Source of the DNA: Narcine bancroftii
Taxonomy: Eukaryota
Length of the DNA stretch: 64,000 nucleotides
Direction: 5' to 3'
Assembly: GCF_036971445.1 (NCBI RefSeq)
Contig: NC_091470.1
Coordinates: 51,150,001-51,214,000, forward strand
Part shown: piece by piece, positions 1 to 64,000 of the stretch
Layout: every line of letters starts with the position of its first letter
How positions within the stretch are numbered: the first letter of the stretch is position 1
The notes under the pieces: model-generated
Seen by the model: the letters and a program-made list of their open reading frames with translations, nothing else
Told to the model about the DNA's origin: nothing
The model's database searches: none
Translations under genes and position numbers: made by a program

Positions 1-3000
1 GTCCAATCCAGATCTTCCTTCCTTTTAAGCCTACTTTCTTTGTTTTGTGTGGCTACATGATGACAGAGAATTGTAATTAGAGCAAAAGAAGCAGATGCTG
101 GAATTGAAAAGCAGAAACAGAAACTGTTTCAATCTGCATTTTGGACGGAGAGTACATTGATTCAACAACAAGAGAAAAAAAAGAAGAGGCAAACCTATTT
201 AAAAGTGTAGGGAGGAAGAGGGTGGAGAGGAGAGAGGGAATGTTTGTGTTAGGGTTAAGACCGACGTTGTCAATTTAATAATTACTTCAGAAAAAAACTG
301 GCAGCTGGAGTCAAAGAGATCAAAACAAAGGTATAGCCATATCTATGCAGAGACGTCAGAAGAGGTAGGGTATTTGACAGTATTAAATTCAGCATTGCGT
401 CCTTGGGACCTTAACATGCCCATATGGAAGCAAAACTCTGTAATATATTTATTCAACTATTATTCACTGATGAATCACCTTGAACCGATATAATGGCGCC
501 ACAGAAGAAGGCCCTGCTCCATTCATCCACTTCTGTCTGCCACACCATACTAATTCCAATGATCTCATGCCATCTTTAATATGGTAATAGGTTTTTCAGC
601 TTTTAAAATAGTTGGTGTATGGTCTACTTCATGCCCCAGTTTAAGAGGACTGATGCAAACTGTCAGGAAAACCTATAAAAAGCATGAGCACAAAACTGGT
701 AACTGACCTTCGGCTCCTTAACAGTTGCACAAACTTGCTTACCACAAACATTGTATCTGCTGTTCATGTTGTCAACATGGTTTCACCAAGTCAGCCCATA
801 AACCACACAGAATTGTTATGCTGGAGCACAACAAAGAACATAGAAATTTCTTCAAACTTTTAGGATGAGAATGCTCAAGTAACTATTAGTTAAGCGATGA
901 TAAGTAGAACAAAAATAAAATTCAGCCCTTTTATCAACAAAATGGATTTATGAAGTAGCCTAATTCAAATGGGATGATAATATTTCAGAAAAATACACTG
1001 GTCAAACTCTTGAGAATTAAAAGACTTGCTCAATCAAAACAAATAACTGCAATGTGTTATCCTCACTGCAGTTGAGTCGGAATAAATGCATTCGTGAACC
1101 GTGTAAAATTCCCAAGAACCACCCTGTACACTTTTACCACCATAGCCGTCCTGAACCAAACATAACCTTGATTCAAGCACATTTCTTTCTTGACAAATGA
1201 GTGAAGCATCCTTTGGAATTCAGTGATATTTTCAAATCCAATAAAAATTAAACATTGTAGGTCTATGTCTCACACTTTGATCTAGGTTGTCAAATAAGTG
1301 TGTGATGCATTTTCCTGTAATCCTTAAATCCTGGAATCAATGTTACAATATTTATAAATAATATTTGGTGAACAATATAATATTTAGATGCATTGTTTGA
1401 GCAGTGATGTTGCCTTCAGTAGAATATGTTGTTGGTGATTTCATTTGTGGTATGGGCTGCAGGCCAGTACAAATTTGAGATTGTAATCTTATTTACGTTA
1501 TTACACTAATTAAACTAGGTAACATGGTAAAACAGCTTGCCTGTAATCATATAATTCTGCATAATTTTGTCTCCAAATGTCCCAGTGCCATTCGAAAAGG
1601 ACAAAGGAAAGGTTGTGTAAAAATTTCACCCAATTTTATTTGCAGCCTATTAACAACTGTTACTGGAGGTTTAATTATACCCCTGTGATCTGGAGATAGA
1701 GCAGATTTCTGTCATTTTCTCCTTTGGGAACGGTTCCTAGTTACCAGCATCCATTATCCCTGCCTGTAAGCTGATGCTTTTTTATTACCAGTGCAATAAT
1801 CACAGCATCTTTGGGAACATCTGTTCTGTGTGCTATGCGCAGAGATCCCAATGCCTGTCAGCTACTGGTTTTGTATGACGACCTCCGTGCCCTCTCACTC
1901 AGTTTTACAGCTAATTTGTTTAGGAAAATTCTGCAGATCTGCCTACACACTATCACTGCCAGAGTACAATTAATAGTTCAAATTTTACAAACAAATGGGA
2001 TGCTGCCTTTCTCTAAACTTCAACACTTGCTTTGCTATGATTGACTTCACTGAGTTTTACTCCAACAAATATTCACAGCAGATGGATCTGTAACCAGTAA
2101 CAACCTTCTCCAGGCTGCCTTCCGGCAGCCACTGATATTCACTGCCATCATTTAGAAAATACATTCACAAAATTGGAGGGCATCTTGCATCCTGAGTTTA
2201 GCACTGCATCTAGAGTTGCTCTGGATTGAAAGATATTTGTAGTAACTGTTATTAACAAATTGTTGCCTGTTAAAGAATAGGTTGCATTGCTTTTAGTTGG
2301 TGTCATAATTCTACCATGTGTTAAAATATTGCTACAACTTTCACAACAAAAAGACAATCATTTAAATGGCACCTTCAAGGAAATGAGATGTGAAATTTCT
2401 TGTTATGATTAATTTCTTTTCATTCTGCTGTTCACTCAGCATTTTGTCAGTGATATTCCCGAGCAAGGATTACATTTTGCATAATATATGTACCAAAGTG
2501 CACAATGCTATAGAAGCAGGTTAGTGTAAAATTTAAGCAGCCTACATATGGTATCAAAAGATATTTATAATTTCCACCAATTTTCAGGTCAACGGTATTG
2601 TGTTTGAGGAAAAATGAATTCAAAAATATTAAAAACTTTATTGTTTAATATGACTAATTTAAGTGTAAATTATGAGACCAGACCAAAATAAAACATACCG
2701 TAATTAATTATTATGTAGAGTATGAAAATGCGGCCAGAAAATTGCTTTATTACACTTATTTTAACATATTTTCAATAAAGCTTCATTTCAGGAAGCTAAT
2801 ACAATTATAAATAATCTTTCAGAAATGCAATACTTCAGATATGCTGCCTAAAGGTTTATAACAACAGCCATAAAATCAAGTGCAGTGTTATAATCTAGAT
2901 TGAATATTTACATAAATGATTGTCATTGAGTGTATAGTTTCACCAGCAATATTTAGTGAAAGTTTATTGCTCACCCACACATTCAAATATGGCACATTTT

Positions 3001-3944
3001 CTGCTGAAATTATGGTTTAAGTGATGACAAAAAAACATCAAACATTATGCATAATGAATGTCAACAGCAGGAGTTTCTCTTTTATTCAGAAAATGTTTAT
3101 CAATCATGCTTTATTTATTTTATTAAATGTTAGCCTGAAGAGGCATACATGTTAAAGATCATTTCTAGTTTGAGATTTACTGTTAGGATTATTAAAACAA
3201 AACAATTGCAACAGATTGCATTCAGAATCACTTGCTCTCTGAAATCAAGTAAAAAGATTGAGAGAAAGATGCAGACCAATTAATTAATAGGACGCAAGAG
3301 GATAGTCACAGGGAGGAAAATCTCCAACTGCTGGAACTAATTCAGTGTATGCAAGGATCTTTCACACTAAACCCAATTTAAGTTTTTAAAAAATTGGTAT
3401 CAGATCATTGTTAGCTGTATTGCAGAGTCAAAAACAGATTAATCAATAATAGGGTCATTCAAGTCATCAGTATTCTTAGATTAGTCCAGGGGAACATTGG
3501 CCTTTTAGTAATTTTGCAAAAATATATTTAACTCTTTAAAATGTACTATTCTTACTGAATCGCGTTCTTCTAAAATGCTCAGAATCAGAAAAGATAAATG
3601 CATACGATGCTCATTTAGCCTCTAAAAGTCTTTAGCTTCCATTCAACCAAGGACTCTGCACTAACATAACAGCCAATGGGGACCGATGAGTGAACTGGCA
3701 AGTCCTATGAATGCTGTGAGACCTGCTGAGTTCCTCCAGCATTGTTGTGTTTTCAATACTTTTTCCTTAATTGGCATCCTGGTATTTTTACCTCAGCTTT
3801 GTACTGTTGAATAAGTTAAATATCCTTTATTTATAAGATGGAATTTATTTGACAACCAACATGCGCTCATCCTTCATCTTTTCATGAAAATTACAATCCC
3901 TTAGCTGTAACAAATCTTTTCTTCCTCATGGTTTGTTTAAACCC

Positions 3945-4980
3945 CTGAAAGAAGGTTGTGGATGTTGTCTACATGGACATAAGTAAGGCCTTTGGCAAGG
4001 CCCCGCATGGGAGGTTAGTTCAGAAAGTTCAGACACTAGGTATCCATGGAGGGGTTGCAAACTGGATTCAAAATTGGCTGAATGGGAGAAGACAGAGATT
4101 GGAGGCCTGTGGGACCATTGTTGTTTGTTGTCTATATCAATGATCTGGATGATAATATGGAAAATTGGGTCAGCAAGTTTGCATATGAGATTGGAGGCAT
4201 TGTGGACTGTGAGGAAGGATTTCAAAGCTTGCAGAGGGATCAGGACCAACTGGAAAAGGGAGCCAGAAAATGGCAAATAGAATTTAATGCAGACAAGTTT
4301 GGGGTGTTGCACTTGGAAGGGCATACACAGTAAATGGTAGTGCAATGAAGAGTGTGGAGACACAAAGCGATCTGGGAATTCAGATACATAATTCCCTGAA
4401 AATGGTATCACACATAGACAGGTTTTGGTATCTTGGTCTTCATTAATCGAGTATAGGAGTTGGGATGTTAGGAGGTTGTATAAGACTTTGGTGAGGCCAA
4501 ATTTGAAGTATTGAGTGCAGTGCGGAGAAGATTTACTAGGATTTGTCAGGTCTTCAGGAGTTGAGTTACAGGGAAAGATTAAACAGGTTAGGACTTTATT
4601 CCTTGGAGAGTAGAAGGATAAGGGGAGATTTGATAGAGGTTTACAAAATTATGAGGGGTATAGACAGAGTAAATGCAAGTAGGTGCTTTTCTCTTAGATT
4701 AGAAGAGATAAATACGAGAGATCATGGGTTAAGGTGAAAGGGGAAAGGTTTGGGGGAACATTAGGGGCATCTTCACTCAGAGAATGGTGGGAGAGTGGAA
4801 CAAACTGCCATTTGGCATGTAAATGTGGACTCACTTAGGTTTTAAGAATAAATTGGATAGATACATGGATGGAAAAGGTTTGAAGGGTAATGGAATGGGT
4901 ACAGGTCAGTGGGACTAGCGAAATGATGTTTCGGCACAGATGAGAAGGACTGAATGGCCTGTTTTCTATGGTTCTATGTT
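3945..4980 (+). mobile_element. CR1-clade LINE, decayed 3' part (RT and 3' UTR)
   Basis: Fragmented ORFs give CR1 RT motifs: DVVYMDISKAF..PHGRLVQK, LLFVVYINDLD..SKFA, LSYRERLNRLGLYSLE.RRIRGDLIEVYKIM. The tail ends in ttctatggttctatg. Confidence 0.9.
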
Positions 4981-5779
4981 CCCTTCATTGCAGCATCTGT
5001 TTTCCATTAAATAGCTTGTTGCTTTCGCTGTGGTTTCCATTTCTCAGGTGGGATGAACATTCTGTACATTTATCAATGTCGGGTGATGAAAGATGTCCAC
5101 ACATATTTTTTTTCTTTGTTCACTGAATCTATATCTCCTTGTCCTAAATTCAAAAATTTTGAATTTTTATTTTAGATCTCACTCTCACAAGCTGTTTGTC
5201 TCCTATAAAACCAGTTCTCGTCACATCTCAGACCTTTGATGCCTGGCTACATGTCTCTTTTCTGAAATAGTCACATTATTTGAATATCTTTTTCCAGTGA
5301 TCATAAATTTAAATGTTATTTGATCAGTTTATTGAGTGGAATTTTCCTGATATATATTTCACTACTCTGTCCATTTACCTCTTTGATAATCCACTGATCT
5401 GCCAATTCAAGGTTCCATTTATTTATTTTTGGCATTTTGTTTAATCTTTTTTCTCAGGTATACATTCAAATAATTTTTAGTACCAATAACTACAATTGTA
5501 TGAAAACTCAAGGTCACTTGTATCATTATTGCGTTTTTACAATATTATAATTGAGGTAATTGCACACATAAAGTGATGGAGTGTTTGGATCTTCAAGCTG
5601 CCCTGAATTTTATCTGTGTTTTAAGATCTTCTGTTTAGTTATTTGCCATAATAATTACAAAAATGAAGTAATGGCTTAAAACAAGTAATTAGCGGATGAG
5701 ATAAAGTGTTACTTGAAAATAATGGAACGGTTTGTAATTTTCAGTTCATAGTATAAACAAAAGTACTGTGAACTAAATA

Positions 5780-6115
5780 AAAGACTTGCAGATAAATATT
5801 ACATCTTTTACAACTATAGGACATGTCAACGCCCAAGGGATAACTAAACACAATGACCACTTTGATGTGGGAAATACATCAGCAAAGTTTACACAGTGAG
5901 AGTGCACAAATTTGTACCTAATGATCGATTACTGATGATGTGTAATGCTCATCGAAGGATAGTAATGGTTAGGGCAAACTTCAGTTTACCTCTGCTTCTT
6001 CACATTTATCTAGTGGAATCATTAAAAGCTCCTTCTGAAGGGACAGGTGTGGTCTCTGTTTCACATCACATCCAAAAATCTCATCCAGAATGAGCACTTT
6101 GGTCTGTAGTTTATA
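5780..6115 (-). mobile_element. Ancient Deu-domain SINE remnant (SacSINE/AmnSINE-like)
   Basis: By-eye similarity of 6010-6100 (ggaatcattaaaagctccttctgaagggacaggtgtggtctctgtttcacatcacatccaaaa) to the reverse complement of the Deu core. Highly diverged. Confidence 0.5.
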
Positions 6116-7999
6116 TTGTACTACATGGTAACTTCAAAGTGCTATACTCCACCTCCAAGACCTCGAGAAAATGAATTTCAGACGCAGATTGTAAAATGCT
6201 GATCTCAGTATTAGGTGTTTTGCGCTATCAAGCCCAAAGGAATGTCGAGGCAAGCATCCCCAGTGGTCCACCAGAATCAGCTGAAAAGTTATGCTCAAAC
6301 CTTGGGAATGCAACTTTAAAAAATAACCTTTGAGCTAGCAGCAAGGAAACCAACTCAGCCATAAGTGAATGCAACACGGGAAGTATTCGATATCTAAATT
6401 AATGATCAGTGCAATCTGCAGAATTGCTTCTGTATCAAAGCTGGCATGATTAAATGTAATTATTTTCCATTGACTTTCATCGTGGTGTTGGAGATTTAAA
6501 CTATAGTCTCATGACAAGACACGTGTTCAATATACTGTAATAGAACTAGTAAACAGAGAACATACTCATAAAAAATAAATTGCTGTACCCCTGAAGATTA
6601 AATTGTCCTTACGAAATTCTCTGGGTCCCCAACTTGACAGCTTCCCAACTCTTTTCAGAATGGAAACCATTTTTACTGTATCATGAATCTTTGAGAGTGC
6701 AATGGTATGATATTATTAAAGGAATGAAAAGTGCATCGTTATGCTACCAGAAAGACAATTCTTTAAAGTATCTTCTTTAAATTGATGGAATTAACTACAT
6801 TTTGAAATGGTGAAATATAACTTAGCCAAGGTTTGTAATTTGTTGAAATTAATGATTGAACAAGATCATTGAAGTCTAGTTTGATAAACAAATCATGGGA
6901 ATGCTGAAGTGTGGATTTCATGCTCTCTGCCTACACGTCAGTGTTGAGGGTGAGGCTCATTCCCCCTCTCTGTCTATAGCCAGTTTTTGCTGCATCATTA
7001 ACTGCACAACTGCGTCCTTCTCATATCATGACATGTAAACATCCACATGACCAATGAACTCTGGACCATCTAATCCACTTTCGGCTTTCTCCTTTGTTGA
7101 GGTACTGAAATTTATTATTTCCCAAGATATAATAGTTTATTTTCCCATCAGCATATATTGGTTATATATCTTTGCCTCCTATAGACACTGCAAGACCTGT
7201 TAAGTTCCTCTAGCTTTTCTGTTTTTTCACACTAAATGTTCAGGATAGCTTTAACTAAATTCTTGCAAGTTTTGGAATTTTGTAGTTAAGTTATATTGAA
7301 CTTCACGATAAAATCATCAGTCCTTTTGCCAGATGATTACTCTTGGTTCTGACCTTATGGTTTGTCAGTGGGAAGTTTCTTTTGTACATGGGACAAGTGT
7401 GAACTGGCTCCCAATCAGTTGCATCAGGTACCTCAACTACCAAAGACTCCAGTCTCACTCTGCGCTGAATAGGTTGGATTGTTTCGGTCTCCCACCAACC
7501 TACCTTCAGTTCCACATGCAAGGGGCTTATTCTCAAATATTTTTTAAACAAGTCTCCTTATTTCAAGGGTCCATGATGGGATCCCAATCTTGACTTCAGC
7601 AGTGGAGCTGATGTACCTCATTTATCCTCACAGAAATATTGGATCCCGGCTTAGTTAGATCAGCAGGAAATTCGGAAGTATGGAATCCCAAGGCAAGTCT
7701 CTGCAGCTTCCCATCAATTATTTGTGACTAATCAACTCGCCACCTTCTTTTGCAAGATGTTTGACCCAAGCTCTCAGCCAGGTTTCACATGTTTACTGAT
7801 TAATCCCTCTCCTCAACAGAGCGAGTGAAGAACTGAGTGGTAAGAAGACTAGAGTTCATACAATTTTATCAATAATCAGAATAACACTACTGTGGCAGAT
7901 GGATGGAACTTCTGGAGAATTCTTCCCCAAAGAACATAATCTTTCAAACTATATTATTTGTTTACTTTGATTGCAGTCAAGCAGTCAGATCCTTGACAT

Positions 8000-9428
8000 C
8001 CTTTTCCCAGACCCTTTAGGGCCCCAAACTCAGACACTCAGCCACTGAGAAGGGGGCACAGGCTATAGTGAAAGCTGTGCACTACTGGAGGCACTATCTG
8101 GCTGGCAGGCCATTCACGCTTCTGACGGACCAGAGAGCTGTCCAATTTATGTTCAACAATCAACAGTGGGGGAAGATTAAAAATGGATCATGAGCAGGAG
8201 AATTGAACTCTCCACCTACAATTATGAGATCTTGTATCAGCCTGGGTAGTTCAATGAGCCACCCGATGCCCTGTCCCACGGAACCTGAGCCAGGGCACAA
8301 GTAGATCACCTCCAAGCCCTCCATGATAGCCTCATTCTCCCCAGTGTCACCATGCTCTACTACTTTGTGAGGGCCCACAACTTCCCCTATTCTGTGGAGG
8401 AGATGAGGAAGCTGACCTGTTACTGTTTGGTATGCATGGAGTGCAACCTGCACTTCTACCAGCTGGAGAAAGCTCAGCTGATCAAGGCCACTCGTCCCTT
8501 TCCTGAATATTGTGGACGAGTACTCACATTTCCCATTCGCCATTCACTGCCTGGATATGACACACCCACGGACATTAAAGCCCTCCGCAACCTCTTCACC
8601 TTGTTCAGATACCCCAGTTAGATTCACAGTCCTCATTCATGAATGAGGAATTGGACCAGCGTTTCCTGTCCAAGGGTATAGCCATAAGCAGAGCCACTAG
8701 CTACAACCCCCAAGGGAAAAGGAGAATGGCACAATCTGACTTGGCCCTCAAGTCAAAAGGGATGCCCATCTCCCAATGGCGAAGTCCTTCTGGAGGCGCT
8801 ACATGCACCAGGTCCCTATTCTGTACTGCTATGAATACCACCCGACATGAGAAATTGTTCTCCTTCCCTAGGAGGTTGGCGTTGGGAACCATGCTGCTGC
8901 CGGTCTGGCTGATGACCCAGGCCCGGTGCCGCAGACATGTTAGGACCAACAAGGAGGAAGTGCACCTCCTGCATGTGAAACCAAAGTTCGCCCCTGTCTA
9001 GAACCCAGATGGGTGGGAAGGCATAGTGTCCATCCAGGACCTGGCTTGAGCAGGGGCCCCAGCAGTGGAGATGCACCCAGAAGTCTTCATCAACAACCAG
9101 CCAGTCCCTTCTACTGTCCAGATAAATGACCATTTGAATCCACCATGACTACCCCTCAGGCCTTCACCCCCACCTACCCTACAACCATGAACTGAACCAC
9201 CAACACCCCCACCCCCCAGAACCTGTTCTGACCAACCCAGTTCAGCCCCTGGACATTCAGCTTGCCATATAGGTCACCATCCCACAGGAGCTGATGACAC
9301 AACTGGTAGTGTGGCAACAGATAAAGCCACTGGACCGGTTGAATCTGTGAACTATTAAAGAATGCATGACCGGTAACGATGGACACTGTCCCACTTCACC
9401 ATGCGGGCTTTATCTAAAAAGTGGTGAA
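8000..9428 (+). mobile_element. Gypsy/Ty3 LTR retrotransposon internal remnant (RNase H and integrase)
   Basis: Translates to AQAIVKAVHYWRHYLAGRPFTLLTDQ (RNase H), an HHCC-like region (C.VCMEC) and SYNPQG (integrase), with many frameshifts. A purine-rich PPT-like aaaaagtggtgaa lies at 9416-9428. Confidence 0.85.
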
Positions 9429-9664
9429 TATGGTGAAACACAGTAGTGCAGGTGTGACCTCACTAGACCCTACATGCTGGCCCGTTTCCGACCCTGTAAC
9501 TCCTCTCCATAAATTCCCAATAAAGGCTGATAGCCCTAGTCTCCTCCCTCCATACCAGCCTTGGGTCAGGGCCAGCAGCATGTCGAGACGTTTCAGATGT
9601 TTCTGGATATTAAAGTCTTTAATCACTCACTTCTTTTCTGTTTATGGTTATTGATCACCCTACA
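9429..9664 (+). mobile_element. 3' LTR of the upstream Gypsy remnant
   Basis: Directly follows the PPT, starts tatggtg (decayed TGTGGTG), contains ATTAAA and ends ...ccctaca. Confidence 0.7.
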
Positions 9665-10099
9665 AACCACAAAGTCTTAATGCATTCTTAGGAATAGTCA
9701 AAGGCTCTTTCAGGAAACCCATCCTTCCTGATGTTGAGAGGTGAACTAAGAAAGGAAAAACATAATTACTGTGATTAGTAAATGTATAAACTTACATACT
9801 TCACTTGTTGTAATTTTGTGATTTTTTTTGTATCTGCATTCAACTGTGAAATTTCAGTAATATAACACAATTTCCCTTTATAAATCAGAACCGGATCTCT
9901 TAAAATTGAATTACTTCACAGAAACACCTGGTACCAAGCAGTGCCAGTCTTTATGGTTCTCTCCTCAGTCTTTGTTTCATATTATAAGCAGATCTTTCTG
10001 TTCTTTTTCCCCTCGATGGTTATCTAAGCTTTCCTTTAAATCCATCTCTGCTGTTCATTCCAATGTTCCATCTGGTGACAAATTCCAGAAAAGGAAAAG

Positions 10100-10228
10100 A
10101 AATAAAACAGCTTACGCTGGAATCTAAAACAAAAGCAGAAATGCTGGAAGAACTCAGCCAATTGAGCAGCATCTGTGGAAAGAGAAACCAGCTAATGATA
10201 TGGATCAGTAACCCTTCCTCAGAACTGT
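10100..10228 (-). mobile_element. Penelope-like terminal repeat remnant
   Basis: gctggaatctaaaacaaaagcagaaatgctggaagaactcagc...cagcatctgtgg...cccttcctcag. The same motif family recurs near 3710, 7185, 15483, 26790, 34520, 56270 and 61250. Confidence 0.5.
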
Positions 10229-11154
10229 TTTCATCACTCTGAATAAAGACATATATTCAGGTTCTTTATAGGATTAGTTAGTGTCAATGGTACATTCATC
10301 AAGAATACTATTGAATTTTCTCTCTTGCTTGTCCTTTTTGAATGTCTTTCTCATTTAAAGATTTTTATTCAGTCACACACAGCCTTCTCTTTTCTAGAAG
10401 CAGGATCCCAGCTGCCTAGTCTTTCCGATTGATTTTGTTCTTATTCTTGGAAATATTTGCAGTTTCTCCAGTACTTATGCACTCTTTTCAAAATCTAAAG
10501 ACCCTAACTGTCTCGCACTTGAAGTCTACTCAAATTGTTATCCCTTTAAAATAATTCCTCTCAGTTTCATTTCTTGACCTCTGGAACCCCAATATTGTTA
10601 TGACTTTGGGACTATTATAAGTTCATGGGAGTGTTTTTTTTTGTGATTTGTAAGTGCAGCTCCATCAATCCCCCTGTTTTCCCATTCAGTTTTGATTCTC
10701 ATTTTCCAGACAATTCAGGACCATTCTTTGTGCTTCCTGCTAAGAAATATCTCACTTGATTATTAATTGACGCATTTGTTCCTGCAAATTTAACATTTTG
10801 TTTGTAAACAACCAACCAAATTAATGAAAATGTTTCTTATTCAAAAAGAAGTACTCTTTCACTCAGTGGCTGAAATTTATGAACAATAAAACTTCAATCA
10901 CATTTCACACTAATGTAAAGTTTTTTTTTAGTGAAGCCTTCATTACAAGGCCCCTAAATCTCAGAATCATGGGATATGACTGAAACTTTTTTCAGCAAGT
11001 TATTTTGCAGAATATCCCATCCAGCATCAGAACCAGTGATAAAGTGAAAGAGAACACCCTTTCACCCTGAGGTGATTTGTGGTTCAAACAAGACATAGAG
11101 ACTAACAGCTCCACTTCAAGACAACACCCTTGCATTCAAGGAAGATTGTTCAGA

Positions 11155-11350
11155 CAAGTGATTAGTGTAGCGGTTAGCGCAATGCTATTACGGCACCAAT
11201 GATCTGAGATTGAATCTACCAATGCCTGTAAGGAGTTTGTACCTTCTCCCCATGACTGGTGTGAGTTTCTTCCAGGTGCTCCAATTTCCTCCAATCCTCC
11301 AAAAATGCACTGAGTTTGTGGGTTAGTGTATTTGGGGAGCAGAGACTCAT
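11155..11350 (+). mobile_element. tRNA-derived HE1/V-SINE, decayed
   Basis: Head tagtgtagcggttagcgc...gattgaatc and V-domain gtaaggagtttgtaccttctcccc...tccaggtgctccaatttcctcc. Homologous to copies at 14341, 40596 and 54415. Confidence 0.75.
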
Positions 11351-11560
11351 ATTTACACAGCAGTCAGATTCTTTTAAGCTTAGATGTAAATTCTGTCAAT
11401 AAGTACTCGGAATGAAGTAGCATGAATATAATAGAAATATTTATAAAATATTTGCAGAGTTGTCATAACCAGTTCAGGAATGGTCCACCTGCACCCACAT
11501 ATAAATAAATCAAAATATGCATCAATTAGCATGTAATTTATTTTAATTTTACCACTATAA

Positions 11561-12028
11561 CCCTCCCCACTATGAGTACATCTACAGGGAACACTGTCGT
11601 CAGAGAGCAGCAGCAATCATCAAATACCCTCACCATCCAGCACATGCTCTGTTCTCGCTGCTGCCATCAGGAAAGAAGTATAGGTGCTACAAGACTCGCA
11701 CCACCGGGGTTCAGGAACAGCTGCTACCCCTCCACCATCAGACTCCTCAATGACAAACTCAATCAGGGACTCATTTAAGGACTCTTACTTGTGCACTTTA
11801 TTGATGTTCTTTTTGTTCTCTCTGTACTGAATAGTCAGTTTGTTTACATTCGTTATCTGTTTACAGTTCTTTGTTTGCATATTTTACGCTGTGTACAGTT
11901 TATTTTTTGCACAACCAATTAGTGGTAATTCTACTGTGCCCGCAGTAAGAAAGAAGCTTAGGGTTGTATGTGATGCCGTGTATGTACACTGACAATAAAT
12001 CTGAATCTGATTAAATCTGAATCTGAAT
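11561..12028 (+). mobile_element. Rex1/Babar-type LINE 3' end
   Basis: FRNSCYPSTIRLLN C-terminus, then tgacaataaa followed by a (ctgaat)n tail. Confidence 0.75.
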
Positions 12029-12513
12029 AATTATACATTATTTCAAATGATGCCAATCGTGTGGTTGGTTGATTGGGTCCAAATGAAGATTTGATGTTGC
12101 CTTTGCTTTTGTTACTAAATATCTTGGTTGCAACCATAGCTATTTTTGATATTTCTAGGTCAGCTAGGCTCCAGAAGAGGTGACACTACATAAACAGACA
12201 AAAAGCAGCCAGGAACGAGTGGGTTACTGACACTTAAAGTTTAATTTTCCTTGATTAATCACCATTCCTATTCAAAATGACTTCTTGTGTATCTACTCAG
12301 AGCTCTGGCAGCCTTAAACTTGATTGAACCATGCCAACCATGACAAGGCCTCCAGCCTTCATGCCATTGCCTCTGACTTTCTGTTTGTATTGAGCTTATT
12401 AAGGCTTGATCTGCTGCCACATTAAATGTCTCAGATACCTTAATGTACGCAAGAATTTTGCTTGTGGTCAAATCAAACCAGTCAAGTGCATAATTCACAG
12501 ATGCACATCATGC

Positions 12514-12677
12514 NNNNNNNNNNNNNNNNNNNNNNNNNNNNNNNNNNNNNNNNNNNNNNNNNNNNNNNNNNNNNNNNNNNNNNNNNNNNNNNNNNNNNNN
12601 NNNNNNNNNNNNNNNNNNNNNNNNNNNNNNNNNNNNNNNNNNNNNNNNNNNNNNNNNNNNNNNNNNNNNNNNNNNNN
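12514..12677. other. Assembly gap (164 N)
   Basis: Run of n characters in the sequence. Confidence 1.
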
Positions 12678-12977
12678 GCATAAAACGACTGATTCTAACT
12701 GATTCTAGTTTAACCTAATGAATAGCTTGGTCATACATTAGCAGTCCACAAGGTGACTAAATGAACAGTCTGACTTCCTCAATTCCCAGTGAAATTGACA
12801 AGCTATTGGAAATGGAATGTTAAGAATATCCTGTCATTTTTTAAAAGGCCTATAATGTATGAGATTACTTGCCGTAAAACAAGGTGTGTTTTGTTTATTG
12901 TCTGGAAAAGAAGAGCAAAATGGAGCCCTCTGCACTCAACTCAACAGTCAAATAGACATATGAAATTTTTTAAATCC

Positions 12978-13709
12978 TCCAATCTCACACGCAATGTCAG
13001 CAAAACCTAGGAGTTGATTGTGGACTTTAGAAACAGAAAACCAGAAATGGATGATCCATTGATCATTGGGAGACCAGAGGGTGAACAAATTTGAAGTCCT
13101 GGGAGTCACTATCCCAAGGACCTATTTTTGGACCTAACATACTGATGTCATCATGAAGAAAGCACATCAGTGCCTCTACTACCTCAGGAATTTGCAAACG
13201 TCTAAAGATGTGTAATGGAAAGTGTGCTGACCGGGCGTATTATGGCCTGGTATGGGAACATCAATACTGAGCTGAAAGCCCTGCAAAAGGTACTATTGAG
13301 AAATTCTCTCTGCCGTCAGAGAGCAAGCAGCAATCATCATCAAGGATCCACACCACCCAGGTCATGCTCTGTTCTTGCTGCTGAGTCTTGACTCATACCA
13401 TCAGGAACAGTTGCTACCCCTCCACCATCATCAGATTCCTGAACAACAAACTCAATCAGAAACTCATTTAAGGAATCTTACTTTGGACATTATTTATTAT
13501 TGATTTTTATTTCTGTTTTGCACAGTCAGTTTGTTTACATTTTTTTATTTGGTTTTATTTTGGTCTTTTGTATATGTATCTTTCACTTGAGTACAGGGTA
13601 TAGTTACCAATAAGTAAAAATGTTGCCTGGTCCACAAGAACAAAATGTCATGGTTGTATGTTATATCATGTATGTACTCTGACAATAAGTCTGAACTTTA
13701 ACTTCGAAC
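12978..13709 (+). mobile_element. Rex1/Babar-type LINE 3' fragment
   Basis: NVSKT*ELIVDFR motif and KKAHQCLYYLR. The 3' UTR resembles 11561-12028 and has a tgacaataag plus short-repeat tail. Confidence 0.8.
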
Positions 13710-13711
13710 CA

Positions 13712-14325
13712 CGGTGGTCTGTGCAAAAGATGGTGGCTCTAGTGCTGGGGAGCGTACAACGAGGGGCTGCAGACTCAGGGTCAGCAGCAGACCAGCGCAG
13801 GGGACCAGAAATAGGGAGAACATCCTTCTCCTACCCCCCCCCCTCTGAGAAATAGAAACATGGGAAGGTGACCATGTCAGCAGACCAGTGAGACCACACA
13901 GGCTGTGGGAGGTTGGCCACTTGCAGTTGAAGGACTCACACGAGTTATGGGCTGCTGGAACTTGCGATCAAAGGACCAACACAGGCTGCAGGCTCATGGA
14001 ACCAGATATTGGAACCAGGATTCAAAAGGATCCTAAAGAGTCTCAGGCATTGAAGACTACCCGATCGTATAAGAGGTTTGATCCTGGACCACAGGTTGCC
14101 AATCATTGGAACAGGAATCTGTGCAGCTGCAGAGACTGTGGGAGCACTACAGGCAAATCCATGGACACTCAGAGTCTCTGAAGGGGCTCTCTTTTGATGC
14201 TCTTTCTTTTATTGTTAGGGGCGCTGGGCAATGCTCATGGCAGCTCTTGGTTTGCCTTCAAAAGTTGAAGTACATCATGTATATTACATTTTATGTCAAT
14301 AAAAGGAACCCTTGAACCTTTGACA
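13712..14325 (+). mobile_element. Non-coding SINE-like retroposon with a Rex1-type tail (copy 1)
   Basis: Colinear with the reverse complement of 23862-24520 (accagaaa..ggagaaca, ggaaggtgacca..agcagaccag, ggcaatg.tcat). Ends caataaaaggaacccttgaacc. Confidence 0.6.
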
Positions 14326-14340
14326 TTTGAAAATAACAGA

Positions 14341-14595
14341 AGGGCAGCATGGTTGGCATAGCAGTTACAACACCTTACAGTGCCAGCAATCGAGACCCGG
14401 GTTCGAATCCCGCCCTGTCTTTAATAAGATTGTACGTTCTCCCCATTTCTGCGGGGATTTTCCCCAGGGACTCCAGTTTCCTCCCACCGTTCGAAATGTG
14501 CTGGAGTGTAGGTTAATTGGGTGCAAATTGGGCAGCATGGATTTGTGGGCTGAAATGGTTTGTTACCGTGCTTAATGTCTAAAAATTTTTTAAAA
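14341..14595 (+). mobile_element. tRNA-derived HE1/V-SINE, full length
   Basis: A-box-like tggcatagcagtt, B-box gggttcgaatccc, V-domain, and CR1-type tail tgttaccgtgct...tgtctaaa. Confidence 0.85.
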
Positions 14596-14731
14596 TCTGG
14601 CTGCACTTTTTTGTGCACTAACTGCAACTGTGAATATATATCTATCAATTTTTTGTATTATCTATTATCTCTTTTTCTGTCACGGCCTATCATGGTAATT
14701 TGATTAACATTATTATAGATGGGATATCCAT

Positions 14732-15200
14732 GCATCGAATCCACGCTGCTGAAGATCCAGCTGCGCTGGGTGGGTCATGTCTCCAGAATGGAGGACCATC
14801 GCCTTCCCAAGATCGTGTTATATGGCGAGCTCTCCACTGGCCACCGTGACAGAGGTGCACCAAAGAAAAGGTACAAGGACTGCCTAAAGAAATCTCTTGG
14901 TGCCTGCCACATTGACCATCACCAGTGGGCTGATATCGTCTCAAACCGTGCATCTTGGCGCCTCACAGTTTGGCGGGCAGCAACCTCCTTTGAAGAAGAC
15001 CGCAGAGCCCACCTCACTGACAAAAGGCAAAGGAGGAAAAACCCAACACCCAACCCCAACCAACCAATTTTCCCCTGCAACCGCTGCAACCGTGTCTGCC
15101 TGTCCCGCATCGGACTTGTCAGCCACAAACGAGCCTGCAGCTGATGTGGACATTTACCCCCTCCATAAATCTTTGTCCGCGAAGCCAAGCCAAAGAAGAA
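14732..15200 (+). mobile_element. Young RTE LINE, 5'-truncated
   Basis: IESTLLKIQLRWVGHVSRMEDHRLPK...CNRCNRVC..RIGLVSHKRACS, near-identical to 38100-38566. Tail gccaaagaagaa. Confidence 0.95.
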
Positions 15201-15482
15201 AAATATAACAATGATCTCTCATTACTTCATTACATAGATGGGTAATGCAAACATATCCTTGCTACAGAAATTATTTTGGCCAATTTAACATCAGGAATGT
15301 TTTAATCAAATACTAATCAAAGCATCTCCATGAAATGGAGTTTTGCCTGCACTTTGGATGAATCGGGGAGGCTGCAGTCTGTGTATGAGGATCTTGCCCA
15401 GAGAGAGAGCTCCAGCCATCAGCCAGTCTCTGCCATTTATCTCCTCTCAACACTGTCACATAAACTTTTACTGTCTGCAGTT

Positions 15483-15960
15483 TACACCAAAATCCTGGAG
15501 AAACTCAGCAAGCCATGCAACATTCTCTATGTAGCAAAGATAAAGATACATAACCAACATTTCAGGCCTGAGCCCTTCATCAACTTCACTGGTTTCCTTA
15601 AGGACAGTCCCCTCTATCTCACTTCCCCATCTCCCTCTCTCCTTTCCTCCAGCTCCTCACCCCCTTCTCTCTCCATTCAGTGAGCTACTCCCCTCCCCCA
15701 TCACCTCAACTTTTTTTTAATGTCCTCACACCCCTATCCACCTATGACCTCCTGCTTATGGGCTTGTGCTCTGCCTCCTACTCCTCCCCCACCACTTTAT
15801 TCAGGAGGTTGCCTGCTTTTTGCCTGTACCTTAATGAAAGGTTCAGGCCCAATTTGTTGGATATGTATCTTTATCTTTACTAATAAAGAACACTGTGTGA
15901 CTTGCTGAATTACTCCAAGAATTTGTGTAAGTTGCAATCACAGCATCTGCAGACTTTCTT
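15483..15960. mobile_element. Non-autonomous Penelope-like element with inverted ~100-bp termini
   Basis: 15483-15583 is an imperfect reverse complement of 15830-15930 (aaagataaagatacat versus atgtatctttatcttt). The pyrimidine-rich middle has no convincing ORF. Confidence 0.6.
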
Positions 15961-16498
15961 GTTTTACTTTTAACTGCATTCATTCATATGTAGGCTACTC
16001 CCCTAACTTTCTTCAGTAAATTACAGAACATAGGTGCTCGTGCCTTTGTTATAGTCACAGATAATGATTCCTTGTGTGAATTTCTCATTGGTTTGATGAA
16101 GATGTTCACAGTTTTCATCACGGTGTCCTAGAATGGGTCAGAGGTGGCTGACACCACAGGCAGATTGTATCAATGTTAATGAAACACTTCTGTTACTGTG
16201 GCAACAGGTATGGCATATTGTGTAGCAAAGTGACAAGGTATAATGTATCAAAAATAAAAGCCAGCCAACACTGTGATTGAAAGCTAATGTCCAACACCAA
16301 TCTTGTGGTGTAGATTCAACTCATTGCCTGGGGTCAGGAAACTTGATTCACCCTCTTATCCTGCCAGGTAAAAATCTAAAAGTGAAATAGTTGTTGCAGC
16401 TTAGGTAGTGAATTGTTCATATCATCTGGGAGAAGGAACCAAGGAAAAAATCCATGACTGACTTCTGAAGGTTCTGTGTCATCAAGATGTAATTGCTT

Positions 16499-17349
16499 TT
16501 AGGGGGTGGGGGTCTGCGGGAGGCTCTCTCTGTTGTGTTCCGTGTACGGTTCCCAAATTTGTTTGAATACTGTGACGTTATTTCTTAAATTATATGTTAT
16601 TTTTTTCCAATGGAATACATTTATTCATTTCCATGTACCATTACTGTACTCTCAGGCTCTCTTCTGATTTCCAGGTTGACATTATACATTTTTTTGTTAC
16701 AGCTAAGGCTATCATAATAAATCTTTTTTGTGCTTCATCCAAATCGAGGCCTAGTTCTTTACTTCTTATATTACTTAGAAGAAAGATCTCTGGATTTTTT
16801 GATGTTGCTTTATGTGATTTTATTTAATACCTGATTTAGATCTTCCCAAAACTTTTCCTCTTCTTACATGCCCAAATTGCATGTTTCCTTCTTACAGCGA
16901 AAACATCAATCTGATACTGTTGGCTCCCATTTATTTAACTTTTGGGGCGTGGTATATAGCCTGTGTATCCAATTATATTGTATCATGCGTAACCTCGTGT
17001 TTATTGTATTTCTCATAGTTCCGGAGCATAGCTTTTCCCATTTTTCATTTTTTATCTTTACCCCCTAAAATGACAGAATGAGAAGAAGACGGAATGAACT
17101 GACCCAGTGTGTAAAAGTAGATGACAAAATTTTCTTGTTTATTTTCATTGTGTGATGACATTGTTTAATGGGTTTATTGTATTGTACATGTTGAATGTTT
17201 AGTGGGTAGGGAGGGGGGGTGGGAAGGAGGGAGGGAAGGGAGTGGGGAAAATGGGGAGAAAATGACATTGTGTATATTCAAGAGGGAAATGTTTGTGTGT
17301 ATTTTGGTTAATATGGTTCATAGTGTGAAAAATAAAAAATATTTAAAAA
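16499..17349 (+). mobile_element. L1-clade LINE 3' fragment with 5' inversion and 15-bp TSD
   Basis: TSD aagatgtaattgctt at 16484-16498 and 17350-17364. 16499-17065 on the minus strand encodes the L1 ORF2 C-terminus (IQYNWIHRLY.TP.KL..W....CFRCKKE..HAIWAC..FW). 17060-17349 on the plus strand is a G-rich 3' UTR with AATAAA and an A tail. Confidence 0.9.
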
Positions 17350-17599
17350 AAGATGTAATTGCTTGATTATCTGAACAGTGAACAGCAGGACAGATGTGGG
17401 CCCACTAAAGGACTGAGAAAACAGATAAAACAGATTAAACTAATGTCAAGAAGGCTCTGTTAAAATATCATTCAAGAACATGGTTAACAAAAAGAATGGG
17501 TTGAAACAGCAGACTGTGGACATTCCTGAAAGAATAGTTAAAGGTTTAAGGGGAAGCTAGATAAATAGGGAAGGGACAAAGAAACAGAAGGGAACCTTG

Positions 17600-19150
17600 A
17601 TAGTTTCTTATCTAGGCACCCTCTTGGGGACAACTTTGACTTTGCGCACTCCAAAGTTCCGAGATGGCTGATGCAGATCCATGGACTCTGCCATGGAGTG
17701 TTGTTGGATTTGATGCAGTGGGTGAGTGGGTGGTTTGATTCATAATTCCACTGTTTGCATAGCTATCATATTATCCATTGAAACAGTTCAAAGAATTTGA
17801 TGCCTTCCTCGACACCCCCAAGAAGTCTGAGTGGCTTTGTACTGGGGATACCATTGAGTGGGAGAGGATTGTTTTCAATAAAACTTCAAGATCTTCCTTG
17901 AAGCATTTCCTTTGCCTTCCTGGGAATTGTTTGCCATCTCAGAGTCAGGCCTGGTATGTCATCCACCCATTGGATCAAAGCATCAAAATCTAGGTTGTTG
18001 ACTTGGGAGAGGATGCAAGCAATGCTTTGCATATCCTGCAATTGGAAGGAGAATTACTGGTGCTTTCCTGCTCTTAATTAAATTGTATCTCCAAATCACA
18101 CAAGGGGATGTGGATCAGTGCTGCTGGGTTTTGAGATCCTGATCTTCAAATGTTCTTTTCCTTCTGTGACTAATGCTTGTGAATGCTCACTGGAGGCTGT
18201 AGTGAATTTCATTATTGATGCTTGCTATGGTTAATGAGGTTCAGGAACTAATTGTCATAATCCACAGTCTGATAACGAATTTTTAGTGTTCAAGGTTGGT
18301 GTTGAGTGGTAGTAGTAGATTGGTGAAGAGACTGATTTCCAGACATTTGATAAGGTCCTGTGAAGGATTCATTGTTGCTCAGTGTCAGAATGTGTACACG
18401 TGAGTGTGGCATTGCAATGTGAAGATGGATGATTGAAGGGAGAATGTAATTGGTTCTGGAGATGAACAGTTTCCCTCTCATCTTATTGACTTACTGAACT
18501 CCAATAGGGAGCTTGGAGTGAAGGGAAGTATTGCAGCAAGGAAGATTGAGAAGAGGGTCAGAGAAATTACTTGGCCTTTCTTGACACCTCTCTGCACAGA
18601 GATTAGGTTAATTTTGAGTCTATTGGTGAGAATATTTATTTATGCATTATCACAGAGAAGATATAGGATCCAGAAATGTTTTTTGAGGACAACTAAATTT
18701 GAAAAGGTTTGACTGTACTGAAGAATCCTTGAGGTTTTCCAAGACCATGTCCAGTGGGTGCTGCTGCCTCCAAATTTTATTTGGGTTTATTATCCACTGA
18801 AGATGAGGTCCCATGTGCTTCTTGACTATGGGAGGAACTGTCTGGTCACAGGGAAGATGAAGTTGATGATTCTTGCAATGACTTACCTTAGTCAGAAAGC
18901 AGGAAGAATGATTATGACAATGACATGTTGATGATCACTTGGCATCATCATCTAGGTCAGCATAGGGTTATCATCTTTTCCAGACCTCATCATCCTTTCC
19001 AGATGAGGACGATGAGATAATTTATTCATTCCACCAATACCTCTCTGCCCATATAACTGAATTGCATCAGGGATCTCACCTACTTGAGTGACTCCTTGAA
19101 TCTGTTCGATATCATAAGATCTGCTATAGCCTCAATGCTTTCTCAACTTG
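17600..19150 (-). mobile_element. Old, heavily decayed RTE LINE
   Basis: Minus-strand remnants of RT motifs (IARII...LP.SQ, DMV, FKFSCPQK..ILYLL.D) in RTE order, with many stops. Confidence 0.6.
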
Positions 19151-19476
19151 GCAAGAGGTTGAAAAGCTCATCCAATAGTCAATGAAATCCCAAGATCGAG
19201 ATCAACTAATTGATCTAAGAGACCGATTTCAGTCAAGAGAGTGCCAAAGTATTCTACAAATGGAATACTCAAATGATTTATCCTGTTGATTCATTATTCT
19301 CTTTGATTTCATTGAAGCATATCCATTTGAAGATCTTTTTGTTTTAGGTGCTGCTGATTACATCTTAAAGCAGGAATGCGCGACTACATCAATAAAAATC
19401 TAATTAAATAGTTTGGACCTTTTAATTTTTGAAACTCTAAGTTTCAAGAGTGGTACCTAAAGGTTTATTTGAACCC

Positions 19477-19707
19477 TGTGATAGTACAGATTCTATCACC
19501 AATGTGTATATGTACAGATGGCCGTGTAGGATGACTGTGACTGGCTGAGAGTGCAGCCACCCCTACTGGCAGGTCTTAAAGGATTGCTCCTAGCCAGACC
19601 AGGTCATTCTGGACTGGTCGACCTATTTGTGATAGGCTCCAGTCTTTTAGTTAATAAAAGCCTTGGTTTGGATCAGCAAGTCTTTGGTTCTTTCGACGCA
19701 CTCTACA
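19477..19707 (+). mobile_element. Solo LTR (Gypsy-type) with 5-bp TSD
   Basis: TGTGA...CTACA ends, internal AATAAA, and exact TSD aaccc at 19472-19476 and 19708-19712. Homologous to 50233-50463. Confidence 0.9.
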
Positions 19708-20149
19708 AACCCACAGAACTGTAAGCCAAAGTGAAAAGATTCTTGCACTCACACATGTCACTGATATATGGGCATTCAAAATAGGGATTTATTTTATAAG
19801 ACTGGCTTGCAAGTCAGGAAGAGTACATCTTGCTATCTGAGCCAACTTTTGCAAGTGCACTGTCATTCTCATTTAACATTCAATGAAGATGATACTGAGC
19901 TGAATGCTTTTGGATGGGTCGCATTGCAGAGCAGTGCTACCTGCCATCTCCCCACAATTGTACCTACCTGTTCCAGCTGCAGAAGACAGGTCTTGTTGGC
20001 CTAGAGGGTCCTGAACTCTAGAGGTATGAACTCAACCACTGCAGAGCCTTTTCAATGAAAGCTCTGCCCATAAAAATCCCCCAGATGTTTTGCTAGCTGA
20101 CAAAGCCCCCTCCTATCTTTGCCATTTGTTAAAACTATAGCAGGGCTGG

Positions 20150-20624
20150 TGTGGTGCGCTGTTAGCCAGAATCAGACATGCACAAGGTAAAGACTGTACA
20201 ACAGGCTTTAATCCACAAAGACTTCCACAGAGCCAGGCTGGCTGGCTGCAGCAACTCTGAGTAAGGCCTCGGGAGGCCGGCGCAGGCTTATATCCCAGAG
20301 GGTGATTGACACCCGACCGGGTGGGGCTTGATCCATTCAGGCTGACCGATTGACAGCCGGCCAGGTGTTGTCCTGTCCCCTTACACTCCTGCAGGTACAG
20401 AGGTTGCCCCCTGCAGTAGGCCAGTGGTACACTCCTGCAGGTACAGAGGTTGCCCCCTGCAGTAGGCCGGTGGTACACTCCTGCAGGTACAGAGGTTGCC
20501 CCCTGCAGTAGGCCGGTGGTACACTCCTGCAGGTACAGAGGTTTCCCCCTGCAGTAGGCCGGTGGTACACTCCTGCAGGTACAGAGGTTGCCCCCCTGCA
20601 GTAGGCCGGTGGTGTACCACCACA
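20150..20624 (-). mobile_element. Solo LTR containing a 46-bp tandem array
   Basis: Terminal inverted repeat TGTGGTG...CACCACA, flanks gctgg/gcttg (4 of 5 TSD match), TATAA and ATTAAA on the minus strand, CpGs retained. Confidence 0.85.
20382..20612. repeat. 46-bp minisatellite x5
   Basis: Unit tacactcctgcaggtacagaggttgccccctgcagtaggccggtgg starts at 20382, 20428, 20474, 20520 and 20566. Confidence 0.97.
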
Positions 20625-22240
20625 GCTTGTAATCGTTTTTAACATTTTGAGATAGTTAAAAATTAAAAGTGAATCAATTAAAAATTGCAAAGATTATTAA
20701 AAAGATTAAAAGTAAATATAAATGCCCACCAGCAGAATAAACATGAAAGTTAAATAAGATCAATTTTAAGAAATTGTCTTAGAGTACCCACTAAAATCAA
20801 TGTAAATTGGGATTCCAAAGCATTATTCCCTAGTGTAAGTACTGGGGTCCCTCTGCAAGGTGAGATTCCTCCACTGGACTCAATGGGGTATTCAGCAATG
20901 GAATATATTTGTAGGTGCAATGTAATCAGTCCTTTAGCAAGTCAAGGACTCCTGCCTTTGACCTTGCATGTATGGAAGTCTTGGACTCACTGCCACTCAA
21001 TGCTAGTGGTTCCATTTAGAACCACTGGCATTTTTGCTCAAAGGCCAGCCTGTTATTAGACCCAACCTCCCTTGCATTCCTGACCAATGAAACTATGGAC
21101 TCAAATCTATTTTCAATTGACAAATATTATATGGCCAAATCACACTGTCATCATTTGGATTTTGCTTTATTTTGCACCATTTTCTATCTCTGTTAACTTT
21201 GCTCTAAAAAAAATGACTTGCCACGAAATGTTCTCATCAGAATGAAGCCCCTTTAAAAGCTGCAAAAATTAACTAGTAAACCTAAGAGATCATTTAGCTG
21301 CCAACATCGTAAATGGAACAGGATGTGTTGAATCATGATTAACTGAGATGTGGGATTGGTGAGCTTACTGCTCTGGGTCCCCTTATGCCCACAACCTTCC
21401 CTTAGTCCCAGCACAGTAGCCCAGTCAATAATTTATTAATATGTGCTGTACAATTCAACGGAAGAATAGCTCCTCACATTACAAAAGAAAATCAATCTGA
21501 AGAAAAATAATTTGCTTAAAGCTGTACATAATACTAAAATAAAAACATGGAGCTGGTTTTACGGAGTCAATGTTTACTGATTCATATTGCATTAAAATTA
21601 GCTGACTATCGCAAAATGCAAAAATATTCAGAAATTATTTTTTAAAACAGGCCATTCAATTTGCATCTCCTCCAACCCATAAAAATCTTCCTACTTAATG
21701 TGTAAATAATTTTTTTTTGCTTGTCATTTTAAAATTATATTTCCTTTATCTATGGCTTCATTTTATGCTGACAGGAGGGGCAATATCACAATGAATTAAT
21801 CTTTCATGTGAATTCTTTACTATTCATGTCAATACATCAGCTTGTGTAGATTTATGTTTGTAGATTGCAAAACTTAAATAATGATATCAAATGATCAAAA
21901 ACATAAGGATTTACTGATATTGGTTTTCAGATCGGCATTGTGCATTGCGAATGTGGTTTTCGGCTATCAATAAAACCCTCAAATATAAAACTATTGAATT
22001 TTGAGTGCAGCATTATCTATTGAATTGCATGTGAGAAATTGACTTGGATTTTGAAACTACTATTCTTCATTGTTGTATGTGCCATTGAACTTGGAATTCC
22101 TGTGGAAATCCAAAAATTCTGTATGTTTTATTAACACTGAGTAATGAGGAAATCGTTGCAGAGGAAGACACGTCTAACATACAGAAGAGAGATGTTAAGG
22201 ATACAATGGGAAGTGAGGATCTCTCAATACAATCACTAAA

Positions 22241-23720
22241 GTCACGTCAAGTCAAGTTTATTGTCATCTGACTACAAGTAAAACAGTATCCTCGGTGCAA
22301 AACATACAGACATACAACCAGACATATCACACATACAGACAAACAATGCATATGCAGGACAAGTATTAATCTACACAAATAAATAAAGAGAATTTTGTTT
22401 CATGAATATGAAAGTTTTGGATAGTTAGTGTGAGCTTTTGGTCATTCAGCATTCTCACTGCCTGTTGGAAGAAGCTGTTCCTAAGCCTGGTACTGACTGT
22501 AATACTCCAATGAGAGCAGCGGAAAGATGCTATATGCAGGATGGAATGGGATTTTGCATGCTCTCTTCAGAAAACAATCCCAGGAAATCATATTGATGGG
22601 GGGAGGGAAACTCCATTGATCCTCTCTGTCACTCTTCTAGTTCTGTGGATTGACCTCCGATCCATTTCTCTGCAGCAACCATACCACACAATAAAGCAGT
22701 TGGTCAGGACACTCTCAATGGAGCTGCTGTAGAAGGTTGACATAATGGTGGCTGGTAGCATGGCCTGCTTCAGTCTTCTCAGGAAGTGGAGTAGCTGTTG
22801 TGCCTTCCTGAAAAGTGAGGAGATATGTGTCCATAATTGGTTGGTGCTCTCCACTGTCTCTACTACAGAGTTGTTGACATGTAGTAGAGGGTGATCATTC
22901 CTGGCCCTCCTGAAGTCCACAATCATCACCTTCATCTTATCCATGTTGAGACTCAGCTTTGTTACTCTGAATGGTTGCACCATTTCACAAGATTTTCCAC
23001 CTCTGTAGTGTGACTCAAGCCAACTCCTGGTGTGTTATCTGCAAACTTGATGACACTGTTGGAGCTGGATCTGGTGATCCAATTATGGGTCAGTAGCATG
23101 AACAGGAGCAGACTAACCACACAGCCGTGAGGAGCGCCAGTGCCCAGCATGACAGTGCTCAAGGTTCTGCTACCAACCTGGACAGATTATGGTGTTTCTA
23201 TTAAAAAGTCCAGAATCCAGTTATAGAGAGAGATGTTGAGTTCCAGAGAGGGAAGCTTCTCCACCACCCTTAGGGAATGATAATATTAAATGCTGAGCTG
23301 AAATCGATTAACAGCAGCCTAGCGTATGAGGCATTTTTCTCCAAGTGGGTCAGGACGGAGTGAAGGGATAAGGCTCTAGTATCATCTGTGGAACAGTTTC
23401 TTCTGCAGGTGAATTGAAATTCCATCATTTCTGAGAGGTGTGCTTTCATCACCAGACACTCAAAGCATTGTATAATAGTGGAGGTCAGTGCCACAAGGTG
23501 ATAGTCATTGTCACCCTCCTGGGTACCCAGATGATAGTGGCTGTCTTGAACCCTACGGGATTGATGGACTGCTGAGAGTTTGAAGATGTCCGTGGAGACC
23601 TCCATCAATTGGTCTGCACGGTCCTTCAGTACCTGACCAGGTATGTTGTCTGGTCCTGTCTCCTTGGATAGGGTTCTCCTCGGATAGGGTTCAGCTCAAC
23701 TTGGCCGCGGCTTTTCGGGG
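22241..23720 (-). mobile_element. Rex1/Babar-type LINE (RT and 3' end), decayed
   Basis: YARLLLIDFSSAFNII, GAPHGCVVSLLLF, IKFADNT, KVMIVDFRR and SSIESVLTNC.VWYG, with a (cttga)n tail. Confidence 0.9.
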
Positions 23721-23861
23721 AACCCATTCATAAGGGAGACACAGAGCCTTCTTTGGCATCGAAAGAAATAATGCTGAGCAAACTAGTTGATCTAAAGGTA
23801 GATACATCCACTGGCCCTGATGGAATGCATCTCAGAGTACTGAATGAAATGGTGTAGGTTA

Positions 23862-24520
23862 AGGTTCAAAGGTTCCTTTTATTGTCATGTAATAATACAA
23901 AATGTGTAATATATACCATATACTTCAATTTGTGCCTGCCAGAAAGGAAAACAAAGCATCATTATGAACATTGCCTGGCTGCTCCAATAACAAGTCAAGA
24001 GAAGCAAAAGAATGTCCCTTCAGAAATACTGTCTATGGCTTCACCTCCAGCGCTCCTGTAAACTCTGCAGCCACATAGACCCCAGAGCTCCAGATTCAAA
24101 ACTTTGAATAGGATCAGGAAACTTTCAGTGCCTGAGGCCCTTCAAGACCCCTTCATGCCCTCATCAATGTCTCAAATCACAATTTTGATGCCTGGTTCCC
24201 ATGAGCCAGTCTCCAATATCACAGCCTGGTGTGAGTCCTCTGACTGCAAGACGCCAACATCCTTTAGCCACTGTGTTCCTTGCTGGTCTGCTACTTTGGT
24301 CACCTTCCTATAGGATCATCTCCCGGGCTTCTTCTCAGTGGGAGTGTTCTCCTGTTTCTGGTGCCCTGTGCCAGTCCACTGCACTCCTGGCATCTGTAAA
24401 CCTTCCTGGTCGGTGACCCAGTACAGGCCCATCAACTTGGGCACAGAGTCGACTCCTCTAAAAGACTATTTAAAGCTGGCTGTGAAGGTCTTGGCTGATA
24501 AGAAGACAGCAGGTGTGTTT
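23862..24520 (-). mobile_element. Non-coding SINE-like retroposon with a Rex1-type tail (copy 2)
   Basis: Reverse-complement homology to 13712-14325. The tail aaggttcaaaggttccttttattgtca begins at 23862. Confidence 0.6.
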
Positions 24521-24552
24521 ATAAAAGAATGTTTGCAAAAGTCAGGTAACAA

Positions 24553-25883
24553 TCTCTTCTTTGGCTTGGCTTCACGGATGAAGATTTATGGAGGGGGTAA
24601 ATGTCCACGTCAGCTGCAGGCTCATTTGTGGCTGAAAAGTCCGATGCGGGACAGGCAGACACGGTTGCAGCGGTTGCAGGGGAAAATTGGTTGGTTGGGG
24701 TTGGGTGTTGGGTTTTTCCTCCTTTGCCTTTTGTCAGTGAGGTGGGCTCTGCGGTCCTCTTCAAAGGAGGTTGCTGCCCGCCAAACTGTGAGGCGCCAAG
24801 ATGCACGGTTTGAGGCGATATCAGCCCACTGGCGGTGGTCAATGTGGCAGGCACCAAGAGATTTCTTTAGGCAGTCCTTGTACCTTTTCTTTGGTGCACC
24901 TCTGTCACGGTGGCCAGTGGAGAGCTCGCCATATAACACGATCTTAGGAAGGCGATGGTCCTCCATTCTGGAGACGTGACCCACCCAGCGGAGCTGGATC
25001 TTCAGCAGCGTGGACTCGATGCTGTTGACCTCTGCCATCTCGAGTACTTCAACGTTAGGGATGAAAGCGCTCCAATGAATGTTGAGGATGGAGCGGAGAC
25101 AACGCTGGTGGAAGCGTTCTAGGAGCCGTAGGTGATGCCGGTAGAGGACCCATGATTCGGAGCCGAACAGGAGTGTGGGTATGACAACGGCTCTGTATAC
25201 GCTTATTTTTGTGAGGTTTTTCAGTTGGTTGTTTTTCCAGACTCTTTTGTGTAATCTTCCAAAGGCGCTATTTTCCTTGGCGAGTCTGTTGTCTATCTCG
25301 TTGTCGATCCTTGCATCTGATTAAATGGTGCAGCCGAGATAGGTAAACTGGTTGACCGTTTTGAGTTTTGTGTGCCCGATGGAGATGTGGGGGGGCTGGT
25401 AGTCATGGTGGGGAGCTGGCTGATGGAGGATCTCCGTTTTCTTCAGGCTGAATTCCAGGCCAAACATTTTGGCAGTTTCTGCAAAACAGGACGTCAAGCG
25501 CTGAAGAGCTGGCTCTGAATGGGCAACTAAAGCGGCATCGTCTGCAAAGAGTAGTTCACGGACAAGTTGCTCTTGTGTCTTGGTGTGAGCTTGCAGGCGC
25601 CTCAGATTGAAGAGACTGCCATCCGTGCGGTACCGGATGTAAACAGTGTCTTCATTGTTGAGGTCTTTCATGGCTTGGTTCAGCATCATGCTGAAGAAGA
25701 TTGAAAAGAGGGTTGGTGCGAGAACACAGCCTTGCTTCACGCCATTGTTAATGGAGAAGGGTTCAGAGAGCTCATTGCTGTATCTGACCCGACCTTGTTG
25801 GTTTTCGTGCAGTTGGATAATCATGTTGAGGAACTTTGGGGGGCATCCGATGCTCTCTAGTATTTGCCAAAGCCCTTTCCTGC
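24553..25883 (-). mobile_element. Young RTE LINE, 5'-truncated (RT C-terminal half)
   Basis: GVKQGCVLAPTLF and LLFADDAAL, near-identical to 37245-38566. There is a nonsense change at 25321-25323 and a possible short TSD caat. Confidence 0.95.
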
Positions 25884-26355
25884 CAATAGGCCAGTTAGAT
25901 TAACATCTGTAGTCAGGAAAATGCTTGAGGCTAACATTAAGGAAGAAATAGTGAGACATCGCGATAGAAATTATTCCATCAGGTGACTGCCGTAAGAATT
26001 CAGGAAGGGCAGGACACGTTTGACAAATTTAGTGGAATTATTTTAGTATATAATGACCGTGGTGGATTGAGAGGAACTCATGGATGTTGTATACTTCGAT
26101 TTCCAGAAGGCATAAAAGACATCCTTAGATGAGGATGCATAGAATTGGGGTTAATGCATCAGCATGACTGATACAGGAAGGAACTTAACAGACAGGAAAT
26201 GGATATGAGATTGTTAGCTTCCAAAACGAGTGCCCTATACATTTATAGGGAATCAGTTATTGGTCAACCAATAAAAGGCAGAGAGTCAGGATAAATGAGA
26301 GTTTCTCTGATGGGCAACCAGTGGGGTTGGCTACCTCATTCCATGTATTTAAGAC

Positions 26356-26456
26356 CTGCCTGTCCCGCATCGGACTTGTCAGTCACCAACGAGCCTGCAG
26401 CAGACATGGACATACCCCTCTATAAATCTTCGTCCGCGAAGCCAAGCCAAAGAAAA
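26356..26456 (+). mobile_element. RTE LINE extreme 3' fragment
   Basis: ctgcctgtcccgcatcggacttgtcag...cgcgaagccaagccaaagaaa matches the RTE 3' end. Confidence 0.9.
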
Positions 26457-26784
26457 AGGGGAATAAAGGGTTCTGGGGAAAAGGTAGGATGGAGCTGAGT
26501 CCACGACTAGATCAGCCATAATTCTGTTGAATGCCAGAACAGGCTCAATCGAGCAATAGACAATAGACAACAGACAATGCTGGAATAGGCCATTTGGCCC
26601 ATCAAGAAAGCACAGCCATTAATTTATATCATGGCTGATTTTCTACTATCAGAACCCAGATGGGCTTCTCCTGCTCCTTCTCTTTATGTTCTTATGTTCA
26701 TGTTCTTAGGTTTTAGCCAAACTCTCTTCTTAATTTTCTAGTGATGCTCTTCCATTTGAAAATGATTTTTGATCAATAATCTTA

Positions 26785-26940
26785 AACAGGAAAGTCTACA
26801 GACACTGTGATTGTAGTGGAATACTCAAAAGTGCCGCAGAAACTCAGCAGGTTATGCAGCATCCATAGGAAGTAACAGGTAACCAATGTTTCAGACCTTG
26901 GTCCTCCGTCAAGTATTGAGCAAAGAGCAGGCAGGCATTT
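26785..26940 (-). mobile_element. Penelope-like terminal repeat remnant
   Basis: aaagtctacagacactgtgattg...gaaactcagcagg...accaatgtttcagacc...gcaggcaggc is an imperfect reverse complement of 15810-15960. Confidence 0.55.
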
Positions 26941-28499
26941 GTTTCTAATTAACTCATGATATTATGTGCTTTTAATTAAACATGATTTAACAAATTGTTT
27001 GGATGTTATATGGGGAATGAGCAAATTACAGCAAATTACTAACTGGTCAAATAACAAAGGGTTTGTAGATTTATATGTGGATAATAAAGAATTTGAGAAA
27101 ATTTCTCAGGAATGATGTTCCATTTTCTTCCCTTGTTCTGTGAAGGGCAATTTGTATTAAACACTGGCAAGGAAACCCTTGGCTGACAAATTGTTGTGGC
27201 ACAGAAAGAAGCCATTTCACTCAAGGAGGATGTATTGGGTCCAGCAGAGAAATGTCATCAGTTCTATACTCTAGTTGTTCCCCTATAGTCTACATATGAT
27301 TCCCTTTGAAGACGTTGTTTGATTCCAGAGCAATTTCCAGACCCTATTTACCCATTTTATAAATGTTTTTCTTATGCCACGCTCCACCCCACATCCAAAC
27401 ATTCTGGACTTCTGGCTCCTGGTATTTGAACCCTCTACAACAGGGAGCACTCCCTCTATTTACTTAATACCACAGTCATGTGCCATGTCAAATTTCTTCT
27501 CAATATTTCTTTACTCCACCGAGCACAACCCAAGGTTCTCGCCTCTCTCACCTTGCAGCCGAAATGCTTAGATTTTGTTGAACACCTTTCCACTTTGAAC
27601 TGCAGTCTCTGACTGACAAATGCAATGACAGAAGTGCCTTGCGAGTCACGTCTAGTCGCATCATTTTATTTTCCCCATTATCAGCTGTGGTCAGATCAGT
27701 TTCCTCAGTGAGGTGGGTATAAGATGATAATGTCAGTCAATGAGCTTCACTCCCTTCCTTCCAGTTGGCCAGTATAGGAAATGCAGGGCTTTCTTGCTGT
27801 GTGATGAGTATGGAAAGGTTCAGAATGTGAGCACTCGTTTTGCAAGCAAACAATCCCATATCCGTTTCCTGTCTGTCAAGTTCCTTCCTGTATGTTGGGA
27901 ACAAATTTACTGTTCAATTTTTCTAAGTTATTTAAACATACTTCTTCGAAATCCCATGGGGGAAAACAAAAAGCTATCTGATCAAATGAATTCTAACTTT
28001 TTAAATGGTCATTAGAGCAGATTGATGAGAATGCAATTGATATTAGTTCCACACACTAATTGCAGTCTAAAATACTGAATAGGATTTTTAAAAGTTATTT
28101 CAGCATATCTTTTTGTAAACAATACATTTTATTGACTGTTATTGCACAATAATATGAATGTTATCCATCCAAAAGTTATTTTAAAGAAACACTTCAAGAG
28201 AAACACACACTTTTTATGAAAAAGTTTGAAATCTTTAGAAGGGCAGTAATTATGTTTTTTTAATAAAGATTGAACATAATCTGATATATCTGAGCAAAAA
28301 TAGATAAAAGAGGACCAGTTTTACTTCATGCGACCTGTTTGTAGATTTAAGGAACAGGGGAGAATATGCAGTATATCCATACTTATAGTTTTATATCAGG
28401 TCATGTGTTGGTACGGTGCTGCAGTCATATAGCAAATGCAATGACAGAAATGCCTTGTTAGTCACATCAGGTCACATCACTTTATCGCACTCTCTCGTA

Positions 28500-28832
28500 G
28501 GCTCAGGCCACCTTGCTGTCCACTGGAGCTCCCAACAGAGGACTCTCGCCTAAGCCCCAGCTGCCCACCCATCTGAGCTCCCGGTACCCTGAATAAGGGC
28601 CTACCACATAGACCTACCACACGGTCCCAGCCTGCCCACCCATCCGAGCACCTGATACTTCAAATGTGGACTTACCACTTGATCCTGCCTATCCGAGCTC
28701 CCGATGCGTCGAACACAGACTTGCCTTGAACGATGCAGATACTTATGCATGTCTGTCCTGCATATAATAGTCAACCCCCTAAATTTTACCCCAAAAGTTG
28801 ATTCACAAAATTTGGCTATTACATGCGTATAA
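28500..28832. mobile_element. Possible non-autonomous DNA transposon remnant (pogo/Tigger-like end) with diverged internal repeats
   Basis: Three to four degenerate repeats of ctgcccacccatc.gagc.cc.g, then gcatataatagtcaacccc...ctattacatgcgtata, which resembles pogo-type subterminal motifs. Confidence 0.35.
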
Positions 28833-28916
28833 TAAACTCAGCAGGTCATGCAGCATCTTTATAAAATATAATGTAAAATAAATATGTATACATTTGCTAG
28901 ACTATTAAGGTAATGT

Positions 28917-29374
28917 CCACGCTGCTGAAGATCCAGCTGCGCTGGATGGGTCACGTCTCCAGAATGGAGGACCATCGCCTTCCCAAGATCATGTTATATG
29001 GCAAGCTCTCCACTGGCCACCATGACAGAGGTGCACCAAAGAAGAGGTACAAGGACTGCCTAAAGAAATCTCTTGGTGCCTGCCACATTGACCACCGCCA
29101 GTGGGCTGATATCGCCTCAAACCGTACATCTTGGTGCCTCACAGTTCGGCGGGCAGCAACCTCCTTTGAAGAAGACCGCAGAGCCCACCTCACTGACAAA
29201 AGACAAAGGAGGAAAAACCCAACACCCAACCCCATCCAACCAATTTTCCCCTGCAACCACTGCAACTGTGTCTGCCTGTCCCGCATCGGACTTGTCAGCC
29301 ACAAACGAGCCTGCAGCTGACGTGGACATTTTCCCCCTCCATAAATCTTCGTCCGCGAAGCCAAGCCAAGAAAG
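28917..29374 (+). mobile_element. Young RTE LINE, 5'-truncated, with 10-bp TSD
   Basis: RTE C-terminal ORF. TSD aaggtaatgt at 28907-28916 and 29375-29384. Confidence 0.95.
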
Positions 29375-29802
29375 AAGGTAATGTTTTACTTGGAAGAATA
29401 CTTCCTCTAACCCCCAACCTTCCCTACAACCTGATTAACCTGATATCGTGCACACCATACATAGCACACCAGCACAGAGGCAGACAGGCACCAATGCCCA
29501 GACCCAATCTTTGAGTCTTGATCTCCCCAGCATACCATTTTTTCCTGAACATTGAAGAACATGAAAAGAACTCACCTAGCCTGTTATCTCTGACTCAAGG
29601 CCCTTTCATGCCAGGCCTCCACATATAAGCACGCAGGGTAAAAATAAACTTACCTTTCATGGAGAAGCCCTAAAAGGCTGCTCCTACATTGCATTCATGT
29701 TGAGTGGAGCTTTGTAGTGCCCTTCAGAACTGATAGACACAGGGCGACTGGTGCCTTAGCGCTGCCCATCATAAATACACAACAGAGTGATGGCCAATTT
29801 CC

Positions 29803-29881
29803 CTACCCATAATCCCCCATGCAGCTGTAACCGCTCTGTGTTTCCTCAAACAGTTCCAGCTGCATGGTGAATTATGGGTAG
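29803..29881. repeat. Inverted repeat/hairpin (29-bp arms, 21-nt spacer), probably the centre of a palindromic MITE
   Basis: ctacccataatcccccatgcagctgtaac versus gttccagctgcatggtgaattatgggtag: 26 of 29 positions are complementary. Confidence 0.8.
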
Positions 29882-32401
29882 TGAAGAGAAGACGACCATT
29901 GCTCTGCCACGTTTTGAATTGCAGAGAGCGGCCCGGCGAAGTGCCGTACCAGCCATCCCCTAACGGCCCCCCGCCGGCTGCCCCTGCCCTAATGACTCCC
30001 ACTGCCCCCCATCGCCCTGAGGGGGTCACAGAGGGAGAGGGGTGAGTGAATGGGAGATGGGTCATTGGCTGACGGTGTCATCGCTACGTTATTAGCCCAC
30101 CCCTATCCAGCGCTTGCAGTGACAGTACATTTATGTGAGGTGGTGGAGCGCAACAGTCCGCTGATGATCCTTCCCCCAGAGGGATTGCAGTCAGCACCTT
30201 GGAGCTGGCCACAGCACTTTCATAGAGGTAAGTCTCTCGACATAAGGATGGAGAATCTCTGCCTTTACAGTTGGGCTTTTTCACTGCATGAAAGGGCCTT
30301 CTCTCTTCACAGAGGCTGCCTTTCCTGCCGACTATTTCCAATAGTTTTTTTTTATGTGGAGTTTCAACTTGTATCATGGAGCTCACACTTTCCGCCTCAA
30401 ATCAACAAAACACTAAACTGACAGTTGTTTTTTTTTACTGTCTATAATTTGTCTGCCAATTTAAAAATGAAAGTCGAAAATAAAAATGAATGGTTTACCT
30501 ATGGTCAGAGTGATGAATGAGGAAGACAATGTGGTTCTTTCAAATGCTCATTAAGGATGTTTGGCCAAGTCGAGTAGGATATCTCCATAGATGAACAGGA
30601 GTAAACATGGTGCTGGTCAAAGAATGTCCAAAAATTACTTCCCATAGCAAGGAAAAAGTTGTCACAATTCTTTAAATACGAGAAGGAAAAAAAAAGACAA
30701 AGGTAAGAATTTGCTGGCGGGGTGTGAGTTTGGCCTATTTGTTGAATATTTATGGTATTCAGTGACACTGCTGGATATCCACAGTAACAGAACCTGCTGG
30801 GAGACGAAGCTTATCACTTTCTTCAAGTGAAAGCTTCTGTTTGCAATCTGAACCCCATTAAACAATAGTTAAAAACAGCAAGGTGCCAACATTCTTGCTT
30901 ACAAATAGATGGGGTTTGCCTCATCTTATTAGGTTGACTCTTTGATCAACGTCATTTTAATAACATAATAGACTGTTAACTGGATTTTCTTTAAATATCT
31001 TGACCAGATTAAGACTGAAACAGCAATCCATTCCCTGTAAATCATAACACTCTCACCTGTCAATACACATCACAGTGACTGCCTCCAAGAAAGTCTTAAT
31101 CTTAAATAACACATAAATAATACTGTACATACAAGTAGTTAATGCTTAAAAAATACAAAAGACTATATTTTTTTGGAAAAGGGAATTGAACCACACTTGT
31201 TTGACAGCTTGTGTACAGATCTCAATCAGAATTTTAATTGTTGTAAAAGTTATAAATTCAGATTGGCTCGTGTTGATTTTGTAAGGAATTTTAACTTAAC
31301 ACTGAGGAAATGCAATATAATCAGATTCTGGATACAAATACAAATTCTTTGTGATTAATTAAGAACCGTAGTTGCATCAAGTAAAAACATCATTATATTA
31401 TTCTGTATCAAAGCTGCAAATATGAATAATCAGGAAAAAGTTACTGAAAATACACAAGATTTAACAGAGCTACTTAATCCAACAAACACTGACAATAATG
31501 AGTTTAACAGTGGGGGCTTATCAAGAGTTAACACAGAGCTTTGCCTGTGAGTTCAAAACAGATAACTTGTCCCCTCCTCCATTTTCCTTATTGCTGTAAT
31601 TGCAAATGGCCAGATGAATTGCTGGAAAATTATACAATCAAATGATTCAGTCAATATCACTTTTTTGTCTATAAGTACTATAAACCCTGATTACAGCACA
31701 GTTATCCTCCCACATGTTCCATCTGCTCTCCCTTCATATTTGTAATTTTATCAGTATATACAAAAAAAATGTCAGTAGCATGATTTGGCTTCAAGCAGGG
31801 TGTCCTTTATATTTTGAGATTAAAGAATTAAACAAATAGGATAGTACAATGAAGGAATATGAGATTATTAATTGTTTGCGAGGAAACAGGGTTTGACTAA
31901 TACAGAAGACTGTTATAACTCTGAGGTGAATGTCTCTCATTTTTTCTCTTTTGATGATACACTTTCTTAAAACCAAGTTCTCTCTTTGCTGTGTTATTTA
32001 CATTATTTGTTTCAAATTATCAGGTCATTAATTTTATTGGATAAAACAAATTTGACATCAGTAGATTTCACATCAGGGATAGATTATAGTAACATTTTTG
32101 ATTTATCTTAAGATGCAAATACCAAACCATTAAGAAAACCAGTCGAGGTGAATGAGATTTTTTAAAATCTGAGCAGAAAGGCTCAGAATGTAATTTCTAC
32201 TGCAGTGATATTGTAATGTGCATTTCACAGTGCAACCCACTAAATTATGAATTAGGGTGATATTTTATATAAAAAATATCCTAAGATACACAGTTCCTTT
32301 AAAACAATTCCAAAAGAATAAACATTTTAGCACCTTTTAGCTCCCTCATCTGACCAGCAATATGAACTACATAAAGGAAGTTGACTTTTTCCAAACTCCT
32401 C

Positions 32402-32457
32402 AGATAATACAAATTCAAAGTTTTCTTTGAAGAGCAATAAATTGAATTTGTAAATTC
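32402..32457 (+). repeat. 56-bp segment exactly duplicated at 34259-34314
   Basis: agataatacaaattcaaagttttctttgaagagcaataaattgaatttgtaaattc is identical at both sites. Confidence 0.95.
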
Positions 32458-32707
32458 CTGTCAAGAAAAAGTGCATTTTAAGATTTTTGTGGATATCATA
32501 ATTCTTCCAACAAGTTAAATTCCTTAATATGACAAGCTAGAAATTGATAAATTTATAAATTGGTGTCCAAAAGTTTTAAATAATTTTATTCATGGATGCC
32601 TGTGAAGGAGAAGAAAAGGCATCATTGCTAAAATAATTATTGCTGAAACCTCTTTTTTTGACTGAGAAATAATGTAAGATTTGGAAAAGGGATGTATTTC
32701 TTAGATT

Positions 32708-33515
32708 TGCACAAGTTTGCCGATGACACCACATTTGTTGGCAGAATCACAAATGGCAATGAGGAAGCGTTCAGGAGGGAGATAGATCAGTTTGTTGAAT
32801 GGTGTAACGGCAACTACCTTGTGCTCAACATCAGCAAAACCAAGGAGATGATTGTGGACTTCAGAAGGAGGTCAGGGGAACACAACCCTCATTGAGGGCT
32901 CAGTAGTGGAGAGGGTCAAGAACTTCAAATTCCTGGATATCAACATCTTAGAAGATCTGACCTGGAGCCTCCATGTCGATGCAATTTCAAAGTAGTATCT
33001 CCAGTGGATATACTTTGTAAGGTGTTTGAGGAGATTCAATATGGCACTGAAGACTTTCAAAAACTTCCACAGGTTTACCATGGAGAGCATCCTGGCTGGT
33101 TGCATCCATGTCTGGTACAAAGGAGTCAGTGCTCAGGATAAGAAAAACTCAGCCTGTGACATCATAGGGACCAGACTTCACTCCATTGAAGACACCTTCA
33201 AGAAGCAGTATCTTAAGAAAGCAGCCTCTATTCTCAAAGACTCCCAGGCCATGCCCTCTTCACTCTGCTACCATTGGGAAAAAGGTATAGGAGCCAAAAG
33301 ACGAGCGCTCAATGGCACAAGGACAGCTTCGTCACCGCTGCCATCAAATTCCTGAAAAATCAATGAAATAAAGAAATTGCCTTACTTTTTGTGTACTTTT
33401 TTATATAGTAATATTGTAAGATGGTTCATAATATGAATGTTTGCACCATGATTCTGCCGCAAAACACCGAATTTCATGACCTGTTCACGACAATAAATTC
33501 TGATTTTGATTCTGA
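32708..33515 (+). mobile_element. Rex1/Babar-type LINE 3' fragment
   Basis: HKFADDTT.VGRI, LNISKTKEMIVDFRR and MESILAGCI.VWY, with a (ttctga)n-like tail. Confidence 0.9.
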
Positions 33516-33849
33516 TGTCCGGGTGAAGAAAAACAATCCCAACCAAATATTGGCACTACTGTCCCCAAGCTGTTTTGCTGGTTCAATTCCCAGGGTCAAT
33601 CTCAAGAAATCTATAGCATTTGTCCCACCTGCTCCAGCATAATCTTCAACTCTTTGCATTTCATTGCATAAAGCAGGTTGTTTTCATTTCTGTAGGATCA
33701 GCTGCATCTACCCCAACTTCACTCTTGATCCTCTTGAACTTCTTCACACCTGTATTCTTTATTACATTCCAATACCTTTTTTTGACCTCCAAGGCTCTGC
33801 CAAAGCACAAATTGCTGCTCAGACAAAATGCTCCTCTTGCGTAGAGTAT

Positions 33850-34130
33850 CAGCTTTGACTCAAGGCCTGGGAATTCAAGGGGCACTCCATAGAATCTTTT
33901 TTGAGACTTTACTGAGTTACTGAGCGATTCCTGTGCTATTAGAGGTATTTTCATTTACAAGAGGTCAGTGCCACATCTAGCCTCTCAAGTGCATGTAAGA
34001 TTTCCCATGCTGTTTATTTTTTGAACTATCTCTCCCAGATGTTTGAATTAATATTTATCACTTCCTAATTATCCTTTATCTAACATCAGAAAAAGGGAAT
34101 TATTGGACCATTTCTGTTCATGGAATCTTC
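33850..34130 (+). mobile_element. Ancient Deu-domain SINE remnant
   Basis: tctagcctctcaagtgcatgtaagatttcccatg resembles the Deu core. Very diverged. Confidence 0.4.
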
Positions 34131-35159
34131 CGACATGCAAACTTCATGATATGATGTTTTCATTGATAACATGTCGTATGATGTATATGACAATATGACA
34201 ATAAATTCTTGCTACAACTGAACAAGAACTTTAAAAAAAACCAACTACAAATACAACTAGATAATACAAATTCAAAGTTTTCTTTGAAGAGCAATAAATT
34301 GAATTTGTAAATTCTTAATTGAATACTTAATTGAATTAAAAAGAGACAATAAATACAAAAATAGATGACAAATATTCACAATTATCTTAGTGAAAAGCAA
34401 GTAGACCTTGTAATTGTGCAGATCATCCTTTTATAGTGCAAGCTAAATTCAGATTCAGAAAGAAAATTTAGATCTTCAATGACCAGCAAAGATGTTGTTG
34501 AGCACAAATTGTGCCTATTAAATCTTGAAGAAAGGGTTCTGATCCAAATTTCTCTCCATAGATGTGGCCTGACCTGCTGAGTCCTTCCAGTTCCTCCAGC
34601 TCTTCTCTTTGCTGATGATCACATCTACAGTTCATGTATTTGTCTTATGCCTATTGATTGAGTTCTTCAACAAAGTAGCAATGGGAATTAAACTGCTCTG
34701 TTAACTGTAATGTGTTTGGAAATTGGACTTTTAATAAATTAGTGGAAATACCAGCACAGGCAGCATTAATGGCAACAGAAACATCTTTTCTCTCTTCCTT
34801 CCCTCAAATATTACATGGCATGCTGAGTATTTTTGGAATTTTCTGTTTTTATTTGCGATTTTAAGTTTTGCTTGTTAAGACGCTCAGTAGTCTTTAAAGA
34901 CCCCAGCATGATGTTAAATAGTCCATGATAATCCGAATGTATAATTGGGTATAAGGTTTAGGACACAGAGGCACAAAAAAATATTTTTCTGACTGAAAAA
35001 CAACCTGCATCAGTGCTCTCAGGGCGGGGGGAGGTTGGGGGGGGGGGGGGGGTCAGCATTGGAGCTCATTCCTTATCCTGTTTTTTGAGATGATGTAAAA
35101 CCTACGACCCAAGGACCTCGCTGCCACGTCCCAGCTTGCTTGGCCACGGCACACGAACC

Positions 35160-38100
35160 ATAGGTGTAAAGGGTGGGGCCAGTACTGCGCGCACTGCACT
35201 CCACCTAAAAGCTCCTTTGCGCAGGCCCGAGGACAGGTCCACGTCCTCCCCCTCAACGTCCTCCCCCTCCACGTCCTCCCCCTCCACGTCCTCCCCCTCC
35301 ACGTCCTCCCCCTCCACGTCCTCCCCCTCAAAAGATGCTCACAAACTCAAGCTAGCATGCTGGAACATCAGAACCATGCTAGATAAGACTGACAGCCATC
35401 GACCTGAACGTCGGTCTGCCCTCATTGCACATGAACTCCTCAGACTTGACATCGACATAGCCGCTCTCAGTGAAGTCCGCCTGGCAGATGTAGGCAGCTT
35501 CCAAGAACGCGGCGCGGGCTACACACTCTACTGGTCTGGCAAGCCTTCGGATGAACGACGCCTATCTGGTGTAGGCTTCATGGTCAAGAGCTTCATTGCC
35601 TCCAAACTCGAAAACCTTCCGACAGGCCTCTCGGACCGAATCATGTCCATGCGACTCCCACTTCAAAACAAGCGTCACATCACCCTCATCAGTGTCTATG
35701 CTCCAACCCTCCAGGCGGAACCAGCAGAAAAGAACAAGTTCTACACCGACCTGCGCAACCTCATCCAACGTACCCCTACAGCCGACAAGGTTGTCATCCT
35801 GGGCGACTTCAACGCTCGTGTCGGCAAAGACTCAGAAACCTGGCCAGGAATCCTGGGCAAGCATGGCGTCGGCAAGTGCAACGACAATGGGCGCCTCCTG
35901 TTGGAGCTCTGCGCAGAACAGCGGCTTGTCATTACAAACACCCTTTTTCAGCAGAGGGACAGCCTTAAGACCACCTGGATGCATCCCCGATCCAAACACT
36001 GGCACCTCCTGGACTACATCCTGGTGCGAGAAAGTGACAAACAAGATGTGCTCCACACCAGGGTCATGCCTAGCGCGGAATGCCACACTGACCACCGGCT
36101 GGTTCGCTGCAAGCTCAACCTTCACTTCAAGCCAAAGCCCAGGAACAATAAAGCCCCCAGAAAGAGGTTCAATGTTGGAAAACTGCAGTCAGACGAAGCG
36201 AGAGGAAACTTCCAGGCAAACCTCAAAGCAAAGCTCGACGTTGCAACCCGCCTCACGGACCCGTCCCCTGAAACCCTCTGGGATCAGTTGAAGACTACCA
36301 TACTGCAATCCACTGAAGAGGTACTGGGCTTCTCGTCCAGGAAAAACAAGGACTGGTTTGACGAAAACAGCCAGGAAATCCAGGAGCTGCTGGCAAAGAA
36401 GCGAGCTGCCCACCAGGCTCACCTTACAAAGCCGTCCTGTCCAGAGAAGAAACAAGCCTTCCGTCGCGCATGCAGCCATCTTCAGCGCAAACTCCGGGAG
36501 ATCCAAAATGAGTGGTGGACTAGCCTCGCCAAACGAACACAGCTCAGCGCGGACACTGACGAGGCTCTAAAGGCTGTGTACGGCCCCTCACCCCAAGTCC
36601 AAAGCCCGCTGCGCAGCTCAGACGGCAAAGTCCTCCTCAGCGACAAGATCTCCATCCTCAACCGATGGTCAGAACACTTCCAATCTCTTTTCAGTACCAA
36701 CCGCTCAGTCCAAGATTCCGCCCTGCTCCAGCTCCCTCAACAGCCCCTAAGGCTAGAGCTGGATGAGGTTCCCACCCTGGATGAGACATATAAGGCAATC
36801 GAACAACTGAAAAGTGGCAAAACAGCAGGTATGGATGGAATCCCCCCCAGAAGTCTGGAAGGCTGGCGGCAAAACTCTGCATGCCAAACTGCATGAGTTT
36901 TTCAAGCTTTGTTGGGACCAAGGTAAACTGCCTCAAGATCTTCGTGATGCCACCATCATCACCCTGTACAAAAACAAAGGCGAGAAATCAGACTGCTCAA
37001 ACTACAGGGGAATCACGTTGCTCTCCATTGCAGGCAAAATCTTCGCTAGGATTCTACTAAATAGAATAATACCTAGTGTCGCTGAGAATATTCTCCCAGA
37101 ATCACAGTGTGGCTTTCGCGCTAACAGAGGAACCACTGACATGGTCTTTGCCCTCAGACAGCTCCAAGAAAAGTGTAGAGAACAAAACAAAGGACTCTAC
37201 ATCACCTTTGTTGACCTCACCAAAGCCTTCGACACCGTGAGCAGGAAAGGGCTTTGGCAAATACTAGAGCGCATCGGATGTCCCCCAAAGTTCCTCAACA
37301 TGATTATCCAACTACACGAAAACCAACAAGGTCGGGTCAGATACAGCAATGAGCTCTCTGAACCCTTCTCCATTAACAATGGCGTGAAGCAAGGCTGTGT
37401 TCTCGCACCAACCCTCTTTTCAATCTTCTTCAGCATGATGCTGAACCAAGCCATGAAAGACCCCAACAATGAAGACGCTGTTTACATCCGGTACCGCACG
37501 GATGGCAGTCTCTTCAATCTGAGGCGCCTGCAAGCTCACACCAAGACACAAGAGAAACTTGTCCGTGAACTACTCTTTGCAGATGATGCCGCTTTAGTTG
37601 CCCATTCAGAGCCAGCTCTTCAGCGCTTGACGTCCTGCTTTGCGGAAACTGCCAAAATGTTTGGCCTGGAAGTCAGCCTGAAGAAAACTGAGGTCCTCCA
37701 TCAGCCAGCTCCCCACCATGACTACCAGCCCCCCCACATCTCCATCGGGCACACAAAACTCCAAACGGTCAACCAGTTTACCTATCTCGGCTGCACCATT
37801 TCATCAGATGCAAGGATCGACAATGAGATAGACAACAGACTCGCCAAGGCAAATAGCGCCTTTGAAAGACTACACAAAAGAGTCTGGAAAAACAACCAAC
37901 TGAAAAACCTCACAAAGATAAGCGTATACAGAGCCGTTGTCATACCCACACTCCTGTTCGGCTCCGAATCATGGGTCCTCTACCGGCACCACCTACGGCT
38001 CCTAGAACGCTTCCACCAGCGTTGTCTCCGCTCCATCCTCAACATCCATTGGAGCGCTCACACCCCTAACGTCGAGGTACTCGAGATGGCAGAGGTCGAC

Positions 38101-38514
38101 AGCATCGAGTCCACGCTGCTGAAGATCCAGCTGCGCTGGATGGGTCACGTCTCCAGAATGGAGGACCATCGCCTTCCCAAGATCGTATTATATGGCGAGC
38201 TCTCCACTGGCCACCGTGACAGAGGTGCACCAAAGAAAAGGTACAAGGACTGCCTAAAGAAATCTCTTGGTGCCTGCCACATTGACCACCGCCAGTGGGC
38301 TGATAACGCCTCAAACCGTGCATCTTGGCGCCTCACAGTTTGGCGGGCAGCAGCCTCCTTTGAAGAAGACCGCAGAGCCCACCTCACTGACAAAAGGCAA
38401 AGGAGGAAAAACCCAACACCCAACCCCAACCAACCAATTTTCCCTTGCAACCGCTGCAATCGTGTCTGCCTGTCCCGCATCGGACTGGTCAGCCACAAAC
38501 GAGCCTGCAGCTGA
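35160..38514 (+). pseudogene. RTE ORF (APE endonuclease and reverse transcriptase) broken by one frameshift
   Basis: APE motifs WNIRT, ALSEVR, SVYAPT, GDFNA, LDYIL, TDH, and RT motifs NYRGITLL, QCGFR, FVDLTKAFD, GVKQG, LFADD. There is an extra C in the C7 run at 36842-36848. ATA at 35160 stands where the paralog has ATG (45082), and there is an 18-nt in-frame deletion near 36555. Confidence 0.93.
35238..35327 (+). repeat. 15-bp in-frame repeat x6 (STSSP) in the RTE ORF N-terminus
   Basis: tccacgtcctccccc x6 here, and x3 in the paralog at 45160-45204. Confidence 0.95.
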
Positions 38515-38909
38515 CGTGGACTTTTTACCCCCTCCATAAATCTTCGTCCGCGAAGCCAAGCCAAAGTGAAGTGGACGTGTGTATAAGAAATATGGCCATG
38601 AAGATAATCAGTGGCAGAGAGCTAAGGAAATGGAGAGCAGAATGGTTGCAGACCAGGGAGGCACGGACTGTGGAAATGAGTGGATGCATGGCAGATGCTG
38701 TTTCATGCAGTTGTATGAAGTGAATCACTTCAGGAAAAACGGCTGAGAGAGGAAGTGTCTGCTGAATATTTGAGAAAGTGCAATGGGGGAGGGGATCACT
38801 CTAGTTCAACCTCAAAGATAGGTTCCAGTGGTGGAATTATTAGAGGTACCTACAACTCCTGTACCATCTTGAGTTCTGAGGTAATTAAAAATGGCAATCA
38901 ATAAAGACT

Positions 38910-40540
38910 AGTAACAACATCACCTCCATTCTTGGGCGCTCCCCAAGAATGTGTACTCAGGCCCCTAATGTTCTCTCCATGAACAAACAACTATACAGCT
39001 AAATACTGTTCTAGCTCCATCTTCAAATTTGCTGACAACACCCACAGTTGTGGGTAAGATATCAAATAATCTTAGTACCAAATGCAGGAATGAAATTGAA
39101 AGTCTCACTGGCGTCACTAGGAGGATACGGGGATGTGGACCACACCGGGTGACCATCCGAGGGGATGACACCAAAATGACTGTCTATAAAAATTTGTGCA
39201 GTGTTTCAGCAGAAATTTATTCTTTTTTATAAAAATATCCCTGTATTTAGTTCTAACAGCAAAAACATTTTTTGTAAGCCCAGCTTACATGTACCATGAT
39301 ATCTACAAGGCTAAAACTCTATGCTAATTTACCTTTTGAACCTTCTAATGCAGTCCAATCAGAGCTGTCATTATTACCCAATTACAATGACGCTTTCAAA
39401 TCACATGATTTCAGCTTCACTGTTGTTTTTGTTGCCTCTGGTGTTTTTATAGTCACTGCTTTTGTCAAATTTTCTGGTGTTTTATCTACAATATTGTGGT
39501 AATTAGTGCTTGTGAACCTATATCAATTTTTGAGAATGAAGTAGTAATTAAAGGAAAAGAAGGACAAAAAAATCAAAAAGGCATCCACTCAGTAACTAAT
39601 AATGTTGTAATTAATTACGGTGCAATTTAAAGGGGTAATTTTAATTTTGCTAGTTGTTTATGTCACTACTATTGCCATTCAGTGATATCCAGCAATTACG
39701 ATTCATGAGCAACATTAGTACAAAAAACATTACTATGGATTCTGTATGGTCTGGTATGGGAGGAGGTCCATGAGGGGGCAGGGTTTGGGTGGCACCATGA
39801 ATTACCACATCGGATGACACCAACCCTAGTGATGCCACTGGAAAGTTTAGTGACATACTGTCAAGATACCTCTCTCCTAATGTCAATGGATGAAGGAGAT
39901 CATCAATGACTTCAGTAGAGGGGGAAGAGTCCACACCCCTGACCACATTGGTGGCATTGAAGTTGAAAGAGTAGATAACTTCATGTTCTTAGGAATAAAT
40001 ATCACCAATGATCTGACCTGAGACAAGCATGTGGATATTACAGTCAAGAAAGCACACCAATGCCTCAACTTTCTTAGAAGACCAAGGAAGTTCAATATAT
40101 TCCCCTTATCCCTCAACAACTACAGGTGTGCCATCAAAAGCATATTTGCTGGATGCATCACAGCCTTGTCTGGAAGCTGTTCTGTTAAAGATCAAAAAGA
40201 AGCCACAGCTCAGGACACCACACAAACTTTCTTCTCCATGGACTTCATCTACATCTCCCACAGCCTAGGGAAGGCAGCCAACATGCTGAAAGACCTATCA
40301 CACACTGGACACACTCTCTTCTCCCTCCTCCCATTAGGGAGAAAACTTAATGATCTAAAAGCATGCCCTATCAGGCTTCCCTGCAGCCATCAGGCTCCTG
40401 AATGAACCCCATAACAATGCTATCATATTGCCCTTGCTTGTTATAATTGATCTTCCTTTTTGGTGTATTCTATTCTCTGTAAATCGTGCTTGATACAAAG
40501 CTTCATGAGTGTTAGAGATAACCTATTAGTCTGTCGCAGA
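38910..40540 (+). mobile_element. Rex1/Babar-type LINE fragment interrupted by a hAT MITE
   Basis: GAPQECVL and IFKFADNT.VVGKI lie before 39106. KEII.DF and KKAHQCLNFLRR lie after 39840. Confidence 0.8.
39106..39840. mobile_element. Non-autonomous hAT DNA transposon (MITE)
   Basis: 16-bp TIRs cactggcgtcactagg / cctagtgatgccactg (14 of 16 match). 8-bp TSD gaaagtct/gaaagttt. Subterminal gatgacaccaa motifs and an AT-rich non-coding interior. Confidence 0.85.
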
Positions 40541-40595
40541 AGATTCCTTCTCATTATACAAGGTATTTTGAGTCAAAAAAAATTAAAACCCTTAA

Positions 40596-41345
40596 GGGGT
40601 GACATGGTTAGCTTATTGGTTAGTGCAGCGCAGATTTACAAGGTTAGTTCCAGGGATGGCGGGGTTGACATATGCTGAAAGGCTAGAAAAACTGGACTTG
40701 TATCCGATGGAGTTTAGAAGGATGAGGGGGGACATGATTGAGGTATACAAAATTATCAGGGGGATAGACAGGGTGAAGTCGGATTACTTGTTCCTAATGA
40801 TGGGGGAGACGAGGACTAGAGGGCATAGTTTAAGAATACAGGGTAGGCCCTTTAGGACGGAGATGAGAAAACATTTTTTTACCCAGAGAAGTGTGAATCT
40901 GTGGAATGCTCTGCCACAGAGGGTGGTAGAGGCAGATTCGCTGATTATGTTCAAAAGAGAGTTAGATAAGACTCTAGTGGGCAAAGGAGTTAAGGGTTAT
41001 GGGGATAAGGCTGGAAAGGGGTACTGATAGTAGTGATCAGCCATGATCTGTAAAATGGCGGTGCTGGCTCGACGGGCCGAAGAGCCTACTCCAGCTCCTA
41101 TTGTCTATTGTCTCTGTTACAGTGCCCAATGATTAAGACTGGGCTTCAAATTCCATGCTACTTGTAAGGAGTTTGTACGTTCGCTGCCTGTCTGCGTGGG
41201 TTTTCATTGGGTGCTCCGGTTTCCTTCCACCCTCAAAAAATACACCGGGAGTTCTAGGTCAATTGGGCATAATTGGGTGGCATGGGCTCATGGGCTGAAA
41301 GGGCCTGTTATTATGCTGTATGTATGCCTAAATTTAAATTTGCTT
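40596..41345 (+). mobile_element. HE1/V-SINE split by a CR1 insertion
   Basis: The SINE head at 40596-40631 resumes at about 41114 (tgttacagtgc..., V-domain, gggctgaaagggcctgtt tail). Confidence 0.75.
40630..41113 (+). mobile_element. Relatively young CR1 LINE 3' end
   Basis: Open frame QRRFTRLVPGM.GLTYAERL..L.LY..EFRRMRGDMIEVYKI...FFTQRSVNLWNALP, followed by a (ctattgt)n tail. Confidence 0.92.
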
Positions 41346-42019
41346 CATAAAGCTGTCCCATGTGTACAATAAGTGATGCATAAGACAGGGTGTTCCTGGC
41401 TTCTGGGTAGATTGGGGAGGCTTGGAGCATTCTCCCTGCAGTAAAGGATAAGGGAGTCAAATAAAAGGCAAATTGGTAACCAAGGTGTTATTACTGCAAA
41501 AGAACAGGTTGGGAAATGAAGAGATTTTTTGCACAGAATTGGATGATCTGATGGTGGAAAACAATGATGGTGGAGGAATTGGAATGCATAGTGACTGCAA
41601 AAGGCCATTGAATGAGCACTTGAAACAGAGATTCCATAAAGTTGCCTCGGTATTTTTTAATGGAATCCACTTATTGTGTTTTGTCTGCTGGAAAAAGGAG
41701 CCAGAAAATTGTTTCCATTCTGTGCAGCTCAATGGCCTGAGGTGTGCTGGTCCACATCCACCGATCAAGATCAAGATCAAGATTCAATTTATTATCATGG
41801 TAATAAAACAGTATTACATTTCATGAAATTTCCTTTCACCTGCTGCAAGGCAAAAAGATTCACCACTGATTCACCCTTAGTTAACTGAATGAATTTCACT
41901 GGCTTTCCAAACCTTTACAAACCAGCAACAAGTGGATGCTCTATGGTATTGTTCTAAATCTTCTTTTCTTTGGCTTGGCTTCGCGGACGAAGATTTATGG
42001 AGGGGGTAAAAAGTCCACG

Positions 42020-44024
42020 TCAGCTGCAGGCTCGTTTGTGGCTGACAAGTCCGATGCGGGACAGGCAGACACGATTGCAGCGGTTGCAAGGGAAAATTGG
42101 TTGGTTGGGGTTGGGTGTTGGGTTTTTCCTCCTTTGCCTTTTGTCAGTGAGGTGGGCTCTGCGGTCTTCTTCAAAGGAGGTTGCTGCCCGCCAAACTGTG
42201 AGGCGCCAAGATGCACGGTTTGAGGCGTTATCAGCCCACTGGCGGTGGTCAATGTGGCAGGCACCAAGAGATTTCTTTAGGCAGTCCTTGTACCTTTTCT
42301 TTGGTGCACCTCTGTCACGGTGGCCAGTGGAGAGCTCGCCATATAATACGATCTTGGGAAGGCGATGGTCCTCCATTCTGGAGACGTGACCCATCCAGCG
42401 CAGCTGGATCTTCAGCAGCGTGGACTCGATGCTGTCGACCTCTGCCATCTCGAGTACTTCGACGTTTGGGGTGTAAGCGCTCCAATGGATGTTGAGGATG
42501 GAGCGGAGACAACGCTGGTGGAAGCGTTCTAGGAGCCGTAGGTGGTGCCGGTAGAGGACCCATGATTCGGAGCCGAACAGGAGTGTGGGTATGACAACGG
42601 CTCTGTATACGCTTATCTTTGTGAGGTTTTTCAGTTGGTTGTTTTTCCAGACTCTTTAGTGTAGTCTTCCAAAGGCGCTATTTGCCTTGGCGAGTCTGTT
42701 GTCTATCTCATTGTCGATCCTTGCATCTGATGAAATGGTGCAGCCGAGATAGGTAAACTGGTTGACCGTTTTGAGTTTTGTGTGCCCGATGGAGATGTGG
42801 GGGGGCTGGTAGTCATGGTGGGGAGCTGGCTGATGGAGGACCTCAGTTTTCTTCAGGCTGAATTCCAGGCCAAACATTTTGGCAGTTTCCGCAAAGCAGG
42901 ACGTCAAGCGCTGAAGAGCTGGCTCTGAATGGGCAACTAAAGCGGCATCATCTGCAAAGAGTAGTTCACGGACAAGTTTCTCTTGTGTCTTGGTGTGAGC
43001 TTGCAGGCGCCTCAGATTGAAGAGACTGCCATCCGTGCGGTACCGGATGTAAACAGCGTCTTCATTGTTGGGGTCTTTCATGGCTTGGTTCAGCATCATG
43101 CTGAAGAAGATTGAAAAGAGGGTTGGTGCGAGAACACAGCCTTGCTTCACGCCATTGTTAATGGAGAAGGGTTCAGAGAGCTCATTGCTGTATCTGACCC
43201 GACCTTGTTGGTTTTCGTGCAGTTGGATAATCATGTTGAGGAACTTTGGGGGACATCCGATGCGCTCTAGTATTTGCCAAAGCCCTTTCCTGCTCACGGT
43301 GTCGAAGGCTTTGGTGAGGTCAACAAAGGTGATGTAGAGTCCTTTGTTTTGTTCTCTGCACTTTTCTTGGAGCTGTCTGAGGGCAAAGACCATGTCAGTG
43401 GTTCCTCTGTTTGCGCGAAAGCCGCACTGTGATTCTGGGAGAATATTCTCGGCGACACTAGGTATTATTCTATTTAGTAGAATCCTAGCGAAGATTTTGC
43501 CTGCAATGGAGAGCAACGTGATTCCCCTGTAGTTTGAGCAGTCTGATTTCTCGCCTTTGTTTTTGTACAGGGTGATGATGGTGGCATCACGAAGATCCTG
43601 AGGCAGTTTACCTTGGTCCCAACAAAGCTTGAAAAACTCATGCAGTTTGGCATGCAGAGTTTTGCCGCCAGCCTTCCAGACTTCTGTGGGGATTCCATCC
43701 ATACCTGCTGCTTTGCCACTTTTCAGTTGTTCGATTGCCTTATATGTCTCATCCAGGGTGGGAACCTCATCCAGCTCTAGCCTTAGGGGCTGTTGAGGGA
43801 GCTGGAGCAGGGCAGAATCTTGGACTGAGCGGTTGGCATTGAAAAGAGATTGGAAGTGTTCTGACCATCGGTTGAGGATGGAGATCTTGTCGCTGAGGAG
43901 GACTTTGCCGTCTGAGCTGCGCAGCGGGCTTTGGACTTGGGGTGAGGGGCCGTACACAGCCTTTAGAGCCTCGTAGAAACCCCTGAAGTCGCCAATGTCC
44001 GCGCTGAGCTGTGTTCGTTTGGCG
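42020..44024 (-). pseudogene. RTE reverse transcriptase region (5'-truncated, one nonsense codon)
   Basis: All RT motifs are intact in the 458-aa ORF. AAA has changed to TAA at 42656-42658. Confidence 0.9.
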
Positions 44025-44186
44025 TTCACCATAGCTCTTTCCCAAGGTCTTTATAAATTGTGCGCTATTACCGCTAGGACTTTCCCACATCTTTATAAAT
44101 TGTGCAGCTATGTGTTTTATATGACTTTTCCAAGGTCTTTTATAAATGTATAAAGGTTTATTCAAATTGTCCATTTCAACAATTTG

Positions 44187-44940
44187 CCCGATACGGGCAG
44201 AGAGTGGGAGGCGGCGGCCCCAGTCCGGGCACAGGGAGAGCAGCAGCGGCCCCGGCCCCGGTCCGGGCGAAGGGTAGACGGCGGCGGCCCCGATACGGGC
44301 AGGAGCAAGGGGGAGACGGCGGCCCCGGCCTCGGTCGAGTGAGGCAGGTGGAGGCCCCGGTCCGGGCAGGGAGTGGGAGGCGGCGGCCCCAGTCCGGGCA
44401 CAGGGAGAGCAGCAGCGGCCCCGGTCCGGGCGAAGGGTAGACGGCGGCGGCCCCGATACGGGCAGGAGCAAGGGGGAGACGGCGGCCCCGGCCTCGGTCG
44501 AGTGAGGCAGGCGGAGGCCCCGGTCCGGGCAGGGAGTGGGAGGCGGTGGCCCCAGTCCGGGCACAGGGAGAGCAGCAGCGGCCCCGGCCCCGGTCCGGGC
44601 GAAGGGTAGACGGCGGCGGCCCCGATACGGGCAGGAGCAAGGGGGAGACGGCGGCCCCGGCCTCGGTCGAGTGAGGCAGGCGGAGGCCCCGGTCCGGGCA
44701 GGGAGTGGGAGGCGGCGGCCCAAATCCAGGCACAGGGAGAGCAACAGCAGCCCCGGCCCCGGTCCGGGCGAAGGGTAGACGGCGGCGGCCCCGATACGGG
44801 CAGGAGCAAGGGGGAGACGGCGGCCCCGGCCTCGGTCGAGTGAGGCAGGCGGAGGCCCCGGTCCAGGCAGGGAGTGGGAGGCGGCGGCCCCAGTCCAGGC
44901 ACAGGGTGAACTGCGGCGGCCTCGGCCCCGGTCCGGGCAG
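44187..44940. repeat. GC/CpG-rich higher-order minisatellite, 163-169-bp unit, about 4.4 copies
   Basis: Marker cgatacgggcag at 44189, 44291, 44454, 44623 and 44792. Each unit has five ~30-38-bp subunits with core ggcggcccc. Confidence 0.95.
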
Positions 44941-45081
44941 TATGGACCGACCTAGGAGGGGAGGCAGACCCCTCCAGCCCGGGTAAGAAACCTGCATAGG
45001 AGAAGGCCACTCCGATATAAAACCTACGACCCAAGGACCTCGCTGCCACGTCCCAGCTTGCTCGGCCACGGCACACGAACC

Positions 45082-45671
45082 ATGGGTGTAAAGGGTGGGG
45101 CCAGTACTGCGCGCACTGCACTCCACCTAAAAGCTCCTTTGCGCAGGCCCGAGGACAGGTCCACGTCCTCCCCCTCAACGTCCTCCCCCTCCACGTCCTC
45201 CCCCTCAAAAGATGCTCACAAACTCAAGCTAGCATGCTGGAACATCAGAACCATGCTAGACAAGGCTGACAGCCACCGACCTGAACGTCGGTCTGCCCTC
45301 ATTGCACATGAACTCCTCAGACTTGACATCGACATAGCCGCTCTCAGTGAAGTCCGCCTGGCAGATGTAGGCAGCCTCCAAGAACACGGCGCGGGCTACA
45401 CACTCTACTGGTCTGGCAAGCCTTCGGATGAACGACGCCTATCTGGTGTAGGCTTCATGGTCAAGAGCTTCATTGCCTCCAAACTCGAAAACCTTCCGAC
45501 AGGCCTCTCGGACCGAATCATGTCCATGCGACTCCCACTTCAAAACAAGCGTCACATCACCCTCATCAGTGTCTATGCTCCAACCCTCCAGGCGGAACCA
45601 GCAGAAAAGAACAAGTTCTACACCGACCTGCGCAACCTCATCCAACGTACCCCTACAGCCGACAAGGTTGT
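45082..45671 (+). pseudogene. RTE ORF 5' part (APE endonuclease N-terminal half), truncated
   Basis: ATG in an accATGg context, with motifs WNIRT, ALSEVR and SVYAPT. It breaks at ...ADKVV, at the TSD. Confidence 0.9.
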
Positions 45672-46098
45672 TCTAAATGCCAGCTCACTAAATGCCTCTG
45701 AGTGACAATGATGAGGTTAAGTTTTGACTTTCATCACTGATTTTAATAGACTATTTTTTCATGTCTCTGAAATTTAGAGGTATTTATAAACTATTATTCA
45801 AGATAACATTTTAAAAGTTATTTATATAGTTAAAAAATAAAATAAAATGGATACACTTGGAAAAATAAAAACATAACTATTGTTAAAATATGTATATTTC
45901 CTTCTCTTTTGCCTCCTAATGTGATGGCCCCAGTAGGTCTCATCCTGGGATCCAGCTCTTAATGCCCTTGGATGATGTTGGGAACCCTAGAATTGCCCAC
46001 CTCTGACAGAGCCCAGTAGCAGAGCAAGCTGACAAATTCAGCTGCCTCACCATCCTCCATACCCCACTCCCCACTCAAAAATGGCTTCGTTTGGACAG

Positions 46099-46402
46099 CT
46101 CTTGGTGCCTGCCACATTGACCATCGCCAGTGGGCTGATATCGCCTCAAACCGTGCATCTTGGCACCTCACAGTTCGGCGGGCAGCAACCTCCTTTGAAG
46201 AAGACCGCAGAGCCCATCTCACTGTCAAAAGACAAAGGAGGAAAAACCCAACACCCAACCCCAACCCACCAATTTTCCCTTGCACCCACTGCAACCGTGT
46301 CTGCCTGTCCCGCATCGGACTTGTCAGCCACAAACGAGCCTGCACCTGACGTGGACATTACCCCTCCATAAATCTTCATCCGCGAAGCCAAGCCAAAGAA
46401 GA
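46099..46402 (+). mobile_element. Young RTE LINE 3' fragment
   Basis: Matches 38265-38566. Tail gccaaagaaga. Confidence 0.93.
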
Positions 46403-46789
46403 TACAAAATGAAGGAAAAATGCACTTTAGGAATTAAACTATTGAAAAATCAATGCCAGATTAGTTGCCTCTAGACTTTAATTTGAAAACCATGAGATCC
46501 ACAGGGTAACTGAATAAAAACGTACACTTGGGGAGTTGGGGCAAGAGTGTAGTAGAATGCCATCTCTGGTGAGTAAGTTAAGAGAAATTGTGTACTCTTC
46601 AGAAAATCTTGTGAATGCTTGCACAGTTTTTTTGTAATGTAGTACATTGCTTAGTACGTGTTTGTTCCAACAATACCTCCCAGATACTTAAAAACAAAGT
46701 GATTAATGGAAGTAGATAATTGGGAATGTCCAGCAATGTCATCAGGCAAACTCAGTTTAAACATCTGTCTGATTATTTAAACTATTTAT

Positions 46790-48490
46790 GAACCCCACCA
46801 CATTTGGCATGTCTGATCATCAGATTGTGCTGTTGCTACCTGCACACAAGCAGAAGCAGAGGGAGGGAAAGCCTGATGGAGATAGTTGTGCAACGATGAT
46901 CTGGAGATACAGAGGATTTCCCTTGTGATTGCTTCTAGTCAGTAGATGGGCCCATATTCAAGGAATCACCAACAATCCTTGACAAATATGCCACGACTCT
47001 TACCAACTTCATCAGCAAGTGTGTACAAGACCGTGTGACTCAGAGGAAAATACGGGAATTCCAAAATCGGAAACCAAGGTTGAACTGCAAAATCAACTTG
47101 TTGCTGAGGGCCAGGTTACAACCATTCAGGTCAGGAATCCCAGCCCTTTACAAAATATCCAAGTACAATATTTGTAAGTCCATCAGGAAAGGCGGGAACA
47201 TGTATGGCATAAAGCTTGGATCCTAAGGGAACATCTTGAATATGTGGCGACTATGGGAAGGCATGGAAAGCAAAGCTGTGTAGCTTGACGTGGAACAGCC
47301 CAACACTCCCTGATGGGTTTAATGCATTTTATATTCTTTTCAAATTGGGAGTTAGTGAACATTAGTATTATCAACTATCATCCATGGCCACGGCTGCTGA
47401 AGTCAGGTTAGCCTTCTGCAGAATGAATTTTCAGACAGTGACTGGTCCAGATGGAGTCTTGGGATGTCTCCTGAGACAGATCAACTGGCAGATCAACTGG
47501 CAGATGTATTCATAGACATCTTTAATCTCTCCCTCCAACAGGCCCATTTGTTTCAAGAAAGTCTCTGTCATACCAGTACTGGAAAGACACAATAATGTGC
47601 CTAAATGACTATCGATCTGTGGCTCTGACATTCACCATAATGGTGAATTGAGATGGTGATCATAGCTCACATCAGCTCCAGCCCACTAGCCTGCTTTGAC
47701 CCATTTCAATTTTCCTACTGGCCAAAGAGATCCATGCCAGATGCCATCTTCCTGCCTCTCCTCTTAGCTCTGGACACCCAAGGTCATCTGTGTCAGTATA
47801 CTGATCAGTATACTGATCCTCAACATCCATTGGAGCGCTTTCATCCCTAACGTCGAAGTACTCGAGATGGCAGAGGTCGACAGCATCGAGTCCACGCTGC
47901 TGAAGATCCAGCTGCGCTGGATGGGTCACGTTACCAGAATGGAGGACCATCGCCTTCCCAAGATCGTGTTATATGGCGAGCTCTCCACTGGCCACCGTGA
48001 CAGAGGTGCACCAAAGAAAAGGTACAAGGACTGCCTAAAGAAATCTCTTGGTGCCTGCCACATTGACCACCGCCAGTGGGCTGATATCGCCTCAAACCGT
48101 GCATCTTGCGCCTCAGTTTGGCGGGCAGCAACCTCCTTTGAAGAAGACCGCAGAGCCCACCTCACTGACAAAAGGCAAAGGAGGAAAAACCCAACACCCA
48201 ACCCCAACCAACCAATTTTCCCCTGCAACCTCTGCAACCGTGTCTGCCTGTCCCGCATCGGACTTGTCAGCCACAAACGAGCCTGCAGCTGACGTGAACT
48301 TTTTACCCCCTCCATAAATCTTCGTCCGCGAAGCCAAGCCAAAGAGAGATATGGTCACAGAATACTAAAGTTCTGTCATCAATATTCCCTTCCCCAATCA
48401 CACTCCAACACCAGCACTCCACAAGGATATGTACTTGGCCATCTACTTGATTCCCTGTGAATCCACGATTCTACAGCTAAATACTCACTG
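46790..48490 (+). mobile_element. Old Rex1/Babar-type LINE interrupted by an RTE
   Basis: SDH..VLLLP, TGPDGV, LND.RSVALT and, after the RTE, NTSTPQG.VL. Heavily decayed. Confidence 0.7.
47816..48348 (+). mobile_element. Young RTE LINE, 5'-truncated
   Basis: MAEVDSIESTLLKIQLRW...SHKRACS. A 12-bp flank duplication cagtatactgat sits at the 5' junction. Confidence 0.95.
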
Positions 48491-48639
48491 TAATTCAGGA
48501 GAATTATTGTGTATTTTCCCTTTGAAGATAACATCACTCGAGAGAAGCAGTAAGCATGTCTTTATTCATTCCCAGATGATGCCAACATAAATTTAACACA
48601 AATCAAGGTCCATTGTCTGAAACCAGTTCTATGAGTAAT

Positions 48640-51600
48640 CCATACCTTGTGAACACACCTCGTAGTTCCTCAGTTGTTTTTTTCCGTTGTCGTTGACTGC
48701 ATTGCCACTTTTATAGGCCATTTGGAGTGTGCATCCACAATAATCAGAAAATTTCCCCCATCAATGGGAAATCAGTGCCATGGTTGTGATTGCTATTTCC
48801 ATGGGTTAGCTTCGGCCTGGGGCGTCTTCAGTTGCATTGCTTGGCAGATGTGACATCTACTCAATGTCACTGTCCATCGATGGCCACCAGACATGCATGC
48901 ATACTTGCCCTTTCATCTGGACTATTCCTGGATGATTAGTGTGGAGCTCTTTTAGCAGGGCCTCTCGCCATTTCTTGGGGATGATTGTTCTTGTTCCCCA
49001 CAGTGGGTAACCTTCTTCAATTGATATTTCATTTTGCCACCTGTAATAAGCTTTCAAATCAGGGGTAATACTTTCATCTTCTGGCCACCCATTTAAGATG
49101 AAGTATAGAATCTTCGACAGTATAGCCTCTTACCATACCTCTTTGCTGACAGCCTTTGCTACAATAGGCAAGGGGTGAAATTGTTCCTGGTTGATCACTG
49201 TGCCTTCCGCTGACCAATTAATGTTCCTTCCGCATGTTCTGTCTCAGGCAGAGATAAGAGCAATAATGCATCCGCATTGACTGACGGACAATGCTTTAGG
49301 TCATAGTCATACGCCGTGACCTTCATCAGCCATCTTTAAATTCTCGCCACTGCTAACACAGGAATGGCTTCCCTGGGGTCTAAGATCGAGTTCATTGGTT
49401 TATTATGTCACTAAAGTAAACTTCTGACCACATAGGTATTGGTGAAATCACTTTATACCAAAGATTATGGCCAGTCCTTCCTTCTCCAGTTGTGCATGGT
49501 TCTGTTCACAGGCCGTCAAGGAGCAGGAAGCATGTGCAGCCAGTTGTTCTCCCTTTTCTGTGACTTGTGACAATACGACACCTCAACCAACAGGTGAAGC
49601 ATCAATGGCAGGGGTCATTTCCTTGTCAGCAGTTTCTTCAAGTGATTGAAAGCTTTGTCGGTTTCCGCATTCCAGCACCATTTCTGGTCTTTTTTAAACA
49701 ATTGGTTGAGTGGGTTGCACAAAGTTGACATATTATGGATGTGCTTTCGATAATGGTTAACCAAATCTAAAAATGATTATAACTCAGATAGAGTCGATGG
49801 GCAAGGTGCACTGACTCCTTCACAGTCAATCGTAAATCCCAAATATGTTACTGAGGATATCATAAATACACACTTGTCTTGATGCAGTTGGACTTTAGCC
49901 TGTTCTAACCTGGCTAGGACTTTTTCCAGGTTTATTAGGTGCTCTGCTTCATCCCAACCCATTATGAAGATGTCATCTAGGTAACATCCAACATTTAGTC
50001 CTTACAATAGTTTGTCTATGACAGCTTGAACTATTACTGGAGCTGATGATATCCAATATGGCATCCTGGAGTAAGTGAACAATCCCAGTTGAGTGTTGAT
50101 AACCACATAATTCCTAGATTTGTAGTCCAATTCAACTTGTGATAAATCCAATTTTGTGAATTTTTTTTCCCACCATTCATAGCTTGAAATAATTCCTCTG
50201 CGCTTGGATGGGATGTCCTGAAACTTGCAGCATGTAGCACATCAATTGACTCAAAGACTTGTTGACTCAAACCAAGGATTTTATTAACAAAAGACTGGAG
50301 CGTAATACATCAAGGTCAACCAGTCCAGACTGACCTGGGTCTGGTTAGGAGCAGTCCTTTATGACCTGCCAGTGGGCGTGGCTACGGCTCTCAGCCAATC
50401 ATTATTACTATATGTAAATATATACAAATATATACATTGGTGATAGTATCCTGTACTATCACACAGTGCTTTGATAATTGTGACCTTATAGTCCCAACAA
50501 ATTAGAATTTCACCGTTGGGTTTTCTGACCGGCACAATAGGAGCTGTCCAGTCGCTGTACTGAAGTTTCTCGAGTATTCCTTCATTTTTTAATCTGTTGA
50601 GTTCCAGTTCAATTTTTTTTATTGCAAAAGGTACCATCTTTGGCTGAAAGATCTTAGGATTGGCTTCCGGTTCATGTTGCAATTTTACCTGGACTCCCTG
50701 AATTTTTCCCAGATCCTTCTCAAAAAGTGACTGATACTTCTGAAGCACCTGCTTCAGCTTTGATTTATTTTTGCCCACAATTTGTACATTCTGACTTGAC
50801 CATAACAATTTCTTTCCAATCCAGTTGGATGTGTGACAACCAATCCCTTCCCAACAAGGTGGGTCCTTTTATATCTACAATGTAAAGGGGTGATCCTTTC
50901 TTTGTCTGTCCCTTACACTTGATGACTACTTTACATTTCCCTTGCACTTCGACTTTCTCTCTGGTAACCGTCTTTAACTCAAGGTCCAACCGTTTCATTT
51001 CAAGTTTGGACAGTAGTTTGTCTTTCAGATCTTTTGACATTAATGGCACAGCTGCCCCTGTGTTGAGTTCCATCTGGACTAGTTTATTGTTAACTTTAAT
51101 ATGAACAAAAATTTCTGACTGGCGATCAACTACACTGCGGGTGTACTTTGCCAATATTCTGTCATCCTTGGAGTCACTTTGGTACTCTGGCTCACTGCTG
51201 GACCTTTAGTCATTTCCCCTAAGTTTTTTTTTATTTTGAAAGATTGTTTTTTATACTTCAATGTTGGAAGATTGCTTTTTACTTTAATTTTTTTCGTCCC
51301 TCAGTGAGCCTCTTTTCCTCTATTTTCTTTCTGTCTTGAACACTTTGACTTGATATGTCCCTCCTTGTCACATAAATAGCACTTGTCCCTTTTGTGATAA
51401 CAAATATCAGGGCTGTGGTTATTCCTACCACAGCAGAAGCATTCTCATTGGTCCATTCTTTTCACCACATGTTCCCCTGTCAATGTTATGATTGGCTCAA
51501 TGCTATTTCATAGACGGACTTTATGTCCAAACATTTCCTGCATAAGAATTGTTGTTGTTTTGGGCCGTTTCCAAAATACTTCCAAAACTACATGTCACTG

Positions 51601-51700
51601 GCAACTTAAGCAATTCTGCAAACTATTGGCTCACCATTTCGCCTGTCTTTTGCTTTCAGGTGTAGAATTTGCATCTTCCCGCAATCACCCCTGATTTTGG
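48640..51700 (-). mobile_element. Gypsy/Ty3 internal remnant (gag knuckle, protease, RT, RNase H, integrase)
   Basis: Minus strand shows CCHC knuckles near 51340-51445, MELNTGAAV (protease), YSDWTAPIVPVRKPNG and YLDDI (RT), ELHTNHPGIV.MK..VWWP and IIVDAHSKWP (integrase). Confidence 0.9.
50233..50463 (-). mobile_element. Solo LTR nested in the Gypsy RT region
   Basis: Reverse-complement homolog of 19477-19707 with TG...CA ends. Flanks cagca/cagtg. Confidence 0.88.
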
Positions 51701-51970
51701 AAAGTTGTTTCCACTGACAGATGAGACTAAAACTAGAAGACATTGCCTCAAGGTTCGGTGGAGTAGATTTGGGAAGAAGGTGAGGAGGAACTTCTTTTAT
51801 TTTCTCAGATACTAGTGAATCTGTGGAATTCTCTGCCCAACCAAGCAGTAGAGACTATTTCATTAAAAATATTTAAAACTCTGTTAGATAGATTTTTTCA
51901 TCAATACATGTTATGGGGAAAAGGCAGGTATGTGGACCTGAGTCCACAGCCAGGTCATCCACGATTGTTA
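51700..51970 (+). mobile_element. CR1 LINE 3' end, decayed
   Basis: VNLWNSLP..AVE..SL.IFK..LDRF and a 3' UTR similar to 26460-26540. Confidence 0.8.
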
Positions 51971-54334
51971 TCATCCTCGTTTGCTTTGTCAGTTTAGGAG
52001 TTGAAGCAGAAGACAATGTGACCTTAAATAATACTGGCATCTACAAAATATTTGATCCACTTCTACGGACTTTGCTATATTCTAAAAAAGAGCTCATGGC
52101 TGGTGGTTTAAACTGAAACACAACTAAGTGACAAATTGTGGATGCCTGATCAGTGAGAAAAACCTGCCTGATTACCCTGGCAGCCTGGTTCTTGTAAGGT
52201 ATCTCCTTTACAGTGTGTTGACATTGGCAACAATAGCTATAAAACATCTGTGTACTAGAATTTGGAAGTAATCAGCGTAATTAACAAATGTTGCGCATAG
52301 TGTTAGACCCTGGTTGTAATGGTTGCACCATTCATTGTGCTATAATGCTATCCAAAATTCAAATCAAATATGATTCCTGTTCCAAATCAAAGAATTAGGC
52401 TTTGCTTCATTTCTGTGAAAGTTTGAGGCAATTAAATATTACCATTCTAATGAATATTTCAATGTACTTTAAGCCGGGATAGATGATTGCTGGCTGATTA
52501 GAACATGAAACACTGCCTTGTCCTTTAATCTACTGCAAATTCTCGATTGCTATGTATTGCAAACTGGCTTCCTCATTATTACCATTAGTGGGGGACACAA
52601 ATAATATTTTTTCCAAATATCTTGATGAAATTTTTTACAGAAGTTCTCTTTGAACAGAAACGTTCTCTTCATTATATGTACTGGCAGCATGCTGTCATGG
52701 ATGGAGGCCACTACACAAATGGAAACAAATGCTGTCTTATTTGCCTTGTGTGGCCAAGCTACTGTGACACATTAATGCCAATGTCTGATGAATTCAGTCT
52801 GCATTTCTCTTTACTGACTCAGTTCATTCTTTCTCTAGTTGGGCATTTTAATTTTTCTCTTCATCCTGATATACTCACCCCTTCTCTTGATATCATTCAC
52901 CTGATTTTTTAAAAATTTACCTTTTCACTCTGCTGCAAAGAATATCAGTTTGCTTTCTAGGCTTTAGAATAAGGTTGTTAAACTTAATTCCATGAGATGT
53001 TCATTACTTAACCTCCTTCACGTAAACACCTCATTTTCTGCATACTTGATAAGTAAGTCTTCAGACCGCATGGTGATTACCCAGAATGAATTCCTTTGCA
53101 TTTCATTTGGTTTATATATTCTTTCAGTATTTAATGTTTCTCATTCGTCTGTTAGTTTCTATCTTTGCAAATACGCTGGTTACAAAATATCCCCTCTGTT
53201 GTATGCCAGCTGACTTGTCCTTCAAAACATCTGAAAGGGAAGTTTACTTTTGTAAGCAGTACTGTTAAACTTCTTTGAAATTGACATGGAAATGTGTAAC
53301 CACTATCCTTTGCATCATAAACACATTTTTGTTGTAATTAAGGTTCTCTCTAAGCCATAAAATAAATTACTTTCCAAACTGTTCAACTCTTTCATACATA
53401 ATCTAAGGCAGTAGTGAATTAGATATGGCCAACAATTATGTATCTAAGACAGCAATGAACCTTTCTGACTAATTTATGGAAATTTTATGCAATTGAGCCA
53501 CCAGCATGTTAATCTGGTTGAAAGTAAGTGGTGCAGATTTCTAAGGCTGCTATATTGATGAGCCATACATCATGTAGATTACTAAAAACACTTCAAACTT
53601 TTACTTTCGAAGTGATGGATTAAATTTCATAAGATCAGGGTAGATATGGATGGTGTTAGAGGGTTGAACTTATTCATCATCTCAATTATTAAAAGTGGTT
53701 TCACTAACATCATATTCCCAGATCATATTTCATAATCACATCCCCAACTGGCAATGAAAGCACAGTCAAGGCAGCGAATGCTAAAATGTAGAAAGTGTTT
53801 TGTTTGATTTATTACTGGCTAGCCCATGTATTCACTTCAGCTCCTTAATCATTAAAGCTTCCTATTTTTAAATCTGCTGTCTCTTTGTTTAAATAATTTT
53901 ATGACCCACATGTGGTTCTTCAGACAATGTGATTTTGCTTTCTTCAACTTTTTTCCTTTGAACCATCTCAGGAAATCCAGGTTATTACCTCAAAGCAATG
54001 TCTGAGATTGAATTATCTGCCATGGTTTGGACCAAAGAATCATGCACTAAAACTGGTGACTTTCCTGGAAACTGGGTCTATCACAGCAATGTGGTAGTTG
54101 AATAAGTTGGACAAAAGAAACTATGGAGTATATAAGTTCAGTCATCGACACAGTATGACATTGTACGGCATGCAGACCATGTGTAACATGTTGGATTACT
54201 CCCTCTAGCATGACCTGAGGTTTCCAGCATGGTCACATATGATGGGATTGAACTGGGACCAAGAGCTTCAGTTAGGATTGAGGAGAGAAGATTGATATAC
54301 AGTTAGGAGCAATTAAACTCGGCAACTCAATCTC

Positions 54335-55125
54335 TCCTCAGAGGCTAACCCCCCTCATCTCTGGAATCAATGTGGGGAACCTCCTCTGTACTGCCTCCAA
54401 ACCCAGTACAACCATGGGATGGCACGGTTAGTGTAGCAGTTAGCACAATGCTGTTACAGCACCATTGATTGGGATCCAGGGTTTGAATCCTGCACTGTCT
54501 GTAAGGAATTTGCATGTTCTTCCTGTGTCTGCATGTGTTTCCTCCAGGTGCTCCGGTTTCCTCCTACCCATCAAAATGTATGGGGGTTGTAGGTCAATTG
54601 GGTGTAATTGGGCAGCAAGACCCATGAGCCGAGAGGGCCAGTAACTATAATGCATATCTAAATTTAAAATAAAACATTTAAAAAATTAAAAATCCTTCCT
54701 CAAGTAAGGAGACCAGAACTGCTTGCAGTGCTACAGATGTGGCCCCACCATTAACTTATACAGTTGCAGCATAACCTTCCTGTTCCTAAATTCAATCCCT
54801 CTAGCAATGAAGGCTAACATTCTATTTGCCCTCTTGACAACCTGCTGCACCCACAAACTAACCTTTTGCAATTCATGCACAAGCACTCCTAAGTTCTTCT
54901 GCATGGCAGCATGCTGCAATCACTTGTAATTTAGATAATAATCTGATCTTCATTTTTCCTTTTAAAGTGGATAACCTCACATTTACCAACATTGTATTCC
55001 ATCTGCCAGACCCTTGCCCACTCACTTAAGACTTTCCGTATCCTCTGCACAATTCGATTTGCCATTCAATTTAGTGTCATCAGCAAGTTTGATACTCTAC
55101 ACTCTATCCCTTCATTAATGAACAT
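54335..55125 (-). mobile_element. CR1 LINE fragment interrupted by a SINE
   Basis: QKNLGVLVHE..KVS..VQQVVKRANRMLAFIARGIEFR..VMLQLYK.MV.PHL. Confidence 0.85.
54415..54690 (+). mobile_element. tRNA-derived HE1/V-SINE
   Basis: ggcacggttagtgtagcagttagc head, B-box-like gggtttgaatcct, V-domain and AT-rich tail. Confidence 0.85.
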
Positions 55126-55959
55126 GAGATTCAGCCTTTGTTCTGAACGTGATGGAAATTTCATTTATTTCTTTCAGTTATGTAGCCACATTACCACAAT
55201 AATGTGGATTGTTCATTGCTCAGGTTAATAGGTTCCAATCTTTCCAAATTTACAGCAAAGGCATTAGTGACCAATTAGCCTGGTGTTTGTTCAGTTTTCT
55301 TATAATTTTTCTGGCAGCATAATTTTGCAACATTGTTAAGAACCTATGACACCAAGACAAAGGAAAAATTGGTCCCTAAGAGCTCTTATAAAACTACAGT
55401 TTACATTTTTAACAGCTTGGATCTTCAGCAAAACAAAAATCTGAGAGCCAGAGGTTCATTAAAGTCACAATTCAACATTATGCCACAGAGATCCTTCTGT
55501 AGATGTGATTATTAATATTATAATATAAAAAATCTCTCTTCTGAATATGTATTGTCTAGGTCCTGCTGAGCATATATCCTGAGGTCTGCAACACCATTGT
55601 TGTTCAAAAAGAGATCATCACTTAATTCACCTTTGCAAATCCTCCTCAACCAACCCAGTGGAAGTTAATGGAGGCAATGGACATCTCTTTATCTTTTTTA
55701 ATCAAATTAACCTCCATTAACTTCATAGAGGACCAGAAAGAAATGATTAATCAAGCTGAAATGAAATACTGTGATTGTTTTGTCTTGCTCTGTCATAAGT
55801 AATAAGTAGTGAAAGATTTATGTGAAATTAGCAACTGAGGAAGGCTGTAAGCCCAGAAGGCATGTGCTGCCAAGGTGAGTATAAATGAGAGAAGAAAGCA
55901 AAATCTCCAACCTTTGAAGATATTCCTAAAAAAAATCTTTGGGATACTCCAAAAAATAG

Positions 55960-56580
55960 CCAAGAAATTCAAAACCATCCAGGATAAAGTGGCTGGCTGA
56001 AGCAATTCCCCATCTGCCACCTAAAATATTCACTCCCATTCAGCAGCAAAATGTTTGCATTGCCTTCCATTCAAAAGATCCCAATCACCAGCTCAACACT
56101 TACCCAGCCCATGACCTCCATTCTTAAAATGCAGGCCACCCTCTAATGAAAGTCATATTGCCACCCAGAGTCACATGCTATCCAGATTTGGAAATATCTC
56201 ACTATTGCTTCATCATTGTCTCAAAGTCCTGGAGGAGCCTTATCCAACCACTTTGTGAGAAACACAAAAGGCGCAAATGCTGGAATCTTGACAAACCATG
56301 ATATGCCGGAGGGGTTCAGTTGGTCAGGCAGCATTCATGAAAGAAATGGTTAGTCAAGTCAATGCTTGGGGTCAGGACCCTTTTTCCGCTAGTTTATCAC
56401 AGGATTCAAAAAGGTGGTTCCAAAAGAAATGGTTAGTCAAGTCAATGCTTGGGGTCAGGACCCTTTTTCCGCTAGTTTATCACAGGATTCAAAAAGGTGG
56501 TTCCAAAGATAATTGGCAGATGAGCAATACATGCTGGCCTGGCAAAAGCCATAGGTCCAGAATTAAACAAAACAAAATAA
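55960..56580 (+). mobile_element. Old CR1/L2-like LINE 3' end interrupted by a Penelope-like terminus
   Basis: accatccaggataaag...atccagatttggaaatat...aaagtcctgg and the tail gcaatacatgctggcctggc resemble a common chondrichthyan LINE end, recognised by eye. Confidence 0.45.
56340..56507. repeat. Perfect 83-bp tandem duplication
   Basis: aagaaatggttagtcaagtc...aaggtggttccaa starts at 56341 and again at 56424. Confidence 0.97.
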
Positions 56581-56598
56581 TAAAGGGAGGAAAGAAGG

Positions 56599-57314
56599 TG
56601 TCCTGGGTAAACTTATACCTCTCATTTTGTTCGTTTTAGATTGGTCACAGTGTTTGAGCTACCGAAAGAAAATAGACACACACACCGAGAGCAGTTCAGT
56701 TCATACAAATGTTTATTACAAATCCGAAAGCTGATTTCACAACTACAATATGCAAGCCATTCCCAACTATACTTATCAACGCTTGGACTGGTCCCAACTG
56801 CCGAAGCGAGGCAACGACTACACACTTGTAGTTGGTTGTCAGGGCGCGGTAGCAACTTCTCCACCTCCCCCGACCGGGACGTTGGCTGGACTCCAGAAGT
56901 TCTTCTTCTTGCTGAGAGATGTTGCCACCTCTCGGAGAGTCTCAAACTTCAGCAGCGGAACCATGGCTTAGATTAAAAACTGCTTACCCAAGCACCTATT
57001 CCCAGCACAGCAAGAAAGATAAGCGAGCAAGCTAGCATGCTAGGCTTCTAACGAATAACATAATTTTCAGCTTATCACTTTGAATACAATGGTTTATTTT
57101 GCATCAAGGCTAGGCCTCTGACAGTCTGTGACCAAAACAAGCAGGAAGATTAAATGTTCTTGGTACACAGATGTCCTTTCGTCAGATAACAGCATCTCTG
57201 GTCCCTTGGTGGAATTTAGCTTATGTCTGCTGATTCTAAAAGACAAGCAGGTTCTCAGCCTTGCAGAACCCAGAGCTGCAAGTTTAAAAAAACAGGTTAG
57301 AATCTTCCATTACA
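56599..57314 (-). mobile_element. Probable solo LTR (~0.7 kb, possibly ERV-type)
   Basis: TGT...ACA ends, minus-strand AATAAA at 56712-56717 about 115 bp from the end, and more CpG than the flanks. The TSD is not cleanly resolved. Confidence 0.5.
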
Positions 57315-58629
57315 GGTGGACATTTTCTGAAGGAGCTGTGAAGCATGACAGAGAGAGACCATATTGGTATTGGTAAGATGCCTTGTTGACCTTTGGCAGT
57401 TGGAGTGCAGAAGTAAGCTGGATATTTTTATTTGGCCTGATATTTTGACCATCTTCCTTCAGCTGATATTGTTCAAATGCAGTTATTTTCTTTTTATTTA
57501 TTGTATTTTTATTTTTATTTAATCCAAGTGCAGCACTAGCTTCAAAGCCCATTCTTCTATAAACTGAAGAGAGAAAGCACTTTAAAAAAATATTCAATCT
57601 TCAAATCCATAATACGAATGTTCTACTTTCATCTCATTAAATGTAATTAGAGATTCTTCATCCACTGATGAGTACTGAAATTGTGTAATGAAAATCTCAG
57701 TTACATTATTTAGTTGCATAATGACCAATGAATGTATTTGCAAAAATCTGTGCAGAAAATTTGTCAGTATGACAAGTAATTTTCATACTTGTGTGATGTT
57801 GCCATCTAAAGCATGTACGATATAATGACGGCGTGAATCCCATCATGAAAGAAAGTTCAATTAGGATAGATGACTTCAGAATTTATTTAATTCTTACAGA
57901 GCCTAGGAAATACTGACCAAGGCATTTTTCCTCTTTTCCTTGTCTCTTCTCCTGAGGGTCAGAGTATCTCTTATTGAATTTATCACTGTGTCATCGCTAT
58001 ATATGCACTCTTAAAAAATCACAATCTCACCTGTATACATTACTCCAATTATAGATAGAGTGCCCCAGTCGAACACCTCCCCACCACTGAAATTATGGAG
58101 AGGTTATGTCCTTAATCAATCAATAGTATTACCAGTGACCATTTAATGTTGAAAATATCAGTCTTTAGTTGGAGATTAGCTTTCATGCTTTCCATCAAAT
58201 GTACACTTTTTAATCTTTCGCTTCATTGTTGGACAGTCGGTTTTATGTTTCTCCATAATACTGTAACCATCTTGTTTGTGATCAACAGCAAAACCCCAAC
58301 CCCCAAGTTGTGAGGGTTCACCCTCTTGAAGGATGTTCTGACATTGGCCTCAGAGACAGATATCAAAGGGTTGCCAGCTTCTGCAGGGATTTTCATTTGT
58401 ACCTTTGAATTCTCCTTTTCAAAGTGAGCATTAAAACTTTTCAAAGTTGGCTTGTTCCAGTTACGAGCTTAATGTTTATTTTTCATGCATGAGCTGCAAT
58501 GGTAAAGCTCTGAGTTTAACTCTACATACCCTACAAGAATAAAAAAGGTTAAAAAAACAATGTGCTCATTTGTTCCTGCCACTGTTCTATCCATGCTTTG
58601 AGAGGGAATCTAAGGTACAAGAATACACT

Positions 58630-60132
58630 GCAAAGATGGCACCTTACAGCGGCAACACTTTGCGTGCAGCTCCAATGCAAATGATCAGATATTCCTGTTT
58701 AGAACAACTACAGGTTGAACCCACACCCACATATGCAAGTAACATTGTATTAAGTATATTGGAAGATTTAGTGAGTATTGGAAATGGCAAACTCCGGTGG
58801 ACAAAGAGCCATTCAAGCAGCTAGCACACAGGCCCTTTAAGGAAGCAGAGGTGGGGGGGGGGGGCTACAGATTATAGTAAAACACTGGGTCTTGAGGCCT
58901 CCGCTTCCTATCCCAACGTATAATCTTTAGAAAATAAACTGGATGAACTGAGCCAGACTACAGCAGCAGAGGGACACAAGGTGTGAGTGGTTCACTGAGA
59001 GCATTCTGGCTACAGCATTGCAGCCCAGCGGCTTCACATTCCACCACGCGGACCGCACATCAGCATTAGGTAAAGGTAGAGGCAGCAGTATTTGTTTCAT
59101 CTTCAATTCATCATGGTGGATAAATATGACAGCAATGTCCTAGTACTGCTCTCTGACCTAGGATATCTGGTGATCAAGCGTCGCTTATTCTATCTGCCAA
59201 GGGAGTTCTCCACCGTCATCCTGGTCATTATGTACATTCCTCCCCAGGCTAACATCAGGCTGGCACTGTGGGGTGGGGGGGGGGGGAAGGGGGATGCTGA
59301 GAACTGAAATCAGCAGCCATGAGACAGCACTCCCTATAATGCCTTCCTGATCATTGTGGTAGACTTCAACCAGGCCAGCCTGAAGAAGTCTCTGACAAAC
59401 TATCACCAACATATTACCTGTGCAACCAAAGAAGCTAACATGCTTGACCACTGCAACATCACCATGAAGAACACCTACCAATCTATCCCCATCCCATGCC
59501 TGGACTTAGGCAAGTCTGATCACCTGGCTGTACTTCTACTCCCAGCATACAAGTAGAGATGAGGACTATTGCACCAGTGTTGAAGGCAGTGAAAGTATGG
59601 TCGAGGGAGGCCAAGGAGTTTCTGCAGGATGTTTTGAATTTGGTGGACTGGACCATATTTCAGGATTCATCTCGTAACTTGAATGAATATGCCTTTGCTG
59701 TCACCGAATTCATCATGACCTGCGTGGATAAGTGTGTGTCCATGCATACATACCATGAGTACCCTAACCAAAAGCTATAGATGAATCAAAGGATTCACAA
59801 CCTACTGAGGGCTAGGTTGATGGCATTATAGACTGGTGATCCAAATCTCTGCAAGAATTCCAGGTATGACCGATGGAAAGCTATCTTAACAGCAAACAAT
59901 GAATTCCAAGTGAAGCTAGAGACAGAATCAGATGTTCACTTACTATGGCAGGGCTTACAGGCCACTACATCCCACAAGGCAAGGCCTAAAATTGTAAATT
60001 ATTGTGATTCTTCACTCCACAATGAGCTGAACACCTATTATGCTCACTTTAAAAAAGGAGAATTCAAAGGTACCAATGAAAATCCCTGCAGAAGCTGGCG
60101 ATCCTTTGATATCTGTCTCTGAGGCCAATGTC
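58630..60132 (+). mobile_element. Rex1/Babar-type LINE 5' half (APE endonuclease region), decayed
   Basis: aagatggc head, FYLPREFS.VIL..YIPP.A, DFNQA.LK, LDHC, LGKSDHLAVLLLPAY and LWQGL. Confidence 0.85.
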
Positions 60133-60141
60133 CTCAATAGT

Positions 60142-60615
60142 CCATAAGACCAGAAGTCCATAGGATATTGGGAGGATAAATAGGCCATTCTATCCATCGA
60201 GTCCACTCTGCCATTCCATCTTGAGCTAATCCATTCTCCTACAGCTCTACTCCTCTGCCTTTCCCTCATAACCCTTGATATCCTATCTATTCAGATGCCT
60301 ATCAATCTCTGCCTTAAATACACCCAATGACTTGGCCTCCACAGCCGCTTGTTTTATCAATTTCCAGAGGTTCACCACTCACTAGCTAAAGAAATCCCTC
60401 CACATCTCTGTTTTAAGTGGGTGCCCTTCAATCCTGAAGCTTTGCCCTCTTATTCCAGATACCTCTAGCATGGGAAATATTTTTGCCACATCTACTCGGT
60501 CAAGGCCTATCAACATTCAACATGCTTTTAAGAGGTCCTCGCCTTATCCTTCTGACTCAAAGACCTACTGTCCTAGATCCATCAAATGTTTCTCATGTGC
60601 TAATCCCTTCATTCA
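60142..60615 (-). mobile_element. CR1 LINE 3' end
   Basis: Starts with the reversed tail ccataagacc, then CR1 C-terminal sequence (VVNLWK, MFP.L..S...G). Confidence 0.8.
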
Positions 60616-62241
60616 ATCTCTTCCCCATTCAACCTGGAAATTTGGAAGTGTGGTAGCTTCCTTTACACTGCATTTAGTTACCCAAAATTTACCAGACACT
60701 ATCTTTCATCAACAGAACATGCCACCATTTACATCTTGTGTTGACAGGGCAATGTGCTTAAAGTTTCTGCAACGTAATGCTAAACATATTTTTTTCTTTT
60801 CTTGTAACAATTGTCTCATAACTAGCCCTCCCAGAATGTAGCATTCTTCTGTGAACCAGGTTCATAGCCCCCCTTGCCTGAGCAGTGTTGGTATAGCCAT
60901 GCTCTGAAGTTGACAGGGATCATTGTTGCTCATAAAGCAGGAAAGGTGAGGTAAAGGTTCAGGTGTTTTATCAGATCTGAGGGCTCCTTGCAATGTGGTT
61001 AATAGGAATTTTATTTAATTCACACACTGGATATGAACATCTCTGACAAGTCTGGCTTTCTCTCATCCATCCAGACATTGAAATAATAGTCAGTTTTGGC
61101 AGACTACGTGATAAATTGTGACGTTTGATAGGGAATCCTGAGATCTTGACTTGACAACGGTCTTGAGTTGAAAACAACCAGCTGGAGGAAGCCCGACAGG
61201 TCAAGCAGCATCTTTAGATGGAAGTGGGCAGCAGACAATTCAGAAATGACTGACCCATTGAGTTCCTCTGGTAGTTTGTTTTTTTTTGCTCGAGGTTCTA
61301 GCATCTGCAATCTCATGTGCCCGCAGTCAACAATTTTGAATTACGTGACCTGTTGTGAATCCATTCCATTTGACATGGTGGAAGTAGTGAAACACCTTAA
61401 TTTTCTCAATGTAAAGACATGACCAGGATCCCAAAGCGACTTTGAGGCAACTACTCCAATAATGCCATAATGATCAGCTGCAACTACAACAGGCAGATTG
61501 TTGGGTTCAAGATGAAGCATGATTTACCTAATAATGGTCCTCTCACACCAGATTGTAATTATGCTGTTCAGGACTCAGTCAGCTTGGTCAATCATAATTG
61601 TCATCAAGTCTTCCTTGATTTAATGAAGGCTATCACTAAGAACTTTTTTGGCAGATATTGTTGCTAGGGATACATAATGATACCAGATGTGTACAATGCT
61701 GGTTTTGATATCAAATGCACAAAATTGTGCCATTGACACCGATCCAAAAGCACCCACTAAAGACTGCCTGGAAACAAGTATGTCAGGATACTGCTTGCAG
61801 AAGGAACAGGGTGAACCTTACACTTTGGTTCAGTCCTCAGAACTGTATGATCAATAGCTTGCAAGATCAACTTTGCTGGATGTACCTCTACTGTTTTCAA
61901 ATCTATTTCAAATCAAATGCAAGTTAGTTTGTCAGGTTTTAATCTTGTTCCACTTTATTGTGCAAGTTTGCTACAACTGCATGGCCTAATTAGCCATATT
62001 AAGGGTGATTCGGAGTTATGTGTCTGGATATTCCAGGATAGCTCCATTTCCTTCCGTTTGGAGGAATTACTGAATCAAATGGATTGTACGGCAAGGCAAC
62101 TGATTCTAACTCTGACTCCTGATTCACTAAGTCAACTGAATTTAAATTCTCCAGCTGCTTTGGAGGGATTTTATCGCAACCCTCTGGAGCATTTCCCCCT
62201 GCCTCTGCATTATGAAACCAGTCACCTAGCCATGGTGCTAC

Positions 62242-63306
62242 CAGGGGGGTAGCCAGGTTTTAACGTTAGGGGGAGCGAGCACATGACACATACTAGATGG
62301 TGAGTCAGTACTTGAATGACGGACTGCGCTGATTTTTCAGCAGTGTTAGACAAGAGGCAGGGTCGGGGGGGTGGGGGTTGGGGGAGGATGGGGGGAGGGG
62401 GTGATGGACAACTCTCCTGAGTCTATTGCAACGCAAGTAAAGTGGACAAACTTCCACAAGAGATAAACGGAGATTAGTTCTGTACTTAAACGTACATTAA
62501 TTCTGAATAAATGATGGGAATCCACAAACCACAGGAGTCTTCATAGTCTTACAGTGTGCACAACATTTTCGTGAAATGAATGATAATCTTTACTCAAATG
62601 AAACACGGAGAAAAGCATTGGGAAGAAAAGAGGAATAGGTTCAAAATTGAGAGAAGCCTAATTCTGTAACTGGTTATATAAATTAGAAAATCCCATGTTG
62701 TGCTGAGACCGATGTCATTTCTGCGATGGATGATAGGAGCTGTTGATCCTCATGCCTCTTCCTGCTTAATCTTTATTCGAAAATGAGCATGGACACAGTG
62801 GACAGTACAGATCGGGGCCACTGTTGGTCCTAGCCTGTGGCAGTGTCGCCAATGCAGCCAACCTGTGCCTCATTGAGGGGAGCCGAGACTGTGCCCATTC
62901 ACAACCCACGGACTCTAGGACCTGCCATGCTGCAACTCCAGTTGACTGACACCAAGGATTCTATCAAGCTTTTCGGGCGTCAGCTGGACTGTGTGGAACA
63001 AAAGTTGGGGGAAAATAAAAGTTTGTTTTCAGTTTACTGAAACATTTAACATTGTTGCTTTTTTTAAACTTGCTGAGTGAGAATGCGTTCATCCGTGACT
63101 CTGACCACATTTGAAGCGAGTGGATGGGGGTGTATGTGCAGCTCTTCATTCTCACCCAACTCCTGTGATGTATTAGTGGGCCACCAGCACATCACAGGAG
63201 ACTGAGGGGTGAGCACACAGTCCAAAAAGGGGCCACTTTTGAAGAATATGCTCGGAGGAGCAGTTGCTTTCTTCCCCCCACCCACCCACCCTCCACCTAC
63301 CCTTGC
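62242..63306. mobile_element. Possible non-autonomous hAT-like element
   Basis: Starts caggggggtagccagg and ends in the degenerate ctacccttg, with G-rich and C-rich subtermini. The TSD is not convincing. Confidence 0.3.
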
Positions 63307-64000
63307 CACCAGGTGCCAGATTCCCTTTGGACACTACCTTTGACTCCATTGATAATCTTGTGCTTCATCAGCAGTTTTGTGTTTGTGGAAATGTTAAACT
63401 CTTTCTTCTTTTTCCTGACGAATTGGCACATTCGTCTCCACAAGCATTGCTCACCTTCTGCTATCTTCACCGTTGATGGAACAGAACCGTTTCAGGGAAA
63501 ATTTAGTAAAGATACTCAAAACAACAAGGGAGTTAATGAGCAGAATATATTTTCAGGTTCTGTAACTAGAGTGTAAAGTTCAATAAATGGCCATGGGGAG
63601 AGGATGAATTTTTGGATATTATAATCATTTGGAATGTTCAATCATACTTTTCAAAAAGTATTTAGATATAGAGGAAAATTTTGCAATGATTCCCGGGAAG
63701 GATCAAGTGAATGGGACAGGAGTTGCCAATTCTGTGCTGAATAATTCTATGAATCTCTTTATTTGTGAGGCTTGGTGGCAGGGGTGCAATGCTGCCAGAT
63801 CTCACTAGAGCGGCGCTCCGGCACCTCAGAGAGCAGCTCCAGGTACCCCTTTGTTGTTGATTTTTGTGAGGTCTGGCACCTAAAAAATCAGCACTGCACC
63901 CCTGCTTGGTGGTCATTTAAGTTGGCTCCAACAAGCTGGGTGTCCTTCATGGATTCTACAGCTTTTCTGAGGAGCAATAGCCTGTTAGTCTTGGACCATG

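Follow-up and report, generated by a model that had tools for sequence, protein, structure and literature searches.

A single insertion at 41949-45678 of a 64-kb window from the electric ray Narcine bancroftii (the window being the whole stretch of DNA analysed, 64,000 nucleotides) is probably one AviRTE-related RTE retrotransposon that was copied from a near-full-length RNA with a native, array-bearing 5' UTR and integrated by twin priming. The geometry is that of twin priming with an RTE-type target-site duplication (TSD), as an earlier sequence-only reading had proposed from the TSD, the order and orientation of the arms, the gap between them and the microhomology. The 11-mer ttgttctaaat is found identically at the element's 3' end (41949-41959) and on its 5' side (45668-45678), and these are its only two copies in the 64 kb, both strands counted. 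They enclose a minus-strand RTE 3' arm (41960-44024) and a plus-strand 5' arm, with the inversion junction at 44024/44025. In the coordinates of an uninverted reference copy in the same window, 732 nt (35795-36526) are missing between the arms. This matches the first estimate of about 730 bp and agrees independently with protein relatives of ~1059 aa, against which the 5' arm covers residues up to 139 and the 3' arm those from 384-385 onward. The 5' arm and the 5'-side TSD copy share 4 nt, with which the arm ends and the TSD begins, so the overlap first described is real; this microhomology marks the internal priming site, and at least four matches occur at just 7 of 3464 reference-element positions (0.2%). 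At 11 bp, and with A as its first base in element sense, the TSD lies within the 10-12-bp RTE peak. Whereas the RTE clade has a T-stretch at about -10 and a T before the A (Tn-TA), the insertion has TTT at -12 to -14 and a C immediately before the TSD.

The 3' arm comprises a short A/G-rich tail (8 nt, reaching 41960), the 3' UTR and the ORF from about residue 385 to its end. It contains the RT domain (RVT_1, Pfam, E 7.7e-36) and a C-terminal Cys motif, and has one premature stop at 42656-42658. The ORF start, endonuclease residues 1-139, lies on the plus strand at 45253-45671 (Exo_endo_phos, Pfam, E 2.1e-05), and its reading frame stays open across the TSD until a stop codon at 45703-45705. 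Together these give a single-ORF layout, APE endonuclease followed by RT, as judged by Pfam and by the ~1059-aa single-ORF relatives. The reference copy (35092-38566, plus strand) belongs to the same young subfamily and is truncated at its 5' end within the UTR. Positions 41968-44024 (minus) correspond to its 38566-36527 with 21 mismatches in 2039 aligned nt, and 45014-45671 (plus) to its 35092-35794 with 8 mismatches in 658 nt, so that the 3' and 5' arms are nearly equally distant from it (1.0% and 1.2%). Insertion and reference copy are 0.7-1.2% apart, as against 3-6% among the other window copies. The reference copy was rejected as the donor because the leader is absent from it and because it has an 18-nt deletion and a 1-nt frameshift of its own. 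Alternatively, the two cut ends could each have been extended on a different RNA of the same family, a variant of twin priming proposed for U5/L1 chimeras (PMC4476161); this is quite unlikely, since the arms are ordered, non-overlapping and equally diverged from the reference copy, as one RNA predicts.

In the mechanism that we propose, the endonuclease would have cut the two strands 11 nt apart. One end would have primed reverse transcription at the RNA 3' tail, with copying up to the equivalent of 36527, while the other would have annealed through 4 nt within the endonuclease coding region and been extended to the RNA 5' end. Joining of the two cDNAs would then have flipped the 5' part and lost the 732 nt. 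We infer both the mode of priming and the use of one RNA for both arms from this structure, and arm order, orientation, non-overlap and microhomology all fit the description of twin priming given in PMC2912911. Eight RTE copies lie in the 64-kb window, one of them inverted, and this density could favour a later rearrangement of a normal insertion or the fusion of two insertions by deletion. For either to hold, one breakpoint must coincide with the edge of the TSD, or the two outer ends must by chance carry the same 11 bp, for which the probability (a shared 11-mer no more than about 15 nt from each end) is about 3e-4; such histories are very unlikely. An assembly artefact between repeat copies is conceivable in a repetitive region with an N gap (12514-12677), but a misjoin would not yield a unique TSD at both ends plus microhomology, nor is the structure palindromic, and we regard it as most improbable.

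Like L1 twin-priming products, the insertion has a TSD of at least 10 bp, an inverted 5' part adjoining the 5' TSD, a sense 3' part with a tail, microhomology at the internal site and a deletion between the arms. Unlike them, it is an RTE-clade element with a single ORF and no poly(A), in a non-mammalian host. In human cells, 5' inversion is described as almost confined to L1: inversions there came from L1 only, bar one Nimb-2_DR insert, among tested elements that did not include RTE, and short overhangs were proposed to be unable to prime 5' inversion (PMC4245944). Our literature search, of limited reach, found no report of RTE twin priming.

Between the inversion junction and the coding region lies a leader whose central part is a GC-rich tandem array (44187-44940, plus strand) of 4.5 units of 169 bp, each made of five 32-35-bp subunits. 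With 78% GC, 87 CpG and a CpG observed/expected ratio of 0.80 (0.36 for the window), the array consists of tandem units of CpG-island composition at the element's 5' end, and the window's 13 GGCCCCGG words all fall inside it. It begins in mid-subunit, and it folds no more stably than its shuffled versions (z +2.3; all 20 shuffles at least as stable). Elsewhere in the window, the leader has no match beyond stretches of 12-23 nt. Sequence absent from the other RTE copies had been reported up to about 44940; it in fact extends to 45013, since the reference copy has lost its own 5' end, positions 44941-45013 being ordinary AviRTE-type RTE 5' UTR. Candidate origins of the leader from rRNA, snRNA or a ribozyme found no support, because Rfam gave no match at gathering score in the window and, in the leader, three matches at chance level only (E 2-6). 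A rough descriptor of HDV-like ribozymes, not validated on a positive control, gave no matches.

A second array locus was found as P0001, a predicted protein of N. bancroftii named 'formin-2-like' by NCBI, whose sequence is that of the same UTR-array junction translated in antisense. Residues 7-157 of P0001 give a gap-free alignment with 45004-44552, and residues 158-247 match further array units, with 29 differences from the window's array and UTR in 241 residues; residues 1-6 fit 45026 with five substitutions, too weakly for use. The P0001 locus is at least 4% diverged at the nucleotide level, with a different unit order and CpG-type changes at 4 of the 29 differences. Since it has the same array-UTR join in diverged and reordered form, the array most likely belongs to the 5' UTR of the lineage itself and is not a one-off transduction, as judged from two loci, one of them known only as a predicted protein. 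The sequence-only reading had left the choice between a 0.9-kb 5' transduction and a native VNTR-containing 5' UTR, and this second, diverged locus favours the latter. In the transduction account, twin priming still took place but the leader upstream of about 44940 came once from a donor below a host minisatellite. Such a donor RTE would have been transcribed from an outside promoter. The array is seen at only one other locus, the AT-rich part of the leader has no RTE likeness, and transductions can found subfamilies, for example SVA_F1 (PMC3287187). However, the P0001 locus, at least 4% off and with another unit order, is further removed than would be expected of the donor of a copy 0.7-1.2% from its sibling, and by eye the array meets the UTR at the place where the heads of AviRTE SINEs are attached. 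Were P0001 from another species, an old master copy would be possible, but the array would then have been inherited and would in practice be a UTR. We consider a transduced leader unlikely.

Searches for a third array locus found none: 0 of 1359 candidates in a short-protein search with the array and the AT-rich segment, none in a search with one array match among nine, and none among the 120 matches listed in another. Family-wide presence of the array is thus far a presumption. An L1 likeness of the tail of P0001 is no more than a suggestion; against PDB the tail had only matches with E above 0.7 (0.13 for the whole protein), and in the Atlas an RT cluster at 0.88 is a lead only.

The proximal 5' UTR (44941-45252, plus strand) is homologous to the conserved AviRTE 5' UTR, as judged by eye and from primers. 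It matches AviRTE supplement 5 by eye. The best local matches of both published AviRTE 5' UTR primers are correctly oriented and 125 bp apart in both RTE copies, where the published product is 126 bp; each match alone has six mismatches, no better than chance matches in the window. A 15-bp minisatellite (45163-45208) has 3.1 copies in the insertion and 6.1 in the reference copy. Over 138 aa, the ORF shares 67-69% identity with manakin proteins; with the top matches, identity is 74-79%. UTR homology to AviRTE, the manakin matches and the layout together suggest RTE-clade membership, and by these sequence comparisons the insertion is AviRTE-related, not AviRTE itself. Like AviRTE and related aquatic RTEs, it has a single EN-RT ORF, a conserved proximal UTR and a long 5' UTR, which is ~800 bp in AviRTE (PMC4844689). 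In contrast, the AviRTE consensus begins with ~215 nt for which, by eye, the insertion has no counterpart, the ~750-bp array lying there instead. Two AviRTE-mobilised SINEs have GC-rich GGCCCCGG heads: BuceSINE and ManaSINE2 share with the insertion a GC-rich head with this same 8-mer on an RTE 5' UTR, and the heads of ManaSINE1 and ManaSINE2 join, by eye, near the same UTR motif as the array. These SINEs differ in being short and non-autonomous with short heads, whereas the insertion has a 169-bp higher-order array before a coding body. By-eye comparison suggests that the array took the place of the conserved 5' head of AviRTE, at the point where bird SINE heads are attached as well.

Upstream of the array, the distal leader (44025-44186, plus strand) is AT-rich, with 33% GC, three degenerate ~43-nt repeats and four TATAAA words. 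Its 162 bp have no RTE likeness, and its open frame gave no lead in the ESM Atlas (best 0.79). The segment may be distal UTR, a short 5' transduction or captured DNA. A refinement of the best explanation, concerning this segment alone, holds that the array is native and that only these 162 bp are foreign, from upstream donor flank or by capture during cDNA joining; we put this at a little short of even. The abrupt step from 33% to 78% GC is consistent with it, as are the mid-subunit start of the window array, at the same subunit position where the P0001 array ends, and the failure of the last ~75 residues of P0001 to track the segment. On the other side, the degenerate repeats are unlike fresh templated filler, and P0001 residues 248-254 fit the array-adjoining 21 nt with four substitutions. 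That fit is equalled at 2.7e-4 of window positions, was noted post hoc and needs a 1-nt shift; a longer, frameshift-tolerant comparison was not significant (reached by 11 of 200 shuffles). The RNA 5' UTR would measure about 1.07 kb, or 1.23 kb with the AT-rich part.

The composite was earlier likened to SVA, whose GC-rich VNTR of 30-50-bp subunits likewise lies within the retrotransposed RNA, but SVA is non-autonomous and L1-mobilised, with a hexamer, Alu-like and SINE-R modules and poly(A) (PMC3287187). By sequence and tandem-repeat scan, the insertion has neither a CCCTCT hexamer head nor a poly(A) tail, and its array precedes an EN-RT ORF rather than forming part of a non-coding composite. 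SVA membership is unsupported because the remaining SVA modules are absent and the LINE that follows the array codes for protein. Closer parallels would be the GC-rich heads of AviRTE-mobilised SINEs and the monomer promoters of mouse L1. The 5' UTRs of mouse and rat L1 likewise have tandem ~170-200-bp CpG-rich units and a ~300-bp tether to the ORF; they belong to another clade, and their promoter activity is proven in rodents (PMC5381506), where here it would be by analogy. The array may act as a monomeric promoter akin to these monomers, unlike SVA. Most likely it would be an internal Pol II promoter made up of monomers, which the lineage acquired in exchange for an ancestral head of AviRTE type. 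That it spreads functional CpG islands, as first suggested, is conceivable from a composition that is itself observed.

A bolder reading, that the electric-ray RTE lineage converged on L1 traits by swapping in a monomeric CpG-island promoter and by regular twin priming, is possible but rather doubtful; the case comprises one inversion and two array-bearing loci. If it held, what 5' inversion requires would be an overhang of sufficient length (at least 10 nt), with no need for L1 proteins, poly(A) or a mammalian host. RTE overhangs are 10-12 nt, and a clean RTE inversion therefore makes the overhang-length idea testable by genome-wide counts. The array-UTR join, at the same UTR point as bird SINE heads, would be a reusable promoter-capture slot in RTEs. 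Promoter replacement with CpG-rich monomers is characteristic of the L1-host arms race, and an L1 survey saw no evidence of such replacement among non-mammalian vertebrates (PMC5381506); a ray RTE example would widen it beyond mammalian L1. As RTE-1 is under development for gene insertion (PMC13708176), inversions would be an unwanted product there.

A GTDB scan returned three loci from 29 stretches, 35-43% identical and too distant for UTR comparison, and these were left aside. Among 150 of the 336 non-RTE frames of at least 52 aa (27.7-59.3 kb) scanned with Pfam, four had matches. An ABA_GPCR match, considered as a host gene, is weak and looks spurious; three of the four frames represent a decayed LTR element.

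The window is eukaryotic and rich in repeats, with one LINE family present as eight copies or fragments, of which only the RTE copy at 41949-45678 is inverted (1/8). Its two ends carry an identical 11-mer, at 41949-41959 and 45668-45678, of which the window has no further copy, and the chance of a common 11-mer near both ends is ~3e-4; perfect terminal repeats of at least 10 bp are found in two of the eight copies. Within this TSD, a minus-strand 3' arm aligns to positions 36527-38566 of the uninverted, 5'-truncated reference copy (21 mismatches in 2039 nt) and a plus-strand 5' arm to 35092-35794 (8 in 658 nt). The 732 nt of the element missing between them were confirmed against relatives, in whose ~1059-aa ORFs the arms correspond to residues 1-139 and 385 onward. 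The 5' arm ends in the same 4 nt with which the TSD begins, a level of match reached at 7 of 3464 element positions. The TSD around two opposed arms, the loss of ~730 bp and the 4 shared nucleotides had all been described in the sequence-only reading and are borne out here. No TSD was found for the reference copy.

This layout is that predicted by twin priming, as had been proposed: according to the available text of PMC2912911, synthesis is primed at the RNA 3' end by one target end and at an internal site by the other, and microhomology is left at the 5' junction. Two RNAs could conceivably have templated the two arms, as proposed for U5/L1 chimeras in the accessible part of PMC4476161, but divergence from the reference copy is equal for the two arms, at 1.0% and 1.2%, which fits a single RNA. 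For a later rearrangement or a misassembly, either a chance repeat or a breakpoint precisely on the TSD boundary would be needed. It is very probable that the inversion arose in one insertion event. Over the last 300 nt, the insertion differs from the reference copy by 0.7%, versus 2.7 to 5.1% from five other copies. These two longest copies (35092-38566 and 41949-45678), 3.4 kb apart, are mutual closest relatives (0.7% versus 3 to 6%), and neither is a possible donor for the other.

The arms encode an APE endonuclease and RT. The top relatives of the 5' arm, from carp and unnamed records, share 74 to 79% identity with it; for manakin proteins the figure is 67 to 69%. By eye, the proximal UTR resembles consensus sequences of AviRTE, an RTE LINE with a long 5' UTR (PMC4844689, supplement 5; first 400 nt per long sequence). 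For the two AviRTE UTR primers in the literature, correctly oriented matches lie 125 bp apart, the published product being 126 bp; taken singly, neither match, with 6 mismatches apiece, beats chance. A mantis-shrimp protein matches translated 44932-45054 (46% over 41 aa). The length (11 bp) and first base of the TSD agree with RTEs (PMC6007223), and the T-stretch upstream of it agrees in part only. The proximal UTR also holds a second VNTR, a 15-bp minisatellite, with 3.1 units at 45163-45208 and 6.1 at 35238-35329, a count that differs between two RTE copies ~1% apart.

Between the arms lies ~1 kb without counterpart in the other window copies. The extra sequence reported earlier (44025 to ~44940) is indeed absent from them; next to it, 44941-45013 is native UTR, missing from the reference copy through truncation. 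The array (44187-44940) comprises 4.5 units of 169 bp, each of five 32- to 35-bp subunits, with 78% GC and a CpG o/e of 0.80, and the window's 13 GGCCCCGG words all fall inside it. The array has no Rfam match, and nothing special was found in its fold. An AT-rich segment (44025-44186) carries three degenerate ~43-nt repeats; a 53-codon open frame runs through it (44025-44185, minus strand), for which no family was found.

Read antisense, all three frames across the array stay open (316 to 394 codons; 44162-45223, minus strand). This likely explains P0001, a predicted Narcine bancroftii protein named "formin-2-like" by NCBI, which may be the repeat mis-annotated as a gene. Of 8000 candidates scored with the antisense open frame as query, P0001 alone matched. 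As the array had its only match in this species, the host is probably an electric ray or a relative. Its residues 7-157 correspond, ungapped, to 45004-44552, spanning the UTR-array junction, and residues 158-247 to further array units in a different order. The two differ at 29 of 241 residues, equivalent to a DNA divergence of at least 4%; CpG-type changes account for 4 of the 29, and outside the array 3 of 21 codons are altered. As this divergence exceeds the 0.7% between insertion and reference copy, the P0001 locus is no recent donor, and the UTR-array junction is inherited. Of the two origins considered earlier, a native VNTR-containing 5' UTR is therefore favored for the array over 5' transduction. 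Against it, further protein searches gave no third array locus, the array matching only P0001, which is known as a protein only; repeats are seldom covered by gene models. Seven P0001 residues fit the first 21 nt of the AT-rich segment (post hoc; 2.7e-4 of positions are as good), and the extended fit is not significant (11/200 shuffles). We consider it quite probable that the array is the 5' UTR of the RTE lineage itself, and the whole account, a real, well-preserved, twin-primed copy with its lineage's own UTR, is likely.

By eye, AviRTE homology stops near 44933, the counterpart of AviRTE's first ~215 nt being missing, and the heads of ManaSINE1 and ManaSINE2 are joined near the same UTR motif. 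The heads of two AviRTE-mobilized SINEs are GC-rich with GGCCCCGG, as in the array. The available portion of PMC5381506 describes mouse and rat L1 UTRs as tandem CpG-island monomers bearing transcription signals, and repeated UTR replacement in L1 lineages; by analogy, the array would most likely be an internal Pol II promoter. As to the SVA-like composite suggested earlier, the array is not an SVA: SVA, as described in the part of PMC3287187 available, has a hexamer and poly(A), whereas the array heads a coding LINE without either.

No report of RTE twin priming or of a tandem-repeat RTE 5' UTR was found in the full-text literature searched, which covered few subscription papers, and the accessible parts of PMC5786205, PMC13708176, PMC7846101, PMC5389967 and PMC13295347 hold no RTE inversion. 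For L2 and RTE, the available part of PMC4476161 reports template-switch chimeras only. In human cells, inversions occurred with L1 only, apart from a single insert of Nimb-2_DR (PMC4245944, in part), so inversion outside L1, though rare, is not new. The array may already be in a Repbase or Dfam consensus.

The inverted GC-rich leader (44187 on) faces out across the right TSD toward a same-strand RTE 3' fragment with a tail at 46099-46404. Speculatively, read-through RNA from 44187 to 46404 would join an RTE 5' UTR to a 3' tail, the layout of a bipartite non-autonomous RTE. Elsewhere, a weak Pfam ABA_GPCR match (39278-39499; E 1.2e-4) on a hydrophobic stretch is probably spurious, 164 bases of N occupy 12514-12677, and decayed LTR-retrotransposon pieces lie at 48860-51205 (minus strand), with Pfam protease, RT and integrase zinc-binding matches.
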